Assembly: GCA_031378375.1 (NCBI GenBank)
Contig: JANNEF010000386.1
Coordinates: forward strand, 1,332-65,331
Direction of reading: 5' to 3'
Length of the DNA stretch: 64,000 bases
From: Verrucomicrobiota bacterium
Lineage (GTDB): Bacteria; Verrucomicrobiota; Verrucomicrobiia; Limisphaerales; JANNEF01
The notes under the pieces were generated by a model. That model was given only the letters and a program-made list of their open reading frames with translations. It was not told the origin of the DNA and made no database searches. Made by a program: the position numbers and the translations under genes. The first letter of the stretch is position 1; every line of letters starts with the position of its first letter. Positions 1 through 64,000 of this stretch are shown here, piece after piece.

Positions 1-172
1 GTCGGCGCGCAGGGTCGCACGTCGGCGACGCACGGATGCGGTTCCTGGTGGCGGCTTCGTTGGGCGGGAGCGTGCCGGGGTTGAATCAAAATTAATCGCG
101 GTATCAAAAATCTAAAGTCTGTTTCACCGGTCGCGCCCAGGCGGGCGGCGGAGCAGCAGGAGTAAAAAATAT

Positions 173-1087
173 ATGTTAACGAAATTCAGTTTCCATGTTT
201 CACAGTTGAACTACATCAAGGGCGCGATGGCGTTGCTGCCCGCCTATCGGCCGGATGCCAAGACGGTGGCGCAGGTGGATGCCATCATCGCGGCGGCGCA
301 GCCGGTGCGCACGGCGTATCTGGACAAGCGCAGTTCGTTGCAGACGGCGCGCGCGGACCTGGGCGCGGCGCGCGTGGCGGCGCACGCGGCGGCGGTGAGT
401 GTGCAGCCGTTGATGAAGAGTGTGTATCGCACGGACCCGACGAGTTACGAGACGGTGGCGCGGCTGCCGGTGAAGGACCGCGCGGTGGCGGCGACGGTGA
501 CGCGCTGCGAGGCGGTGTCGAATTTGTGGAGCAAGCTGCCCAATCCGCCGGGCACGGCCACGCCGTTCGTGGCGGGGGAGTTGACGCGGGCGCAGTTCGA
601 CGCGTTGCTGGCCACGTTGCGCAGCAAACTGGTCGCGGTGTCGGGGTGTGATCAGGAGTTCCAGTTGAAGGAGGCGGAGTTGCACACGACGGACAACGCC
701 AACGCGCAGTTCATCATGGCCGCGCTCAAGCAGGGCCGGGCGCAGTTCAAGCGCGGCACGGAGGGGCGTGAGTTGATTGACGCCATCCCCACGCTGGCCA
801 ACACGCCGCTGCCGGGCCTGCCGGTGATTGACAGCGTGGAGGATCTGGGCGGCGGGAGCCTGATGCTCATCTTCATGGCGCTGCACGCGACGAGTTTCAA
901 AGTGTTCCACCAGGCGCCCGGCGCGACGGGGTTCACGCTGATCGCCGAGGAGGTGGAGGCGGGCGAGTACACGGTGGATAATCTCGCGGCGGGCGAACAC
1001 AAGTTCAAGGTGGTGGGCGTCAACTCGCGCGGCCAGGGCAAGCCCAGCGCGGTGAAGTTGTTCACGGTGCTGGCGGCGGCGGCGTAG
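173..1087 (+). CDS. Uncharacterised protein, helical N-terminal region plus C-terminal fibronectin type III-like domain
   Basis: 304-aa ORF with upstream AGGAG; C-terminal HKFKVVGVNSRGQGKPS FN3-like strand motif; paralogous to 50580-51491. Confidence 0.75.
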   Translation: MLTKFSFHVSQLNYIKGAMALLPAYRPDAKTVAQVDAIIAAAQPVRTAYLDKRSSLQTARADLGAARVAAHAAAVSVQPLMKSVYRTDPTSYETVARLPVKDRAVAATVTRCEAVSNLWSKLPNPPGTATPFVAGELTRAQFDALLATLRSKLVAVSGCDQEFQLKEAELHTTDNANAQFIMAALKQGRAQFKRGTEGRELIDAIPTLANTPLPGLPVIDSVEDLGGGSLMLIFMALHATSFKVFHQAPGATGFTLIAEEVEAGEYTVDNLAAGEHKFKVVGVNSRGQGKPSAVKLFTVLAAAA

Positions 1088-1095
1088 CGGGGGCG

Positions 1096-1196
1096 GTAGT
1101 CAGTAGTCAGTAGTCAGTAGTCAGTAGGTCAGTGGGTCAGTGGGTCAGTGGGTCAGTAATTACTGACTACTGACTACTGACCTACGGACTACGGAC
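1096..1196. repeat. Palindromic short-tandem-repeat element (GTAGTCA/GTGGGTCA units then inverted TACTGAC units)
   Basis: 4x GTAGTCA, 4x GT(A/G)GGTCA, perfect centre GTCAGTAATTACTGAC (1152-1167), then 3x TACTGAC and 2x TACGGAC. Confidence 0.9.
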
Positions 1197-1267
1197 TCAT
1201 TGACCGGCGGGCGCCCAGCCATCAACCGGACACTTGTAATTTCCCCGGTTTGATTCATAACAGCCCC

Positions 1268-1753
1268 ATGCCATCATTCGACATTGTCAGCGAAGTGAAC
1301 TCGATGGAAATCGAGAACGCCGTGAACACCGCCAAGAAGGAGCTGGCCAATCGCTTCGACTTCAAGGGCACCAAGGCCGAGATCGTCCTGGATAAAAGTG
1401 AGATCAAGCTCGCCGCCCCGGATCAGTTCAAGATTGGCGCGCTGTGCGAGATCGTCATCAGCAAGCTCGCCAAGCGCAACATCAGCCTCAAGAGCGTCGA
1501 GCAGTGCGATCCGGACATCTCGCCCATCGGCCACGCGCGGCAGTCAATCAAGATCAAGCAGGGCCTGGAGACGCCGGTGGCCAAGGAAATCACCGGCTTC
1601 ATCCGCGACGGCAAATACAAGGTCACCACGCAGATTCAGGACAATCAGGTCCGGGTCACGGGCAAGAGCCGGGACGATTTGCAGGCGGTGATCGCGGCGG
1701 TGCGGGCGCACGATTTTCCGGTGCCGGTGCAGTTCCAGAATTTCCGCGACTAG
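1268..1753 (+). CDS. yajQ: YajQ family cyclic-di-GMP/nucleotide-binding protein
   Basis: MPSFDIVSEV...RFDFKG...QVRVTGKSRDDLQ...QFQNFRD signature. Confidence 0.95.
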   Translation: MPSFDIVSEVNSMEIENAVNTAKKELANRFDFKGTKAEIVLDKSEIKLAAPDQFKIGALCEIVISKLAKRNISLKSVEQCDPDISPIGHARQSIKIKQGLETPVAKEITGFIRDGKYKVTTQIQDNQVRVTGKSRDDLQAVIAAVRAHDFPVPVQFQNFRD

Positions 1754-1885
1754 ACCGTCCGCTTCGCTGCGGTGGAGCGCGTCCGACATCACCGCTTGAC
1801 GCGCCCGCGCCTTCCGGCGTTATGCTTCGGCGACGGCTGAGAAAGCACGACCAACATTAAACCAGGGCAATCGCCGGCCACACCA

Positions 1886-2773
1886 ATGAAAGAAACCATG
1901 CGCTTCATCACCACAACCTTGCTGGCGGTTTGCGTTTTCACCTGGACGACCGCGCCAGTGCGCGCGGCGAACAAATCCGCCGAGCCGCCGGAGTTGCCCG
2001 GCGCCGGGAAGATCAAGTGGACCAAAGGCCCCGCCAAGGCGCCGATCGGCACCATGGCCGAAATGGACTTGAAGGAGGGTTATGTCTTCACCGATGGCGA
2101 GGGCGCGCGGCTGTTGCTCGAAAGCATGGGCAACCTCACCTCCGGCAGCGAACTGGGTTTTCTGGCGCCGGCTTCGATGGATTGGTTCGCCATCTTCCGC
2201 TTCGCCGAAGAGGGTTACGTGAAGGACGATGACAAGGACAAGCTCGACGCCGACAAGTTGCTCAAGTCGCTCAAGGCCGGCACCGAGGAAGCCAACAAGG
2301 AGCGCCAACGCCGCGGCTTCCCGTCGCTCACGCTGACCGGCTGGGAACAAACGCCCGCGTATGATTTGGACACGCACAATCTGGGCTGGGCCATCCGCGG
2401 CGAGAGCGAAGGCACGGCCATCGTGAACTACAACACGCGCATCCTCGGCCGCAAAGGCGTGATGAGCGTGAATCTCGTCGTCGCGCCGGACAAACTTTCG
2501 GCCACGCTGCCGGAGTTCAAAGCTCTCCTCGGCGATTACAGCTACAAGGCCGGCGAGCGTTATGCCGAATACCGGCAGGGTGACAAGCTGGCCAAATACG
2601 GTTTGACCGCGCTCGTCCTCGGCGGCGCCGCCGTGGGCGCGGCCAAGCTGGGCCTCTTCGCGTGGCTGGCGGTGTTCATCAAGAAAGCCTGGAAGCTGGT
2701 GATCCTCGTGGTGGTCGGCGTGGGGGCGTTCATCAAGCGCGTGCTGTTTGGCCAGAACAAGGCCCGCGAGTAG
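1886..2773 (+). CDS. DUF2167-like membrane-anchored protein
   Basis: Signal peptide; EGYVKDDD, NYNTRILGRKG, GDKLAKYGLTALV motifs; C-terminal TM. Confidence 0.8.
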   Translation: MKETMRFITTTLLAVCVFTWTTAPVRAANKSAEPPELPGAGKIKWTKGPAKAPIGTMAEMDLKEGYVFTDGEGARLLLESMGNLTSGSELGFLAPASMDWFAIFRFAEEGYVKDDDKDKLDADKLLKSLKAGTEEANKERQRRGFPSLTLTGWEQTPAYDLDTHNLGWAIRGESEGTAIVNYNTRILGRKGVMSVNLVVAPDKLSATLPEFKALLGDYSYKAGERYAEYRQGDKLAKYGLTALVLGGAAVGAAKLGLFAWLAVFIKKAWKLVILVVVGVGAFIKRVLFGQNKARE

Positions 2774-2793
2774 CGCGATCACCGCCGCGCCAC

Positions 2794-3978
2794 ATGGGCG
2801 ATCTGCAAAGCCTGCTGCTGGTGCTGGTGGTCATCTACCTCGCCGAATGCGTTGTCTGGGTGCGCCGGGGCGCGGTGGCCTTCGTGAGCGGATGGAGTCT
2901 GGCGAAGCATCGCTGGCGGCTGTGGCAGCCGGACGGAATCATCGGCAACCAGCGCGGGGCCGTTTGTTTTGCCAATCCGTTGCCGCCCCTGGGTGCCGTC
3001 ACGCTCGGCCAGCCACTCCCGTTGTCGGTTTCGGCTGATGCGGTGTTTGCCTACACTGCGGCGTGTTTGAATCCGGGCTGGCGACCGGCGCAGTCCGCGC
3101 GTTTTGTCCGCTTCGCTGACATCCAGGAGATCGAGCGCGAGGGGAAGCGAGTGCTCGTGAACGGACGGGTGTTCCTGAATACCGCTTCCACTAGCGCCGC
3201 CCGCCGGTTGGTGAGCTGGCTGCGGCGACTCAAGGAAACCCCCGCACCACAGCGTGACGCCGCGATCCGACAGTCGCTCGCGGACGGCTTCTGCGCGGAG
3301 AAGGTTCACGAGCGCCTTGATGCCTTCGCACGGCTGGCCCGGCCGATTCGCGCGCTGTCGAACAGTCTCTTGGTTGTACTGTTCGTGCTGGGACCGGCGG
3401 CGGTGTGGCGCTTCGGCCTGGCCCACACCGTCTGGGTGCTGGTGCCCGCCCTGCTCGCCCACACCGTCACCATCGCCATCCTGTTCCGGCGCGCGTATCG
3501 GCGGCTGTATCCGCAAGACGGCGACGAATGGTTCACCCCGTTTCTCACCATGCTGCTCGCGCCGCCGTCAGCCATCCGCGCGAACGACGTGCTCGGCAGA
3601 CATTTGCTCGAAGACTTTCACGCGCTCGCCGTGGCGCAGGTGCTCTGTCCTCCCAGGAGCTTCCGGGAATTCGCGCGGCGCACGCTGCTGGACTTGCGCT
3701 ATCCGATGTTGCCGGCCTGCCCGGTAGGTGACCCAGCGATGACCGCAACCGAGCATGAGTTCCGCGCCGCCCTCCGGAACGAAGCGGAAAGGTTCGTCGT
3801 GAGCCACGGGCTTGAATTGGGGGAACTGCTCCGTCCACCCGCGCCCAGCGAACCGGTCAACACCGCCTACTGCCCGCGTTGCGGCGCGCAATTCGTGACG
3901 GAGGCCGGCGTGTGCGGCGATTGCGGCGGTCGTCCGTTGGAACAGTTTTCTGCGAAAGCGGGAGTTACCGGCGCCTGA
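2794..3978 (+). CDS. Hypothetical membrane protein with C-terminal Zn-ribbon
   Basis: ATG at 2794 after upstream stop; hydrophobic segments; CPRCG...CGDCG. Confidence 0.7.
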   Translation: MGDLQSLLLVLVVIYLAECVVWVRRGAVAFVSGWSLAKHRWRLWQPDGIIGNQRGAVCFANPLPPLGAVTLGQPLPLSVSADAVFAYTAACLNPGWRPAQSARFVRFADIQEIEREGKRVLVNGRVFLNTASTSAARRLVSWLRRLKETPAPQRDAAIRQSLADGFCAEKVHERLDAFARLARPIRALSNSLLVVLFVLGPAAVWRFGLAHTVWVLVPALLAHTVTIAILFRRAYRRLYPQDGDEWFTPFLTMLLAPPSAIRANDVLGRHLLEDFHALAVAQVLCPPRSFREFARRTLLDLRYPMLPACPVGDPAMTATEHEFRAALRNEAERFVVSHGLELGELLRPPAPSEPVNTAYCPRCGAQFVTEAGVCGDCGGRPLEQFSAKAGVTGA

Positions 3979-4091
3979 TTCAGTCGGCCGCGTTGGGGGC
4001 TTCGCCGGCGGGAAAATTTCCACGCGCTTTCCCTGCATTGCCAAACCGCGCCGCCGCCCTTAATCTTGCGGCCTAGTAACCAGTCAAGTTT

Positions 4092-5411
4092 ATGCACCAC
4101 TACATCGAACAACTCGTTGACCTCACGGATTCCGCAGCCAACCAAATCTACAACATGACCGTCGAAGCGGCGCGCGCGCGTGTGCTGTCGGGCGGGCCCG
4201 AAGCCGTGCGCGACATCGAAGGTTCCTTCGCGCTCGTCGCGCGCGACGGCAAGACCGTCCGGCTCGCCCGGTCGCTGGACCGGCCGCTGCGTTACTTCCT
4301 CGCCAAGCGCGCGGAAGGGCCGGCGCTCGTCGTAGCCGACCGCATTGACGCCATCGCCGCGTGGCTCAAGGCGCAAGGCTACGGGAATCAATTCCATCCC
4401 AGCTACACGCGCATGGTGCCGGCGCATTACGTCATCGAAATCCAGCTCATCGGCTGTCCCGATCCCGACCCGACCTACACGCGCTTCTTCAACCCGCAAC
4501 GCAATGCGTTGCCGACGGACCTCGACGAGATCGGCCGCCGTTACATCGGCGCGCTGGCGGATGAAATCGCCAAGTGGCTGCGCCGTTTGCCGGAGCGCGA
4601 GCCGCTCGGCGTTTGTTTCTCCGGCGGCGTGGACAGCGGCGCGGTTTTCCTGACGGCTTATCATGTGATGCGCCAGCTCGGCCTTAGCCCGGCGCGCTTG
4701 AAGGCGTTCACGCTGAATTTCGGCGACGGCCCCGACTTGCAACAGGCGCGGGCGTTTCTGGAGAAGCTTGGGCTGGGTTTGTTCCTGGAACCCATCGAAG
4801 CTGACCTCGCCACGCTCGACGTGGCCGAGACCATCCGGATCGTTGAGGACTACAAGCCGCTCGACATCGAATCCGCCTCGATGGCGCTCACGCTCTGCCG
4901 TGGCATCCGCGCGCGTTACCCGGAGTGGCGTCACTTGATGGACGGTGACGGCGGCGACGAGAACTTGAAGGATTATCCCATCGAAGAAAACCCGGAGCTG
5001 ACCATCCGCAGCGTGGTGAGCAACCAGATGCTTTACCAGGAAGGCTGGGGCGTGGGGCGCATCAAGCACTCGCTCACTTACAGCGGCGGGTTGAGCCGCA
5101 GCTACGCGCGCACCTACGCGCCGGCGAAGCATTTTGGCTTCGAGGGGTTCAGCCCTTTCACCCGCCCCAATGTCATCGAAGTGGCCGAAGGCATCCCCTT
5201 CACCGAACTCACCGGCATGAGCGTGGAGAAACTTTACGCGCTCAAGGGCGAGATCGTTTCCCGTGGTGTGAAGGCCATCACCGGGCTGGACATGCCGGCG
5301 TTTCCGAAGCGGCGCTTCCAGCATGGCGCGGTGCCAGAAGAGCGGTTGCGACAGCGCGTCCCCGGGCGCGAGAACCTGATGCGCGATCAATTCCTTTCGC
5401 TTTATGCATAG
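4092..5411 (+). CDS. Asparagine synthetase-like ATP-dependent amide ligase lacking the N-terminal catalytic Cys
   Basis: PP-loop FSGGVDSG, DGDGGDE motif, remnant Ntn segment EGSFALV...LARSLDRPLRY. Confidence 0.8.
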   Translation: MHHYIEQLVDLTDSAANQIYNMTVEAARARVLSGGPEAVRDIEGSFALVARDGKTVRLARSLDRPLRYFLAKRAEGPALVVADRIDAIAAWLKAQGYGNQFHPSYTRMVPAHYVIEIQLIGCPDPDPTYTRFFNPQRNALPTDLDEIGRRYIGALADEIAKWLRRLPEREPLGVCFSGGVDSGAVFLTAYHVMRQLGLSPARLKAFTLNFGDGPDLQQARAFLEKLGLGLFLEPIEADLATLDVAETIRIVEDYKPLDIESASMALTLCRGIRARYPEWRHLMDGDGGDENLKDYPIEENPELTIRSVVSNQMLYQEGWGVGRIKHSLTYSGGLSRSYARTYAPAKHFGFEGFSPFTRPNVIEVAEGIPFTELTGMSVEKLYALKGEIVSRGVKAITGLDMPAFPKRRFQHGAVPEERLRQRVPGRENLMRDQFLSLYA

Positions 5412-5431
5412 GCAGCCAACGGCGCTGGCCC

Positions 5432-6175
5432 ATGAGTTTTGCCGCGAAATGTTTGTTGGTTGCCGGCTGGTGGACTTTCACTGCCCTGGCCGTGACCGCC
5501 ACCGACAATAGTTTTGCCAGGAAGCGGAGCGGCGATTACGTCGTCCTGCTTCATGGCATGGGACGCACGGCGCTTTCCATGAAGCGGCTGGAGTGGAGCC
5601 TCGCCGGGCGGGGTTATCGCGTCGTGAACGTCTCGTATCCCTCGACCCGCCTGCCAGTCGAGCGCCTGGCCAATGAATGCCTGGATGCCATCTTGCGCGA
5701 GCGCGTATCGGATCCTTCCGTTAAGATCCACTTTGTCACCCACTCGCTCGGCGGCATTGTCCTGCGCTACTACCTCGCGAATCACGAACTGGCCAACCTG
5801 GGCCGCGCGGTGATGCTTGCCCCGCCCAATCAGGGCAGCGAAGTCGCGGACCGGTTGGGAAGCAACTTCCTCTACCGGCATTTTACCGGCCCGAGCGGCC
5901 AACAACTCGGCACTGGGGACAACGATTTGCCGCGCCAGCTTGGTCCGGCAAATTTTGAAGTGGGCATCATCGCGGGAGACCGTTCACTCAATCCGGTCTT
6001 CTCCTGGTTGCTGCCCGGCCCGGATGACGGGAAGGTGTCGGTCGAAAGCACCAAGCTTGAGGGCGCTCAGGGCTTTCTGGTCACGCACCAAACGCACACA
6101 TGGATGATGTGGCGGCAGAGCGTCATCCGTCAGATCGTTGCCTTCCTGGAGTCCGGGAGATTCTTGCGCTCGTGA
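5432..6175 (+). CDS. Alpha/beta hydrolase (lipase/esterase-like), probably exported
   Basis: VLLHG, THSLGG nucleophile elbow, PPNQGS, DDGKV, terminal His. Confidence 0.85.
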   Translation: MSFAAKCLLVAGWWTFTALAVTATDNSFARKRSGDYVVLLHGMGRTALSMKRLEWSLAGRGYRVVNVSYPSTRLPVERLANECLDAILRERVSDPSVKIHFVTHSLGGIVLRYYLANHELANLGRAVMLAPPNQGSEVADRLGSNFLYRHFTGPSGQQLGTGDNDLPRQLGPANFEVGIIAGDRSLNPVFSWLLPGPDDGKVSVESTKLEGAQGFLVTHQTHTWMMWRQSVIRQIVAFLESGRFLRS

Positions 6176-6233
6176 CTGGCGTGGAGCACGAGAACGGCGG
6201 AGTGGTTGAGTCCATTCAACAATTCTGCACCGC

Positions 6234-7214
6234 GTGACAATGACAGGCGCTTTTCCAACCAGCCAGCGTGACCGCGATCAATGGATCCTGGCACAGCGTC
6301 CACCGCGTAACGCGGTTGATGTCTCCCGGCCCTACGCCTTCCTCGCCGAGGAGGAGCGCGCCGAGTCTGGTGAAGTGGTTTCGGTCGCGACGATTTTCCT
6401 CACCAACCGCGAGTGCCCGTGGCGCTGTTTGATGTGCGACCTGTGGAAGAACACAGTCACGGAGACGGTGCCCGTCGGCGCGATTCCGGCGCAGATTGAT
6501 TACGCGCTGGAGCAAATCACAGCGCGCGGGGACACGCCTCCTCCCAAACAGATCAAGCTCTACAACAGCGGCAGCTTCTTCGACCCGCGTGCGATTCCAC
6601 CGGCGGATTACCCGGCCATCGCCGGGCGCGTGCGTGGATTCGAGCGCGTGATCGTCGAGTGCCACCCGGCGCTCGTCGGGGAGTCAGCGGTTCGCTTCCG
6701 CAATTTAGTCGGAACGAAATTGGAAGTGGCGATGGGGTTGGAGACGGCGCATCCCGACGTGCTGGCGAAGCTTAACAAGCGGATGACGCTGGAGCAGTTT
6801 TCCCACGCGGCGGCGTTTCTGAAAGCCAACGACATCGCGTTGCGCGTCTTCATCCTCGTTAAGCCGCCGTTCCTGGACGAAGCCGAGTCGCTGCACTGGG
6901 CGCGGCGCTCGCTCGACTTCGCCTTTGATTGCGGAGCGACCATTGCTTCGCTCATTCCCGTGCGCGGCGGCAACGGCGCGCTGGAGGCGCTGGCCGCCAG
7001 TGGCGGGTTTTCTCCGCCCAAGCTGGCCACGCTCGAAGCCGCCGCCGAATATGGGGTTGGTCTGCGGCGGGGCCGGGTGCTTGCCGACTTGTGGGACTTG
7101 AAAAAATTCTCTGACTGCGCCGCGTGCTTTCCCGTCCGCGCCGCGCGGCTCCAGGAGATGAATTTGCGGCAAGTTGTCGCGGAGCGTATGGCCTGTCCGT
7201 GTGGTGGAGTGTAA
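6234..7214 (+). CDS. Radical SAM protein resembling the archaeal RaSEA/TIGR01210 family
   Basis: CPWRCLMC; IKLYNSGSFFD, LEVAMGLET, FILVKPPFL motifs; C-terminal Cys cluster. Confidence 0.8.
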   Translation: MTMTGAFPTSQRDRDQWILAQRPPRNAVDVSRPYAFLAEEERAESGEVVSVATIFLTNRECPWRCLMCDLWKNTVTETVPVGAIPAQIDYALEQITARGDTPPPKQIKLYNSGSFFDPRAIPPADYPAIAGRVRGFERVIVECHPALVGESAVRFRNLVGTKLEVAMGLETAHPDVLAKLNKRMTLEQFSHAAAFLKANDIALRVFILVKPPFLDEAESLHWARRSLDFAFDCGATIASLIPVRGGNGALEALAASGGFSPPKLATLEAAAEYGVGLRRGRVLADLWDLKKFSDCAACFPVRAARLQEMNLRQVVAERMACPCGGV

Positions 7215-7383
7215 CGCTGAGCGGTCATTCGCTGCAACTGACCGACCAGGGCTGGCCACGACGTCAATTTGCGCCTTGTGATTTGTTTCAATCGTTCCCG
7301 CTTGTCTTGCGTCCAACGCTCCGTACTATGCCAGCCAGATCATCCGTGGGAAAATTTAGCAGCCGTTATCGCGCAGAAGAATT

Positions 7384-8700
7384 ATGCAACCAATGAAAAC
7401 CTTTTACCGCTTCACCGCCGCTCTCGGCCTTGTGCTTGTGCCCGTCATGTTGCCGGCGGAAAACTGGCCGCAGTGGCGCGGACCTGATTTTAATGGCTCC
7501 ACGTCTGAAAAGGGTCTGCCCGCCACCTGGAGCAAAACCGACGGCGTCGCCTGGAGCGCGCCCCTGCCGGGCCCCAGCGGGGCAACCCCGGCGGTGTGGG
7601 GCGAGCATGTCTTTGTCTCCAGTCCCGACGCGCAGAAAAATCTGCTGCTGCTCTGTCTGAACCGGAAGGACGGTTCCCTGCGCTGGCAAAAAACCGTGGC
7701 CGTGGGCGACAAAAACAAAGGCAACAACAACATGGCATCGCCGTCGCCGGTCACGGACGGGAAGAGCGTATTTGTGCTCTACGGCACGAGCGATCTGGCG
7801 GCGTTTGACTTTGACGGCAAGGAGCTTTGGCATCGCAATCTGGGCAAGGATTACGGGAAGTTTTCAATCATGTGGATTTACGGCGCGAGTCCGCTGCTGT
7901 ACCAGGGCAAGCTTTACCTCGCCGTCTTGCAACGTGACCCGCCGCCGCGCGATTATCCGACCAGCGACGACGTTCCGACGCGCGAGTCGTTCCTGCTGTG
8001 CATTGATCCGAAAACCGGGAAAGACCTCTGGCGGCATGTCCGCAAGACCGACGCGACGATGGAATCGCAGGAGTCGTACACGACACCCATCCCGTATCAT
8101 GGCAAGCATGGGCTGGAGATTATTCTCGTCGGCGGCGACCACGTCAGCGGACACAACCCCGCCGCGCAGGGCGCGGAGCTTTGGCGGGCGCGCATGTATC
8201 AGAAGCGCGACGACTGGTATCGCATCGTCACGTCGCCCGTCACCTCGGAGGGCTTCATCTACGCCAGCGGCCCGAAAGGTCAGCCGGTCATCGCGGTGAA
8301 AGACGGTGGAAAAGGGAACGTGACCGAGAGCCACGTCGCATGGAGTTTCAAGGAGGCACCCACGGACTGGAGCACGCCGCTGTTGTATCAGGGGAAGCTG
8401 TTCATCCTCGACGGCGGGCGGAACACGATGAGTTGCCTTGACCCGAAGACCGGGGAGAAACAATGGTCCGGCAGCCTGGGGCTGACGGAGAAGACGTGGT
8501 CTTCACCCACGGGCGGGGACGGAAAAATTTATTGCTTCACCGAGAAGGGAAACGTCGTGGTGCTCTCGGCGGGCGACGACTTCAAGGTTCTTTCGACGAT
8601 TGCAATGGAGGAAGGCCCGTGCCGGTCGTCCATTGCGGTGGCGAGCGGACAATTGTTCATTCGCACGGCGAAGACTCTCTACTGCGTGGGGAAGAAGTAG
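7384..8700 (+). CDS. PQQ-binding-like beta-propeller repeat protein
   Basis: Signal peptide, NWPQWRGP, repeated SP/TG..LW blades. Confidence 0.9.
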   Translation: MQPMKTFYRFTAALGLVLVPVMLPAENWPQWRGPDFNGSTSEKGLPATWSKTDGVAWSAPLPGPSGATPAVWGEHVFVSSPDAQKNLLLLCLNRKDGSLRWQKTVAVGDKNKGNNNMASPSPVTDGKSVFVLYGTSDLAAFDFDGKELWHRNLGKDYGKFSIMWIYGASPLLYQGKLYLAVLQRDPPPRDYPTSDDVPTRESFLLCIDPKTGKDLWRHVRKTDATMESQESYTTPIPYHGKHGLEIILVGGDHVSGHNPAAQGAELWRARMYQKRDDWYRIVTSPVTSEGFIYASGPKGQPVIAVKDGGKGNVTESHVAWSFKEAPTDWSTPLLYQGKLFILDGGRNTMSCLDPKTGEKQWSGSLGLTEKTWSSPTGGDGKIYCFTEKGNVVVLSAGDDFKVLSTIAMEEGPCRSSIAVASGQLFIRTAKTLYCVGKK

Positions 8701-8810
8701 TTTTGGAGCGGCGAAGCGGTGGCACGCGAGGACGCGAACGCGGGGCAGTGTCAGTGATGGTTTTCACCCACCGGTTTGCTCTTCTGACTCATTCCGCTGA
8801 TTCCCGCCAA

Positions 8811-9326
8811 ATGATTCTGCCGCACAAAATCTCCACCCTGCTCTATTGCTTCAACGAGCGGGACGAGGTGCTGTTGATGGAACGGGCGCAGGAGCCGAAC
8901 CGGGGGTTGTGGAGTCCGTGCGGCGGCAAGCTGCACACGGAAGCGGGGGAATCGCCCCACGCCTGCGCCTGTCGCGAGGCGTGGGAGGAATTGGGCGAGG
9001 TGCTCGAACCGGCCGATCTGCACCTGACTGGCCTCGTGAGTGAACAGGGCTACGCGGGTCAGGCGCATTGGCTGATGTTCTTGTTCGAGGTGAAGCGGCG
9101 TCTGAAAATGCTCCCACCGCCGCATCGGGAAGGGGTGTTCCAGTTTTTTCCACCCGGCGCGCTCGCTTCCCTGAAACTGCCGCAGACGGATCGCGAGCAA
9201 ATCTGGCCGCTCTTCTGGCGGCATCGCGGCGGGTTTTTCGCCGCGCGCTGCCATTGCCATCCCGACGGGCACGATGAGTGGACGGTGGAACAGTCCACGC
9301 CTGCGCCAATGGCCAATCGCCAATAG
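8811..9326 (+). CDS. NUDIX hydrolase
   Basis: Nudix box GGKLHTEAGESPHACACREAWEELG; ATG at 8811. Confidence 0.85.
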   Translation: MILPHKISTLLYCFNERDEVLLMERAQEPNRGLWSPCGGKLHTEAGESPHACACREAWEELGEVLEPADLHLTGLVSEQGYAGQAHWLMFLFEVKRRLKMLPPPHREGVFQFFPPGALASLKLPQTDREQIWPLFWRHRGGFFAARCHCHPDGHDEWTVEQSTPAPMANRQ

Positions 9327-9341
9327 CCATCCAAAAATTCT

Positions 9342-9824
9342 ATGGACGAACCGATCATTGACCTGCAAAGCGACCATTACTTCATGGGCGAGGCGTTGCG
9401 CCAGGCTGCCCGCGCCTACGAGGCGGACGAAGTGCCGGTGGGTGCGGTCATCGTGCGCGAAGGCCGCGTCATCGCACGGGCGTGGAATCAGGTGGAATTG
9501 CTCAAGGACGCCACGGCCCACGCCGAGATGCTGGCACTGACGCAGGCCGAGGAAGCCGTGGGTGACTGGCGGTTGACGGACTGCACGCTGTACGTGACCA
9601 AGGAGCCGTGTCCGATGTGCGCCGGCGCCATCGTGCATACGCGATTGGCGCGGGTGGTGTTTGGCGTGGGTGATCCCAAGGGCGGCGCGGCGGGCGGCGC
9701 GATGAACCTGCTGCAATTCCCCTCGCTCAATCACCGCTGCGAAATCACATCCGGTGTGCGCGAGGTGGAAGGGCGGGCGCTGTTGAAAAGTTTTTTTGCG
9801 GAGCAGCGGCGGAAGGAGACGTAA
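9342..9824 (+). CDS. tadA: tRNA adenosine(34) deaminase
   Basis: EVPVGAV, HAE, EPCPMC motifs. Confidence 0.9.
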   Translation: MDEPIIDLQSDHYFMGEALRQAARAYEADEVPVGAVIVREGRVIARAWNQVELLKDATAHAEMLALTQAEEAVGDWRLTDCTLYVTKEPCPMCAGAIVHTRLARVVFGVGDPKGGAAGGAMNLLQFPSLNHRCEITSGVREVEGRALLKSFFAEQRRKET

Positions 9825-9883
9825 GCCGTGGTGCGTGAATTCGGTTCGTCCGTCCCGCGCGGTCTCACGCCACGCATCACGGC
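9825..9883. repeat. Inverted repeat between convergent genes (possible terminator or heptamer-type element)
   Basis: GCCGTGGTGCGTG ... CACGCATCACGGC, one mismatch. Confidence 0.6.
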
Positions 9884-10339
9884 CTACGCCGCCCGTTTGA
9901 GCATTTCGCGGTAGATGTGGAAAAACATGTCATTGTCCGCGACGGCCTTCTGGATGAGTTGAGTGAGCAGGAACATTTCCGAGGGGTTGACGACGGCGTG
10001 AACGCCCTGTTGGAAGGCTTGCAGCGGATTGAAAGTGGCGAGGTTGAACCCAAACAGCACCGCCACCGCGTGGCGTCGCAGGTTCATCGGCATCCTTTGA
10101 AGGGCAATGAGGCTCTCGTTTTCTTCCGGCGTGGAGGCGGAAAACAATTCCTCGAGGATCACCACCTGATAAGGCACCTGGGCGAACTTGTGCAGGAATT
10201 CGCCGTGATTGACGGCGACATGCACTTTGTAGCCGAGTTGGTCCAATGCGGTCTTGGAGGTGTCGAGCAGTTCGGGCGTGGACAAGCCCAGCAGCGCGGG
10301 CTTGTCCTCCGCCGTAAGAAAATCAAAGTCGGTCGCCAT
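9884..10339 (-). CDS. Hypothetical protein, degenerate receiver-like fold, in the pilT operon
   Basis: 151-aa ORF directly downstream of a PilT-family gene; LGYKVHVA...YQVVILEE pattern. Confidence 0.65.
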   Translation of the reverse strand: MATDFDFLTAEDKPALLGLSTPELLDTSKTALDQLGYKVHVAVNHGEFLHKFAQVPYQVVILEELFSASTPEENESLIALQRMPMNLRRHAVAVLFGFNLATFNPLQAFQQGVHAVVNPSEMFLLTQLIQKAVADNDMFFHIYREMLKRAA

Positions 10340-10343
10340 GGGT

Positions 10344-11540
10344 CTATTTCAGTCGCAGAGTCGTGGGGAAGGAGTGTGGCCGGTTCGCCTTGGACTGGGT
10401 CATCCGCAAGTCGGAGATGTCCGTGGTATTTTCGCCGCGTGTTTTTTTGATGCCATCAATGCCACGGGAAACCGTGCCGCGCCTGCTGGAATAGAGCAGC
10501 GCGATTTCTTCGGATATGATACCGCTCTTAAAGGCTTCCAGGCAGGCGGTGTCGAAGGTGCGCCAGCCGTAGGTGGCACCTGCCTCGATGATCTCGTAGA
10601 AGCTTTTTCCCTCACTCTCGCCCTGCATGATGCTTTCCTTGGTGCGCAGGTTGGAACCCATGATTTCCAGCAGCGGAAAGCGTCCGCCGCCTTCCCGGGG
10701 AGCGAGGCGCTGGCTGACGACCCAGCGCAAGGTGTCGGCCAGGCGGTAACGCACTTGTTCTTGTTCGTCCGGCTCGAACAAGCCGAGGATGCGGTTGATG
10801 GTCTGGCCGGCGTCAATGGTGTGGAGGGTGCTGAAAACGAGGTGACCAGTTTCAGCGGCACTCAGGGCGATTTCCACCGTGGGCCGGTCGCGCATTTCGC
10901 CAACGAGAATGACTTTGGGTGCCTGGCGCAAAGCGGCGCGCAGGCCGTTGGCGAAGGAGTCGAAATCCGTGCCCATCTCGCGCTGGTTGAAGGTCGCCTT
11001 CTTCTGCGTGTAGATGAATTCCACCGGATCTTCCAGCGTAATGACGTGGATGGCGGCGTTGTGGTTGATCTCCTCCAGCACGGCGGCCAGCGTGGTGGAC
11101 TTGCCGGAACCGGTCGCGCCTGTCACCAGCACCAGGCCGGTCTTTTCCTTGGCGGCTTGCAGCACGATGTCCGGCAGGTTGAGATCAGCGATGGTCGGGA
11201 TGCGGGCGTTGAGTTTGCGCAGGACGACGGAGTAATTGCCCCGTTGCGAGAAGATGTTCACGCGGAACCGCGCGCGATCCGAAAGTGTGTACGACGAGTC
11301 GCACGAACCGCGGCGGAGCAAATCCTCGGTGAGGCGCTGGCTGCCACCGATGAGGTTGAGGGCCATCATCTCGGTCTGGAAGGGCGTGAGGCGATCGACC
11401 GGCGGGTTGATTTGTACGGGCAGCAATTCGCCGCCGACCTCGACTTGCAAGGGGCGGTCCACGCTGAAGTTGATGTCGGACACATCCTTGTTGTGCTCCA
11501 ACATGGTGCTCAGGATGTAATCGAGTTCGTTGCGGCGCAT
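10344..11540 (-). CDS. PilT/PilU family type IV pilus retraction ATPase
   Basis: Walker A GATGSGKS, EDPVE, LRQAPKVILVGEMRD, TGHLVFSTLH. Confidence 0.95.
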   Translation of the reverse strand: MRRNELDYILSTMLEHNKDVSDINFSVDRPLQVEVGGELLPVQINPPVDRLTPFQTEMMALNLIGGSQRLTEDLLRRGSCDSSYTLSDRARFRVNIFSQRGNYSVVLRKLNARIPTIADLNLPDIVLQAAKEKTGLVLVTGATGSGKSTTLAAVLEEINHNAAIHVITLEDPVEFIYTQKKATFNQREMGTDFDSFANGLRAALRQAPKVILVGEMRDRPTVEIALSAAETGHLVFSTLHTIDAGQTINRILGLFEPDEQEQVRYRLADTLRWVVSQRLAPREGGGRFPLLEIMGSNLRTKESIMQGESEGKSFYEIIEAGATYGWRTFDTACLEAFKSGIISEEIALLYSSRRGTVSRGIDGIKKTRGENTTDISDLRMTQSKANRPHSFPTTLRLK

Positions 11541-11630
11541 TCTGGGTTGGTTGAGCGTCGTTACCGTGGGGAGATGAAAGTCGCTGGGTCGGCGTTTTTC
11601 ATTTCCCCGTCGTCAATCATCGACATTTGT

Positions 11631-12725
11631 TCACACGTCATCGTCCAGTGGCGGCGTCGCCAGGAAGGGACGGAATTTCTTTTTGTCCAGACACTTGTCG
11701 TACGCTTCTTCGGGCGAAATGCGTTTCATCTTCAGATGATCCATGATCGAATCGTCCAGGGGCATGTTGCCCAATTTTTTACCGACCTGAATCATGCCGG
11801 GAAGCTGGTGTGTCTTGCCTTCGCGCACCAGGTTCGAAATGGCGGTGGTGAACACCAGCACCTCCAGGGCAGCCACCCGGCCCTTTTTGTCCACCCGCCG
11901 GAAAAGGTTTTGCGCCACGACGCCTCGAATCGCCTCGGAGAGCGTCGCGCGAATCTTGTTTTGCTGTTCGGAGGGAAACACATCGATGATACGGTCCACC
12001 GTCTTGGCCGCGCTTGGCGTGTGCAGCGTGCCGAACACCAGATGGCCGGTGCTGGCCGCCGTGATCGCCAGTTCAATCGTCTCCAAATCGCGCATTTCGC
12101 CGACGAGGATGACATCCGGGTCTTCGCGCAACGCGCCGCGCAACGCGCTGGAAAATGACTGCGTATGCACGCCCACTTCGCGGTGGTTCACCAGGCAGTT
12201 CTTGCTTTCATGCACGAACTCGATGGGATCCTCCACCGTCAGGATGTGGTCGCGCCGGTTCTTGTTTGCGTAATCAATCATCGCCGCCAGCGTGGTGGAT
12301 TTGCCGGAGCCGGTCGGCCCGGTCACGAGGACCAGTCCCTTGTGCAGCATGGTCAGCTTCTTCAACACCGCCGGCAGGGGCGCGTCGGCCTTTTCGAAAT
12401 CCTCGAACGAAAGCACCTTCGTCGGGATTTGCCGGAACACCGCGCCGATGCCGTTCTTTTGGTTGAAGAAGTTGGCGCGGAATCGGGATACGCTTGGAAT
12501 TTCGTAACCAAAGTCCACGTCGCCGGTTTCCTCGAAGATCTTGATCTTGTACTCCGGCGCGATTTCGTAGAGCATGGCTTTGAGCGTGTCGCTTTCCAGC
12601 GGCGGAAAGTCCACGCGCTGGAGTTCGCCATGAATTCGCAGGATGGGCGGGTTGCCCGATGAGAGGTGGAGGTCCGAAGCTTTCTGCTCGAACATTAAAT
12701 TGAAGAATGCGTCTATTTTAGCCAT
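11631..12725 (-). CDS. pilT: Type IV pilus twitching motility ATPase PilT
   Basis: ASDLHL, GPTGSGKS, LREDPDVILVGEMRD, AISNLVRE (AIRNLIRE-like); ATG at 12725. Confidence 0.95.
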   Translation of the reverse strand: MAKIDAFFNLMFEQKASDLHLSSGNPPILRIHGELQRVDFPPLESDTLKAMLYEIAPEYKIKIFEETGDVDFGYEIPSVSRFRANFFNQKNGIGAVFRQIPTKVLSFEDFEKADAPLPAVLKKLTMLHKGLVLVTGPTGSGKSTTLAAMIDYANKNRRDHILTVEDPIEFVHESKNCLVNHREVGVHTQSFSSALRGALREDPDVILVGEMRDLETIELAITAASTGHLVFGTLHTPSAAKTVDRIIDVFPSEQQNKIRATLSEAIRGVVAQNLFRRVDKKGRVAALEVLVFTTAISNLVREGKTHQLPGMIQVGKKLGNMPLDDSIMDHLKMKRISPEEAYDKCLDKKKFRPFLATPPLDDDV

Positions 12726-12780
12726 ACCAACTCCCACGGGTAGCAAAACCGATACCGCCGCCCGCCGTGTTCGAAACTTA

Positions 12781-13881
12781 ATGACCGAAATCGTCAGATT
12801 CCTGCGCCAGCAATGTGAACGACAAGGGATTATCCCCTTTGCTGACTTCATGCGGGGGGCTCTCTACTGCCCCAAACTTGGCTACTACGAGCAGGCGGGT
12901 GGCAGAATTGGCCGGGTTGGTGACTTCTACACCAGCGTTAGCACCGGCAGTTTGTTCGGGGAGTTGCTGGCGTTCCGGTTCGGCCAATGGCTGGACGAAT
13001 TGCCCCCTGGCCCCGTGCAATTGGTTGAAGCCGGTGCTCACGACGGCCGTCTCGCCGCCGACATTCTGGACTGGATAGGCAGAAAACGTCCGGCACTTCT
13101 GGAGCGCATGGAATACTGGCTCGTTGAACCGTCCGCACAACGGCAGTCCTGGCAGCGGGAAAAACTGGGGAAGGCTTCCCGGGCCGTGCGCTGGTTCAAT
13201 TCCTTTACCGCGTTGCCATCGTCGGGCGTTCACGGCGTCATCTTCGCCAACGAACTGCTCGACGCGCTCCCGGTGCGGCGGCTGGGCTGGGACGCCGTCG
13301 CCGGGTGCTGGTTCGAGTGGGGAGTGCGACTTCACGGTGACGATTTCGCCTGGGCGCGTCTGTCGGCGGGCGATTTGTCCGGCGACTTCCAAAGCGCGGG
13401 GATAATTTTGCCGGCGGAACTGTTGGCGGTGTTGCCGGACGGGTTCACCGTGGACCTCGGCCCGGAAGCGGCCGACTGGTGGCGCGCGGCGGCGCTAGTT
13501 TTGCGGCGTGGGAAATTGATCACCCTCGACTACGGCCTGACCGCCGGGGAATTCCTTGCGCCCGCGCGGGGAAAGGGAACTTTACGCGCCTACCACCGCC
13601 ATCACCTCGAAACCAATCCCCTGGCTCGCGCCGGGGAGCAAGACCTCACCGCCCACGTCAATTTCACCCACCTCCAGAAAGTTGGAGAAGCTGCGGGCCT
13701 GTGCACCGACGGTCTGCTGTCACAAACCCGGTTTCTCACGCACATCGCCGAACAAACCTGGCAGCCTGCGTCTGGTTTCGGCGAATGGACTTCCGCGCAT
13801 GTGCGCCAGTTCCAAACTCTCACTCATCCGGACCACTTGGGCCGGGCATTCCAAGTCTTGGTACAATCCAGCGGATCGTGA
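12781..13881 (+). CDS. MidA/NDUFAF7-like SAM-dependent methyltransferase
   Basis: FADFM..ALY.P..GYY, GDFYTS, EAGA, NELLDALP, DYG, QDLTAHVNF. Confidence 0.9.
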   Translation: MTEIVRFLRQQCERQGIIPFADFMRGALYCPKLGYYEQAGGRIGRVGDFYTSVSTGSLFGELLAFRFGQWLDELPPGPVQLVEAGAHDGRLAADILDWIGRKRPALLERMEYWLVEPSAQRQSWQREKLGKASRAVRWFNSFTALPSSGVHGVIFANELLDALPVRRLGWDAVAGCWFEWGVRLHGDDFAWARLSAGDLSGDFQSAGIILPAELLAVLPDGFTVDLGPEAADWWRAAALVLRRGKLITLDYGLTAGEFLAPARGKGTLRAYHRHHLETNPLARAGEQDLTAHVNFTHLQKVGEAAGLCTDGLLSQTRFLTHIAEQTWQPASGFGEWTSAHVRQFQTLTHPDHLGRAFQVLVQSSGS

Positions 13882-15548
13882 CGATCCGTCATGCTTGGAT
13901 TTCCAGCTTGTCGCCGCTGGTTTGCCCCGTTATCGCTAGCGTCGTTAAAAATAAATTTTCCAGCCTTCGAACGAAACGTCCGTTGGGCCTGACGCTAATC
14001 GCCGCTGCCTTTTTCGCCACGCGTCTTCCGGCGAACGAGCTGCCGCCCTCCTACGAAGTGGGCGATCTGGCGCGGGCGGACGTGACCACGCCGGTGCCGT
14101 TGATGGTGATCGACCTGGAACGCACCGAAAAACTCCGGCAACAAGAAGCTCAAAAACAGCCGGCAACTTTTCGCTTCCACGCCGAAGCGGCCGATGAAGT
14201 CGAGGCCGCTTTCCGCTCCGCTTTCGCCGTCACGCGCGCGAAGTTTCAATCTGCCACACAAACAAATTTCAACCGGCGGGTCCTCACCGCTCCGATGCTT
14301 GCCAGCGCGAAGTTTCAACGGCTCGTCGGCTCGTTTCAGAAACAAAACAAGTCTTTTCCCCTGAGCGCAAACCTGGCGCAACTCTGGGCGAAGGGGGAGG
14401 ACGACGAATTGCTTCAATCGGAATGGGCCATCCTGTTGCGCTCGTTCATGGGTCGTTTCCTTCGCGCCGAAGCACTTCCGGCGGATGCGAAAGTGGGGCC
14501 GGCGCAAGTGCGGATGATTCCGATCAACCCGGCCGCCGGGCCGCGCGCCACCAGCGTCAATCGCACGAATATTTTTCCGCTCTCCAAAGCGCGGCAGGAA
14601 CTGACGAAGAATTTCCCCCCGGATCAACAGGCCGCCGCAAAGTATCTGACGGCGTTCCTCAAGGAGAACTGCCGGTTCGATCCGGAGTTGACCCGTCAGT
14701 CCCGGGCACCAGGGGCCGGCCCGGTTTGGGCCGCCGCCCGCTTCGAGCCGGGCGAGACGATTATCCGGGCCGGCCAGATCATTGACCCGGGACTCAAGTC
14801 AGCTCTGGACCAACTGCGCGAAAAACTGCTGGTTGAACGAGCGCGCGCCGAAGCCGCGGAAGCCCAACGGCAGTCCCAGGCGGTCGTCGCCCGGCTCCAT
14901 GAACAAGCCGAACGCGAACGCATGAAGACGCACGCCGCGCGCACGCGCAACCGCTGGCTCTTGGCGGGGCTGACGGTGCTTGCGCTCGTATTCCTGATCG
15001 AACGGTTCCGTTTCGCGCGGCGAAAGCGCTCGCTGCTGCCGGCCCGCCTGCTTCACGGAGAGGCGGACGGATCGGTGATTTCCTGTCCGAGCTGCGCGGA
15101 GGTGGTGGTGATTCCCCGCACTGGGCCCGCTTTCGCGGTCACGTCCGATGTGTCGTTGCCGGACGACGCGCCAACGTGGAAAGAACGCGCTCTGGCCGCC
15201 GAGCGCCGCGCCGAACACGCCACCGCCCTGGTGCGCGCCGGCTTGCTCCCGCAGTTCGCGCGCTGGTTCAAGGACAAGCTGCTGTGCGGCCTGCTCGCGC
15301 AACGGGCGCAGTTGCTGGACACCCAGCAGATCGCCGCGGCGGAGCTGGATGAATTGGAGCGACGTCTGGCCAAAATCCACGCGCCACTGGCCGGACAGCT
15401 CAAGGATTACGAGCGGCGAATCGCGGAGTTGGAAAAAGAACTGGCGGTCAAAGGTGAACTGAACCGGGAGTTGATCCGGGCGAAGATTGCGGTTGCCCGC
15501 AAGCAACTCGAAGCCAGGCAGGCCGAACGAGGACAGGTATGGAATTGA
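13878..15548 (+). CDS. Membrane protein: 7TM-HD-type extracellular domain, single TM, CxxC and coiled coil
   Basis: YEVGDLARADVTTP and GETIIRAGQII motifs; TM near NRWLLAGL; CPSC; C-terminal heptads; GTG start overlapping upstream stop is uncertain. Confidence 0.65.
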   Translation: MTIRHAWISSLSPLVCPVIASVVKNKFSSLRTKRPLGLTLIAAAFFATRLPANELPPSYEVGDLARADVTTPVPLMVIDLERTEKLRQQEAQKQPATFRFHAEAADEVEAAFRSAFAVTRAKFQSATQTNFNRRVLTAPMLASAKFQRLVGSFQKQNKSFPLSANLAQLWAKGEDDELLQSEWAILLRSFMGRFLRAEALPADAKVGPAQVRMIPINPAAGPRATSVNRTNIFPLSKARQELTKNFPPDQQAAAKYLTAFLKENCRFDPELTRQSRAPGAGPVWAAARFEPGETIIRAGQIIDPGLKSALDQLREKLLVERARAEAAEAQRQSQAVVARLHEQAERERMKTHAARTRNRWLLAGLTVLALVFLIERFRFARRKRSLLPARLLHGEADGSVISCPSCAEVVVIPRTGPAFAVTSDVSLPDDAPTWKERALAAERRAEHATALVRAGLLPQFARWFKDKLLCGLLAQRAQLLDTQQIAAAELDELERRLAKIHAPLAGQLKDYERRIAELEKELAVKGELNRELIRAKIAVARKQLEARQAERGQVWN

Positions 15549-15603
15549 ACTGAAGCGCAAAGCGCCGGGACAAAAGGTGGCCGGTTGACCGCAGTTGCCT
15601 CAC

Positions 15604-16674
15604 TCACTCCACGCCGGCCTTCTGTTGCGAGCGCAACGCGTGTTCGTAGCATTCCAGCGCTTCATCGAACCGTTCAAGCTGGTTGAACAACCCGCCTTTG
15701 TGCAGCCAGGCCAGCGTCAACGTGGGGTCGGCGGCGATGGCGCGGTCGTAGCATTCCAGCGCGTCCTCCAGACGGTTGAGCCGTTCCAGGGTCGCGCCTT
15801 TTTTTACAAGTGCTTCCGCATGGTTGGGCTCCAGCGCCACCACCACTTCGAAACAGGCCAACGCCTGCTCGGCCTGGTTGAGGTTCAACAGCGTCTGGCC
15901 TTTGCCCAGCATCATGGCCACGCGCTCCGTGGTGTCGGTGTCGCTTGTATTGGCCGTGTCGGTGGTCGATGCCGGAGCGGCATCCGCGACGACGTCTTTC
16001 GCCGTTCCGTTGTGGTGACCGTTGACCAGCACTGCGGGCACGAGTTGGGCAGGGTGTTCAAGTTCGTTCACGCGCTTTTCGATGCGCTCAATCGCGCTGA
16101 GCAATTGCCGGCCGATGCTGTCGGGAGTGGGGAATCCGGCCGGCGGAGCGTCTCCCGCCGTGAGTGCCGCCGGCGTGAAGGCGGCCGTTCCACGAAACGC
16201 CGCCGCGAGGTCCACCAGGCGGTTCATCGCGCGCGACTGGAACCAGGCGGTAAGCAGCATGGTCAGGATGCCCGCGCTGGCGAACGTGCCGGCCACCATG
16301 AGCAACCAGCGGTTCGAAGCACGGGCGGTTTCGACTTCCCGCTCACGCTGGAGCGTGATGGCCTGCTCGATGGTTTTGAGCCGCGTGGTGATGGCGTCGG
16401 CGTTGCGCTTGGCCGCCGCGTCGTTCTCGGCCCGCGCCTGTTCGATGGCGAGCAGGGCGGTGTGCATCTGCTCCTGAAGCTGGAGGTAGGAGCGCATGGC
16501 CTGTTGGGCTTCGGGCGGTTTTTCCGACAATAGCTTGTCTGGGGGCTCTGCGGCGCTGTTGGTCTCACCGGTGAAGACGCTCGCGGCGGGGAAAACCTTC
16601 TCCACAAAAAACAGCAACAGCATGCTGACGAGAAAACCAGTCCGGCAAAGTCTGGCTACATTCCGTTGTGACAT
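15604..16674 (-). CDS. Tetratricopeptide repeat membrane protein
   Basis: Signal, coiled coil, TM and three TPRs (KG..L..L....ALECY). Confidence 0.85.
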   Translation of the reverse strand: MSQRNVARLCRTGFLVSMLLLFFVEKVFPAASVFTGETNSAAEPPDKLLSEKPPEAQQAMRSYLQLQEQMHTALLAIEQARAENDAAAKRNADAITTRLKTIEQAITLQREREVETARASNRWLLMVAGTFASAGILTMLLTAWFQSRAMNRLVDLAAAFRGTAAFTPAALTAGDAPPAGFPTPDSIGRQLLSAIERIEKRVNELEHPAQLVPAVLVNGHHNGTAKDVVADAAPASTTDTANTSDTDTTERVAMMLGKGQTLLNLNQAEQALACFEVVVALEPNHAEALVKKGATLERLNRLEDALECYDRAIAADPTLTLAWLHKGGLFNQLERFDEALECYEHALRSQQKAGVE

Positions 16675-16890
16675 AATGAAAACACTTGGTTAAAAGAACG
16701 TAGAAAGACGCTCGGCGATTGCAAGGTCAAAAGGAAATTCCATCACCGTTGGACTCGATCTCAACCCGTACCCAAGTCTTCTTTACGTCTGAACGTGGCA
16801 TTATCCAGCGGTTCCAGATGGCCGCGACTGTTGTGCGCCTGATTTCGAATCTGCCTGCAATCGGCTCACCAAAACCAACCTGCACACGGC

Positions 16891-18537
16891 TCACGAAGGC
16901 GACATCGGGGCCGCCGGATCTGTGCTCTGAGGCGAAGTTTCGACACTTGTTTCGGATACGACCGGAGCCGGTTCTGCCACCACTGCTACACTAGTCGCGT
17001 CGGGTGCCTCGCCGGCTTGACCGGTTGCGGTTTCGGTCGCGGCGCTGGCTAATGTTGCGCCAGGCACCGGTTTGGCCGCGGCGGGCTTCTCCGGTTTGAG
17101 CACGGGTTTCTTCGCGGTTTCCAACAGGCCGTTAGCAAACTCGATCACATGCCCCTGGTGAACCAGCCAGTGCAGATCGGAACGCACGGCGGTGCGTTCG
17201 GGCGAATCGGCGGGTTCCGCCGGCGCGGCCACGGCCTCACCTTCACCACTCGCGGGCGCGGAGGGCGCGGCCAACGGAGCCAGGGCGTCGAGCATCTGAC
17301 GGTGCGTGCACTTCGCGTTGGTGTTGATGTAATTGACGATGCGCCTGATGCCTTCGGAGACTGGTGAGGCGTCCACGTCGAGGTGATGTGGGCGGGCGAC
17401 GGCGACATGCGTGACGGTACGGTTGACCTTGAAAAATTGCAGTCCATGCCCGGCGAATTGCTGGCTGAGGACGGTCGCGATCTGGAGCGGGAAACGTTTC
17501 TGGTCTTCCCACGCGCTGCGGATGAGCCGCATGAGCGCGGGCGAGCGCAGGGTGCGGCTGGCGGCCCCGCCGAGGCGGAACGTCTCCACGGGTTTGATGA
17601 TGTTTGCCAGGTGCGCCTGGCGGAAATGCTTCTCGACCTCCTCGCGGCTGGCGAGCCGGAGCGGTTCGGGCAGGTTTAGGCAGACGTATTCGGTCCGCCA
17701 GCTCTGGTCTTCGACCCATTTTTTGACGACCTCCTCGTCGCGCACAATTTTCACGCGGGCCTTGAAGGCGTCGAAGGGCATGCGCGCGAAGCGTTCCGTG
17801 TGCAGTTTGCGGAGCTGGTTCTGGTAGTCGTGATGGTTGGGCGGGCCGAAGATGATGCCGCTCATGCCGCATTGGGCGACGAAGGTGTAGGTGCCCTTCG
17901 GCCCGTCAATCTGCGTGCGCTCCGGCTGGTAGAAGGTGGTGAAATGCTTGTCGAGGACGTAACGCACCGTTTCGTCTTCGGAGAGCCAGAGTGAATCGTC
18001 CAGCGCGCAAACAAACAACGGCTGGATGATCGTGCCGTCGGCTTTCTTGCAAACGCTGATCGTGACGGTGTGCCGCTCCGGTTTCGCCAGAATCATCTGC
18101 GCGATGTCGAACAATGGATAGGCGCGGCCCGTCATGCGAATCTGTCGCGCGAGCGAGTCCACACCCTTGTCGTCGGGGGTGAAGGCGACATTCAGTTCGA
18201 GCGACGGTTCGGGTGCGCGAGGCGGTTGATCACGACGGTCCGGTCCGGGGCCGGACCGGCGGTCGCTGGGGCCACGCCGGTCGTCACCTCGCGGCTGTGG
18301 CCGCGGACTGCCAGCTTGCGGCCGCGAACCGCCGCCTTGTGGCCGTGGACCACCTGGGCCGCGGCCGCCGGGTTGTTCGCGGCGCCGGGGCGGGCCGCGG
18401 CGGTCGTCCCGCCGGTCATCGGGCCGGGCGGTTTCGCCTTTGTAATTGGCGTAGCGATTGGCGTCCGGCGTTTGCTTCGCCCAAGCCGGCAGGAAGTGCA
18501 GCTCGAGGTCCAGATCAGTTTCAGGCGTATTGCTCAT
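16891..18537 (-). CDS. Conserved hypothetical protein with R/G/P-rich N-terminal tract
   Basis: Long ORF with host-like codon usage; ATG at 18537 (MSNTPETD). Confidence 0.75.
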   Translation of the reverse strand: MSNTPETDLDLELHFLPAWAKQTPDANRYANYKGETARPDDRRDDRRGPPRRREQPGGRGPGGPRPQGGGSRPQAGSPRPQPRGDDRRGPSDRRSGPGPDRRDQPPRAPEPSLELNVAFTPDDKGVDSLARQIRMTGRAYPLFDIAQMILAKPERHTVTISVCKKADGTIIQPLFVCALDDSLWLSEDETVRYVLDKHFTTFYQPERTQIDGPKGTYTFVAQCGMSGIIFGPPNHHDYQNQLRKLHTERFARMPFDAFKARVKIVRDEEVVKKWVEDQSWRTEYVCLNLPEPLRLASREEVEKHFRQAHLANIIKPVETFRLGGAASRTLRSPALMRLIRSAWEDQKRFPLQIATVLSQQFAGHGLQFFKVNRTVTHVAVARPHHLDVDASPVSEGIRRIVNYINTNAKCTHRQMLDALAPLAAPSAPASGEGEAVAAPAEPADSPERTAVRSDLHWLVHQGHVIEFANGLLETAKKPVLKPEKPAAAKPVPGATLASAATETATGQAGEAPDATSVAVVAEPAPVVSETSVETSPQSTDPAAPMSPS

Positions 18538-18726
18538 TCGATTTGAGGGCAGCGTGTAAACCACACTGCCATAAAAATTGCAGCGTAATGATGGTGTGGT
18601 CGGGAGCGGATTGCAAGCAATGGTTGGCCGGAAAAAGGGGCGCGGAGCGTGCCCCAAACGCCCTGCCCTTTCCGCAATCTCATTGTCATTTCCCTTCCGG
18701 CCCGTTAAACACCCTGTCGGCTACTG

Positions 18727-19254
18727 ATGAAACTCAACTCCAACTGGCGCATGGCCATCCTCGGCGCTTTCGTGCTGCTGCTCGACCAGTTGACCAAACT
18801 GATCGTCCTGCACTACCTGCCCGACATCGGCGATGAACGCGAGGTGCTTCCCGGCTTCTTCCGGCTGGTTCACTGGGGCAACACGGGCGCGGCGTGGAGC
18901 CTGTTTCGCGGGTACAACGGCGTGCTCGCGCTCGTCGCCATCGGCGCGCTCGTGGCGCTCGTGCTCACGCGCCACCACTTCGACGCGCATACCGTCGGCG
19001 GACAGATTTCGCTCGCGCTCATCTGCGGCGGCATCGTCGGCAACCTCGCTGACCGCCTGCGCGTCGGCCATGTGATTGACTTCCTCTATTTCTACGTGAA
19101 CCGCCGCGGCCTGCTGCCCGGCGACCCGCGCGCCGAAGCCGGCTTCCCCGCCTTCAATGTCGCCGACAGCGCCATCTGCGTCGGCGTGGGATTGCTGTTT
19201 CTCCTGTCCTGGACCAGCCAAAACGCCCGGCCAACGGCCGCCGCGCCCAAATGA
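18727..19254 (+). CDS. lspA: Lipoprotein signal peptidase II
   Basis: [31 protein letters not shown]. Confidence 0.95.
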
Positions 19255-20195
19255 CCAGCCGCACCGAGACCTTCACCATCGAACTGTCGCTCCCGCACGA
19301 GCGGCTTGATAAATTCCTCTGCACGCGCTTCCCGGCGGTGTCACGCGGAGCCATCCAGCGGCTCATGGAAGAAGGCCACATCACCGTCAACGGCCACCCC
19401 GTCAAACCCACCCACCCACCGCGTGCGGGCGAAGCGGTGCGCGTCCACTTCCCCGAAGCCAGGCCCGCCGAGGCCCAGCCCGAAGACATCCCGCTCGACA
19501 TTCTTTTCGAGGACGACCACCTGCTCATCCTCAACAAACCGCCCGGCCTCGTGGTGCATCCCGCCGCCGGCAACGAAGCCCACACCCTCGTCAACGCCCT
19601 GCTCCATCATTGCCGGGGCCGGCTCAGCGGCATCGGCGGCGTGGCGCGGCCCGGCATCGTCCATCGCCTCGACAAGGACACCAGCGGCTGCATGGTCGTG
19701 GCCAAGGACGACACCACGCACCAGGCGCTCGCCCTCCAGTTCGCCGAACGCAAAGTGGAGAAAATTTATCAAGCCATCCTCTGCGGCGAAGTGCCGCGCC
19801 TCACCGGCGACATCCGCGCCGCCATCGCGCGCCATCCCGCGCACCGCAAGCGCATGGCCGTGACCGACGGCGCCGGACGCGAAGCGTGGACCAGCTACCG
19901 CGTCGTCAAACGGCTGAACGCCGCGACGTTCGTGGAAGCGACCCTGCACACGGGACGCACGCATCAAATCCGCGTCCACTTCCAGCACCTCGGTTTTCCG
20001 GTGGCGGGCGACGACACCTACGGCCAGCGCCAGACCAAGCGCCTGACCGAACTGACCGGGTTCACCCCCGCGCGCGTGCTGCTGCACGCGCACAAGCTGG
20101 CCTTCACACATCCGCACACGGGGAAGAAGGTGGGCTACGAAGCGCCGCTGCCCGACGACCTGCGCGCCGCGCTGGCGGCGCTGCGGGTGGTTTGA
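19251..20195 (+). CDS. rluD: RluA/RluD family pseudouridine synthase
   Basis: S4 domain, [29 protein letters not shown]. Confidence 0.9.
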
Positions 20196-20199
20196 AGAA
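20139..20199 (+). repeat. Direct repeat copy 1 (3' end of rluD)
   Basis: 61 bp with 8 mismatches to 20828-20888. Confidence 0.9.
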
Positions 20200-20240
20200 T
20201 CAGTGACGCGCGGCCAAAAGAATTTCCGCTCGGTTTCCGC

Positions 20241-20552
20241 TTACAGCCTCATGTGCTGATTCCATCTGTTCCGAACAGCCTCCAGATCCGTCACGCTCAG
20301 ACTGCCCAGTCGTCGAAGCAAGACCGCCTTCTCGGCAGTAACAATCCGGTCGAGCCGCGCGACCGAGGGCTTGAGCAGTCCGGCAGACTGCCAATCGTTC
20401 AGCACGACATCCAGCGAGCCGGTGCGGAGAACAGATGTGATTCGGCAGATGATGACATCGTGTTGAAGATCGAACAGCACCAGGGCCGGGCGCACCTTGC
20501 TGGCGGTGCCGGAGGTGAATGGAAACTGACAGATGAATACTTCGCCGAACAT
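20241..20552 (-). CDS. mazF: PemK/MazF family toxin
   Basis: GEV....FPFT....KVRPALVL...ITS...GLLKPSVARLDRIVT. Confidence 0.9.
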   Translation of the reverse strand: MFGEVFICQFPFTSGTASKVRPALVLFDLQHDVIICRITSVLRTGSLDVVLNDWQSAGLLKPSVARLDRIVTAEKAVLLRRLGSLSVTDLEAVRNRWNQHMRL

Positions 20553-20553
20553 C

Positions 20554-20766
20554 TCAGCGCAGGGACTCGTAGATGGCGTCCTCCGGCGGATCGTCGCGCA
20601 GGAACTGCTCGTACCCTGCGGCCCGCCACTGGGCCTCATCGGTGTCTTCGTCCGTGAGGACGATGATGCGCGCCCGTCCGGTCTTGGGCAATTGCGCGGC
20701 GATGTCGCTGGGAATCGCGAGGACGCCCGCGCCACTCAACTCAGTCGTAAACTCAATGGCGTTCAT
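20554..20766 (-). CDS. Putative antitoxin (AbrB-like N-terminus, acidic C-terminus)
   Basis: 70-aa ORF immediately upstream of the MazF toxin; TTGACC-17-TACGTT ends 7 nt before the ATG. Confidence 0.75.
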   Translation of the reverse strand: MNAIEFTTELSGAGVLAIPSDIAAQLPKTGRARIIVLTDEDTDEAQWRAAGYEQFLRDDPPEDAIYESLR

Positions 20767-20827
20767 GGTGGGAAACGTATCGCGCCGTGCCAGCCGGGTC
20801 AACCAGCCCCTTTGCGGCGGGCACGAT

Positions 20828-20888
20828 GAAGCGCCGCTGCCCGAGGATCTGCAAGACGCGTTGGTCGCGCTGCGGGTGGTTTGAAGAA
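20828..20888 (+). repeat. Direct repeat copy 2 (orphan diverged rluD 3' end, EAPLPEDLQDALVALRVV*)
   Basis: Matches the last 18 codons, stop and AGAA of rluD. Confidence 0.9.
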
Positions 20889-20930
20889 ACACAGGCTTCC
20901 TTTCTCAGCCATGTTTCTTACGAGGCCGTG

Positions 20931-21821
20931 TCATTTGGTCAACACCGTCTCTCTCAAGTAAGGCTCTACGCTGAACTTCACCTTGTCGATGTCGTGGCAG
21001 ATGAATGTAGCTGCAAACAATCGCATGGTGTCCTCTGCTCTCATGGTAATCTGCGCGGCCATCAAATCGGAGTGGCCATTGCGATTGAGTGCGTGCCTCG
21101 ATATTTCCAAATGCTTCTCTTCGTCGCTGCGTCGGCCCGGCGCGCTGCCTTGCTTGGCGTGCTCTTTCCACCAAACAGTGGTGGCTGGCCCGCGGTCAAG
21201 CTGTGCGGTGCCAACCACGCCCGGATAAATTGAGGCAGATACCACGTTGAAGATGATGAACTCGATGGAAGCCTGACTGGCGAAGTGCTCCCAGTGCGAG
21301 ATGCTCTCGTAGCTGGCGGTCATCCACAAGTGGTGGTAAAGCGCCAGGACGGGCTCAGGAAACGGTGGCCGTGGAAAGCAGCCCGGCGAAACGTCGGTGA
21401 GGTCATTCCGCAGATGCGCGAGCACCTGAAGCGTCATCCGCTCCAACTCCTCTGCCGAAAAGCGTGCAAGGTAGTCGAGCAATGTCTGGTAGAGAGCCTC
21501 GTGGTCGATGCCGAACGCGCTCAACTTACCGCGCCATAGCTGATTGTGTCCCTGTTCCTCTAGCAACTGCTGGGCAAGCGCCCTGACGAACGAACCTTGG
21601 CGGACGTGGTCAACCTTCGCGAGGCCCTTGATCAAAACCCGATTGAACCCTACGACGATGGGATACATCGCGACGATGTATCCCAAGTAGCGACGAAGCG
21701 GCATCTGTCCGCTGAGAAGCGTGGTGCCAAACTCACACTCGTTCATGCGCGTGCTAAATCCTTGCGCAAGCCCCCAAACGGCCTCTCCTAGTTTTTGCTT
21801 CTGCTTGGTTTGCGTGGCCAT
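20931..21821 (-). CDS. Heme-oxygenase-like (PqqC/CADD/TenA fold) putative diiron enzyme
   Basis: LLEEQGHNQLW, ASIEF, WWKEH...DEEKH ligand pattern; ATG at 21821. Confidence 0.65.
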   Translation of the reverse strand: MATQTKQKQKLGEAVWGLAQGFSTRMNECEFGTTLLSGQMPLRRYLGYIVAMYPIVVGFNRVLIKGLAKVDHVRQGSFVRALAQQLLEEQGHNQLWRGKLSAFGIDHEALYQTLLDYLARFSAEELERMTLQVLAHLRNDLTDVSPGCFPRPPFPEPVLALYHHLWMTASYESISHWEHFASQASIEFIIFNVVSASIYPGVVGTAQLDRGPATTVWWKEHAKQGSAPGRRSDEEKHLEISRHALNRNGHSDLMAAQITMRAEDTMRLFAATFICHDIDKVKFSVEPYLRETVLTK

Positions 21822-21959
21822 GTGCTTGGTTCTTTGATTGTGAACGTGTCGATGGGCGACACAGCCCAACCTGTCGACCAATTCGAGACAGCTTCACTTC
21901 GTGTTCGTGGTCTGCTTCAGGCGACTTTCCACCGCCATCGGTGGCGAACGATTTCGCAA

Positions 21960-21987
21960 ATATTAGAGGGACTATAGTCCCTGTCAA
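21960..21987 (-). promoter_or_regulatory. Sigma70-type promoter with a 16-bp palindromic operator in the spacer
   Basis: Minus strand TTGACA-16-TAATAT; AGGGACTATAGTCCCT at 21967-21982; conserved at 47800-47827. Confidence 0.8.
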
Positions 21988-22017
21988 TCACGCACTTTTG
22001 ACTGCCACGATGCAAGA

Positions 22018-22266
22018 ATGCTGAAAACGAGCTTGGCTGACGCATTCGGCGTCGTCTTGCGCCAGCACAGGAAAGCCAAGAGCATCACACAAGAGATGCT
22101 GAGTGAACGAGCAGACGTGGACGTAAAGATGGTCGGCATGGTTGAGCGTGGCGTCCGCAACCCGAGTGTGAACTTAGCGGATTCACTTGCCCACGGTGTT
22201 GGTGTCCCACTTTCTCAGTTGATCAAAGAGGCGGAGACATTGAGGAAAAAACACAGGCGCGAGTGA
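22018..22266 (+). CDS. XRE-family HTH regulator (controller C-protein-like), copy 1
   Basis: FG..LRQHR....TQEMLSERA...VERGVRNPS; close paralog of 47521-47769. Confidence 0.9.
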   Translation: MLKTSLADAFGVVLRQHRKAKSITQEMLSERADVDVKMVGMVERGVRNPSVNLADSLAHGVGVPLSQLIKEAETLRKKHRRE

Positions 22267-22336
22267 AGGACGCAAAGAAGCTCTTCGGTTGCGAATTTGT
22301 AGCTGGCAGGAGGCACCAGTCGGTTATCGTCCCCCC

Positions 22337-22840
22337 ATGACCACGGAACAAGTCATCGGTCTGGCGCTGGCGCTGTTGCTGATGTGCGGCGGCGTGGCGG
22401 GCAGCATCCTGCCGGGGCTGCCGGGCACGCCGCTGGTGTTGCTGGCGGCCATCGCGCACAAACTTTACTTCGGCGTCACCGGCGTCGCGTGGTGGGTGCT
22501 GGGCCTGCTCGCCGTGCTCACCGCGCTGTCGCTGGCGGTGGATTACGCGGCGAGCCTCTACGGCGCGCAACGGTTCGGCGCCACCTGGCGCGGCGTGGTG
22601 GGTGCCCTGGTGGGCGGGTTGATCGGGATTTTCTTCAGCCTGCCGGGGCTGTTGCTCGGCCCGTTCGTCGGCGCGCTGCTGTTTGAAATGGCGGGCGGAC
22701 GCGAGTTCAAGGAGGCGAGCCGCGCGGGTCTGGGCGCGACGCTCGGTCTGCTGGCCGGCACGCTGGGCAAGCTGGCGTGTTGCGTGGCGATGATGGGGCT
22801 GTTCGCGGTGAATGTGATTTACCGGTCGCTGGACGGTTAG
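22337..22840 (+). CDS. DUF456-like membrane protein
   Basis: GSILPGLPG, FGATWRG, GPFVGALLFE; hydrophobic. Confidence 0.85.
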   Translation: MTTEQVIGLALALLLMCGGVAGSILPGLPGTPLVLLAAIAHKLYFGVTGVAWWVLGLLAVLTALSLAVDYAASLYGAQRFGATWRGVVGALVGGLIGIFFSLPGLLLGPFVGALLFEMAGGREFKEASRAGLGATLGLLAGTLGKLACCVAMMGLFAVNVIYRSLDG

Positions 22841-22847
22841 CCGCGCG

Positions 22848-22882
22848 TTGACGACGCGCGCCCGCCTGCTTATCTTTCCGCC
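22848..22882 (+). promoter_or_regulatory. Promoter for a probably leaderless TA transcript
   Basis: TTGACG-17-TATCTT-6-ATG, no Shine-Dalgarno. Confidence 0.65.
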
Positions 22883-23104
22883 ATGAGCACCGTGGTGGAA
22901 ATCAAAGCGGCGATTGACCGGCTGTCCGCCCGCGAGCGTTGCGAATTGAACGCGCTGCTCCAGCATTGGGCGGACGACGACTGGGACCGGCAAATGGCCG
23001 GCGACGCCGGGCCGGGCGGAAAATTGCACGCGCTGAAAGAGGCGGCGGAAGCCGACGCGCAAAGCGGCCGCCTGCGTGAATTTCCCAAACCCGCCGGGAC
23101 ATGA
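22883..23104 (+). CDS. Putative antitoxin
   Basis: MSTVVEIKAAIDRL...WDRQM; ATGA overlap with the toxin. Confidence 0.75.
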   Translation: MSTVVEIKAAIDRLSARERCELNALLQHWADDDWDRQMAGDAGPGGKLHALKEAAEADAQSGRLREFPKPAGT

Positions 23105-23355
23105 CCTCCAAGGCGGCGGCTTCCTTCTGGCGGCGTTACGGGGAACTGCCCGAACACATCCAGCACCTGGCCTACAAAAACTACCGGCTATGGCTGGCCA
23201 ATCCGCAGCATCCCTCCCTGCGCTTCAAGCCCGTCAATTATGACCAATGGTCCGTCCGCGTCGGCGACCATTATCGGCCGGTGGGTTACTTCCGCGGCGG
23301 TGACACGTTTGTCTGGACCTGGATTGGCACGCATGAGGATTACAACAAGTTGTGA
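23101..23355 (+). CDS. ParE/RelE-like toxin
   Basis: FWRRY..LP...NPQHPSLRFK...SVRVGDHYR...WIGTHEDY. Confidence 0.85.
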   Translation: MTSKAAASFWRRYGELPEHIQHLAYKNYRLWLANPQHPSLRFKPVNYDQWSVRVGDHYRPVGYFRGGDTFVWTWIGTHEDYNKL

Positions 23356-23373
23356 CCGGGCGCGGCCTCCGGG

Positions 23374-24705
23374 ATGAATCGCATGGATACACAACCGGCA
23401 TCAACAAACGCGGACCCCGCTCCGGCACCGCCCGCTTCCTCCCACAGCAGCGCCTTCAAGCGGGCGCTGCCCTGGGCCTTCTACGATTGGGCCAACTCCG
23501 CCTACGCGGTCACGGTCATGGCGGGGTTCTTCCCCATCTTCCTCAAGGATTACTGGACGCCGCCGGGCACCGCCGAGACGGTGAGCACCTTCCGCCTCGG
23601 CGCGGCCAACTCGATCATCAGCGCCATCGTCGCGCTGCTCGCGCCGGTGCTGGGGGCCATCGCCGACCGGGGCAGCGCGAAGAAAAAATTCCTGTTCACC
23701 TTCGCGTGCCTGGGCGTGGTGATGACGGGCGCGCTGCATTTCGTGGCGCGCGGCGACTGGATGTGGGCGCTCACGATGTATGTGCTGGCCACCATCGGCT
23801 TCGCCGGCGGAAATATTTTTTACGACTCGCTGCTGGTGAACGTGGCGGAGGAGCGCAAGTTCGATTTCGTTTCCGCGCTCGGTTATTCGCTGGGCTACCT
23901 GGGCGGCGGATTGATCTTCGCGCTTAACGTCTGGATGGTGCTGCATCCCGAAACCTTCGGCCTGGCGGACAAGAGCGAGGCGGTGCGCCGGGCGTTCCTG
24001 TTCGTGGCGGTGTGGTGGGCGGTGTTCTCACTGCCGCTGCTGCTGTTCGTCAAAGAACCGCGCAGCCAAGGCGGGCCGCGGCCGGGCGCGTGGGCGGCGG
24101 TGACGGCGGGGTTGCGGCAATTGCGCAGGACGTTCCACGAGATCCGCAGAATGCGCAACGTGCTGTGGTTCCTGCTCGGTTACTGGCTCTACATTGACGG
24201 CGTGGACACGATCATCCTGATGGCCGTGGATTACGGGAAGTCGCTCGGCTTCAGCTCCAACCACCTCATCGCTGCGCTGCTCATCACGCAGTTCGTCGGG
24301 TTCCCGGCGGCGATTGCGTTCGGCAAGATCGGCGAGCGGCTCGGCGCGAAGACGGGCATCTTCATCGCGCTGGCGGTTTACGTGGGCGTGACGGTGTGGG
24401 GATTTTTCATGCAAAGGACGGCGGAGTTTTACGGGCTGGCCATCGTCATCGGGCTGGTGCAGGGCGGCGTGCAATCGTTGAGCCGGTCGCTCTACGCGCG
24501 GCTCATCCCGGCGGACAAGGCGGGGGAGTTCTTTGGCTTCTACAACATGCTGGGCAAGTTCGCCGCCATCATCGGCCCGGCGCTGATGGGCGTGGTGGGC
24601 GTGCTGGCGGGCAACGCGCGCTATTCCATCCTCGCCATCGTGCTGCTGTTCATCGGCGGCGGCTTCTTTCTGCGCCGGGTCCAGGTGGAGCCGGCACCTC
24701 GCTGA
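23374..24705 (+). CDS. MFS transporter (UMF1/Atg22-like)
   Basis: WAFYDWANSAY, LGAIAD, GYSLGYLGG, QSLSRS, EFFGFY. Confidence 0.9.
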   Translation: MNRMDTQPASTNADPAPAPPASSHSSAFKRALPWAFYDWANSAYAVTVMAGFFPIFLKDYWTPPGTAETVSTFRLGAANSIISAIVALLAPVLGAIADRGSAKKKFLFTFACLGVVMTGALHFVARGDWMWALTMYVLATIGFAGGNIFYDSLLVNVAEERKFDFVSALGYSLGYLGGGLIFALNVWMVLHPETFGLADKSEAVRRAFLFVAVWWAVFSLPLLLFVKEPRSQGGPRPGAWAAVTAGLRQLRRTFHEIRRMRNVLWFLLGYWLYIDGVDTIILMAVDYGKSLGFSSNHLIAALLITQFVGFPAAIAFGKIGERLGAKTGIFIALAVYVGVTVWGFFMQRTAEFYGLAIVIGLVQGGVQSLSRSLYARLIPADKAGEFFGFYNMLGKFAAIIGPALMGVVGVLAGNARYSILAIVLLFIGGGFFLRRVQVEPAPR

Positions 24706-24773
24706 TGCCACCCGGCGGGGCGCGAGAATAAAACTTCACTCCGCCACGGGCATCGCGTAATTCTTTGCGCACT

Positions 24774-25625
24774 ATGAAATCCATCGCACGTTCACTTCTC
24801 GCTGGCGCCCTCGCCCTCGCCGCTGTTCTCTCCTCCGCGCGCGCCGCCGCGTTCAAGGAACCCGTCGGCCTGCAACTCTACAGCTTGCGCGCCGAGTTCA
24901 CCCGCAACGTCCCCGCCACGCTGGAGAAGGTGCGCGGCTTCGGCATCCGCGATGTCGAACTCGCCGGCACCTACAATCTCACGCCGGAAAAATTCAAGGC
25001 GATGCTCGACGCGAACAAGCTCCGGCCCGTCAGTGGCCACTTCCCCTACGACCGCTACAAGACCGACGCCGAGGGCATCGCGCGCGACGCCAAGGCGCTC
25101 GGCTTGCAATACGCCGGCTGCGCGTGGATTTCCCACAAGGAAACATTCGACGAACAGGAATGCCGCGACGCCGCCGCCGTCTTCAACAAGGCCGGCGAGG
25201 TGCTGGCCAAACACGGCATCAAGTTTTTCTACCACTGCCACGGCTACGAGTTTCGCCCGCACGGCGCGGGCACGCTGTTCGACCTGCTGATGGCCGAGAC
25301 GAACCCGAAGTTCGTGAGCTTCGAGATGGACGTGTTCTGGGTGGTGCATCCCGGCCAGGACCCCGTGAAGCTGCTCGAAAAATACGGCAAGCGTTGGGCG
25401 TTGATGCATGTGAAGGACATGAAGAAGGGTCTCAAGGGCGACCTCACCGGCAAGGCCGACGTGACGAATGATGTGACCATCGGCACCGGGCAAATGGATT
25501 GGCCCGCGATCCTGCAGGCGGCGAAGAAGGCCGGCGTGAAGCATTATTTCCTCGAAGACGAATCCCCCACGGCGGCGGAGCAGATTCCGCAGAGCAAGAA
25601 ATACCTCGAGACGTTGAAGTGGTAG
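24774..25625 (+). CDS. Sugar phosphate isomerase/epimerase (xylose-isomerase-like TIM barrel), exported
   Basis: GLQLYSLR, YHCHGYEF, EMDVFW, HVKD, IGTGQMDW. Confidence 0.9.
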   Translation: MKSIARSLLAGALALAAVLSSARAAAFKEPVGLQLYSLRAEFTRNVPATLEKVRGFGIRDVELAGTYNLTPEKFKAMLDANKLRPVSGHFPYDRYKTDAEGIARDAKALGLQYAGCAWISHKETFDEQECRDAAAVFNKAGEVLAKHGIKFFYHCHGYEFRPHGAGTLFDLLMAETNPKFVSFEMDVFWVVHPGQDPVKLLEKYGKRWALMHVKDMKKGLKGDLTGKADVTNDVTIGTGQMDWPAILQAAKKAGVKHYFLEDESPTAAEQIPQSKKYLETLKW

Positions 25626-25674
25626 CCTGCGTTTGCCGTTTGCGAAACCTGAATCTGCCCGTTACTTTTCCGGC

Positions 25675-25899
25675 ATGAGCACGCTGGCTGAAATCCAGGA
25701 CGCCGTCACCAAACTCCCCGACAGCGACAAGCAAGCTCTCTCGCTCTGGCTCAATTCCCAGACCGCGCCCGATTTGGGACCAGAAGAAGAGCAACGACTC
25801 CTTCGCACTCTGGATGAAGCCATCCGGGCTGTGGATGCCGGCGGGGGCGTGCCGCTGGAGGACGCGCGCAAACTCGTGGCCTCATGGGCTGCAAAATAG
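25675..25899 (+). CDS. Putative antitoxin
   Basis: MSTLAEIQDAVTKL; TTGCGA-17-TACTTT-6-ATG; overlaps the toxin start. Confidence 0.75.
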   Translation: MSTLAEIQDAVTKLPDSDKQALSLWLNSQTAPDLGPEEEQRLLRTLDEAIRAVDAGGGVPLEDARKLVASWAAK

Positions 25900-26180
25900 T
25901 TTTCTCGCCCCAGGCCATCGCGGACTTGGCTGCAATCGTCCGCTACATCGCAACGGACGCCCCGGCGACCGCCGAACGCATCGGCAACGCGCTGATTGAC
26001 CGTGCGGCTATTTTGGAAAACTTCCCGCTGCTCGGCACCCCCTATCCGAAGCGCCTTGGCGTGCGCAAACTGGTTTCGCGGCCCTACATCATCTTCTATC
26101 GCGCCAGACTGGACCAGAATCGCGTGGACATTCTCCGTTACTGGCACGGCGCGCGGAGCGAACCGGAGATGACGGAGTGA
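25884..26180 (+). CDS. RelE/ParE family toxin
   Basis: IVFSPQAIADL..I..YI...L..FP..G...R.LV..PYIIFY...ILRYWHGAR. Confidence 0.9.
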   Translation: MGCKIVFSPQAIADLAAIVRYIATDAPATAERIGNALIDRAAILENFPLLGTPYPKRLGVRKLVSRPYIIFYRARLDQNRVDILRYWHGARSEPEMTE

Positions 26181-26190
26181 TGAACCATTT

Positions 26191-27732
26191 CTAGTTGGCG
26201 GTTTTTGCGTCCGCCAGATGCCGCTCCTGGCGCTTCTGGCCGCCGCGCTTGGCGCGCGGCGCGGCTACCGTTCCTTCCGGCAAATGCCCGCGCAAAAACT
26301 CCGGGATTTCCCGCCGTCCGCCACGCTGCCAGTCGCGCCACATCACCTCCGCTGTTGGAAGCGCGGCGAGGTTCAGTTCCACCGTCAGATATTTGAACAG
26401 CAGTTCCGCCAGCCGCGCCAGCGCGATGCCGTCCGTGCGGCCCACTTCCGCGAACAGCCAGTCACTCCAGCGCAGAAACGCGCCGAAAGGCGACGCGCCC
26501 TCGCGCCACAGCCGTGTCGTCGTCTCCACGAAGTTGCCGCTGTTGCCCACCAGATCCCAGTAGCGCGCGAAGCGGCGCAGCCGTTGCATCGTCGCGAAGT
26601 CCAGCAGGCGGTTTTGCAACAGCTCGTACGGCGGGTGCGCGCCATAGACCATCCGCCACTCGGCGTCGTGTCGCACGATGGGCGTGCCACGCAGCCGCTT
26701 GAGGATGCCCACCTGGATTTCCTGCGGGCCGAGCGCGATCAGGCGATCAAACCCGGCGCCGAAACTCTCCACAGTTTCGCCGGGCAATCCCACGATCAAA
26801 TCCGCGTGGATGTGGACGCCCGTACCCTGGCGAAGAAATTGAAAATTCTCCTCCAGTTTGCGCGTGTCCTGCCGTCGGCTGATGAGCCGGCACACGTCGT
26901 CGTTGAACGATTGCACTCCCACCTCGAATTGCAGCGCCCCGGGCGGAAATCGGGCGATCACTTCCCGCAATGCCTCCGGCAGCCGGTCGGGAATCATCTC
27001 GAAGTGCAGGAACAGGCCGGGCCGTTGGCGTTCGAGAAAAAACTCCAACAGCGCGCGGCTGGTGGCGAGATTCAGGTTGAACGTGCGGTCCACGAACTTG
27101 AACTGCTTCACCCCGCGCTCCAGCAGCCGTTGCAGATTCGCCAGCAACCCCGGCAACGGCGCCTGCCGCACGGGAATGTCGAGTGACGACAGGCAGAACT
27201 CGCAGGTGAACGGACAGCCGCGCGACGCTTCGACGTAGATGACGCGGTGCGCGATGTCGTCGTCGGTGTAGAGGTCATACGGCAGCTTCAACTGGCTGAA
27301 CTCCGGCAACGGCGCGGGCATGATCTTCGCCGCCGGGCGCTCCCCGGCCAGCAACCGCCCGCAGATTTCGGCGAATTTCAAATCCGCCTCGCCGGCGATC
27401 ACGTAGTCCGCCATTTGCACGATGGCCTGCTCCTCCGTCTCGTAACTCACCTCCGGGCCGCCGAGGATCACCGTGATGTCCGGCCGCACCCGCTTGATGG
27501 TGGCGATGACCTCGGTGGTTTCCGTCACGTTCCAGATGTAGATGCCGAAGCCGATGATTTTTGGTTCGCGCGCCAGCAATGCCTCCGCGATGTCGAGCGG
27601 GCGTTGGTTGATGTCAAACTCCGCGATGGCCGCGTCCGGACGCAGCGCGCCAAGATTGGCCAGGAGGTAGCGCAGGCCAAAGGCGGCGTGAATGTATTTC
27701 GCGTTGAGTGTCGTGAGCACGATGTCGGGCAT
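26191..27732 (-). CDS. B12-binding radical SAM protein (DUF4080-type C-terminus)
   Basis: [36 protein letters not shown]. Confidence 0.9.
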
Positions 27733-27845
27733 GACTTGCACCCAGTCTAGGGTGCGCGCTTGCACCGGGCAACGCCGCGCTTGCGCAAGACTCCTGTGCC
27801 TGCCTAAGCTCTGCCGGACTCCAAAATCGCAAACCCATCACCGGC

Positions 27846-28748
27846 ATGAAAAAAACAATTCTTCTCGCACTGGTCGCCCTGTTCGCCTTCACCGCTGCCC
27901 CCGCCCCCGCGCAGCAGGCGAAGGCCAATTTCACCCGCACCGAAGACGTCGTTTACGGGCGCAAGTTCGGCACCGCGCTCACGCTCGACGTGTTCCAACC
28001 GGAGAAAGCCAACGGCGCCGCCGTCTTCTTCATGGTCAGCGGCGGATTCTTCTCCAGCCACGAGGGGATCAACGCCAAGTCCTACGCGCCGTTTCTGGAG
28101 CGCGGTTACACGGTGTTCGCCGTGGTGCATGGATCGCAGCCGCGCTTTCACATCCCGGAGATTGAGCAGGACATTCATCGCGCCATCCGCTTCGTGCGGC
28201 GCCACGCGGCCAAGTGGGGCGTGGACCCGAACAAGTTCGGCATCACTGGTGGCAGCGCGGGCGGGCACCTCTCGATCACGATGGGCACGCAAGGCGGGTC
28301 GGGCAAGCCGGAGGCGAAAGACCCGCTTGACCGCGAGAGCAGCGCCGTGCAGGCCGTGGCGTGTTTTTATCCGCCGACGGATTTTCTGAACTGGGGCAAG
28401 GAAGGCGAGGATGGCGTGGGTTACGGGCCGACGGCGCAGTTCAAGCCCGCGTTCGGCCCGCGCTCCGACACCGCCGAGGGGCGGCAGGAATTGGGGAAGG
28501 AAATTTCGCCGATCAATTTCGTCACCGCGAAGATGCCGCCCACGCTCATCATCCACGGCGACGCGGACAAGTTGGTGCCGCTCTACCAGGCGCAAATCTT
28601 CGAGAAGAAGTGCAAGCAAGCCGGAGCGCCGTTCAAGCTCATCGTCAAGGAAGGTGCCGACCACGGGTGGAAGGGCATGGAGAAGGACATGGCCGTGTTC
28701 GCCGACTGGTTCGACGAGCATCTGCGCGGCATCAAGGCGGGCCGATAA
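27846..28748 (+). CDS. Exported alpha/beta hydrolase (esterase)
   Basis: Signal peptide, GGSAGGHL, HGDADKLVP, GADH. Confidence 0.9.
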   Translation: MKKTILLALVALFAFTAAPAPAQQAKANFTRTEDVVYGRKFGTALTLDVFQPEKANGAAVFFMVSGGFFSSHEGINAKSYAPFLERGYTVFAVVHGSQPRFHIPEIEQDIHRAIRFVRRHAAKWGVDPNKFGITGGSAGGHLSITMGTQGGSGKPEAKDPLDRESSAVQAVACFYPPTDFLNWGKEGEDGVGYGPTAQFKPAFGPRSDTAEGRQELGKEISPINFVTAKMPPTLIIHGDADKLVPLYQAQIFEKKCKQAGAPFKLIVKEGADHGWKGMEKDMAVFADWFDEHLRGIKAGR

Positions 28749-28795
28749 GTTGACCGGGGCTTGAGCTTTCGAGACGGCCCGGATACTTTCCCGTC

Positions 28796-29020
28796 ATGCC
28801 GATTTACGAATTTCACTGCGGGAAGTGCAGGCGCGACAGCGAAGTGCTGGTGCGCTCGACCAAGTGGCAGGGCACGCCGTGTCCGCGCTGCGGCTCAACC
28901 AAGTTGAAGAAGAAACTATCGGCGTTCGCTTCGAGCAGTGGCGGCGACGAAGCGCCGAGTTGTACGGGGAAGCCGACGTCGTGCGGCAAGTGCGGGACGG
29001 GCCGCCCGCATTCGCACTGA
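28796..29020 (+). CDS. FmdB family Zn-ribbon protein
   Basis: MPIYEFHCGKC...CPRCGS; TTGAGC-17-TACTTT-6-ATG. Confidence 0.9.
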   Translation: MPIYEFHCGKCRRDSEVLVRSTKWQGTPCPRCGSTKLKKKLSAFASSSGGDEAPSCTGKPTSCGKCGTGRPHSH

Positions 29021-29029
29021 CGCGGCGGG

Positions 29030-29707
29030 CTAACGGCAGAGTTCCCGCACCGGGATCGCTTCCAGCGTTTCCACCGCCCAGTCCGGTTTATGCGGGCGCA
29101 ATTCTTCCACGCCGAACTTGCCGGTGGCCACGGCCAGCACCTTCGCGTCAATGGCCCGGGCGCAGGCGATGTCCAGCGGCGTGTCGCCGATGACGAGAAT
29201 TTCCTCGCCGCGCAGTTTTTTTCCCAACAGCCGGCAGCCGCGTTCACGGGCGACAGCGGCGACCTGGTTGCGATCCTCGTGGTCGTCCCCAAACGCGCCG
29301 GTCTGGAATTCCTCCCAGAGCAGGTAATGGCCGAGCTTGAGCCGCGCGCCCAGCCGGATGTTGCCCGTGAGCAGGCCCATCACCGGCGGCTGCGGCAGCG
29401 CGCACCATTCACGAATCATATCGCGAACCCCGGGCAGCACGCGCCCGTCGATCTTGGCGAGCAGATGGTCCAGGAAGAACACGTAGGCGTCCAAGAAGCG
29501 CCGGAAGTTTTCCGCGCTCGGCTCGATGCCATGCTGTTGGAAAAACTCACGGATGATGCCAGGATCGGTGCGCCCGGCGAAGCTGAGGTGTTGCGTGCCG
29601 TTCGGCACACCGAACTGCGACGCGCAGACATGGGCGAACGCCTTCTCCCCGGCACCGCCGCTTTGTATCAGCGTGCCGTCAATGTCGAACAGAACGAGGC
29701 GAATCAT
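29030..29707 (-). CDS. HAD family phosphatase
   Basis: FDIDGTL, LTGN, IGDTPLD. Confidence 0.9.
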   Translation of the reverse strand: MIRLVLFDIDGTLIQSGGAGEKAFAHVCASQFGVPNGTQHLSFAGRTDPGIIREFFQQHGIEPSAENFRRFLDAYVFFLDHLLAKIDGRVLPGVRDMIREWCALPQPPVMGLLTGNIRLGARLKLGHYLLWEEFQTGAFGDDHEDRNQVAAVARERGCRLLGKKLRGEEILVIGDTPLDIACARAIDAKVLAVATGKFGVEELRPHKPDWAVETLEAIPVRELCR

Positions 29708-29761
29708 GGTCCGCACAGAGTAGAAAGCCCCGCCGCCGCTGGCAACGCCGGACGCGAAAGT

Positions 29762-30463
29762 TCACCGGCGTTCGTTGAACTCGCGCCGGGCGAATTTCTC
29801 TCTCGCCAGCCGCCGGGCTTGTTCGAGCACGTCCGGCTCCGGTTCCTGCGCGCTCCATTCGACGCCCCATTCTTCGTGGGCGACCGCGCAGAAGGCTTCC
29901 TGCCACGCCGCCCGCGCCACACCGGACGGCGGCTGGATGGAACCCTGGATGAGCAGTCCGTCGCGGGTGCGGCGCTGCGCGGCCCCGGCGATCTTGCGGC
30001 CTTGCCAGAGCAAATCAAACTGCTCCGCGCCGACGAAACACTGGCCGGGCACGTCCTTCCGACAGCAGGGCGAAAGTTCCGTCGGCACACGCAGTCGGGT
30101 GAAGGCGGCTCGAATCCACTCATGCGTGCGACGGTAACTCTCCGCCGCGCGCAGTGCATACCACTCGTGCGCGGGCGGGAAGGCGAGGCTGTAGGTCCAG
30201 TCCGCGTCGTGCGGCACCAGCCCGCCGCCGGTGGGTCGCCGCACCAGCGGACGCAACCTGGTCAGGCACTCGACCTCGGAAAATTTTTGAAAGTAACCGA
30301 AGGAAGCCGCCGGTTCGATCCAACTGTAGAAGCGCAATACTGGAACTCCAAGTCGCGGCGCGGTACCAAGCAAAGCCTCATCCAGCGCCATGTTGAGGGC
30401 CGCTTCGCCAGGGCCGGATTGGAGCAGGAGCCAGGAGGGAGCATTTGAAATCTCAGATTTCAA
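29762..30463 (-). CDS. Lipoate-protein ligase family (LplA/LipM-like) protein
   Basis: NMALDEALL, LRFYSW, VRRPTGGG, RKIAGAAQRR; TTG start overlapping the nth stop is inferred. Confidence 0.85.
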   Translation of the reverse strand: MKSEISNAPSWLLLQSGPGEAALNMALDEALLGTAPRLGVPVLRFYSWIEPAASFGYFQKFSEVECLTRLRPLVRRPTGGGLVPHDADWTYSLAFPPAHEWYALRAAESYRRTHEWIRAAFTRLRVPTELSPCCRKDVPGQCFVGAEQFDLLWQGRKIAGAAQRRTRDGLLIQGSIQPPSGVARAAWQEAFCAVAHEEWGVEWSAQEPEPDVLEQARRLAREKFARREFNERR

Positions 30464-31122
30464 ATTTGAAATTCTGGCGGGCACGACGGACAGAGTTTTT
30501 TGATTTCGCAGTTCGCGCAGTCCGGTTTGCGTGCCATGCACCGGCGGCGGCCGTGCCAGATGAGCCAGTGGCTGAAGAGCGCCCACTGCTTTTGCGGCAC
30601 AAGTTTCATCAGGTCTTGCTCAATCTTTACCGGATCCGTCTGTGCGGTGAGGCCCAATCGCGCCGAGAGCCGCCCGACGTGCGTGTCCACCACCACGCCG
30701 ACGTTGATGCCGTAGGCGTTGCCGAGGACGACGTTGGCGGTCTTGCGCCCAACGCCGTCGAGCTGCGTGAGTTCATCCATCGTGCGGGGCACTGCGCCGC
30801 CGTGGCGTACGACGAGTTTGCGGCAGCAGGCGAGGATGTTCTTTGCCTTGTTCCGATAGAAGCCGGTGCTCTTGACAGCTTGTTCCAACTCGGTCAGGTC
30901 GGCTTTCGCAAAGTCCGCCGCGCCGCGATACTTCTTGAACAGTTCCGCCGTGACGAGGTTCACCCGCTTGTCCGTGCATTGCGCGGAGAGGATGGTGGCG
31001 ACAAGCAGTTCGAGCGGATTGGAAAAACTTAGTTCGCAGTGCGCATCGGGGTAGGCCTTCTGAAGCCCGGCGATGATTGTCTGAACGCGCGCGGCGCGGG
31101 CGGTGGAGTTTTCACGCAGCAT
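30460..31122 (-). CDS. nth: Endonuclease III
   Basis: LSAQCTD, HhH GVGRKTANV, VDTH, C-x6-C-x2-C-x5-C. Confidence 0.95.
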   Translation of the reverse strand: MLRENSTARAARVQTIIAGLQKAYPDAHCELSFSNPLELLVATILSAQCTDKRVNLVTAELFKKYRGAADFAKADLTELEQAVKSTGFYRNKAKNILACCRKLVVRHGGAVPRTMDELTQLDGVGRKTANVVLGNAYGINVGVVVDTHVGRLSARLGLTAQTDPVKIEQDLMKLVPQKQWALFSHWLIWHGRRRCMARKPDCANCEIKKLCPSCPPEFQI

Positions 31123-31152
31123 GAAATGGTGCGGCGGTGGAAGCCGTCGCGG

Positions 31153-31764
31153 CTACTTTCGCCGGACGTTGTTTGGGCGGATGCGCACGGGAGCGAAGCG
31201 GACCCGCGCGAAAACGTCCGACAGGGCCAGCGTGATTCTCAGCGAAGGCAACACCAACTTGCTCTTGAGTCCCACCGCTTCGCGCAGCAGCCACTGGCCG
31301 TCGTCGCGCCGGATGAATTGTTCGATGCACGGGTGATTCTGGCTGACCAATAGATACTCGCGAAGCGAAGGTATCTGGCGGTATTGCTCGAACTTCTTGC
31401 CCCGATCGTAAGCCTCCGTCGAATCGGAGAGCACTTCGGCGATGAGCACCGGGTTGACCAGGGTGTCTTCCTCCGCGTCCATGAACCGCTGAGGCCTGCA
31501 CACCACCGAAAGGTCGGGATAGGTCAGCAGGCCGGTCGCCTCCACTTTTACCCGGAGGTCGCTGTTGAATGGCTCGCAGGAGCGGCCCTTGAGGCGCACG
31601 CTAAATTCGCGGACAAGATTGGTGGCGATGCGGCTGTGCTGCCGGGTTCCGCCGGCCATGGCGAAAAGGTCGCCGCCGAAGAACTCACTCTTGAACACGG
31701 CGGCGCGCTCAACGGCCAGATACTCGGCCTCGGTCAAACGGCGGACTGGTTCGGGAACGCCCAT
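31153..31764 (-). CDS. Uma2/DUF820 family PD-(D/E)XK endonuclease-like protein
   Basis: YPDLSVVC, EVLSDSTEAYDRGKK...Y. Confidence 0.9.
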   Translation of the reverse strand: MGVPEPVRRLTEAEYLAVERAAVFKSEFFGGDLFAMAGGTRQHSRIATNLVREFSVRLKGRSCEPFNSDLRVKVEATGLLTYPDLSVVCRPQRFMDAEEDTLVNPVLIAEVLSDSTEAYDRGKKFEQYRQIPSLREYLLVSQNHPCIEQFIRRDDGQWLLREAVGLKSKLVLPSLRITLALSDVFARVRFAPVRIRPNNVRRK

Positions 31765-31850
31765 CACGCGGTGCAGTTTAGATTTTCCGGCGGCGAAAGC
31801 AAGTTGCCGGATTGTCACCGGAAGTCTGACCGGCCCGCCTTTCGGTTTTC

Positions 31851-33089
31851 CTACACCAGCTCCGGTGCCTCGAAATCCTCGGACGGCTTGAACAACGGAC
31901 GCCCGGCGCGGTCCTCCGGATACTCAAAGACTTTGCCTTCGAAGTTGCGGATGACCACGCGATCGGCGTTGCGGCTCAACACGTATTCGGGATTCACCGG
32001 CACCTTGCCGCCGCCGCCGGGAGCGTCAATGACATACTGGGGCACGGCGTAGCCAGTGGTGTGGCCGCGCAGGGCGGTCATCACTTCCAGCCCTTTGCGC
32101 ACGCTGGCGCGCAGATGCGCGGAGCCGGCGATGAGGTCGCATTGGTAGATGTAGTAGGGCTTCACGCGGCACATGAGGAGCTTTTGCACAAGCGTCTTCA
32201 TCACCGTCGCGTCGTCGTTCACCTGCTTGAGCAACACCGACTGGTTGCCCAGCGGGATGCCGGCGTCAGCCAGGCGGCCCAGTGCGTCACGGACCTCGGT
32301 GGTCAACTCGCGAGGGTGATTCGTGTGGATGCTCAGGAACAGCGGGTGAAACTGTTTCAACATCGCGCACAACTCCGGCGTGATGCGCTGTGGAAGGAAA
32401 ATCGGAATGCGCGTGCCAATGCGGAGAAACTCGACGTGCGGAATGGCGCGGAGGCGGCTCAGGAGATCTTCGAGCTTCTCGTCGCTGAAGAGCAGCGGGT
32501 CACCGCCGCTCAACAGCACGTCCCGCACGGCGGGCGTTTTGGCGATGTAGTCAATCTGCCGGTCGAACTCCGGGTGAAAATCGTAGCCGGTCGCGTTGCT
32601 CACCAGTCGCGACCGTGTGCAGTAGCGGCAATAACTGGCGCACCGGTCGGTGACGAGAAACAACACGCGGTCCGGGTAGCGATGCACCAGGCCGGGCACG
32701 GGTGAATGGCTGTCTTCGCCGCAGGGGTCGCTCATCTCCCAAGGCGCGGTGTGGGTCTCCTCGATGCGCGGAACGACTTGCCGGCGGATGGGGCAATTCT
32801 CATCCGCTGGATCGATCAGGTTAAAAAAATACGGCGTGATGCCCAGCGCCAGCTTGGTGTTGGCGAGTTGGGTGCCGGCGTATTCCTCCGGCGTGAGCGT
32901 GGGCATCAGGCGATGGAGTTGGGCAAGCGTGGTGATCCGGTTCTTGAGTTGCCACTGCCAGGTGTTCCAATCCCGGTCGGGAACATCGCTCCAAAATCCT
33001 CGCCCGGCGGAGCGAAACTCTTTCAAATCGTGGAACGCCTTCGATTCGGTGGCCTGGCGACCCTCTCCCGCTGCATTACTGCTGTGCAT
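31851..33089 (-). CDS. KamA family radical SAM (lysine 2,3-aminomutase-like)
   Basis: HRYPDRV, CASYCRYC, SGGDPL, NQSVLL, DAPGGGGK. Confidence 0.9.
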   Translation of the reverse strand: MHSSNAAGEGRQATESKAFHDLKEFRSAGRGFWSDVPDRDWNTWQWQLKNRITTLAQLHRLMPTLTPEEYAGTQLANTKLALGITPYFFNLIDPADENCPIRRQVVPRIEETHTAPWEMSDPCGEDSHSPVPGLVHRYPDRVLFLVTDRCASYCRYCTRSRLVSNATGYDFHPEFDRQIDYIAKTPAVRDVLLSGGDPLLFSDEKLEDLLSRLRAIPHVEFLRIGTRIPIFLPQRITPELCAMLKQFHPLFLSIHTNHPRELTTEVRDALGRLADAGIPLGNQSVLLKQVNDDATVMKTLVQKLLMCRVKPYYIYQCDLIAGSAHLRASVRKGLEVMTALRGHTTGYAVPQYVIDAPGGGGKVPVNPEYVLSRNADRVVIRNFEGKVFEYPEDRAGRPLFKPSEDFEAPELV

Positions 33090-33169
33090 TGCGGGCGAAC
33101 TATAAAATTGGCGGAACGCCTGTCAATGTCATGGTTGGGCAAGGTTCCGACAGTCAGTCTGTGGCTGCT

Positions 33170-34516
33170 TCACGGGCGAACCGACGCCGTGGCGGGCAGT
33201 TTGCGGCGGAGGATCTCACGCTGGGCATCCAGTTCATCCAAACGGCGGACGGTCTCGTTCACTGCCAATCGAACGTTGGGGACCACCTGGTTTTTGGATG
33301 CGGACGCGCCGCGGGCTTTGTTCCGTTTTTGCAGATAAGATTCCAGGGTCTGGCGATACTCGTCCAGCAGGCCGGCGGCTTCGGGGGACAGGCGCAGCCG
33401 GAGCGCCTGGAGTTGGAAAACTTTCAACACGAGCATGGGTGTCTGGCGGGTAAACTCCCATTCGGAAATGACGCTCTGCAGTTTTACCCGGGTCGGCATC
33501 GGGAGTTCCTGCGGTTGCAAACGCACCTGGACGACAGTGGCGAGGGTTTCGTCGAGCTGTCTCCAACTGGTTTCGTGCTGCGAAACGGCCTCCGGGTCGC
33601 GCGCGGTGACCTGCATCGCCGCGAGCGTCCACCACTTGTCCGCGTCGAGCAACTGAGGAAAATACGGATTGAACGCGCGGAGAAAGGCCGTCTGCCAGTT
33701 GAGATGCTCCGCCAGTATCCCCAGCATCTGGCGCAGGCAGGCGCGGCCGTTACGCAGGCGAAACAGTTCATGGATAAAAACGTGCGCGCAACTGCGATAA
33801 ACTTCCGCTGCAGTGCCAGCGAGGTGTTCCTCCCCCGGCCAGTTCAGTTCATTGAGGGTGAGCGGCGCGTGAGCGCGCAACACTTCTCGGGCGCGGGCCA
33901 ACGGATCTGCGCGGCGCCCATCGCGCGACGCGGCGGTTTGAGATTCGAGAGCCAGATCAGCCAGTTCGGATGTTTGCAGGTGCGCCACCAGACCGTCGGC
34001 CAGCCACGGTGGCAATTCGGCAGCCAGCGGCCCCCCGCTCCGGTTGGCGATCTCCATCAGCAATACCTCGACGATGGTTTTGAGAAAGCGTTGCGTCTCC
34101 ACCCGCTCCGGCAATTTGACCTGATAGCTCCAGCCGTCCGCGTATCGTGTCGAGGTCACCGCAATCGGCTCGTGCTCCTGGCGGTTGGGATGGAGCGAAA
34201 CGTTTATGGGCGAGCGCCACTGGTCGGCGGCGGCCAGTTCTTGCAGCAACGCCTGTTTGATGCGTTCACAGGAAACCGTCAGCACGGCTGGGGCGAGGCG
34301 AATGCGCGCGACGCCGGAGGTGGGGGCGAAGTTCACCGACGAAACACCGGGCGCCAGTCCGCGCACCACGAATTGCCCGGACTGGCTGCGCAGCACAAGC
34401 GGTTCAGCGGAAAAAGCCGGAGCGACCGCGCTGAACACCATCCAGCCCGCGAGCATCACGCCCAACGCGCCCAGCCGGCGGCGAGGGGTGATTGGAAAAT
34501 GTTCCCCGCTGGCCAT
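33170..34516 (-). CDS. Exported hypothetical protein
   Basis: Signal peptide; PPWLADGL peptidase-MA-like motif without an intact HExxH. Confidence 0.7.
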   Translation of the reverse strand: MASGEHFPITPRRRLGALGVMLAGWMVFSAVAPAFSAEPLVLRSQSGQFVVRGLAPGVSSVNFAPTSGVARIRLAPAVLTVSCERIKQALLQELAAADQWRSPINVSLHPNRQEHEPIAVTSTRYADGWSYQVKLPERVETQRFLKTIVEVLLMEIANRSGGPLAAELPPWLADGLVAHLQTSELADLALESQTAASRDGRRADPLARAREVLRAHAPLTLNELNWPGEEHLAGTAAEVYRSCAHVFIHELFRLRNGRACLRQMLGILAEHLNWQTAFLRAFNPYFPQLLDADKWWTLAAMQVTARDPEAVSQHETSWRQLDETLATVVQVRLQPQELPMPTRVKLQSVISEWEFTRQTPMLVLKVFQLQALRLRLSPEAAGLLDEYRQTLESYLQKRNKARGASASKNQVVPNVRLAVNETVRRLDELDAQREILRRKLPATASVRP

Positions 34517-34517
34517 G

Positions 34518-34838
34518 CTAATCGCCGGCCTTCACTGGCTTGGCAGGTTTGCTCTCCGTCTTGGCGGGCGCCGCCTTGCTTTCAGCGGCGGCGGGGGTGC
34601 CGGTATCCTTTTTGGCTGCCGCCTTGTATTTCTCGCTGCGGTAATCGGTGATGTAAAAACCGCTGCCTTTGAACAGCAACCCCCCTCCGGCGCTGACAAG
34701 CTTCTTCACCCGGCCCTTGCCCCACTTCTTTTGGGGGCAAAGCTCCTTCGGGCAGACAGCCAGCGCCTTGTCCGTCATGGACTGAATCTTTTCAAATTCA
34801 TGGTCACATTTGGTGCAATGGTATTCGTAGGTCGGCAT
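34518..34838 (-). CDS. FmdB family Zn-ribbon protein
   Basis: MPTYEYHCTKC, FKGSGFYITDY. Confidence 0.9.
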   Translation of the reverse strand: MPTYEYHCTKCDHEFEKIQSMTDKALAVCPKELCPQKKWGKGRVKKLVSAGGGLLFKGSGFYITDYRSEKYKAAAKKDTGTPAAAESKAAPAKTESKPAKPVKAGD

Positions 34839-34980
34839 AGACGGGTTCGAATCTTCAGTCGTTGAACGACGAAAAGTGTAACCCGGATGAACCGGGAAAC
34901 AAGGAGAGATGTGGCCTGATTGCGCCACGGTTTTCGACGTTGCCGCGCGGACAGGCCATCTCTATGATTCGCTCGTTGTG

Positions 34981-35736
34981 ATGACTCAACCCGCCCCCGC
35001 ATTGAATTCACCCGCCGCCCGCGCCGATGGGCGCCGGGCCAATCAACTCCGGCCCGTGCGGTTCCAGAACCACATCGCGCCATACGCGACTGGCTCGACC
35101 TTGATCGAGTGGGGCAACACACGCGTCATCTGCGGCGTGACGGTGGAGGAAACCGTGCCCAAATGGATGAAAGAGCAGGGCGTGACTGGCGGCTGGATTA
35201 CCGCCGAGTATTCGATGCTGCCGTATTCGACGCTTCAAAGGAAGCAGCGCGACATCGCCAAGGGCAAGCTGGACGGGCGCTCCTCGGAAATCCAGCGGCT
35301 CATCGGCCGGGCGATGCGTGCCGCGCTCAACCTGGAAAAACTTGGTTCGCGAACCATCTGGGTGGATTGCGACGTGTTGCAAGCCGACGGTGGCACACGC
35401 ACGGCAGCCATCACCGGCGCATTCGTCGCCCTGTCGCTGGCGGTGAAGAAATTGCAGGCCGAGGGCAAGCTCAAAGAAAGTCCGGTGCATAAAGGAATCG
35501 CCGCCGTTAGCGTCGGGGTCGTCGGCGGCCAGCCGCTGCTCGACTTGTGTTACACCGAGGATGTTGGCGCGGCGGTGGATTTGAACCTGGTGATGAATGC
35601 CGCAGGCGAATTCATCGAACTACAAGGCACGGGCGAGGAGGCAACGTTCAGCGAGGCCGAGCTGGCGGCGTTGCTCGCACTAGGCAAGGCGGGCATTGGC
35701 GAGTTGCTGGCGTTGCAGCAGGAAGCCTTGCGGTGA
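34981..35736 (+). CDS. rph: Ribonuclease PH
   Basis: RADGR, TAEYSMLP, EIQRLIGR, DCDVLQADGGTRTA. Confidence 0.97.
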   Translation: MTQPAPALNSPAARADGRRANQLRPVRFQNHIAPYATGSTLIEWGNTRVICGVTVEETVPKWMKEQGVTGGWITAEYSMLPYSTLQRKQRDIAKGKLDGRSSEIQRLIGRAMRAALNLEKLGSRTIWVDCDVLQADGGTRTAAITGAFVALSLAVKKLQAEGKLKESPVHKGIAAVSVGVVGGQPLLDLCYTEDVGAAVDLNLVMNAAGEFIELQGTGEEATFSEAELAALLALGKAGIGELLALQQEALR

Positions 35737-35804
35737 GTTCCGGTTTTTCCCATCCGGCTCTCGATTGAACGGAGCAAGTGCCCCCAACCAAACCCGATCG
35801 CAAG

Positions 35805-36425
35805 ATGTCCACTCCCACCACTCTGTTCCTGCTCCGTCACGGCGAAGTCGAGCACCGTTACCATCGTGTCTTTGGCGGACGCATTGACATGGAGTTGTCA
35901 CCGTTGGGCCATGACCAGGCGGCGAAGCTGGCGCGCTATCTCCGCCAGCGTCCGCTTGACGCGATATACGCCAGCCCGATGAAACGGGCGCAGCAAACCC
36001 TCGCCCCGCTGGCCGGGCATTGCGCGCGAAAGCCGGTCGTTCTGCCGGGCTTGCGCGAGGTGGATTTTGGTGACTGGACCGGGCTGAACTGGGAAGAGGT
36101 GCGGACGAAGTTTAATGCGAGCGCCTTTGAGTGGCTGGACAAACTGGAGCACGCGGCCATCCCCAACGCCGAGTGCGGCAGGACCTTCCGCGCCCGCGTC
36201 GAGCCTTGCCTGCAACAGATCATCCGTGACCACGCCGGTGAGACCGTCGCAATCGTTTGCCACGGAGGCGTCGTCCGCATGATGCTTTCGATCCTGATGG
36301 CGTTGCCACTGCCGAAGCTGGCAGGGTTTGAAATTGATTACGCCAGTCTCACGCACGTCGAGCACCACCCGCACAAGACGGAGGTGCAGTTGCTCAACTT
36401 CACCCCGTGGCGCGACCTCGCATGA
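35805..36425 (+). CDS. Histidine phosphatase family protein
   Basis: LLRHGE, SPMKRAQQT, LREVDFGDW, CHGG. Confidence 0.9.
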   Translation: MSTPTTLFLLRHGEVEHRYHRVFGGRIDMELSPLGHDQAAKLARYLRQRPLDAIYASPMKRAQQTLAPLAGHCARKPVVLPGLREVDFGDWTGLNWEEVRTKFNASAFEWLDKLEHAAIPNAECGRTFRARVEPCLQQIIRDHAGETVAIVCHGGVVRMMLSILMALPLPKLAGFEIDYASLTHVEHHPHKTEVQLLNFTPWRDLA

Positions 36426-37321
36426 AGGCCGGTTCGTTGTGGCGCCTGTCCGTGGCGGTCACGCCGGAGGCCGAGGACGCGGTCGTGGAATTGTTGGAGA
36501 AAATATTCCACCAGGCGCCATCCGTTTACACCGATGCGGAGAGCGGGTGCAGTTCCGCCACGGTTTATCTGGCGAGCCGCGGCGCGGTTTCGGCTGCCCG
36601 GCGTGCGAGGATCAACGCCGGTCGCGCACGAATTCGTGCGTGCGGATTGGATCCTGGATCCGATGCCATTTCGTTCAGGAAAATCCGGCGCGAAGACTGG
36701 GCGGAATCTTGGAAGCGCCACTTCCCGCCGATGCCAGTTGGCGACACGCTGTTGATCAAACCCAGTTGGAGCCGCCGGCGCCCCAAGCGCGGGCAGGCGG
36801 TGGTGGTGTTGGATCCGGGTTTGAGCTTCGGCACGGGACAACATCCGACGACGCGGTTCTGTCTGGAACAACTGGCGGCGTGTCACAAACCGGGGCAGAC
36901 GCAATCGTTCTTGGACATCGGCACGGGGTCAGGGATTCTTGCCATCGCCGCCGCCAAGTTGGGCTTTCGTCCGGTGGAAGGTTTCGATTTTGACAGGGCG
37001 GCTGTGCGAATCGCGCAGGACAACGCCCGCCGCAACCGTGTAACGGGACACCTACGACTGTTACGTCAGGACTTAACACGTTTGCCAATTCGAAGCGGGC
37101 GCAAGTACGACGTGATTTGCGCGAATTTGATCGCTGACCTGCTGATCGCCGAGCGGACGCGGATACTGAATCGCTTGATAACCGGCGGTACGCTGGTTTT
37201 GGCGGGTGTTCTAGGGTCGCAATTCGCCGCGGTTCGGCGGGCATATCAAGCCTGCGGACTGAGACTGACGGCGCGACAATCGGAGAACGAATGGGAGTCC
37301 GGGGCGTTCGTACGGGTTTGA
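36422..37321 (+). CDS. prmA: Ribosomal protein L11 methyltransferase
   Basis: DWAESWK, DPGLSFGTGQHPTT, LDIGTGSGIL, ANLI. Confidence 0.92.
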   Translation: MKAGSLWRLSVAVTPEAEDAVVELLEKIFHQAPSVYTDAESGCSSATVYLASRGAVSAARRARINAGRARIRACGLDPGSDAISFRKIRREDWAESWKRHFPPMPVGDTLLIKPSWSRRRPKRGQAVVVLDPGLSFGTGQHPTTRFCLEQLAACHKPGQTQSFLDIGTGSGILAIAAAKLGFRPVEGFDFDRAAVRIAQDNARRNRVTGHLRLLRQDLTRLPIRSGRKYDVICANLIADLLIAERTRILNRLITGGTLVLAGVLGSQFAAVRRAYQACGLRLTARQSENEWESGAFVRV

Positions 37322-37535
37322 GATTGTCCCAAGTCGGTACAGGTGATGGCTGGTTTGATACAGTCCGCCAAAAAATAACCTGAAAATATCCTTGAACCTT
37401 TTCGGCGCAGATTACATCCAAGGATTCGATGAGCTCTGAAATTGTTGATGTCAGAAGCTGTTACCTAGTGAGGTGCTTTCCAAGCGATCCCGTGGCATTG
37501 AACAAGCTTTGAGCTTAAACAGAAAGGAAAGCTAT

Positions 37536-37700
37536 ATGACAAAATCGATCGATGTAATAACCGAAATCATACGCAGTCCCAAGCCGCCCTTCCGCAAAGC
37601 CGACGACCGCCCGGTCAAAGCCCAGAAGCACCGCTACGAGCGGCGGAAAGTCAAAGAATTCATCCGCCTCGGCGATTGGGGACAGGAAAACCCAGCCTGA
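37536..37700 (+). CDS. Small basic hypothetical protein (54 aa)
   Basis: RBS-like GAAAGGA before the ATG; intrinsic terminator after the stop. Confidence 0.65.
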   Translation: MTKSIDVITEIIRSPKPPFRKADDRPVKAQKHRYERRKVKEFIRLGDWGQENPA

Positions 37701-37721
37701 CTTGGATAGTCGAATTGAATC

Positions 37722-37755
37722 AAGCCACGCGTTCGCGCGTGGCTTTTTTATTTTT
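37722..37755 (+). terminator. Intrinsic terminator
   Basis: AAGCCACGCG-TTCG-CGCGTGGCTT followed by a T-rich run. Confidence 0.85.
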
Positions 37756-37793
37756 GGGCCGGAGTTCCGGAAGAACGCGGCGGTTGGACACAG

Positions 37794-38732
37794 CTACTTG
37801 GAAGGCTCGGAGCTGATCGTTGCCTGCGGGTGGTAATGGTCGTGGCCCGAACTCTCAAACCGGCCAATCAACGCAGAGAACGCGAGCCCGGCCAGCAGCG
37901 CAAAAGAGAGTTTCCAGCGATCGTGCGAGTGGAACTGGATTTCAGGAAGCAGGTCACTTGCGGAAATGCATAGAAATGCCCCTGCTGTAAATGCGAGCGT
38001 CGCACCCAGGAAATGCTGGGCAGCAACCGCGCCACCATATTGGCTTGCCCCGAAATAAAAAAGCACCGCACCCGCCGGAATGGCCAGCGCGAATACGCCA
38101 TTCATCACGTGGCAGGAAAATTTTGAGCGTCCGCCGGCAGCCATCAAGGTCCCAATCGCCATTGCGTCAAATGGCTTGTGGAGAATGATGACCAGAAACG
38201 TCCCCAGCCCGGCCAGCCCAATCCGCCCGCCGTCGGCTGCGTGTGACTCGGCTTCGACGCTCGCTGCCAGTGCCAGTCCGTCCACGAGCGTGTGCAGCGT
38301 CAGGCCGAGCGCGGCTCCGGTCCACGAGAGCCGGCGCGCGGATTGTTCCGCCAGCGTATGGCCATGCTCGTGGTTGCAATGTTCGTGGTGGTGGTCATTT
38401 GCCGTAGGTGGTTTAGCGGCTTCGGCAGCTTCTTCTGGCACATCGTGATGATGGAAGTGAAAAAAGCGCTGCGCAAAAAACATGACGAGAAATCCGCCCA
38501 ATAACCAGGCGGCGGCATGGTCAATCGAATGCAACTGCTGCCACGCATGCGGCAGCAAGTGCAGTAATCCCACGCCGAGCATCAACCCAGCGACAAAACT
38601 GATGGCCACTTGCAGGCGCTTGTGAGTCAGCCGGACAAACATTGGCAACCACCCTCCGGCCAGCGAAGCCAACAGGATCAGTCCGCTGTAGAGTGCCAGC
38701 AGCATCACGGGGGACATGGTTGGTTCGCTCAT
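37794..38732 (-). CDS. ZIP family metal transporter
   Basis: His-rich loop HFHHHD/HHHEHCNHEHGH, LHTLVDG, LHKPFD, SDLLPE. Confidence 0.9.
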   Translation of the reverse strand: MSEPTMSPVMLLALYSGLILLASLAGGWLPMFVRLTHKRLQVAISFVAGLMLGVGLLHLLPHAWQQLHSIDHAAAWLLGGFLVMFFAQRFFHFHHHDVPEEAAEAAKPPTANDHHHEHCNHEHGHTLAEQSARRLSWTGAALGLTLHTLVDGLALAASVEAESHAADGGRIGLAGLGTFLVIILHKPFDAMAIGTLMAAGGRSKFSCHVMNGVFALAIPAGAVLFYFGASQYGGAVAAQHFLGATLAFTAGAFLCISASDLLPEIQFHSHDRWKLSFALLAGLAFSALIGRFESSGHDHYHPQATISSEPSK

Positions 38733-38800
38733 TCCGGTGGAGAAGCTAAAGTGTTCACGCGGCTTGTCAGCTTCGTTCTGCGTCCGCTGATCTTTCGGTC

Positions 38801-38832
38801 AAAAAAAATCCCGCAACCATGCGGTTGCGGGA
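38801..38832 (-). terminator. Intrinsic terminator after rpsR
   Basis: TCCCGCAACC/GGTTGCGGGA stem with A8 (U8 on minus strand). Confidence 0.85.
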
Positions 38833-38850
38833 CGCGAGAACGCAACAATC

Positions 38851-39117
38851 CTACTTCATCAATAACATCTGGCGCGCACGTTTGATGGAGCGGTTGAGTC
38901 GCCGCTGATAATGGGCGGGCAGACCCGTGTATTTGCGCGGCAGGATGCGCCCCTGGTCGGTGACGAACTGCTTGAGCAGCGTGACGTTTTTGTAGTCGAG
39001 CGAATCCACCGTGAAGTCAACTTTTGGCTTGGGGCGGGGCGTGCGACGTTCGGTCATCGGCGATTTGCCGCGGTCCCGGCGGCTGTCGCGTTTTTCTGTA
39101 TGGGTCTTGCGAGGCAT
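38851..39117 (-). CDS. rpsR: 30S ribosomal protein S18 (Cys-free form)
   Basis: LDYKNVTLLKQFV...GRILPRKYTG...QR.L...IKRAR. Confidence 0.95.
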   Translation of the reverse strand: MPRKTHTEKRDSRRDRGKSPMTERRTPRPKPKVDFTVDSLDYKNVTLLKQFVTDQGRILPRKYTGLPAHYQRRLNRSIKRARQMLLMK

Positions 39118-39123
39118 AAGCAG

Positions 39124-39291
39124 TTACTTGATTTCCTTGTGCAGCGTGCGACGCCGGAGGAACGGGTTGAATTTTTTGATCTCCAGTTTCTCGGTCTGCA
39201 ATTTTTTGTTGCGGGTGGTGGTGTAGCGGGAGGGGGTCTTGCCTTCCTTCCGCGCTTCGGTGCATTCGAGGGTGATGATTTCTCTGGCCAT
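39124..39291 (-). CDS. rpmG: 50S ribosomal protein L33 (not in the ORF track)
   Basis: Translates [55 protein letters not shown]. Confidence 0.95.
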
Positions 39292-39296
39292 AAAAC

Positions 39297-39896
39297 CTAT
39301 TCTTTCTCCTTTGCCGGTTTCTCTTCGACTTCTTCCTCTTCTGTCTCAATCTCGACGGCACCGGCGCTGTCCACAGTGCCCAGCGCGCCAAGGCGTCGCT
39401 GGCGCAAAGCCCCGTCGCGCTCCAACTGCGCCTGGGCTTCCACGGTAAAGCGCGTCCAGGGAATCGCCGCCAAACGGGCCTTGGGGATGGACTTGCCGGT
39501 CACTTCACAAACCCCGTAGGTGTTCCTCTCGATTCGTTTCAAGGCTTCCTCGATCTCGTAGATCGCGTCCTGATCCGACGAGAGCAAGCTAAGGGCGAAA
39601 TCGCGGTCAAAATTATCCGTCCCCGAATCGGCCATGTGCAGACTGTAGCTGGACATCTCCTCCGCGGATTCCTTGGCCAGTCCGTTCATCTGCTGCAACA
39701 AGCGATCACGCAGGTCGAGGAGGTTTTGATAATATTTGGCCCATTCCGAGGGAATCTTGGGCAGCCCGTTTTTGCCTTTGGTGGCCGTGGCTGTCCGAGT
39801 CCCCAGAATCAAGGCGGAGGTGGTGGACGGACGCGCCTTTCCTTTCGCCGCAGGCTTGGGGGCGCTTTTCTTCACGATTTTCTTTTTTGTTGTCAC
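39297..39896 (-). CDS. TraR/DksA family transcription factor with degenerate Zn finger
   Basis: [16 protein letters not shown]...[26 protein letters not shown]. Confidence 0.9.
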
Positions 39897-40073
39897 AACA
39901 ACTTAAGCTGTACGGTTCGCCCGATTATCATTGTCATTCGCCGGGCAAATTCCTCGAACTTCAATTCAAGGGGGCGCGAATCTAACAAACAGGAGCAAAT
40001 ACGCCACAAAATTTTTCGGATAATTTCGGACCCGAAATAACGGTCCGATCCGCCGCAATACGCGTGGGGAATA

Positions 40074-40535
40074 TCAATGCCCTTGCAGGCTCGGCTGGGC
40101 AGCCCGAATCACCGTCGAACTGGGAGTCGTGTTGTTGGGAGCGGGTGCCCCTTGATCCACAATGGCTTGTCCGCCGCTGGAGGGCAATGGATCCGCAGCG
40201 GGAGGGACCAGCAGCACGCGCGCGCGATCCAGTTCGGCTTTGAATACGAAATGATTTTTCGGCGTGATGACGAGATTTTTCAGCAGTCCGGATTTTTTGT
40301 GGATGACGAGATAGCGGTTACCGGGAGACAACGTGTTGCACCATTTCTCCGCCCAAAACAGCCGTTGCGTTCCGATGTGTTTGATGTTCAGCAGTCGCAC
40401 CCAGCGGACGGGCAAGCCCAGCCAGGTGATTCGCAGGCACCTCGCGGTCACGTGGTACCGAATCGTCGTGCAGGACAAAACCAGCAGTCCGGTACCCAAA
40501 AAAACAAACGCCAGGATGATCGCCAAATCGCGCAT
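40074..40535 (-). CDS. Hypothetical membrane-anchored protein
   Basis: N-terminal TM followed by a bPH-like beta-rich segment. Confidence 0.55.
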   Translation of the reverse strand: MRDLAIILAFVFLGTGLLVLSCTTIRYHVTARCLRITWLGLPVRWVRLLNIKHIGTQRLFWAEKWCNTLSPGNRYLVIHKKSGLLKNLVITPKNHFVFKAELDRARVLLVPPAADPLPSSGGQAIVDQGAPAPNNTTPSSTVIRAAQPSLQGH

Positions 40536-40755
40536 AACTCAATTCACCGTCCGTATCCAAACCACAAACACAGCATCGGCACGATGTCGCCCGGTCTGAA
40601 CATCCGGCGCAACGCCCGTGATTGGCGCGTCAAGTGGACTGCCAGGACGATGCCTGATCCCATAGTGATGGAGGTGACTGACATCACACTAATGATAGCA
40701 TGGAACCGCGCCAGCGAACAGGCGTTGACCGGGTTCGTCGGGCGGGTTGAATCAC

Positions 40756-41382
40756 TCACGGTTGCGCGGGCGCGGGGATGAAGATCTTCTGGCCAATCTT
40801 GAGCTTGCTCCAATTCACGCCCGGGTTGGCGTCGGTGATTTGCCGGGCCGTGATCTTAAATCCCTGCTTCGCCAGTTTCGCCGAGATGGTGGTGGGATGG
40901 TCGTTGGCCTGGATGGTGTATTCGTAACCTCGCTCCGGTGCACCGGGCGGAACGGTTGGGGTCGGCGTGGAACTGCGGCCAGGGGGATTCGTGCGCACGG
41001 GCGAGGTCGGCTTTTCCGAGAGGCCGCGACGGAAGTCGGCCAGGGCCGTGAGAATTTTTTCGTTGTCGGCAATACGCTTGCGGTCCACCTCCTTGATCGC
41101 CTCAGCCAGGCTCTCCAGGCTTTTCTGCGTGCCAGCAGCCGCGGCGTTGTTGTTGAGGCGGGTGATCGCTTCACGGAGCGCGCGCAATTCCTCGCCCAAC
41201 CCGTTCATCCGCTTTTGGTGGGAAAGAATCGTTTCTTCCAGGTTTTCAATCTTGGCGGCCACCGTCTTGAAACGCTCCTCGGACTCCTGCTTCTCGGCGA
41301 TGGCCGCGGGCGTATCCTGCGCGTGAAACGAGGGCGCGGCGACGAAGACGAACAAGACAGTGAAAAGGCAAAAGCGTTTCAT
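40756..41382 (-). CDS. LysM domain exported protein
   Basis: Signal, coiled coil, YTIQAND...ANP...LKIGQKIFIP. Confidence 0.85.
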   Translation of the reverse strand: MKRFCLFTVLFVFVAAPSFHAQDTPAAIAEKQESEERFKTVAAKIENLEETILSHQKRMNGLGEELRALREAITRLNNNAAAAGTQKSLESLAEAIKEVDRKRIADNEKILTALADFRRGLSEKPTSPVRTNPPGRSSTPTPTVPPGAPERGYEYTIQANDHPTTISAKLAKQGFKITARQITDANPGVNWSKLKIGQKIFIPAPAQP

Positions 41383-41467
41383 GCGGCGAAAATAGGAACG
41401 GCGCGCAGCGCACGCAAGCGAAACGTGGCGGCGGCACGGGGGACACTCCAAACGTTCTGGCCGGCTC

Positions 41468-41508
41468 GAACTTTGAACTTTGAACTTTGAACTTTGAACT
41501 TACCCTCC
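41468..41508. repeat. Heptamer tandem repeat (GAACTTT)x5, single arm
   Basis: Directly upstream of the prmC GTG; same family as 44720, 52799 and 60231. Confidence 0.85.
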
Positions 41509-41512
41509 ACAC

Positions 41513-42373
41513 GTGACGATTCTGGAAGTCATTCAACGCAGCACCGAATTTCTTGCGCGCAAAGGCGTGGACTCACCTCGCCTCCAGATCGAACTGTTAT
41601 TGGCCCACGTTCTCCAGATGCCGCGACTCAAGTTGTATCTGAGCTTCGACCGCACTCTGACCGAGCCGCAACTGGCCACGCTGCGCGACCTGGTGAAACG
41701 GCGCGCAGACCGCGAACCGCTCCAGCATATCCTTGGCTCCACGTCGTTCTGCGGCCTGGAAATCACCGTCAATCGCGCCGTGCTCATCCCGCGACCTGAA
41801 ACCGAACAACTCGCGGAAAAAGCCTGGCAGTGGCTCTCCAATCGCAACTCCGAACTGGCAACCGTTCTCGACTTTGGCACCGGCAGCGGCTGCCTGGCCA
41901 TCGCCATCGCCGTGAAGTGCCCGGCCGCCCGGGTTTGCGCGCTGGATATTTCTGAGACGGCCCTCGCCCTCGCCCGCCAGAACGCCGCCCGGCACGCAGC
42001 GAGCGACCGGATTCAGTTTCATCTCGGCGACGGCTTTGCCGCCCTGCCCGGCGGAATGCGCTTTGACCTGCTCGTCAGCAATCCGCCCTACATCGCGAGC
42101 GCCGAAATCGAAACCCTCCAGCCCGAAGTGCGTGACCACGACCCGCGTCTCGCGTTGGACGGTGGCCAGGATGGCCTGGAATTCTACCGCCGGCTCGCCG
42201 CTGAAGGCCCGGCCCGCCTCGCTCCCGGCGCTCGCGCGATGTTCGAGTTCGGCGACGGACAGGCGCCAGCTCTTCAGGAAATCTTCGAGGCGCACCAGTG
42301 GGTGATTGACGCGGTGGAACGCGATTTATCGGGCCGCGAGCGAATCTTAATTGCACGCCACGCCGGGAACTGA
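41513..42373 (+). CDS. prmC: Release factor glutamine methyltransferase
   Basis: EPLQHILG, LIPRPETE, DFGTGSG, NPPY. Confidence 0.95.
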   Translation: MTILEVIQRSTEFLARKGVDSPRLQIELLLAHVLQMPRLKLYLSFDRTLTEPQLATLRDLVKRRADREPLQHILGSTSFCGLEITVNRAVLIPRPETEQLAEKAWQWLSNRNSELATVLDFGTGSGCLAIAIAVKCPAARVCALDISETALALARQNAARHAASDRIQFHLGDGFAALPGGMRFDLLVSNPPYIASAEIETLQPEVRDHDPRLALDGGQDGLEFYRRLAAEGPARLAPGARAMFEFGDGQAPALQEIFEAHQWVIDAVERDLSGRERILIARHAGN

Positions 42374-42418
42374 AATTCTCGCCCGGCAGTTGCGCGTAAA
42401 ACCAGCGGCACATTTTTC

Positions 42419-43681
42419 ATGGACAGCTTGTTAATCAAAGGCGGCGTGCCCTTGCACGGCGAGGTCACCATCAGCGGTGCGAAGAACGCCGTGCTGCCCA
42501 TCATGGCGGCCACGCTCCTCACCGCCGAACCGTGCGTCATCCGGCGCGTGCCGGACCTGACCGACGTGCAGTTCATGGCCAAAATCCTCGCCTCGCTCGG
42601 CGCAAAAGTGACGGTGGACGGCGACACCGTCACCGTGCAGGCGCGCAAACTCAAGCCCGTGGGCAACTACGATCTCATCCGCAAGATGCGCGGCTCGATT
42701 TGCATCCTCGGCCCGCTTCTGGGCCGGCAACGCCAGGCGCAAGTCTCGCTCCCCGGTGGTTGCGTCATCGGCCCGCGCCCGATTGATCTCCACTTGAAGG
42801 GCATGAAGGATCTTGGCGCGAAGGTGACGATTGACAGCGGCTACATCCACGCCCACGCGCGGCGGCTGGTCGGCGCGGAAATTTTTCTCGGCGGTCGCGC
42901 CGGCCCCACCGTGCTCGGCACCGCCAACGTGATGATGGCCGCCGTGCTGGCCGAGGGCGTGACGACCATCGAGAGCGCCGCGTGCGAACCGGAGGTGGTG
43001 GACCTGGCCTGTTTCCTGAACAAGATGGGCGCGAAGATCGCCGGTGCCGGCAGCCCCACGATCAGCATCAGCGGCGTCAAGGAACTCCGCGGCGCGGAAC
43101 ACGAAGTCATCCCCGACCGCATCGAAGCCGCCACCTTCGCCATCGCCGCCGCCGCCACGGACGGCGAGGTCACCATCCACGGTGCGCGCCCCGACCAGAT
43201 GAGCGCCGTGCTCGACAAGCTGCGCGAGGCGGGCGTGCGGTTGGAACGCAACGGCCTGACGTTCACCGTGCGGCGTGGCCCCCGCCTCAAGCCGGTGGAC
43301 ATCACGACGCTGCCCTACGCCGGCTTCCCGACCGACGCGCAGGCGCAGATGATGGTGTTGATGGCGCTGACGCCGGGGTTGAGCATCATCACCGAGCGCA
43401 TTTTTGAATCGCGCTTCATGCACGTGAGCGAACTGGCGCGGCTGGGCGCGGAGATTTCCATCGAAGGCCCCAGCGCCATTGTCAAAGGCGGGCGGAGGTT
43501 GAGCGGCGCACCCGTGATGGCGAGCGATCTGCGCGCCTCCGCCGCGCTGGTAATCGCGGGCCTGGCGGCGGAGGGTTCCACCCAAGTCAACCGCATCTAC
43601 CACCTCGACCGCGGCTACGAAAAGATTGACGTGAAGCTCCGCCGCCTGGGTGCGCGCATCAAAAGAATTTCCGAAACATGA
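42419..43681 (+). CDS. murA: UDP-N-acetylglucosamine 1-carboxyvinyltransferase
   Basis: [41 protein letters not shown]. Confidence 0.98.
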
Positions 43682-44085
43682 AAGCCCTTATCGCCATCGT
43701 CGCCGTCGTGGTCGTCTGTTTCGGCGCTTACAAAATCTGGGAATACTGGGACCAGACCGATCAGGAACGCGCCGCCAAGCAACAGCCCACCAGCGAGAGT
43801 CTCGACCCCACCCGGCTCCCCGGTTTGGATCCCAAGTACGAAGTCCTTCTGCAGCAGGCGCGGCGCGAAGGTGCCGCCAGCCTCAAACGCTGGCTGGAGG
43901 CGTACAAGACTTCCGGCGTGGCCAAGGATCCGCGCCTGGCCTGGATCGAACTCGATTACGTGGTGATGATTTCCACCGAGAACCCCATCGAAGCCAAAAA
44001 GGTTTTTGCCCGCGTCAAAAGCCGCACCCCCGCCGACTCGCCGGTGTATCCGCGCATCAAGGCGCTGGAAAAGACTTACGAGTAA
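43678..44085 (+). CDS. Hypothetical membrane-anchored protein
   Basis: ATGA overlap with murA; N-terminal TM. Confidence 0.7.
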   Translation: MKALIAIVAVVVVCFGAYKIWEYWDQTDQERAAKQQPTSESLDPTRLPGLDPKYEVLLQQARREGAASLKRWLEAYKTSGVAKDPRLAWIELDYVVMISTENPIEAKKVFARVKSRTPADSPVYPRIKALEKTYE

Positions 44086-44186
44086 GCCCTGCCGCCCGTT
44101 AAGCCGGATCGCGCGGAAAAATAGGCTCGCCATTCACCGAGCCTGCCGTTAGGTTTGCGGTGACTCCGAGACGAAAGCGATTGCTT

Positions 44187-44675
44187 ATGGACGTGATTTT
44201 CAAATGTTCCCAGTGCGAACAGGAACTGTCGGTGGACTCCACCGGTGCCGGCAGCGAAATTCAATGCCCCTCCTGCGGCGAGAGCATCGTCATCCCGCCG
44301 CCGGACCCGCAAGCCGCCCCCGCCGCCCCACCGCCCGGCCCAATCAACGCGATGGCCGCCGCCGCCGCCGCGAAGGAGGAAAAACATTTTGCCGTGCCCA
44401 TCCATGACAGGCCGACCGAAAATCTCATCGGCAAACCGTTGCAACCGCTCGAAGCCGCCGCCAAAGGCGCGATCAGGCTCCGCGTCAAAACCATCCGCCA
44501 CTCGGATTGTGTTGAAGTCGGCAAGGACCACTTCGACGAGGTGGTCACCGCGTTTCTGGAAAAGACTGGCGAGACCAACGTCGTCACCGTCTCCACCTTC
44601 AACTACACCCACCAGGATCTGGGCACGCGCGCCTGGGTGACTGACTACGGCGCCTTTATCGTCTATCGCGGATAG
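44187..44675 (+). CDS. Zn-ribbon hypothetical protein
   Basis: CSQC...CPSC N-terminus and Pro/Ala linker. Confidence 0.75.
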   Translation: MDVIFKCSQCEQELSVDSTGAGSEIQCPSCGESIVIPPPDPQAAPAAPPPGPINAMAAAAAAKEEKHFAVPIHDRPTENLIGKPLQPLEAAAKGAIRLRVKTIRHSDCVEVGKDHFDEVVTAFLEKTGETNVVTVSTFNYTHQDLGTRAWVTDYGAFIVYRG

Positions 44676-44719
44676 GCTTCCACCTGATTTATCGCTGGTT
44701 TCGACGGAATGACGGGGAT

Positions 44720-44810
44720 GGAGGAAGTTCAAAGCTCAACAGCCGCTCCAACGACCATACTCCAGCTTGGTCGTTCCCTGCTTTGAACTTTGAGCTTTGA
44801 ACTTCCCTCC
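44720..44810. repeat. Palindromic heptamer-arm element
   Basis: GGAGGAAGTTCAAAGCTCAA ... TTGAGCTTTGAACTTCCCTCC, inner AACGACCA/TGGTCGTT stem. Confidence 0.85.
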
Positions 44811-44834
44811 CCCGCTCCTTAGTTTCGCCGCCGC

Positions 44835-45605
44835 GTGCATAAGATCGCTTTCCAACTTGGCCCCTGGCCCGTCCATTGGTACGGCATCCTGCTGGCACTG
44901 GCCGTCATCACCGGCCTGTGGCTGGCCGGTCGGCGTGGATTGCGCGACGGCCTGCCGCCGGAGGCCATCGTGGACCTTGGCCCGTGGATGCTCCTGAGCG
45001 CCATTGCCGGGGGACGCGCGCTCTACGTCATCTCCTACTGGCGCGAAGATTTCGCCGGGCATCCGTGGTGGAAGGTCTTTCTCGTCAACCAGGGCGGCCT
45101 TGTCTTCTACGGCGGCTTGATCGTGGGGTCGCTGGTCTTCTTCTTTTACACCGGCGCGAAGAAACTGCCGCGCTGGAAAATGGCGGACGCCCTCGCCCCC
45201 AGCATCGCGCTGGGCCATGCCATCGGCCGCGTCGGCTGCCTGATGACCGGCTGCTGCTACGGACGGCCCACCGACGTGCCCTGGAGCATCTACTTCCCCA
45301 ACCCGCATCCCACCGACGGCGCGGACGTGCATCCCGTGCAGATTTACGAATCGCTGCTGAACCTTGCGCTTTACACCGCGCTCGCGTGGCTTCATCGCCG
45401 CAAGAAATTCGACGGCCAGGTCATCGCCACCTACCTCATTTGCTACCCCGTGCTGCGCGCCGGCGTGGAAACCTTCCGGGGCGACTACCCCGTGCGCTAC
45501 CTCGGCGGCGGCGTGACCCCCGCGCAACTGGTGAGCGCCGGCATCCTGCTCGCGGGCCTGCTGCTCTTCTGGAAACTGCCCCGCCCGCTGCCAAAGCAAG
45601 CGTAG
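44835..45605 (+). CDS. lgt: Prolipoprotein diacylglyceryl transferase
   Basis: HWYG, GGRALYV, GGLVFYGG, GRVGC...GCCYG, HPVQIYE. Confidence 0.95.
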   Translation: MHKIAFQLGPWPVHWYGILLALAVITGLWLAGRRGLRDGLPPEAIVDLGPWMLLSAIAGGRALYVISYWREDFAGHPWWKVFLVNQGGLVFYGGLIVGSLVFFFYTGAKKLPRWKMADALAPSIALGHAIGRVGCLMTGCCYGRPTDVPWSIYFPNPHPTDGADVHPVQIYESLLNLALYTALAWLHRRKKFDGQVIATYLICYPVLRAGVETFRGDYPVRYLGGGVTPAQLVSAGILLAGLLLFWKLPRPLPKQA

Positions 45606-45625
45606 CCGATGGCGCATTGAAGAAG

Positions 45626-46558
45626 ATGGCGAACGACCTCCATCCTCGCCCGTTCCTCCTCGCCGGCCCCACCGCCGTCGGCAAATCCGAAATAGCGTTC
45701 CAGCTCGCCGAACGGCTTGGCGGCGAAATCCTCTCCGTGGACTCCATGCAAGTCTATCGCGGCCTGGACATCGGCACCGCCAAACCCACGACCGCCGAAC
45801 GCGCCCGGGTGCCGCACCACCTGATTGACGTGGTGGATCTGACCGCGCCGTTCGACGCCGCGCAATTCGTCCGCCTCGCCCACCGTGCCGTGGAAGAAAT
45901 CCAGTCACGCGCGCACGTGCCGATCCTCTGCGGTGGCACCGGCCTTTACTTCCAGGCTTTCCTCGAAGGACTGGGCGAAGCCCCGCCCGCCGACCCCGCG
46001 CTCCGCGCCGAACTGCAAGCCACGCCCCTGCCCGAACTCCTGCGCGAACTGGAACAACGCGACCCCGTCACCTTTGGAAAAATTGACCGCGCCAACCCCC
46101 GCCGCGTCATCCGGGCCGTGGAAGTCATCCGCCTCACCGGCCAGCCCTTCTCCGCCCAACGCGCCGACTGGAGCGCCGCCCCACGCCCCACGCCCCACGC
46201 CCCAAACTTCTTCTGCCTCACCCGCGCCCCCGCCGATCTCCACGGCCGCATCACCGCGCGAGTGGACGCCATGTTCGCGCGCGGCCTGGTGGATGAAACG
46301 CGCCGCCTCCTCGCCGCCGGCCTGGCGGAAAACCAGACCGCCCTGCAAGCCATCGGCTACCGGCAGGTGGTGGAACATCTGCGCGGCGAACGCCCGCTCG
46401 CCGAAACCATCGAACTCGTCAAAACCCGCACCCGCCAGTTTGCCAAGCGGCAGATGACGTGGTTCCGCCGGCAACCCGTGACGTGGCTGCCTCTGCAACC
46501 CACCGACACCGCTGCCGCCATCGCAGCACAATTGGCCTCGATCATGACGGACCGGTGA
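45626..46558 (+). CDS. miaA: tRNA dimethylallyltransferase
   Basis: GPTAVGKS, DSMQVYRGLDIGTAKP, GGTGLY, AIGY, AKRQMTWF. Confidence 0.97.
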   Translation: MANDLHPRPFLLAGPTAVGKSEIAFQLAERLGGEILSVDSMQVYRGLDIGTAKPTTAERARVPHHLIDVVDLTAPFDAAQFVRLAHRAVEEIQSRAHVPILCGGTGLYFQAFLEGLGEAPPADPALRAELQATPLPELLRELEQRDPVTFGKIDRANPRRVIRAVEVIRLTGQPFSAQRADWSAAPRPTPHAPNFFCLTRAPADLHGRITARVDAMFARGLVDETRRLLAAGLAENQTALQAIGYRQVVEHLRGERPLAETIELVKTRTRQFAKRQMTWFRRQPVTWLPLQPTDTAAAIAAQLASIMTDR

Positions 46559-46637
46559 AACAGGGGCGATGAATACGGTGAAGGCTTCGCACGCAACCGT
46601 GGCTTGCAAACATGTTCAACCGGCGTATTTTTTCGCC

Positions 46638-46895
46638 ATGACCGTCGCGCTGGCCAGAGATGTTGAAGACTTTCTGCGGGAACAAGTCCGTTCCGGTGTC
46701 TGTGCGGATGCCGGTGAACTGGTCAACGACCTCATCCGCTCGCTCCGCGAGCAACAGCGAAAGTCCTTCGACCTCACGCCCGAACTGGAAGCGTGGTTGC
46801 TGGCGGCGGCGGACCAACCCGCCACCCCGCTGACGAAAGCCGACTTCGACGCCATCCGCGAACGGGTGGGCGCGCGCGCGCCCTTGTGCTGTTGA
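46638..46895 (+). CDS. ParD-like (RHH) antitoxin with no adjacent toxin
   Basis: MTVAL....EDFLREQVRSG....ELV...IR.L; TTGCAA-16-TATTTT-6-ATG. Confidence 0.7.
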   Translation: MTVALARDVEDFLREQVRSGVCADAGELVNDLIRSLREQQRKSFDLTPELEAWLLAAADQPATPLTKADFDAIRERVGARAPLCC

Positions 46896-46947
46896 GCCGG
46901 GCGCGATTCCAGTTGGCATCCGGGGGGAAACAAGGTAGTAATCAGCC

Positions 46948-47154
46948 ATGACATCGTTCGCTCAAACGTTGGATGTGATTGAATCGCTGTCGGTGGACGA
47001 GCAGGAGGACGTTTTGGAAGTCATGCAACGCCGTCTTGCCGAGCGCCGCCGCGCTGAACTCATCGCCACCGTGAAACAATCCCGGAAGGAATTTGCCGCC
47101 GGCAAATGCAAGCCCGCGTCCGTGGCCGCCATCATGCGGCAGGTCAAGGCGTGA
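46948..47154 (+). CDS. Putative antitoxin
   Basis: 68-aa ORF with GTGA overlap to the toxin. Confidence 0.75.
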   Translation: MTSFAQTLDVIESLSVDEQEDVLEVMQRRLAERRRAELIATVKQSRKEFAAGKCKPASVAAIMRQVKA

Positions 47155-47432
47155 AGCATTGCCTCATCCCCGCGCCTGCGTTCGTCCGCGCTTCCCGCCG
47201 CTTCCTCAAAAAACACCCTGCGTCGGCGAGCGACCTGGAGGCGCTTTTGCAATGTCTGGGAGCCGACCCGTTTGCCCCGGCGTTGCGCACCCACAAACTC
47301 AAAGGCGCGCTGGCCGGTTCATGGGCGGTCAGTGGTGGTTACGACCTGCGTGTCGTATTTCATTTTTCGAGACACCAGGGCCGGCCTGCTTTAATCCTCG
47401 AAGCCATCGGCACGCACGACGAGGTCTACTGA
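47151..47432 (+). CDS. RelE/YafQ-like toxin
   Basis: F.R..RR..KK...DPFAPALRTHKLKG.L.G.W....YDLRVVF...IGTHDEVY. Confidence 0.9.
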   Translation: MKHCLIPAPAFVRASRRFLKKHPASASDLEALLQCLGADPFAPALRTHKLKGALAGSWAVSGGYDLRVVFHFSRHQGRPALILEAIGTHDEVY

Positions 47433-47520
47433 CCAAACCAAGTCTTTCGGGCACGCGCGGCGGGAACTCAACGCCAAGACGCCAGGGCGCGGGGAAAACT
47501 GGATAGCTTCTTTGCGTACT

Positions 47521-47769
47521 TCACTCGCGCTTGTGTTTTTTTCTCAATGCTTCCGCCTCTTTGATCAACTGAGAGAGTGGCACACCGACACCATGAGCAA
47601 GCGAATCTGCCAAGTTCACACTCGGGTTGCGGATGCCGCGTTCAACCATCCCAACCATCTTCACGTCCACGTCTGCGCGTTCACTCAGCATCTCTTGTGT
47701 GATGTTCTCGACTTTCCTGTGCTGGCGCAGGATGACGCCGAATGCGTCAGCCAAGCTCGTTTTCAGCAT
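47521..47769 (-). CDS. XRE-family HTH regulator, copy 2
   Basis: 82 aa, close paralog of 22018-22266. Confidence 0.9.
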   Translation of the reverse strand: MLKTSLADAFGVILRQHRKVENITQEMLSERADVDVKMVGMVERGIRNPSVNLADSLAHGVGVPLSQLIKEAEALRKKHKRE

Positions 47770-47799
47770 TATTGCATCGTGGCAGTCGAAAGTATGTGA

Positions 47800-47827
47800 T
47801 TGACAGGGACTATAGTCCCTCTACACT
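47800..47827 (+). promoter_or_regulatory. Sigma70-type promoter with a palindromic operator in the spacer
   Basis: TTGACA-16-TACACT; AGGGACTATAGTCCCT at 47805-47820. Confidence 0.8.
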
Positions 47828-48076
47828 TTACCGAAATCGTTCGCTGCCGCTGGCGGTGGAATGTCCCAAAAAACAGCCCATGAACGTGAATCAGCTACCC
47901 TCTGCACCGGGCCACTATTGGCGCTCAAGCGCAAATTCATCGACGCGCGTCCGCCCCTCGTCGCTGGCCAGTCCGAGGTACGCGAATACCGCCCGCGCTA
48001 CCGCTTCGACGACCATGCCGTAAGGGAAATCATTTCAAACACAACCAACAACAACTCGCAAAAAACAAACAAACCA

Positions 48077-49321
48077 ATGAAAACAAATTCCAAAGACACC
48101 TGCTTATTGTCGCTCGTGATCGGATTACTAATGTGGGCCGGTAGTGCCAAAGCCCTGCCCGGCGGCACAATCTATGTCTGCAACTCTGGTGATGATACCG
48201 TTTCTGTCATCTCCCTTAACACGCTGACTGTGGTGACAAGCATCGCTGTGGGAGATGGCCCTGGCTTCGTCATTGTCACACCCGATGGCTCCAAAGCATA
48301 CGTTGCGAACAGGCTGGCAAATACTATCTCAGTAATTCGCACGAGTACGGATTCGGTAATCGCAACGATCCCAGTTGGAACTGAGCCAACTCAGATCGCG
48401 GTGAGTCGGGACAGCCAGCGCGTTTATGTGGCCAACAGGGGATCGTCCACCATTTCCATTATCGACACCGCATCGGACTCGATCCTCACCAACGTGCCAA
48501 CGTTTCGTTCTTCGCCAATCACGCTCGCGTTTCATCCAGTTCGCGACGAAGTGTGGGTGGGCTACAATAGCGGTCTGGAAGGCGGCGGCGCGATTGAAGC
48601 GCGATCCGCAACGGACCTCAGCTTGCTCGCCAGTCTTGTCTCTGACTTTATCTACTATGCTTCCGCTGACCTGGCGTTTCTCCCGGATGGCAGTGAGGTT
48701 TACGGTGCGGAGGGGTGCGGGGACTGCGGGCGGTACAACCGAATTTCCGGGAGCTATTCAAGCGGGGCTATCGACGCCATCGAGGCGACATTTTTTGAGG
48801 ATGGAAATGGTGCTGCCTTGGCCGTGGCCGTTAATCCGATCAGCAGCCGGGTCTATTTGGCGGGGCTGGGCCAGAGCGGACCTCACCGTGTGGTGGAATT
48901 CGACCGGAATGCAACGCCGCAGATCGGACGCACCGTCACCTTCAGCGCGGCACCCAGTGACCTCGTGGTTGCGCCCGATGGCCAGCGTATCTTCGTCGCG
49001 AATCAGGCTGCATCTGGTTTCGTTTCGGTCCTCGACACGGTGACATTCACTTCGGTGGGAACCGTGAACGTGGGCAACTCCCCCAGCGGCATCGCCATCA
49101 AACCGAATCCTCCCATAAATCTTACCATAGCGGTGGCCGATGTTCAGGTCTGTTGGAACTCATTATCCAACACCATTTATCAGGTCGAGTACAAGTCCGG
49201 GCTTACCACCAACACTTGGCAACCGTTAGGCCCACTTGTAAACGGCAATGGCTCGACAAATTGCATTGTTGACTCTGTCCTCATTGATCCACAACGCGTC
49301 TATCGTGTTCGCATACCGTAA
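48077..49321 (+). CDS. Secreted YVTN/YncE-type beta-propeller protein with Verrucomicrobia-style C-terminal domain
   Basis: Signal peptide; repeated PDG..YVAN..SNTISVID; C-terminal W.S...YQVEY...L..W...RVYRV. Confidence 0.85.
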   Translation: MKTNSKDTCLLSLVIGLLMWAGSAKALPGGTIYVCNSGDDTVSVISLNTLTVVTSIAVGDGPGFVIVTPDGSKAYVANRLANTISVIRTSTDSVIATIPVGTEPTQIAVSRDSQRVYVANRGSSTISIIDTASDSILTNVPTFRSSPITLAFHPVRDEVWVGYNSGLEGGGAIEARSATDLSLLASLVSDFIYYASADLAFLPDGSEVYGAEGCGDCGRYNRISGSYSSGAIDAIEATFFEDGNGAALAVAVNPISSRVYLAGLGQSGPHRVVEFDRNATPQIGRTVTFSAAPSDLVVAPDGQRIFVANQAASGFVSVLDTVTFTSVGTVNVGNSPSGIAIKPNPPINLTIAVADVQVCWNSLSNTIYQVEYKSGLTTNTWQPLGPLVNGNGSTNCIVDSVLIDPQRVYRVRIP

Positions 49322-49332
49322 AGAAAATCGCC

Positions 49333-49640
49333 GCGTTTCTGGCGCGGGGGATGACGCGCGGTATTTCCAAATCAGCGGGCCGGTGCAGCCGGGCAATTCG
49401 GGCGGGGCGCTGGTGGACGAGCGGGGCAACGTGGTGGGGGTGATGTCGGCCAAGTTGAGCGCGCGGGCGGCGCTGGCCGCGAGCGGGGCGTTGCCGGAAA
49501 ACGTGAATTACGTGGTGAAGAGCAGTTTCCTGCTGAGTTTCCTCGAATCCGTGCCGGAAGTGTCCGCCCGGCTCAAGGAACCGAACGCCCAGGAGCGGAA
49601 GTTTGAGGACATGATGAAGTCCACCGAACAAGCCTCCCCT
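49333..49640 (+). pseudogene. 5'-truncated trypsin-like serine protease fragment
   Basis: FQISGPVQPGNSGGALVDERGNVVGV...ENVNY; no catalytic His/Asp region and no start; boundaries approximate. Confidence 0.75.
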
Positions 49641-49751
49641 GCTGGTGCCGCTGGATTGAGCGATTTTTGCCACCTGGCAATCTTTGCCATCGTGTTTTTC
49701 GGCAACTATTGACCGCCGGAGGCGCGTCATCGCCCTGTTTTTGGACAGCGG

Positions 49752-50150
49752 TTCGCGCATTCGGGCTTCTCCCTCGCGTATTTTGGTTTCCGCCGCGCGC
49801 CAGTGTCCAATGGCGTCGCAAAGTTGGACACTTCGGCCGTCGCGGAGGGCTTTTCGGCGGCACGGGTTGCCTTCGGCCCGGCGCATTCCTCAATCCGTGT
49901 CGCGCATTTGGGCAAGCGTGTCGCATTTCAGGCCACGCGCCGCGCGCGGATGCCCGATTGCGCGCGCGGGGTGTCCATAATTGTGGCAAGTCTGGACACT
50001 GGCGTGCGGCGGAATCCTGATTGCGCTGCCCGGAAATCCGATGGTGTCGCGCCCATGCCCGGTTGCGCGTGGACGAGGGCCGTTCGTATCGCGCCGATGC
50101 CTGAATGCGTCGCCGGGATGGCCGAATGCACGCGGGAGGTGAACGGCGGG
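49752..50150. repeat. Degenerate 21-bp-periodic tandem array (19 units) with internal inversion
   Basis: Gap-free 21-nt phase; GC at unit positions 4-5 in 14 of 19 units; right-half units resemble reverse complements of left-half units. Confidence 0.7.
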
Positions 50151-50221
50151 ACGCGCACCAATGCTGCCTCGCGTCGTGGGAAGTCTTCGCGGGGCGGCCA
50201 GCTCGCCATGAACCGGAGCAC

Positions 50222-50356
50222 GGTAGGGACATCGCGCTGCGATGTCCCCGCCCGCGTTCAGCGGGCGGAATGAACTGGTCGGGGCGACCCGCCTTGCCCG
50301 CACACGCGTTGCGCCGCTGGACGCGGCGCGGACGGCGCGGCGCGCCCGTCCCTACC
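50222..50356. repeat. GTAG-type REP/REPIN-like element
   Basis: Terminal IR GGTAGGGAC/GTCCCTACC; internal hairpin GGGACATCGC-GCT-GCGATGTCCC. Confidence 0.8.
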
Positions 50357-50434
50357 TTCGATGGCTCATGGCCTTGACTCGTGTCATTCGTTGAAGGTTT
50401 TCCTTCACCATGAACTTTCCCCGTTCCGCATAAA

Positions 50435-50450
50435 TGGCACCGTCATTGCT
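50435..50450 (+). promoter_or_regulatory. Sigma54 (-24/-12) promoter
   Basis: TGGCAC-CGTCA-TTGCT, about 130 bp upstream of the ATG at 50580. Confidence 0.7.
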
Positions 50451-50579
50451 TCCCAAATCAACAGGATAAAATGGCTTTCATGCCCGCCATCCAAAAAGTG
50501 CAAACCGGTTCACGGCCCGGTGGCGGAATGACTCCGCCCCGGACTTGCGCCGGAGAAAAACTACAACCAGGGACCAAAT

Positions 50580-51491
50580 ATGATCAGCATTGAACACACG
50601 AAGAATCGCGCGGAGAAAACCCGTGACGCCCAGGTGAACCTGGCCGCCGCGCCCGGATGGGTGTGGAGCAAGAAGACGGTGATCCAGTGGAACACGGACA
50701 TCACCCTGCTCGAACAATGCACCGCCGATGAAAGCGCCAAGCGCGTGCAGTGGCGCAACGCCGCCGAATCATGGCAGTCGGACATCAACCAGATCCAGGC
50801 CATCACCCGGCTGGTCGCCAGCATTGGCCGCGTGCAGTTCCAGGATGATCCGGTGAAGGTGATCCTCTTCGACCGCATCCGCACGGACGGGGAAGGGCGC
50901 AACGACATTTACGAACAAGGCGTGGTGGCGCGCGACGTGTGGCAGGAGGTGGACATGGAGTGGGAGCTTTCGGAGGTCTTCACCCTGTCCTTCCTCAGTT
51001 CACTGCTGACCGCGGCTTTGGCGCGCAAGGGGACGCACGGCACCAAGGAGACGACCTGGCGGCGGGCCGAGGCGGCGCTGACGGTGAAGGCGCGGGCGCT
51101 GCATAAAGCCAACGTGGCCTGGTACACGGAGGCCACGCGGCGCTTCGCCGAGGACACGGAGGAAGGCGCCACCATCCGCACGACCATCCCGACTTCCTCG
51201 CGCCCGGAACGGCTGGTGCGCCAGGCGATCATTTCCAACGTGACGGTGTCGGGCGGAGACATCCAGTTTTCTTGTTCCGCGCCCAACGCGACGCGCTACA
51301 CGATTCTGCATCAACCCCCCGGCGCGACGGCCTTCGTGGTGTTGGTGGCCGACACCGCGGAGGAGAGCGTGACGCTCCACGGGCAGCCGGCCGGGCAGCA
51401 CAAGTTCAAGGTAATCGGGAGGAATTCCCGGGGCGAAGGCCCGGAGAGCGCGGTGACGGAAGTGACGGTGGCCGCGCAGGCGGCAGCGTAG
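50580..51491 (+). CDS. Uncharacterised helical plus FN3-like protein (paralog of 173-1087)
   Basis: 303 aa; HQPPGATAF...HKFKVIGRNSRGEGPES. Confidence 0.75.
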   Translation: MISIEHTKNRAEKTRDAQVNLAAAPGWVWSKKTVIQWNTDITLLEQCTADESAKRVQWRNAAESWQSDINQIQAITRLVASIGRVQFQDDPVKVILFDRIRTDGEGRNDIYEQGVVARDVWQEVDMEWELSEVFTLSFLSSLLTAALARKGTHGTKETTWRRAEAALTVKARALHKANVAWYTEATRRFAEDTEEGATIRTTIPTSSRPERLVRQAIISNVTVSGGDIQFSCSAPNATRYTILHQPPGATAFVVLVADTAEESVTLHGQPAGQHKFKVIGRNSRGEGPESAVTEVTVAAQAAA

Positions 51492-51678
51492 CCGGAGCGG
51501 GGGCACGCGCCCATCCCGGCTGCCCCCGAAAGCCGCAATGGCAGGCTGATGGATCGCCGTTGGTATTCCCGTCGCGAGAAGCGCCTTCGGAATTCCGAAC
51601 CGCATCAAAAATCCCCGCTCGCCACGGAACGCGCTCTGCTTCATGGTGCTTGTGAAGAGTCCACGCTCAATCGCAACG

Positions 51679-52788
51679 ATGAACAATTATCAGGAATCCC
51701 AACTCCTCGATGTGTCGCGCCAGTTCCAAATCTACGGCGACTTGCTCCACGCCGAGTTGTCCAAGATCGGCCACATCAACGAGACCTACATCGCCACCTA
51801 CAACCAGGGCGGCGTGCAGGTGCGTTACGTGCATCAGAAGATCAACACGCATGTCTTCAAGAACCCCGACGCGGTGATGGACAACTTCGTGCGCGTCACC
51901 TCGCATCAGCGCCGCAAGCTCACTGAGCACGGCGCGCGGGACGCCTCGCGGCGGTCGCTCACGGTCATCCCCACGCGCAACGGGCGGTCGTATTACCGCA
52001 ACGGCGGCGGCGAGTGCTGGCGCACGCTGGTGTTCGTGGAGGGGGTGCGCACGTTCGAGGCGGTGGAGTTGCCGGCGCAGGCGTTCGAGGCGGGCAAGGC
52101 TTTCGGCGAGTTTCAACAGTTGCTCGTGGACCTGCCGGGCAAGCGACTGGCGGAGACGATTCCGCATTTTCATAACACGCGGAAGCGGTTCGCCGCGCTG
52201 CAAAAGGCCATCCAGGAGGACCACGCCAACCGCGCCAAGGACGCGCAGCCGGAGATCAAGTTCGCGCTGCGGCAGGAGAAGATCGTGGATGTGATTCTCG
52301 ACGGGCTGGCGAAGCGGCGGCTGCCGGAGCGCGTCACGCACAATGACACGAAGTTCAACAACGTGATGCTCGACGTGGTGACGGGCAAGGCGATGTGCGT
52401 GGTGGACCTGGACACGGTGATGCCCGGCTGCGCGCTCTACGATTTCGGCGACATGGTGCGCACGACGACCAGCCCAACGCTGGAGGACGAGCAGGATCTG
52501 GCGAAGGTGCAGATGCGGATGGGGATGTTCAAGGCGCTGGCGCGCGGTTATCTGGAAACTGCTGGTTCGTTCCTCACCAAGAATGAGCGTGCGCTCATCG
52601 CGTTCGCCGGTAAACTCATCACGTTCACCATCGGCATCCGGTTCCTGACGGATTTCCTGGGCGGGGACACGTATTTCCGGGTGCATCGCTCGCAGCACAA
52701 CCTCGATCGGGCCCGCACGCAGTTCCGGCTGGTGGAGAGCATCGAGCGGCAGGAGGAGGGGATGCAGAAGTTCGCGGACGGGGTGTGA
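51679..52788 (+). CDS. APH-family phosphotransferase (N-acetylhexosamine 1-kinase-like)
   Basis: GHINETY, HNDTKFNN, DLDTVMPG, DFGD. Confidence 0.9.
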   Translation: MNNYQESQLLDVSRQFQIYGDLLHAELSKIGHINETYIATYNQGGVQVRYVHQKINTHVFKNPDAVMDNFVRVTSHQRRKLTEHGARDASRRSLTVIPTRNGRSYYRNGGGECWRTLVFVEGVRTFEAVELPAQAFEAGKAFGEFQQLLVDLPGKRLAETIPHFHNTRKRFAALQKAIQEDHANRAKDAQPEIKFALRQEKIVDVILDGLAKRRLPERVTHNDTKFNNVMLDVVTGKAMCVVDLDTVMPGCALYDFGDMVRTTTSPTLEDEQDLAKVQMRMGMFKALARGYLETAGSFLTKNERALIAFAGKLITFTIGIRFLTDFLGGDTYFRVHRSQHNLDRARTQFRLVESIERQEEGMQKFADGV

Positions 52789-52798
52789 GGCAGGGGGG

Positions 52799-52928
52799 GA
52801 AGCTCAAAGCTCAAAGTTCAAAGCTCAAGAGAATCTCCAAATCCCAAGTGATCGCTCGCTGCATGACTCTGATCGGACCACCTTGGTGTTTGTGGCTTTG
52901 AACTTCTCTTGAACTTTGAGCTTTGAGC
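52799..52928. repeat. Palindromic heptamer-arm element
   Basis: (AAG(C/T)TCA)n...AGAGAA ... TTCTCTTGAACTTTGAGCTTTGAGC. Confidence 0.85.
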
Positions 52929-53017
52929 GTCGCCCTTCGCCTGGCGACGCAAAGATGTGATTGTGCGGTGTCCGGCGCTTGCCAGCGACCGGCGGCTGGG
53001 GAAATGTTTGCGGCGAC

Positions 53018-53938
53018 ATGACGTGGCATCAATTGGTTTTGAATTTCTTTCTCGCGGTGCTGTTGGGTGCCGTGACGCTCGCGTGCAAGGACACCACGAA
53101 GGGCGCTTCCGCTCCCGGCGCTACCAATCAACAAATCTTTCAGGTCAAGGGCGTGGTGAAGGAGGTCGAGCCGGCGCGCAAGAAGGTGAAGATCGCCCAC
53201 GAGGAAATCCCCGGTTACATGGAGGCGATGACGATGCTTCTCGACGTGAAGGACGCGAAGGAACTCGCCGGCCTGTCGCCTGGCGACAACATCTCCTTCC
53301 GCATGATCGTCACGGATGACGACGGCTGGGTGGACCAGATCAAGAAGCTCGGCGCCACCTCAGGCGTGGTCGCGCCCGTCGTGTCCAGCGCGCCGGACAA
53401 TTTCCGCCGCGTGCGCGAAGTGGAGCCGCTCAAGGTCGGCGACGCGATGCCGGATTACCGCTTCACCAACCAGCTCGGCCAGGCGGTGAGCCTGCGCGAC
53501 TTCAAGGGGCAGGCGCTCGCGTTCACGTTCATCTTCACGCGCTGCCCGTTCCCGACGTTCTGCCCGCGCATGTCGAGCAACTTCGCCGACGCGCACAAGC
53601 AACTCCAGGCGTTGACCAACGGGCCGGCCAACTGGCACCTGCTCACCATCTCGTTCGACCCGGAGTTCGACACGCCGGCGACGCTCGCGAACTACGCGAA
53701 GCGTTTCAAGCACGACCCGAAACACTGGAGCTTCGTCACCGGGGAACTGATTGACGTGACGGCGATCAGCGAGCAGTTCGGCCTGATGTTCTGGAAGGAG
53801 GGCGGCAACATCAACCACAACCTCCGCACCGTCGTTGTGGATGCCGCCGGTCGTGTGCAGAAGGTTTACACCGAGAACGAGTGGAAGGTGGATGACCTCG
53901 TGAGCGAGATGGTAAAGGCGGCGGCGGCCAAGCCTTGA
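53018..53938 (+). CDS. SCO family protein with N-terminal CusF-like copper-binding domain
   Basis: HEEIPGYMEAMTM; FIFTRCP..FCP; ISFDPEFDTP; HNLRT. Confidence 0.9.
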   Translation: MTWHQLVLNFFLAVLLGAVTLACKDTTKGASAPGATNQQIFQVKGVVKEVEPARKKVKIAHEEIPGYMEAMTMLLDVKDAKELAGLSPGDNISFRMIVTDDDGWVDQIKKLGATSGVVAPVVSSAPDNFRRVREVEPLKVGDAMPDYRFTNQLGQAVSLRDFKGQALAFTFIFTRCPFPTFCPRMSSNFADAHKQLQALTNGPANWHLLTISFDPEFDTPATLANYAKRFKHDPKHWSFVTGELIDVTAISEQFGLMFWKEGGNINHNLRTVVVDAAGRVQKVYTENEWKVDDLVSEMVKAAAAKP

Positions 53939-53959
53939 AGGCGGGCCGTGCCCCCCCCT

Positions 53960-54889
53960 TCAGCTCACCAACGTCTTCAGGGTGTTCTCCAAACTCGTCG
54001 CATCCGCCATGTTCAGCATCTGCGCGGTCGGCTCAATCCGCTTCATAAAACCGCTCAACGCCTTGCCCGGTCCCAGTTCGATGAAGCGCGTGAAGCCTTG
54101 CGCCAGGAGGTGACGCATCGAATCCTCCCAGCGCACCGGGGAAGTCACCTGCTCGACGAGACGCTGTGCGATGCTCGCGGGCGTGCCGTGCGGCTGGGCG
54201 GTCACATTGGAAATCACCGGCACCGACGGCGGTTGGAGTGAGACGGCGACGAGCGCGCCGGCCAGCTTGGGCTGCGCCCCCGCCATGAGCGGCGAGTGAT
54301 ACGCCCCGGCGACCGTGAGCGGCATGGCTTTCTTCGCGCCCCTGGCCTTGGCCAGTTCGCACGCGCCCGCCATTTTGTCGGCGGGACCGGAGATGACGAT
54401 TTGGCCGGGGCAGTTGAGGTTCGCCAGTGCCACGCCCGACTCGGCGCACACCTCGCGCGTCTTCGCTTCGTCCAGGCCGATGATGGCCGCCATGCCGCCG
54501 CGCGTGGCGTCGCAGGCCTCCTGCATGAACTGCCCGCGCTGCCGCACGACCCGGATGGCGTCCTCGAACGTAATCACGCCCGCCGCCGTCAGCGCGGTGA
54601 ATTCGCCGAGCGACAGGCCGGCGGTGGCCTCGAACGTCAGCGTCGGCACACGCTCCTTCAACAACTGGAAGGCCACCCAGCCGACGAGAAAAATCCCTGG
54701 CTGCGCGTTCTCGGTCTTGGTCAATTCCGCTTCTGGTCCCTCGAAACAAATCTTCGCCAGGTCATAACCCAGCGCGGAGTTGGCGCGGTCGAACCACGCC
54801 AGCGACGCCGGGGATTGCTCGGCCAGTTCCCTGCCCATCCCGACGCTCTGCGCGCCCTGTCCGGCGAATACCAATGCGGTCTTGCTCAT
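53960..54889 (-). CDS. fabD: Malonyl-CoA:ACP transacylase
   Basis: FAGQGAQ, GLSLGE, NCPGQ, GAYHS, ELGPG. Confidence 0.95.
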   Translation of the reverse strand: MSKTALVFAGQGAQSVGMGRELAEQSPASLAWFDRANSALGYDLAKICFEGPEAELTKTENAQPGIFLVGWVAFQLLKERVPTLTFEATAGLSLGEFTALTAAGVITFEDAIRVVRQRGQFMQEACDATRGGMAAIIGLDEAKTREVCAESGVALANLNCPGQIVISGPADKMAGACELAKARGAKKAMPLTVAGAYHSPLMAGAQPKLAGALVAVSLQPPSVPVISNVTAQPHGTPASIAQRLVEQVTSPVRWEDSMRHLLAQGFTRFIELGPGKALSGFMKRIEPTAQMLNMADATSLENTLKTLVS

Positions 54890-55028
54890 AGAATGGACGG
54901 ACTAAACCCGAAGCACGGCCGGTTGTGAAGTCGAACTATCGCCTGCCATGAAAATTGTTCATGTGATTTCGCCGTGGCGGAATGGATTCGATGGTGGTAA
55001 AGGCTTTCCCCGTCACCAGCTACCGTTT

Positions 55029-56321
55029 ATGAGCGCCGCTACAAATCAGCCCCTACCCCGCATGATGGCGGTGCGACAGCAGTTCCCCGCGTCGCCACGG
55101 CTGGACGTGCGCGCCGTCGTGCGCGAGGAATTCGACCGCGCACAAATCCAAATCAAACCCGGCGCAAAGATCGCCGTGGCCGTCGGCAGCCGGGGCATTA
55201 CCAATCTCCAGACCATCGTCAGCACCGTGCTGGACTGGCTGAAGGCGGCGGGCGCGCAACCGTTTATCATCCCCGCGATGGGCAGCCACGGTGGCGCGAC
55301 GGCGGAAGGCCAGACGGAGTTGCTCGCGGAGTACGGCGTCAGCGAGGCGCAACTGGGCGTGCCCATCCGCGCGGCGATGGAAGTCGAACGGCTCGGCGCG
55401 ACCGCAGAGGGCGTGGACGCGTTCTTCAGCGCGGAGGCGTTGCAAGCCGACGGCGTGGTGGTCATCAACCGCGTCAAGCCGCACACCGACTTCAGCAGCG
55501 ACACCATCGGCAGCGGCGTGCTGAAGATGATCGTCGTGGGTCTGGGCAAACGCACTGGCGCAGCGAATTTTCACGTCGCGTCCTGCCGTTTCGGCTACGA
55601 GCATGTGCTGCGCACCATTGCCCGCGTGACTCTCTCCCGCGCGCCGGTTCTCGCTGGCGTGGCGATTGTGGAAAACCAGTTCCACGACACCGCGCGGATC
55701 GCGGTGCTCACACCCGCCGAGATCGAGCGGCGCGAGGCGGAACTATTCGCTGAGGCGAAGCGCCTCATGCCGCAACTGCCGTTTGATGACGTGGATCTGC
55801 TCATCGTGGACCGCATCGGCAAGAACATCAGCGGCGCGGGCATGGACCCGAACATCACCGGGCGCTGGGTCCACGGCTACTCATCCTTGCTCGGCAACGC
55901 GAACGTGACCAAGCCCGTGGTCCGCCGCCTCTTCGTGCGGGGCCTCACGCCGGAGTCGCACGGCAACGCCATCGGCATCGGCCTGGCGGATGTGACCACC
56001 ACGCGGCTCGTCGAGGCGATGGACAAGCGCGTGACCTACATCAACGCGCTGACGTCGCTTACGCCCAACTGCGCTAAGATTCCCATCCACTTCGACACCG
56101 ACCGCGAAGCCATCGACCGCGCGCTGGCCTCGCTGGGCCTGCCGGACAGTCGCCAGGTGAAGATCATCCGCATCGCCGACACGCTCTCGTTGGAAAACGT
56201 GGAAGTGTCGGAGGCGTACGAGAACGCAGTGAAACAGAAGCCGAATCTCTCAGCGGCAGGCAGCGTGGATGAAATGCTGTTCGACTCCTCGGGCAATTTG
56301 CCCGCGATCCGCCTCCAGTAG
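55029..56321 (+). CDS. LarA-like/DUF362-related protein
   Basis: AVGSRGI, PAMGSHGGAT, NRVKPHT, GKNISGAGMD. Confidence 0.8.
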   Translation: MSAATNQPLPRMMAVRQQFPASPRLDVRAVVREEFDRAQIQIKPGAKIAVAVGSRGITNLQTIVSTVLDWLKAAGAQPFIIPAMGSHGGATAEGQTELLAEYGVSEAQLGVPIRAAMEVERLGATAEGVDAFFSAEALQADGVVVINRVKPHTDFSSDTIGSGVLKMIVVGLGKRTGAANFHVASCRFGYEHVLRTIARVTLSRAPVLAGVAIVENQFHDTARIAVLTPAEIERREAELFAEAKRLMPQLPFDDVDLLIVDRIGKNISGAGMDPNITGRWVHGYSSLLGNANVTKPVVRRLFVRGLTPESHGNAIGIGLADVTTTRLVEAMDKRVTYINALTSLTPNCAKIPIHFDTDREAIDRALASLGLPDSRQVKIIRIADTLSLENVEVSEAYENAVKQKPNLSAAGSVDEMLFDSSGNLPAIRLQ

Positions 56322-56357
56322 TAGCTCCGCAGGTCGGCTGCTACGGGGGACTATTGG

Positions 56358-57194
56358 TCAGTGCCGCGTGCCGCAACCGTGGAGGAAGAAGCGTCCGGAC
56401 GTTTTCACCGTCATGTCGAAGCCGGCGGTCGCGAGCTTTTCGGCGAGTTCCGCCGGTTCGTAGAAAATCTTCACGACCTTGAACTCCCGGCCGTCGCCGA
56501 GCTTGCGGAGCTGCCAGTTCTGGCCCTTCTCCGCCAGCAGATGATCGGTGGCTGTGGAGGCGGGTTCAAAGAGTGAATCCACGACGAACAGTCGGCCGCT
56601 GGTTCGAACGGAGCGGCGCACCTTGCCGAGAAAATCATCCAGTGACTCCGGCGGCACATGCGACAGCCAGAACGCGATGAACACCAAATCAAACTCCCCC
56701 GCCGGCTCCCACGCGAACAGGTCGGCCTGCTGATACTCCACGCGCGGGTCGTTCAGAGCCTGGTTGGGAAGTGGCGCTGGCGCCCTCGCCAGCGAAAGTC
56801 GTGCGGGCGCCACGCCCGCAGAAAGCGCGGCGGGCGAGTCGCTCGCCAGACTGTGGCAGGCGGGGGCGCCTGCCCCACTACCCTGTTCCAAACAGGCTTT
56901 GAGCCGCTGGCGGTTGAACGCGAGCATCTCCGGCGACGCATCCACCGCAACGACGCGCCGGGCGTTGCGCGCCAATTCCTGCGTCCACAGCCCGGTGCCG
57001 CACGCCAGTTCCAGCGCCGAGTCGAACGGCCCCAGGCGCGCCAGTGACTCCCGGATCGCCGCGAGTTCGCCCGTCCACTGTTCGTTGAAGTCCCGCCCCC
57101 GGTCGTAGCGGCCCCGGCGGAAAAACCAGTCATCGTACTCGGCGGCGCGGGCGCGGTAGTAGGCGATTTGCTCCTGAATCAGTTCGCGCTTCAT
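56358..57194 (-). CDS. Class I SAM-dependent methyltransferase with a 49-aa in-frame insertion
   Basis: YYRARAAEYD, LELACGTG, DASPEML, ADLF, FWLSHVP. Confidence 0.9.
   Translation of the reverse strand: MKRELIQEQIAYYRARAAEYDDWFFRRGRYDRGRDFNEQWTGELAAIRESLARLGPFDSALELACGTGLWTQELARNARRVVAVDASPEMLAFNRQRLKACLEQGSGAGAPACHSLASDSPAALSAGVAPARLSLARAPAPLPNQALNDPRVEYQQADLFAWEPAGEFDLVFIAFWLSHVPPESLDDFLGKVRRSVRTSGRLFVVDSLFEPASTATDHLLAEKGQNWQLRKLGDGREFKVVKIFYEPAELAEKLATAGFDMTVKTSGRFFLHGCGTRH
56753..56902. mobile_element. MITE/REP-like palindromic element inserted in-frame
   Basis: Imperfect terminal IRs TCAGAGCCTGGTTGG / CCAAACAGGCTTTGA; internal GTAG-REP-like and GC hairpins. Confidence 0.7.
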
Positions 57195-57198
57195 GACC

Positions 57199-59067
57199 TC
57201 ATTTCTGCTTCCAGCCTGGCCCGCGCACGACGCGCCCCGGTTTCGCGCCGGTGTGCTCGCCGTGCTTCAACACCTGCACGCCGTTCACGAAGACATGGAT
57301 GACGCCGGTCGAATACTGATGCGGACGGTCGAAGGTCGCGTGATCCTGAATCTTCGTCGGATCGAACACCGCCACGTCGGCAAAGTAACCGGGCCGGAGC
57401 GCGCCGCGCTTCTGAATCTTCAGCGTCTCGGCGGGAAACAATGTGAGGCGGCGGATGGCTTCCTCCAGCGGGATGAGCTTTTCGTCGCGCACGTATTTGC
57501 CGAGGAGCCGCGCGAAGTTGCCGTAGGCGCGCGGGTGCGGGTTGCTCTTGAGGAACGCTCCCTCGGGCGCGAGCGACGCGGCGTCGGAATCGAAGCTCAC
57601 CCACGGCAGCTTGATCTGCTGGCGAACGTTTTCCTCGGACATGAGGAAGTAAACGGTGCCGACGCGGCTGCCGTCCTCGACCACGAGGTCCATCGCGGTT
57701 TCCTCGGGCGATTTGCCGCGCAGCCAGGCGACTTCGGCGAGCGTTTTGCCGGTGAGCGGCTTGAGCTTCGGGTTCTTGAACTGCACGAGTAATATGTTGA
57801 TCGGTGAGCCGGCGGCGACGAAGAAATTTTCCCATGTGTCCGTGGGCGTCGTCATCTCGCGGGCGACGCGCGCGCGCGTAGCGGGGTCTTTAAGCCGCCT
57901 GGCCCATTCGCTGTAGCCACCTTCCTGCACCCACGGTGGCATCGCGGCATCGAGACCTGTCGCGCCGGCGGTGTAGGTGTACATGTCGGCGGTGATCTTG
58001 AGGCCAGCGGCACGGGCCGCTGCAATTTTGACGATAGTGGCGTGCAACCGATCCGAGCTTTCGTCCTCATCGTCTTCGCCACCACACATTCTATCCCTTC
58101 CGTCGGGCTGAATGCCCGGCTCCACGACGGGCTGAAAGACTGCGGCCACTTTGTCACGTCCATTATCTCGAATCGCACCCCTGCGGGCGGCTTCGATCTT
58201 CGCGATGGCGGCGTCGAGCTTGTTCCAGTTCGACCGACCGGCTGCCTTCAGGTGGTAAATCTGAGCGGGAATGTTCGCCTCGCGGGCAATGGTGAGGAGT
58301 TCGTCGAGGGCTTCGAGAAAGCGGTTCCCTTCGCTGCGCAAGTGCGAGATGTAAATGCCGCCATGTTCCGAAGCGACTTTGGCCAGCGCGATCAACTCGT
58401 CCGTCTTCGCATAGAATGCCGGCGCGTAGATGAGCGACGAGGCGATGCCCAGCGCGCCTTCCTCCATCGCCTGGTGGACGAGCGCCTTCATCCGCGCCAA
58501 TTCTGCGGGCGTGGGCGGGCGATCCGCATAGCCGATCTCGTGAACGCGCGGCGTGGTCGCGCCGATGAAGGACGCAACGTTGCAGGAGACGCCGCGTTTG
58601 ACGAGATGGTCGAGATACTGGCCGAGCGTGGTCCATTTGATCGGGAACTTGATGTCCCCCTGCTGGTCGAGCATGTCCTTCTTCATCGCGGCGTTGAGTG
58701 GTCCCATCGAGTCGCCTTCGCCCATGACTTCGAGCGTCACGCCCTGGCGGATGTCGCTTTGGGAGCGGCCGTCGTGAAGGAGCGATTCGGTGGCCCAACT
58801 GAGCATGTTGATGAAGCCCGGTGCGACGGCGAGGCCGCGCGCGTCAATTTCCTTTCGTCCGCGCGCCCGTTCCAGTTGGCCAACGGCGGCGATGGTGTCG
58901 CCGTTGATCGCCACGTCGCCGATGACGGGCGCCTGGCCGCTGCCGTCGTAGAGCGTGCCGTGGCGGATGATGAGGTCGTATGTCACGGCGGATTCGCGCG
59001 GCGCGGGCATGGCATTGGGCGCGAAGATCGCGAACAGCAAACCGAGGAGGCAACCTTGTTTTCGCAT
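57199..59067 (-). CDS. D-aminoacylase-like amidohydrolase with a 57-aa in-frame insertion
   Basis: APGFINM, SHLRSE, HLKAAG, HPRAYG, ADVAVFDP; ATG at 59067 with signal peptide. Confidence 0.88.
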   Translation of the reverse strand: MRKQGCLLGLLFAIFAPNAMPAPRESAVTYDLIIRHGTLYDGSGQAPVIGDVAINGDTIAAVGQLERARGRKEIDARGLAVAPGFINMLSWATESLLHDGRSQSDIRQGVTLEVMGEGDSMGPLNAAMKKDMLDQQGDIKFPIKWTTLGQYLDHLVKRGVSCNVASFIGATTPRVHEIGYADRPPTPAELARMKALVHQAMEEGALGIASSLIYAPAFYAKTDELIALAKVASEHGGIYISHLRSEGNRFLEALDELLTIAREANIPAQIYHLKAAGRSNWNKLDAAIAKIEAARRGAIRDNGRDKVAAVFQPVVEPGIQPDGRDRMCGGEDDEDESSDRLHATIVKIAAARAAGLKITADMYTYTAGATGLDAAMPPWVQEGGYSEWARRLKDPATRARVAREMTTPTDTWENFFVAAGSPINILLVQFKNPKLKPLTGKTLAEVAWLRGKSPEETAMDLVVEDGSRVGTVYFLMSEENVRQQIKLPWVSFDSDAASLAPEGAFLKSNPHPRAYGNFARLLGKYVRDEKLIPLEEAIRRLTLFPAETLKIQKRGALRPGYFADVAVFDPTKIQDHATFDRPHQYSTGVIHVFVNGVQVLKHGEHTGAKPGRVVRGPGWKQK

Positions 59068-59134
59068 GGCGGTATTTCGGCAGAACCGGCGGCACACGCA
59101 AGCCAAAGCGCGCCGGGAGAATTCTGCCACGGAT

Positions 59135-59240
59135 ACGGCGCGCGGGCCTCCGGCCCGCTTACAGCAGCCAACCGCAACGGGTGGTCGCCGGCCCCTCGGT
59201 TCGTCGTCTGCGCAAAGCGGGCCGGAGGCCCGCGCGCCGT
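59135..59240. repeat. REPIN-like perfect 26-bp inverted repeat
   Basis: ACGGCGCGCGGGCCTCCGGCCCGCTT (59135-59160) and its exact reverse complement (59215-59240). Confidence 0.85.
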
Positions 59241-59323
59241 TTGAGTTACGACTGTGTGAAAACCGATTTGCGATTTCCAAATTTCTCCGTAGGCTTTTCC
59301 CGTCCTGAGCGGACCCAAAAGAC

Positions 59324-60211
59324 ATGTCGAAGAACAAAAATAAGCGCGACGCCCGTCCCGGCTCACCGCCGCCATCGCCGCCACCGCCGGGCGCGTCTCG
59401 TCACGTTGGTTGGTGGATCGCGGCGGGTGTTTTCCTCGTTGTCATGGCCGGCGTGGCGATGAAGGTGTTGAACGGCGGGGCAAAAAACGTCTCCAGCATC
59501 GAGACCAGACAAGCCCCGGCGGGCACCACTGGTTCCACTGTCCCCACGACGTCAGCCGGCGTGCCGCCCGCGGTCGCCAAAACCAACGAACCCGCCCCGC
59601 CCGCTACGATGGAAGTCGCCACCGCCGTCATGGTCACGGTGGACCTGGACTTCGGCGTCAAGATGCCATCCATCGCCGAGGCGGTGCGCGAGATCGAGCG
59701 CCGCCACCAGCCCGACGACGGCGCGGGCCGCACGTTCGCCATCCTCGACGCTTACGGCGAGCCGACGCCCGACGGCAAGAAGCTGCACATCTCAATGCAT
59801 GTGAGCGCGGAGAAGCCCGGCATGGCATCGCTGGTTTTCAAGCGCACCGGCGAAGTGTTGTGGGCCAGCCACATCGTGAACGGCACCAACAAGCACGCGG
59901 GCGAATTCACCGGCAAGAATCTTTTGATCTATCTGGAAAGCGGCACCGGCAAACTGTGGACCGTGGACGGCTCGTCCGGCCCCGCGTCCATCCTCGACGC
60001 GAATGTGAAGGAGTTGGGCACGTCCATCGCGGACAACTGGCCGGACGGCACGGAACGGGAGTTCACGTTCATGTACAGCGCCTGCGGTTGTCCGGTGAAG
60101 GCCATGGTCCGGCGCGAAGGCGACCGCACCGTGCGCACCAAGGAACTCCCGGTGATCTTCCCGGACGACCCGGCGGTGGTCACGGTCATCACGCGACTGA
60201 TGCGGTGGTGA
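59324..60211 (+). CDS. Hypothetical membrane-anchored protein
   Basis: Single TM, P/T linker, globular domain with CGC; host-like codon usage. Confidence 0.7.
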   Translation: MSKNKNKRDARPGSPPPSPPPPGASRHVGWWIAAGVFLVVMAGVAMKVLNGGAKNVSSIETRQAPAGTTGSTVPTTSAGVPPAVAKTNEPAPPATMEVATAVMVTVDLDFGVKMPSIAEAVREIERRHQPDDGAGRTFAILDAYGEPTPDGKKLHISMHVSAEKPGMASLVFKRTGEVLWASHIVNGTNKHAGEFTGKNLLIYLESGTGKLWTVDGSSGPASILDANVKELGTSIADNWPDGTEREFTFMYSACGCPVKAMVRREGDRTVRTKELPVIFPDDPAVVTVITRLMRW

Positions 60212-60230
60212 ACGGCGCCGCCGGGGCGGC

Positions 60231-60335
60231 GAAGCTCAAAGCTCAAGAAAAGATCAAAGTCACAAGCCGCCCCAATCCATGTCCGGCAATGAGCGTTCAC
60301 TTGGAGTTGGGAGCTTCTCTTGAGCTTTGAGCTTC
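60231..60335. repeat. Palindromic heptamer-arm element
   Basis: GAAGCTCAAAGCTCAAGA ... TCTTGAGCTTTGAGCTTC. Confidence 0.85.
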
Positions 60336-60387
60336 CCCCTCCAGTTTCACGCTTGACGCCGATCCGCTTTGCCGTTGAATTCGCGGC

Positions 60388-61647
60388 ATGAATTTTCCCC
60401 GTGCATGGTTGGTGTTGCTTTGCCTCAACAGCGTTTCCCTGACCGCCGCCGACTGGCCGCAGTGGCGCGGCCCGGAGCGCACGGGTCATGTGCCTGCTGG
60501 GGTAGCAGTGCCAAAGACGCTGCCAGGTGAACCGAAGGTGATCTGGCGCATCAAAATCGGCGAGGGGCTCGCCTCACCCGTGGTCGCTGGCGGTAAGGTG
60601 TTTTTCCTCGATAACACCGGCGGCAAGGAGACGACCCACGCCGCCGAGGCCGCGACCGGCAAGCTCCTCTGGAGCATGCCACTCGACGAGCCGTTCAAGG
60701 ATTCGCAAGGCCCCGTCGGCCCGCGCTGCACGCCGCTCGTGGACGGCGGGCGCGTCTATGCGCAATCGTGTCGCGGCGAGTTGCAATGCCTCGCCACGGC
60801 GGACGGCAAACTGATCTGGCGCGCGAATTTCGTAAAAGATTTTGGCGCGACGTTCACTGGTGAGAAGGGCCAGGCCGCCGGGGCTTCGCGGCACGGGAAC
60901 AATGGCTCGCCGGTCGTTGACGGCAATCATCTCATCGTCCTGGTGGGCGGTACTAATGGCGCGGGCGTGGTTTGTTTCGACAAGACCAACGGGAAGGTGA
61001 TTTGGAAATCGCTGGACGACACCGCCGCCTACGCGCCGCCGATTGTCGCGACGCTCGCCGGCATGAAACAGATCGTTGTGTTCATGGTGGGTAGCCTGAG
61101 CGGCCTGGATGCACGGGATGGAAAACCGCTCTGGAGCGTGCCGTTCAAGACGAGCTTCGCGCGGCACGTCACGACGCCCGTGGTGGTGGCGGACCAGGTC
61201 TTCATCGCGTCGCACCAATTCGGGTTGGTCGCCACGAAGATTTTGCGCGACGCCGGTGCGTGGCGGGCCAGCACGATGTGGACGAACAAGGCGGCGGCGT
61301 TCAACTTCGCCAGTCCTGTCGCCGTGGGGCGGCATCTTTATGGCGTGGGCGCGGCGAAAGATCTGGTCTGTGTGGATGTCACCACGGGCACGCTGGCATG
61401 GGCGAAGACGGGTTACTTCACCTCCGGTGCGGACAAGGCCTATGCGGGCTTCGTGGTGATGGCAGAAAATCTTCTCGCGTTGACCGACAGCGGGCAACTC
61501 CTGCTGGTGGCGGCGGACCCGCAGGAGTGCCGCGAGTTGGGCCGGGCGCAGGTGTGCGGCTTCAACTGGTGCAACCCCGCCTACGCTGACGGCAAACTGT
61601 TTGTGCGCGACGCCCGGGAATTGTTGTGCGTCGAACTTCGGCCCTGA
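60388..61647 (+). CDS. PQQ-binding-like beta-propeller repeat protein
   Basis: Signal, DWPQWRGP, repeated GK..W blades. Confidence 0.9.
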   Translation: MNFPRAWLVLLCLNSVSLTAADWPQWRGPERTGHVPAGVAVPKTLPGEPKVIWRIKIGEGLASPVVAGGKVFFLDNTGGKETTHAAEAATGKLLWSMPLDEPFKDSQGPVGPRCTPLVDGGRVYAQSCRGELQCLATADGKLIWRANFVKDFGATFTGEKGQAAGASRHGNNGSPVVDGNHLIVLVGGTNGAGVVCFDKTNGKVIWKSLDDTAAYAPPIVATLAGMKQIVVFMVGSLSGLDARDGKPLWSVPFKTSFARHVTTPVVVADQVFIASHQFGLVATKILRDAGAWRASTMWTNKAAAFNFASPVAVGRHLYGVGAAKDLVCVDVTTGTLAWAKTGYFTSGADKAYAGFVVMAENLLALTDSGQLLLVAADPQECRELGRAQVCGFNWCNPAYADGKLFVRDARELLCVELRP

Positions 61648-61651
61648 CGGG

Positions 61652-62155
61652 TCAGGCGGTTTGGGGAGCCTCCAGGTCCAGGCAATCAATGATGGACTTC
61701 AAGTGCAGGAGATACATCCCGACGTTCTCGTCCGCCATTTCAGGCTCCTCGGCGTGGTCAGCCATGAGCGCCTCCAGCACGGCCCCGAACAGGGGCATCT
61801 GATTGTAGGTCGCCATGAGGTTGCCCAGTCCCTCCAGGTAACCCATTTCCGAACCGCCTTCCAGGTCCTCGAGGAATTTGGCGTTGGCCGCCTCGGCGGT
61901 TTCCAGTTGCGCGCCGGTGATCTGCGGTGGCCGGCGCCGGCCCGCCGACATGATTTCGTAAATCATCAGCGTGAGAAACAGCAGCGTGCCGCGCTCGGTC
62001 TCGTCCACCAGGGTCTCCTCGACGGCGAGCATGTAGGCGACGATGAATGGCTGCTGCTTGCCCATGCGGTCGAAGCGGGCCTTGGTGTCCTCGGGCGCGG
62101 CTCCGTTGATGCGCTGCCAGGTTTTGTTGATGGCCGCTTCGGAAATGGTGTTCAT
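61652..62155 (-). CDS. Hypothetical acidic helical protein
   Basis: ATGA overlap with the MntR-like gene; host-like codons. Confidence 0.7.
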   Translation of the reverse strand: MNTISEAAINKTWQRINGAAPEDTKARFDRMGKQQPFIVAYMLAVEETLVDETERGTLLFLTLMIYEIMSAGRRRPPQITGAQLETAEAANAKFLEDLEGGSEMGYLEGLGNLMATYNQMPLFGAVLEALMADHAEEPEMADENVGMYLLHLKSIIDCLDLEAPQTA

Positions 62156-62586
62156 GGCGTGTGCCGCTGGCGTGATTTGAGGAACCGCTGCAAGGTCGCC
62201 GGATGCTTTTCAAAAAACGCCGCCAGGTCGGCCAGCACCTCGACGGTGGCGGGGCTGAGATGATGTTCGATGCCTTCGATGTCGTGCTGTTGCGTCCGGG
62301 CATCGAGGCCGAAGAGGGAGAAGAAGCGCGAGAGGGTTTCGTGTCGTTGCTGGATGCCGGCGGCCACGGAGCGGCCTTTGTCGGTAAGCACCAGGCCGCG
62401 ATACTTGGTGTAGTTGAGGTAACCGAGTTCACCGAGCTTTTGCACCATGCTGGTGACAGAGGCTTGTTTCACATCCAGCGAGGAGGCGATGTCCACCACG
62501 CGGGCGTAACCCTTCTCTTCGATTAACTCGTGGATGCGTTCCAGGTAATCTTCGGCGCTCTGGCTGGGTGGCGGCTGCGGCGGCAT
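62152..62586 (-). CDS. mntR: MntR/DtxR family metal-dependent regulator
   Basis: EDYLERI, ARVVDIA, SVTSMVQKL, RHE.L, EGIEHH. Confidence 0.85.
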   Translation of the reverse strand: MPPQPPPSQSAEDYLERIHELIEEKGYARVVDIASSLDVKQASVTSMVQKLGELGYLNYTKYRGLVLTDKGRSVAAGIQQRHETLSRFFSLFGLDARTQQHDIEGIEHHLSPATVEVLADLAAFFEKHPATLQRFLKSRQRHTP

Positions 62587-62639
62587 GGGTGCCAATTTAG
62601 TCTGCGCCAGCGCGGGCTGGCAAGCGCAAGGGACAGCGC

Positions 62640-63419
62640 TCATCCAAATAACTTGGCCAGATTGAAATTCGCGATGAGTTGCACCCCGGTCAGGAACGTC
62701 AGCGTGTAGACCAGCCGCAGAAACCAGCGCTCCGAAAACTTCCGGTTCAGCCACACGCCGGTCCACACGCCCAGCGGAATCAACGGCAGGTAATACAACC
62801 CCGTCAACAGCGTCCCGCCCGTGATGATGCCGTTGGCGAGGAAGAACGGCAGCTTGATCCAGTTGATCCAGGTGAACACCAGCACGGTCGTCCCGACATA
62901 AAGCTCCTTGGGCATCCGCTGCGGGATGAGGAACAGGCTCACCACTGGTCCCGCCCCGTGCGCGAAGGTCGAGGTGATGCCCGCCCCGAGGCCGCACGGC
63001 ACGCCGACGGCGTGGCTGGGCGCGAACGCTCCCTCCGCCGCGAAGATTTTTTCCTTCACCAGTTGGAAGACGACGAACGCCACCGCCATCCCGCCGATGG
63101 CGACGTTGAGTTCGCGCGCGGAGAATTTCCCGATGAGTTGCACGCCGATGACCACGCCGACCACGACGCCCGGCAGGAGGAACTTCAGATTCTTCCGCTC
63201 CCATTTGCCCCAGTAGTGGTAGAGCGAGAAGGCGTCGCCGGCGCAGAGCAACGGGAGCAGCGTGCCGATGGCGAACGTCGGGCTTTGACCACCGGCGCTG
63301 AAGGCGAGCACACACAAAGGCGTGGTGAGCATCCCCAGGCCGCCGCCGAAGCCGGCCTTCGAGAGGCCGATGAACAGCACCCCGAGGGCGGCGAGCATGA
63401 TGGGGGTCGGTTCCGGCAC
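62640..63419 (-). CDS. TauE/SafE family permease
   Basis: GLSKAGFGGG, LPLLCAGD, AHGAGP, NWIKLP. Confidence 0.9.
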   Translation of the reverse strand: MPEPTPIMLAALGVLFIGLSKAGFGGGLGMLTTPLCVLAFSAGGQSPTFAIGTLLPLLCAGDAFSLYHYWGKWERKNLKFLLPGVVVGVVIGVQLIGKFSARELNVAIGGMAVAFVVFQLVKEKIFAAEGAFAPSHAVGVPCGLGAGITSTFAHGAGPVVSLFLIPQRMPKELYVGTTVLVFTWINWIKLPFFLANGIITGGTLLTGLYYLPLIPLGVWTGVWLNRKFSERWFLRLVYTLTFLTGVQLIANFNLAKLFG

Positions 63420-63635
63420 GACGTTCGTTTAGGTGCGGACCAAGTGAATGTCCAGCGCGGACTGGCGACGCCAAACGAGCGCCCGCCGACGAATGCGTCC
63501 GCCACAAGTTGCCCGCGCCCCGGCCCGCGCATTGCAGTTTCTTCCCGGTGGAACGCGTGCCAGGCCGGCGATGCGGCAAGGAATGCATCGGGGGGATTCT
63601 CCCAAGGTGGTCTGCGCGCCAGTCAGCCGCCAGCC

Positions 63636-63649
63636 TTGATGCACGTCAA
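63636..63649. promoter_or_regulatory. FNR/CRP-family-like box
   Basis: TTGAT-GCAC-GTCAA, one mismatch to TTGAT-N4-ATCAA, in a divergent intergenic region. Confidence 0.4.
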
Positions 63650-63733
63650 TGCCCCGTACTCCCGGGCGGGTTAGCATCCACCAAGAAATGTGCAGCCAAT
63701 CACGGGAAATCCGCTAAATTACCTCCGCGCAAA

Positions 63734-64000
63734 ATGACCAATCTCAAGCACCAGAACACTGCGGCCCGGGCCGCGCAGCGGGCGGTCTTGCTCGCCGTGC
63801 TGCTGGGATTGAGTCTGGCCTCGCGTGCCCTGGCGGATTTTCAAGGGGCCACGCACCTGATGCCTTTCGACGAGGACACGATTAATTACAACAAAACCCC
63901 GGCGACCGATCCCATCGCCCGCCTCCAACAGCGCCTCGACAAGGGCGAAGCGAAACTCGCCTTCGACGATGACCTCGGCTACCTGCCCGCCGTGCTCGAC
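63734..64000 (+). CDS. Exported hypothetical protein (partial, runs off the window)
   Basis: MTNLKHQ...signal...INYNKTPATDPIARLQQRLDKG...GYLPAVLD; no stop before the window end. Confidence 0.7.
   Translation, partial: MTNLKHQNTAARAAQRAVLLAVLLGLSLASRALADFQGATHLMPFDEDTINYNKTPATDPIARLQQRLDKGEAKLAFDDDLGYLPAVLD

Follow-up and report, generated by a model that had tools for sequence, protein, structure and literature searches.

Upstream of an orphan gene in the window, the 64,000-nt stretch of Verrucomicrobiota DNA analysed here, lies a tract (49752–50150) that an earlier note, made from the sequence alone, had described as a cryptic array of diverged 21-nt units that reverses its orientation midway. 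This raises the question of whether such a tract is a worn protein gene, a structured RNA, selfish repeat DNA or a control region for the gene behind it.

Cut at 21-nt steps, the tract yields 19 units with no gaps. Its self-identity at lag 21 reaches 0.455, against 0.279 expected from 1000 dinucleotide-preserving shuffles (z 7.66, 0/1000), a z above the benchmark of 3.2 given by the 95th percentile of the best z across 60 lags in the shuffles; lag 42 gives 0.398 (z 5.0, 0/1000 shuffles). The units within the tract are about 0.48 identical to one another, and TRF reported no repeat in a run on the tract because the units are too diverged. To assess the reversal of orientation, the nine units on the right (49941–50129) were used to derive a weight matrix. 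All nine of these score 8–20.5 bits in phase 0, and the left half holds reverse-strand matches to the same matrix at 49757, 49778, 49862, 49883 and 49904, again in that phase. The top five reverse-strand scores sum to 45.1 versus 6.4 ± 6.9 in 500 shuffles (0/500). The inverted pairs picked out in the earlier note were recovered on recomputation (49901–49914 with 49951–49964 at 12/14, and 49754–49766 with 50099–50111 at 10/13). As for the proposed fold-back centre near 49932, the orientation does flip there, but the best long register, with 84-nt arms that are 63% complementary against a random-segment null of 0.46 ± 0.035, is centred at about 49901, 31 nt away.

An open plus-strand frame spans 49803–50273, and two minus-strand frames are likewise open. 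The absence of a credible protein, already suspected from the letters, is borne out by the searches: Pfam at E ≤ 0.1 returned no match for four long open frames over the tract, and no homolog was found with the plus-strand frame 49803–50273. Self-identity at lag 3 is 0.222 (z −2.4 under the shuffle null), so the tract has no codon period. Together with the mid-tract flip, these results argue against a decayed heptad-repeat protein gene, which had been named as one of the findings that would overturn the array. The tract is a real but worn non-coding array of 21-base repeats at the pitch of two helical turns, with half of it flipped. It is not a CRISPR array either, as its 21-nt units are contiguous and without spacers.

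The earlier note had offered a long structured RNA as one meaning of the array. Transcribed, the fold-back would form a long hairpin RNA that could act as a regulator, terminator or insulator or be processed into small RNAs, and two observations are in keeping with this: the array begins 40 nt past the stop codon of the upstream 154-aa ORF, and the plus-strand fold of the tract (−225.1 kcal/mol versus −200.3 ± 6.5 for shuffled sequences; z −3.8, 0/100) contains a helix of about 25 bp built from a 22-nt inverted repeat. Fold energy is not specific evidence here, because any fold-back DNA folds well as RNA, and the minus strand reaches a z of just −1.9. Furthermore, the Rfam 15 covariance models gave 0 matches at E ≤ 1 over 48500–51500, the array lies upstream of the gene's promoter motif rather than in its leader, and no convincing promoter was found for the array itself, the sole match being sigma70-like and on the minus strand. 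Some units at other loci are loop-less palindromes such as CACGTG, which suit the recognition of duplex DNA better than hairpins. We regard the RNA explanation as very unlikely.

The features of the locus are collected in Table 1. Both 29-bp palindromes lie where they had been described, and they form the inner ends of the 22-nt inverted repeat. The 21/22 match between the arms of this repeat was reached in 0/300 mononucleotide shuffles (maximum 19) and in 0/300 shuffles of unit order and orientation (maximum 20), and the 22-mer has no second occurrence elsewhere in the genome. This dyad is the best-kept part of the array.

Table 1 Features of the array locus (positions within the window).
Feature	Position	Strand	Description
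Array, distal arm	49752–49940	−	nine 21-nt units; register from lag-21 cutting
Left arm of 22-nt inverted repeat	49788–49809	+	21/22 match to right arm
Palindrome 1	49803–49831		GTGTCCA-N15-TGGACAC, 29 bp
Array, proximal arm	49941–50150	+	nine forward units and a weaker last one; consensus GTCGCGCGGATGCCCGATTGC
Palindrome 2	49971–49999		GTGTCCA-N15-TGGACAC, 29 bp; 168 nt (8 units) from palindrome 1
Right arm of 22-nt inverted repeat	49993–50014	−	21/22 match to left arm
Palindromic dispersed repeat, ~135 nt	50217–50356		ends GTAGGGAC...GTCCCTAC; between array and promoter, separate from array
Sigma54-type −24/−12 motif	50435–50450	+	TGGCAC-N5-TTGC-T, motif match only; 145 nt ahead of ATG
Orphan gene, 303 aa	50580–51491	+	long-helix bundle (residues 1–202) and C-terminal FN3 domain (217–297)

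As had been noted from the sequence, the array precedes a sigma54-type motif (core TGGCAC-N5-TTGC, 50435–50449) and the FN3 gene; it ends about 285 nt ahead of the motif. The 135-nt element inserted in between has 56 BLAST matches within the genome and looks like a REPIN-type element, "REPIN-like" being our own label; GTAG-type ends belong to this element, and the array is without them. By their coordinates, copies of the element also adjoin other paralogs of the FN3 family (contigs C231, C407, C127 and C118). The sigma54 machinery is present in the genome as one rpoN and eight full enhancer-binding proteins, and a loose form of the motif occurs upstream of 12 of 19 paralogs (a raw count). As a general partner of the arrays the motif was rejected: in its strict form it lies near four arrays of the genome versus 1.2 expected. 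For two of the eight enhancer-binding-protein genes, a 21-bp array is present no more than 400 nt away (G000:C143:7966–9408 with an array at 9770–9953, and G000:C272:3005–4498 with an array at 4564–4824).

The AlphaFold (AF2) model of the 303-aa protein is of high confidence (pLDDT 92; 95 for the N-terminal part alone) and includes two helices of about 50 residues in the N-terminal bundle. Clear structural relatives exist for the FN3 part only. The helical part gives generic helical fold matches, the best at Z 9.2 where the caution level for helical bundles is 13, it matches nothing in BFVD, and no DNA-binding fold for the N-terminal domain is found among the structural matches. Pfam, NCBIfam and PADLOC assign the protein to no family at E ≤ 0.01, and PHROGs gives a weak tail-fibre J match on the FN3 region (E 0.0036). 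In the ESM Atlas the protein falls among clusters of hypothetical proteins, commonest in Verrucomicrobiota, and the helical+FN3 family comprises at least 25 Atlas clusters with 50 or more members. The genome itself carries about 14 paralogs of the gene and about six genes of a shorter helical+FN3 family, and the paralogs share a conserved Ala-rich C-terminal tail (...VAAQAAA, ...VAQAAAA). One of them is the first gene of the window (173–1087), which has its own 21-bp array (core GGGGCAG/GGGACAG; G000:C141:932–1205) and a TGGCAT-N5-TTGC motif (G000:C141, 1305), both just off the left window edge.

A search of 120 other genomes from this order recovered homologs of the gene in nine, and 1200 nt on each side of every locus were searched for a lag-21 array (identity at least 0.45 and z at least 5). 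In these other genomes an array lies upstream at 11 of 13 loci and downstream at 1 of 13; the corresponding counts are 6/10 and 0/12 in the own genome, and 1/5 and 0/3 for metagenome loci. The 11 positive foreign loci have lag-21 identities of 0.48–0.70 (z 7–18), and TRF independently gives arrays of period 21, 42 or 63 in three of them. By eye, the distance from the end of the array to the gene start or to a promoter-like box ranges from a few tens of nt to about 300 nt; the box has the sequence TGGCAC-N5-TTGC at this locus and its close homologs, and TTGACA at those of G119 and G113. The layout with an inverted distal and a forward proximal block is seen again in L052, L065, L069 and L070. 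Within the own genome, 8 of the 13 FN3-family members with at least 750 nt of upstream sequence carry one of the genome's 85 strictly detected arrays no more than 1 kb upstream, versus 102 of 5043 crude gene calls (2%; Fisher p 2.5e-11, with paralogs that are not independent). No other family of similar size shows enrichment; a 270-aa orphan family reaches 3/7. The array-gene link is conserved in the order, and the position of the array upstream of the gene family is kept across genera.

Two of the orthologs, L069 and L070, come from different families of the order, and their proteins are 68% identical (156/231). In an alignment of upstream regions, read for these two loci only, their arrays run in register through the flip point, which should not be expected of neutral non-coding DNA. 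Over all 171 pairs, unit similarity against protein identity gave a Spearman coefficient of 0.08 (p 0.29), so turnover of the units is fast compared with the divergence of paralogs. No rate information came from the near-identical metagenome pairs (L020 = L021, L023 ~ L024). No conserved neighbour gene that could encode a binder is shared by three 10-kb foreign loci, and from these unrelated neighbourhoods array, promoter and gene appear to behave as a self-contained cassette. Two further searches for relatives came back empty: a pattern search of genome contigs from three paralogs gave 82 matches, none encoding a relative, and the single 303-aa protein had no match at E ≤ 1e-10 in the nearest 40 genomes, all of the same order.

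Since the array-gene pairing recurs in related Verrucomicrobia, the array probably represents an undescribed control region. For the tract itself we favour, tentatively and with slightly less than even confidence, a control region in which a putative protein binds helically phased sites and so governs the sigma54-type promoter and the FN3 gene. The tract would belong, as a diverged example, to a lineage-specific array class with short sites every 21 bp; as 21 bp make two helical turns, all sites would face one side of the helix, in a distal block inverted relative to the promoter-proximal one. A sequence-specific DNA-binding protein may load cooperatively on the phased sites and, once loaded, control the promoter directly downstream, in whichever direction. 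Given the sigma54-type promoter downstream, an enhancer-binding protein could be the binder; the candidates are one of the eight encoded in the genome and, more speculatively, the FN3 gene's own product. Functionally, the tract could then be likened to an operator array of the iteron type or to an upstream activating sequence of extended length. The copy is worn, with a unit identity of about 0.48, and a repeat has been inserted before its promoter, so any activity may be weak or confined to the best-preserved elements, namely the 22-nt inverted repeat and the two palindromes. Upstream of the −24 element, the TGTCCA-N15-TGGACA dyads are found at distances of about 440 and 630 nt, a long way off for a classical enhancer, even if the inserted repeat accounts for about 140 nt of it.

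The arrays reach well beyond this gene family. The whole 6.6-Mb assembly was scanned in 300-nt windows for the lag, from 4 to 80, that gives the highest self-identity (at least 0.45). Lag 21 came first at 67 loci, while lag 42 did so at 76 and lag 63 at 33, and every other lag at 12 loci or fewer; the period-21 class thus accounts for most tandem periodicity of the genome. With a stricter detector, 85 period-21 arrays of at least 150 nt are found in the genome, with a median length of 252 nt. Nine of them overlap long ORFs and are possibly coding, and 26 have no called gene on one side, which is often the contig end; with many arrays near contig ends, the class appears to break assemblies. The remaining 50 fall between divergent (13), convergent (13) and tandem (24) genes in the random 1:1:2 ratio, and the class is therefore placed at random relative to gene direction. 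The proposed partnership of array and helical+FN3 gene stands as a link at the gene family, but the array type is not specific to that family: with 85 arrays, most of them beside unrelated genes and in random orientation, "one system" is too narrow a name for the class. That most arrays lie away from FN3 genes counts against the control-region reading, as do the 13 arrays between convergent genes, which have no promoter to serve.

Many of the arrays group into small sequence families with 70–92% identity and shared ends. The well-kept families consist of a forward-unit block, a flip and an inverted-unit block between conserved ends, and core variants are common to both arms of one element. Fold-back arms (84 nt) exceed the 99th percentile of random segments in 42 of the 85 arrays. 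Such multi-copy families look like mobile or duplicated DNA, which again counts against a control region, and selfish fold-back repeat DNA is the main rival to it. The tract would then be selfish or neutral, the decayed remains of a fold-back minisatellite or of a MITE-like element whose family spreads or is duplicated across intergenic DNA, with a 21-bp period merely inherited from an ancestral unit; the FN3 upstream regions, being long, would tolerate or attract insertions, or array and gene would duplicate together. The random orientation of the class, its families and its fold-back arms all speak for this account, as do the strong divergence of the tract copy, the presence of the 135-nt element in this and other FN3 upstream regions, and the unrelated neighbourhoods of the foreign FN3 genes, as expected of a moving cassette. 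Nevertheless, an array upstream at 11 of 13 loci and downstream at 1 of 13 across genera is hard to obtain by neutral insertion, and so is an array alignable between orthologs whose proteins have diverged as far as L069 and L070. The tract array is also single-copy: neither BLAST nor the tract's own weight matrix finds a relative in the genome, and the units are absent elsewhere, like the 22-mer. Hence a foldback or MITE-type mobile element, which would be multi-copy with conserved ends, does not describe the tract, though other arrays do form families.

No transposase is consistently adjacent to the arrays. The genome has three full Y1 transposase genes, and one of four Y1 genes examined has an array nearby, so a RAYT link to the arrays was rejected. 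The one case, on C214, is a clean fold-back array (core GAATCTTTTT / AAAAAGATTC; G000:C214:7934–8227) 144 nt from a RAYT-like Y1 gene at 8351–8893; the other three have no clear array within 1.5 kb, their best 200-nt lag-21 identity being 0.37–0.42 versus 0.56 at C214.

The pattern of conservation within units bears on the same choice. Column conservation is over-dispersed relative to uniform-divergence simulations in 36 of 75 arrays (by a crude star-tree simulation), and conserved columns cluster across arrays (autocorrelation 0.135 versus −0.049). A conserved core with a variable spacer, in about half of the arrays, is what would be expected of binding sites and is not readily accounted for by selfish repeats; in the tract itself the column pattern is not clearly of this kind. 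We consider selfish repeat DNA an unlikely explanation of the tract, though one to be taken seriously.

The fixed period could also have an architectural basis. In that case the array would be read by shape, with in-phase bends producing curved or superhelical DNA that aids looping to the sigma54 promoter or the binding of nucleoid proteins. This would explain why the period is fixed and the sequences free: periods of 21, 42 and 63 dominate the genome scan, the units are very diverse, private to one locus or small family and unrelated between loci, and the array here lies upstream of a promoter type that depends on looping. On the other hand, an inherited period accounts for period-locking without selection, it is not obvious what the orientation flip would contribute to curvature, and the conserved units of L069 and L070, together with the conserved cores, suggest that sequence matters. 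A purely architectural role is distinctly improbable to our minds.

Sequence-specific recognition leaves the nature of the binder to be considered. The units differ between paralogs of one genome, so one shared binder for the predicted control regions is unlikely. A bolder possibility, by analogy with Rep proteins and iterons, is that each helical+FN3 paralog uses its long-helix domain of about 75 angstrom to bind a 21-bp array private to it, with one protein per two-turn unit, and thereby autoregulates; we hold this to be a long shot. If true, such self-recognising cassettes would constitute a new class of array-reading DNA-binding proteins from an orphan family abundant in Verrucomicrobiota, with a specificity that co-diversifies with the repeats as the cassette duplicates.

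The half-sites of the tract palindromes recur in part of the class. TGTCC/GGACA is phased in 9 of the 85 arrays versus 0.13 expected, and also in L026; in-phase half-sites are found in the tract, in the array before the window's first gene, in C448 and in L026. TGTCC-N-GGACA dyads give 10 hits at 7 of the 85 arrays versus about one expected, and 17-bp dyads of the form TGTCC-N7-GGACA sit exactly on array borders at G000:C194:29565, C279:11384, C384:23323 and C64:17024. The motif is not a universal key, because it is absent from most arrays, and phased GGACA as a universal core was rejected, being present in 3 of 10 listed FN3-adjacent arrays. Three or four GGACA at 21-bp pitch are no more frequent in the own genome than a reversed control. 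In the order, 23 of 201 genomes matched this pattern, some inside very long open frames, and one of 20 retrieved loci has an FN3-type gene (L028, of the shorter subfamily). On the contigs of L032 and L038 (G099, G104), G058 and G186, the GGACA-phased 21-nt repeats extend for kilobases; those of L032 and L038 lie inside open frames of more than 1000 aa and so probably encode heptad-repeat proteins rather than belonging to this array class. A loose search for a common header motif (GTGTCC..AATGGGGCAG) gave 282 matches, 10 of them near arrays.

Among known systems, the tract falls short of full membership of iterons with Rep, sigma54 upstream activating sequences, REP clusters/BIMEs, CRISPR and known RNAs. 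Iterons accompany a cognate Rep gene in theta-type plasmids (R6K, RK2, pSC101, P1 and F) as direct repeats of 17–22 bp at a pitch of about 22 bp next to the rep promoter, with a private repeat for each replicon. The tract is alike in having direct repeats at about two-turn pitch (21 bp, z 7.7, in agreement with the iteron pitch) directly upstream of one gene's promoter, with inverted copies nearby. However, the downstream protein is a long-helix bundle with FN3 rather than a winged-helix Rep, about 14 copies sit in unrelated chromosomal contexts per genome, and the arrays are longer (9+9 units).

Sigma54 upstream activating sequences bind enhancer-binding proteins (NtrC; NifA at TGT-N10-ACA), and the classical ones consist of two or three dyads about 80–200 bp upstream. 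The locus shares with them the −24 GG / −12 GC motif downstream (a motif match only), TGT...ACA-type dyads upstream, and a genome with rpoN and eight enhancer-binding proteins. It differs in its ~18 phased units over 400 bp, and in that the G119 and G113 homologs keep the array but with a TTGACA box. The closest functional analogues of the tract are a sigma54 upstream activating sequence, here over-long, and iterons paired with a Rep gene.

REP clusters and BIMEs, known with RAYT transposases from E. coli and Pseudomonas, are made of GTAG-tagged hairpin units in alternating orientation. Similar are the clustered, species-specific, intergenic short repeats with dyad symmetry and the Y1 transposase genes in the genome; unlike them, the array unit consensus has no GTAG, two same-orientation blocks with a single flip replace the alternation, and one Y1 gene adjoins an array. 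Eukaryotic foldback transposons (Drosophila FB, Galileo) also have long inverted arms of tandem sub-repeats; apart from being eukaryotic, they differ from the tract array, for which no transposase, terminal conserved ends or other copies were found.

A full-text literature search returned no description of such arrays in its listings and the openings of abstracts. New in the present analysis are the count of arrays over the whole genome, the finding that the class is placed at random, the upstream/downstream test across genera and the ortholog alignment. If the arrays are control platforms, they would represent a lineage-wide cis-regulatory design in Verrucomicrobiota with a constant pitch but sequence turnover, linked to an orphan gene family of considerable size (14 copies in this genome). 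The arrays would also offer a testable handle on an unknown protein family and on an unexplained bacterial repeat class.

Several minor observations concern the surroundings of the arrays. A 42-nt periodic stretch in L023 was set aside since it looked coding by eye. Heptamer arrays, (GATTACT)n and (TGGCGGG)n, stand directly beside 21-bp arrays upstream of FN3 homologs (L026:43–118, and L060 at about −550 to −466 from the gene), suggesting, tentatively, that the 7-nt and 21-nt repeat classes are connected. The 154-aa ORF ahead of the tract (49248–49712) corresponds to the C-terminal third of a trypsin-like peptidase only and overlaps the end of the beta-propeller ORF 47861–49321; truncation of a paralog, or a frameshifted fusion with that ORF, may explain it. 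It is 87% identical over 339 nt to C197:371–708, where an array follows the gene too.
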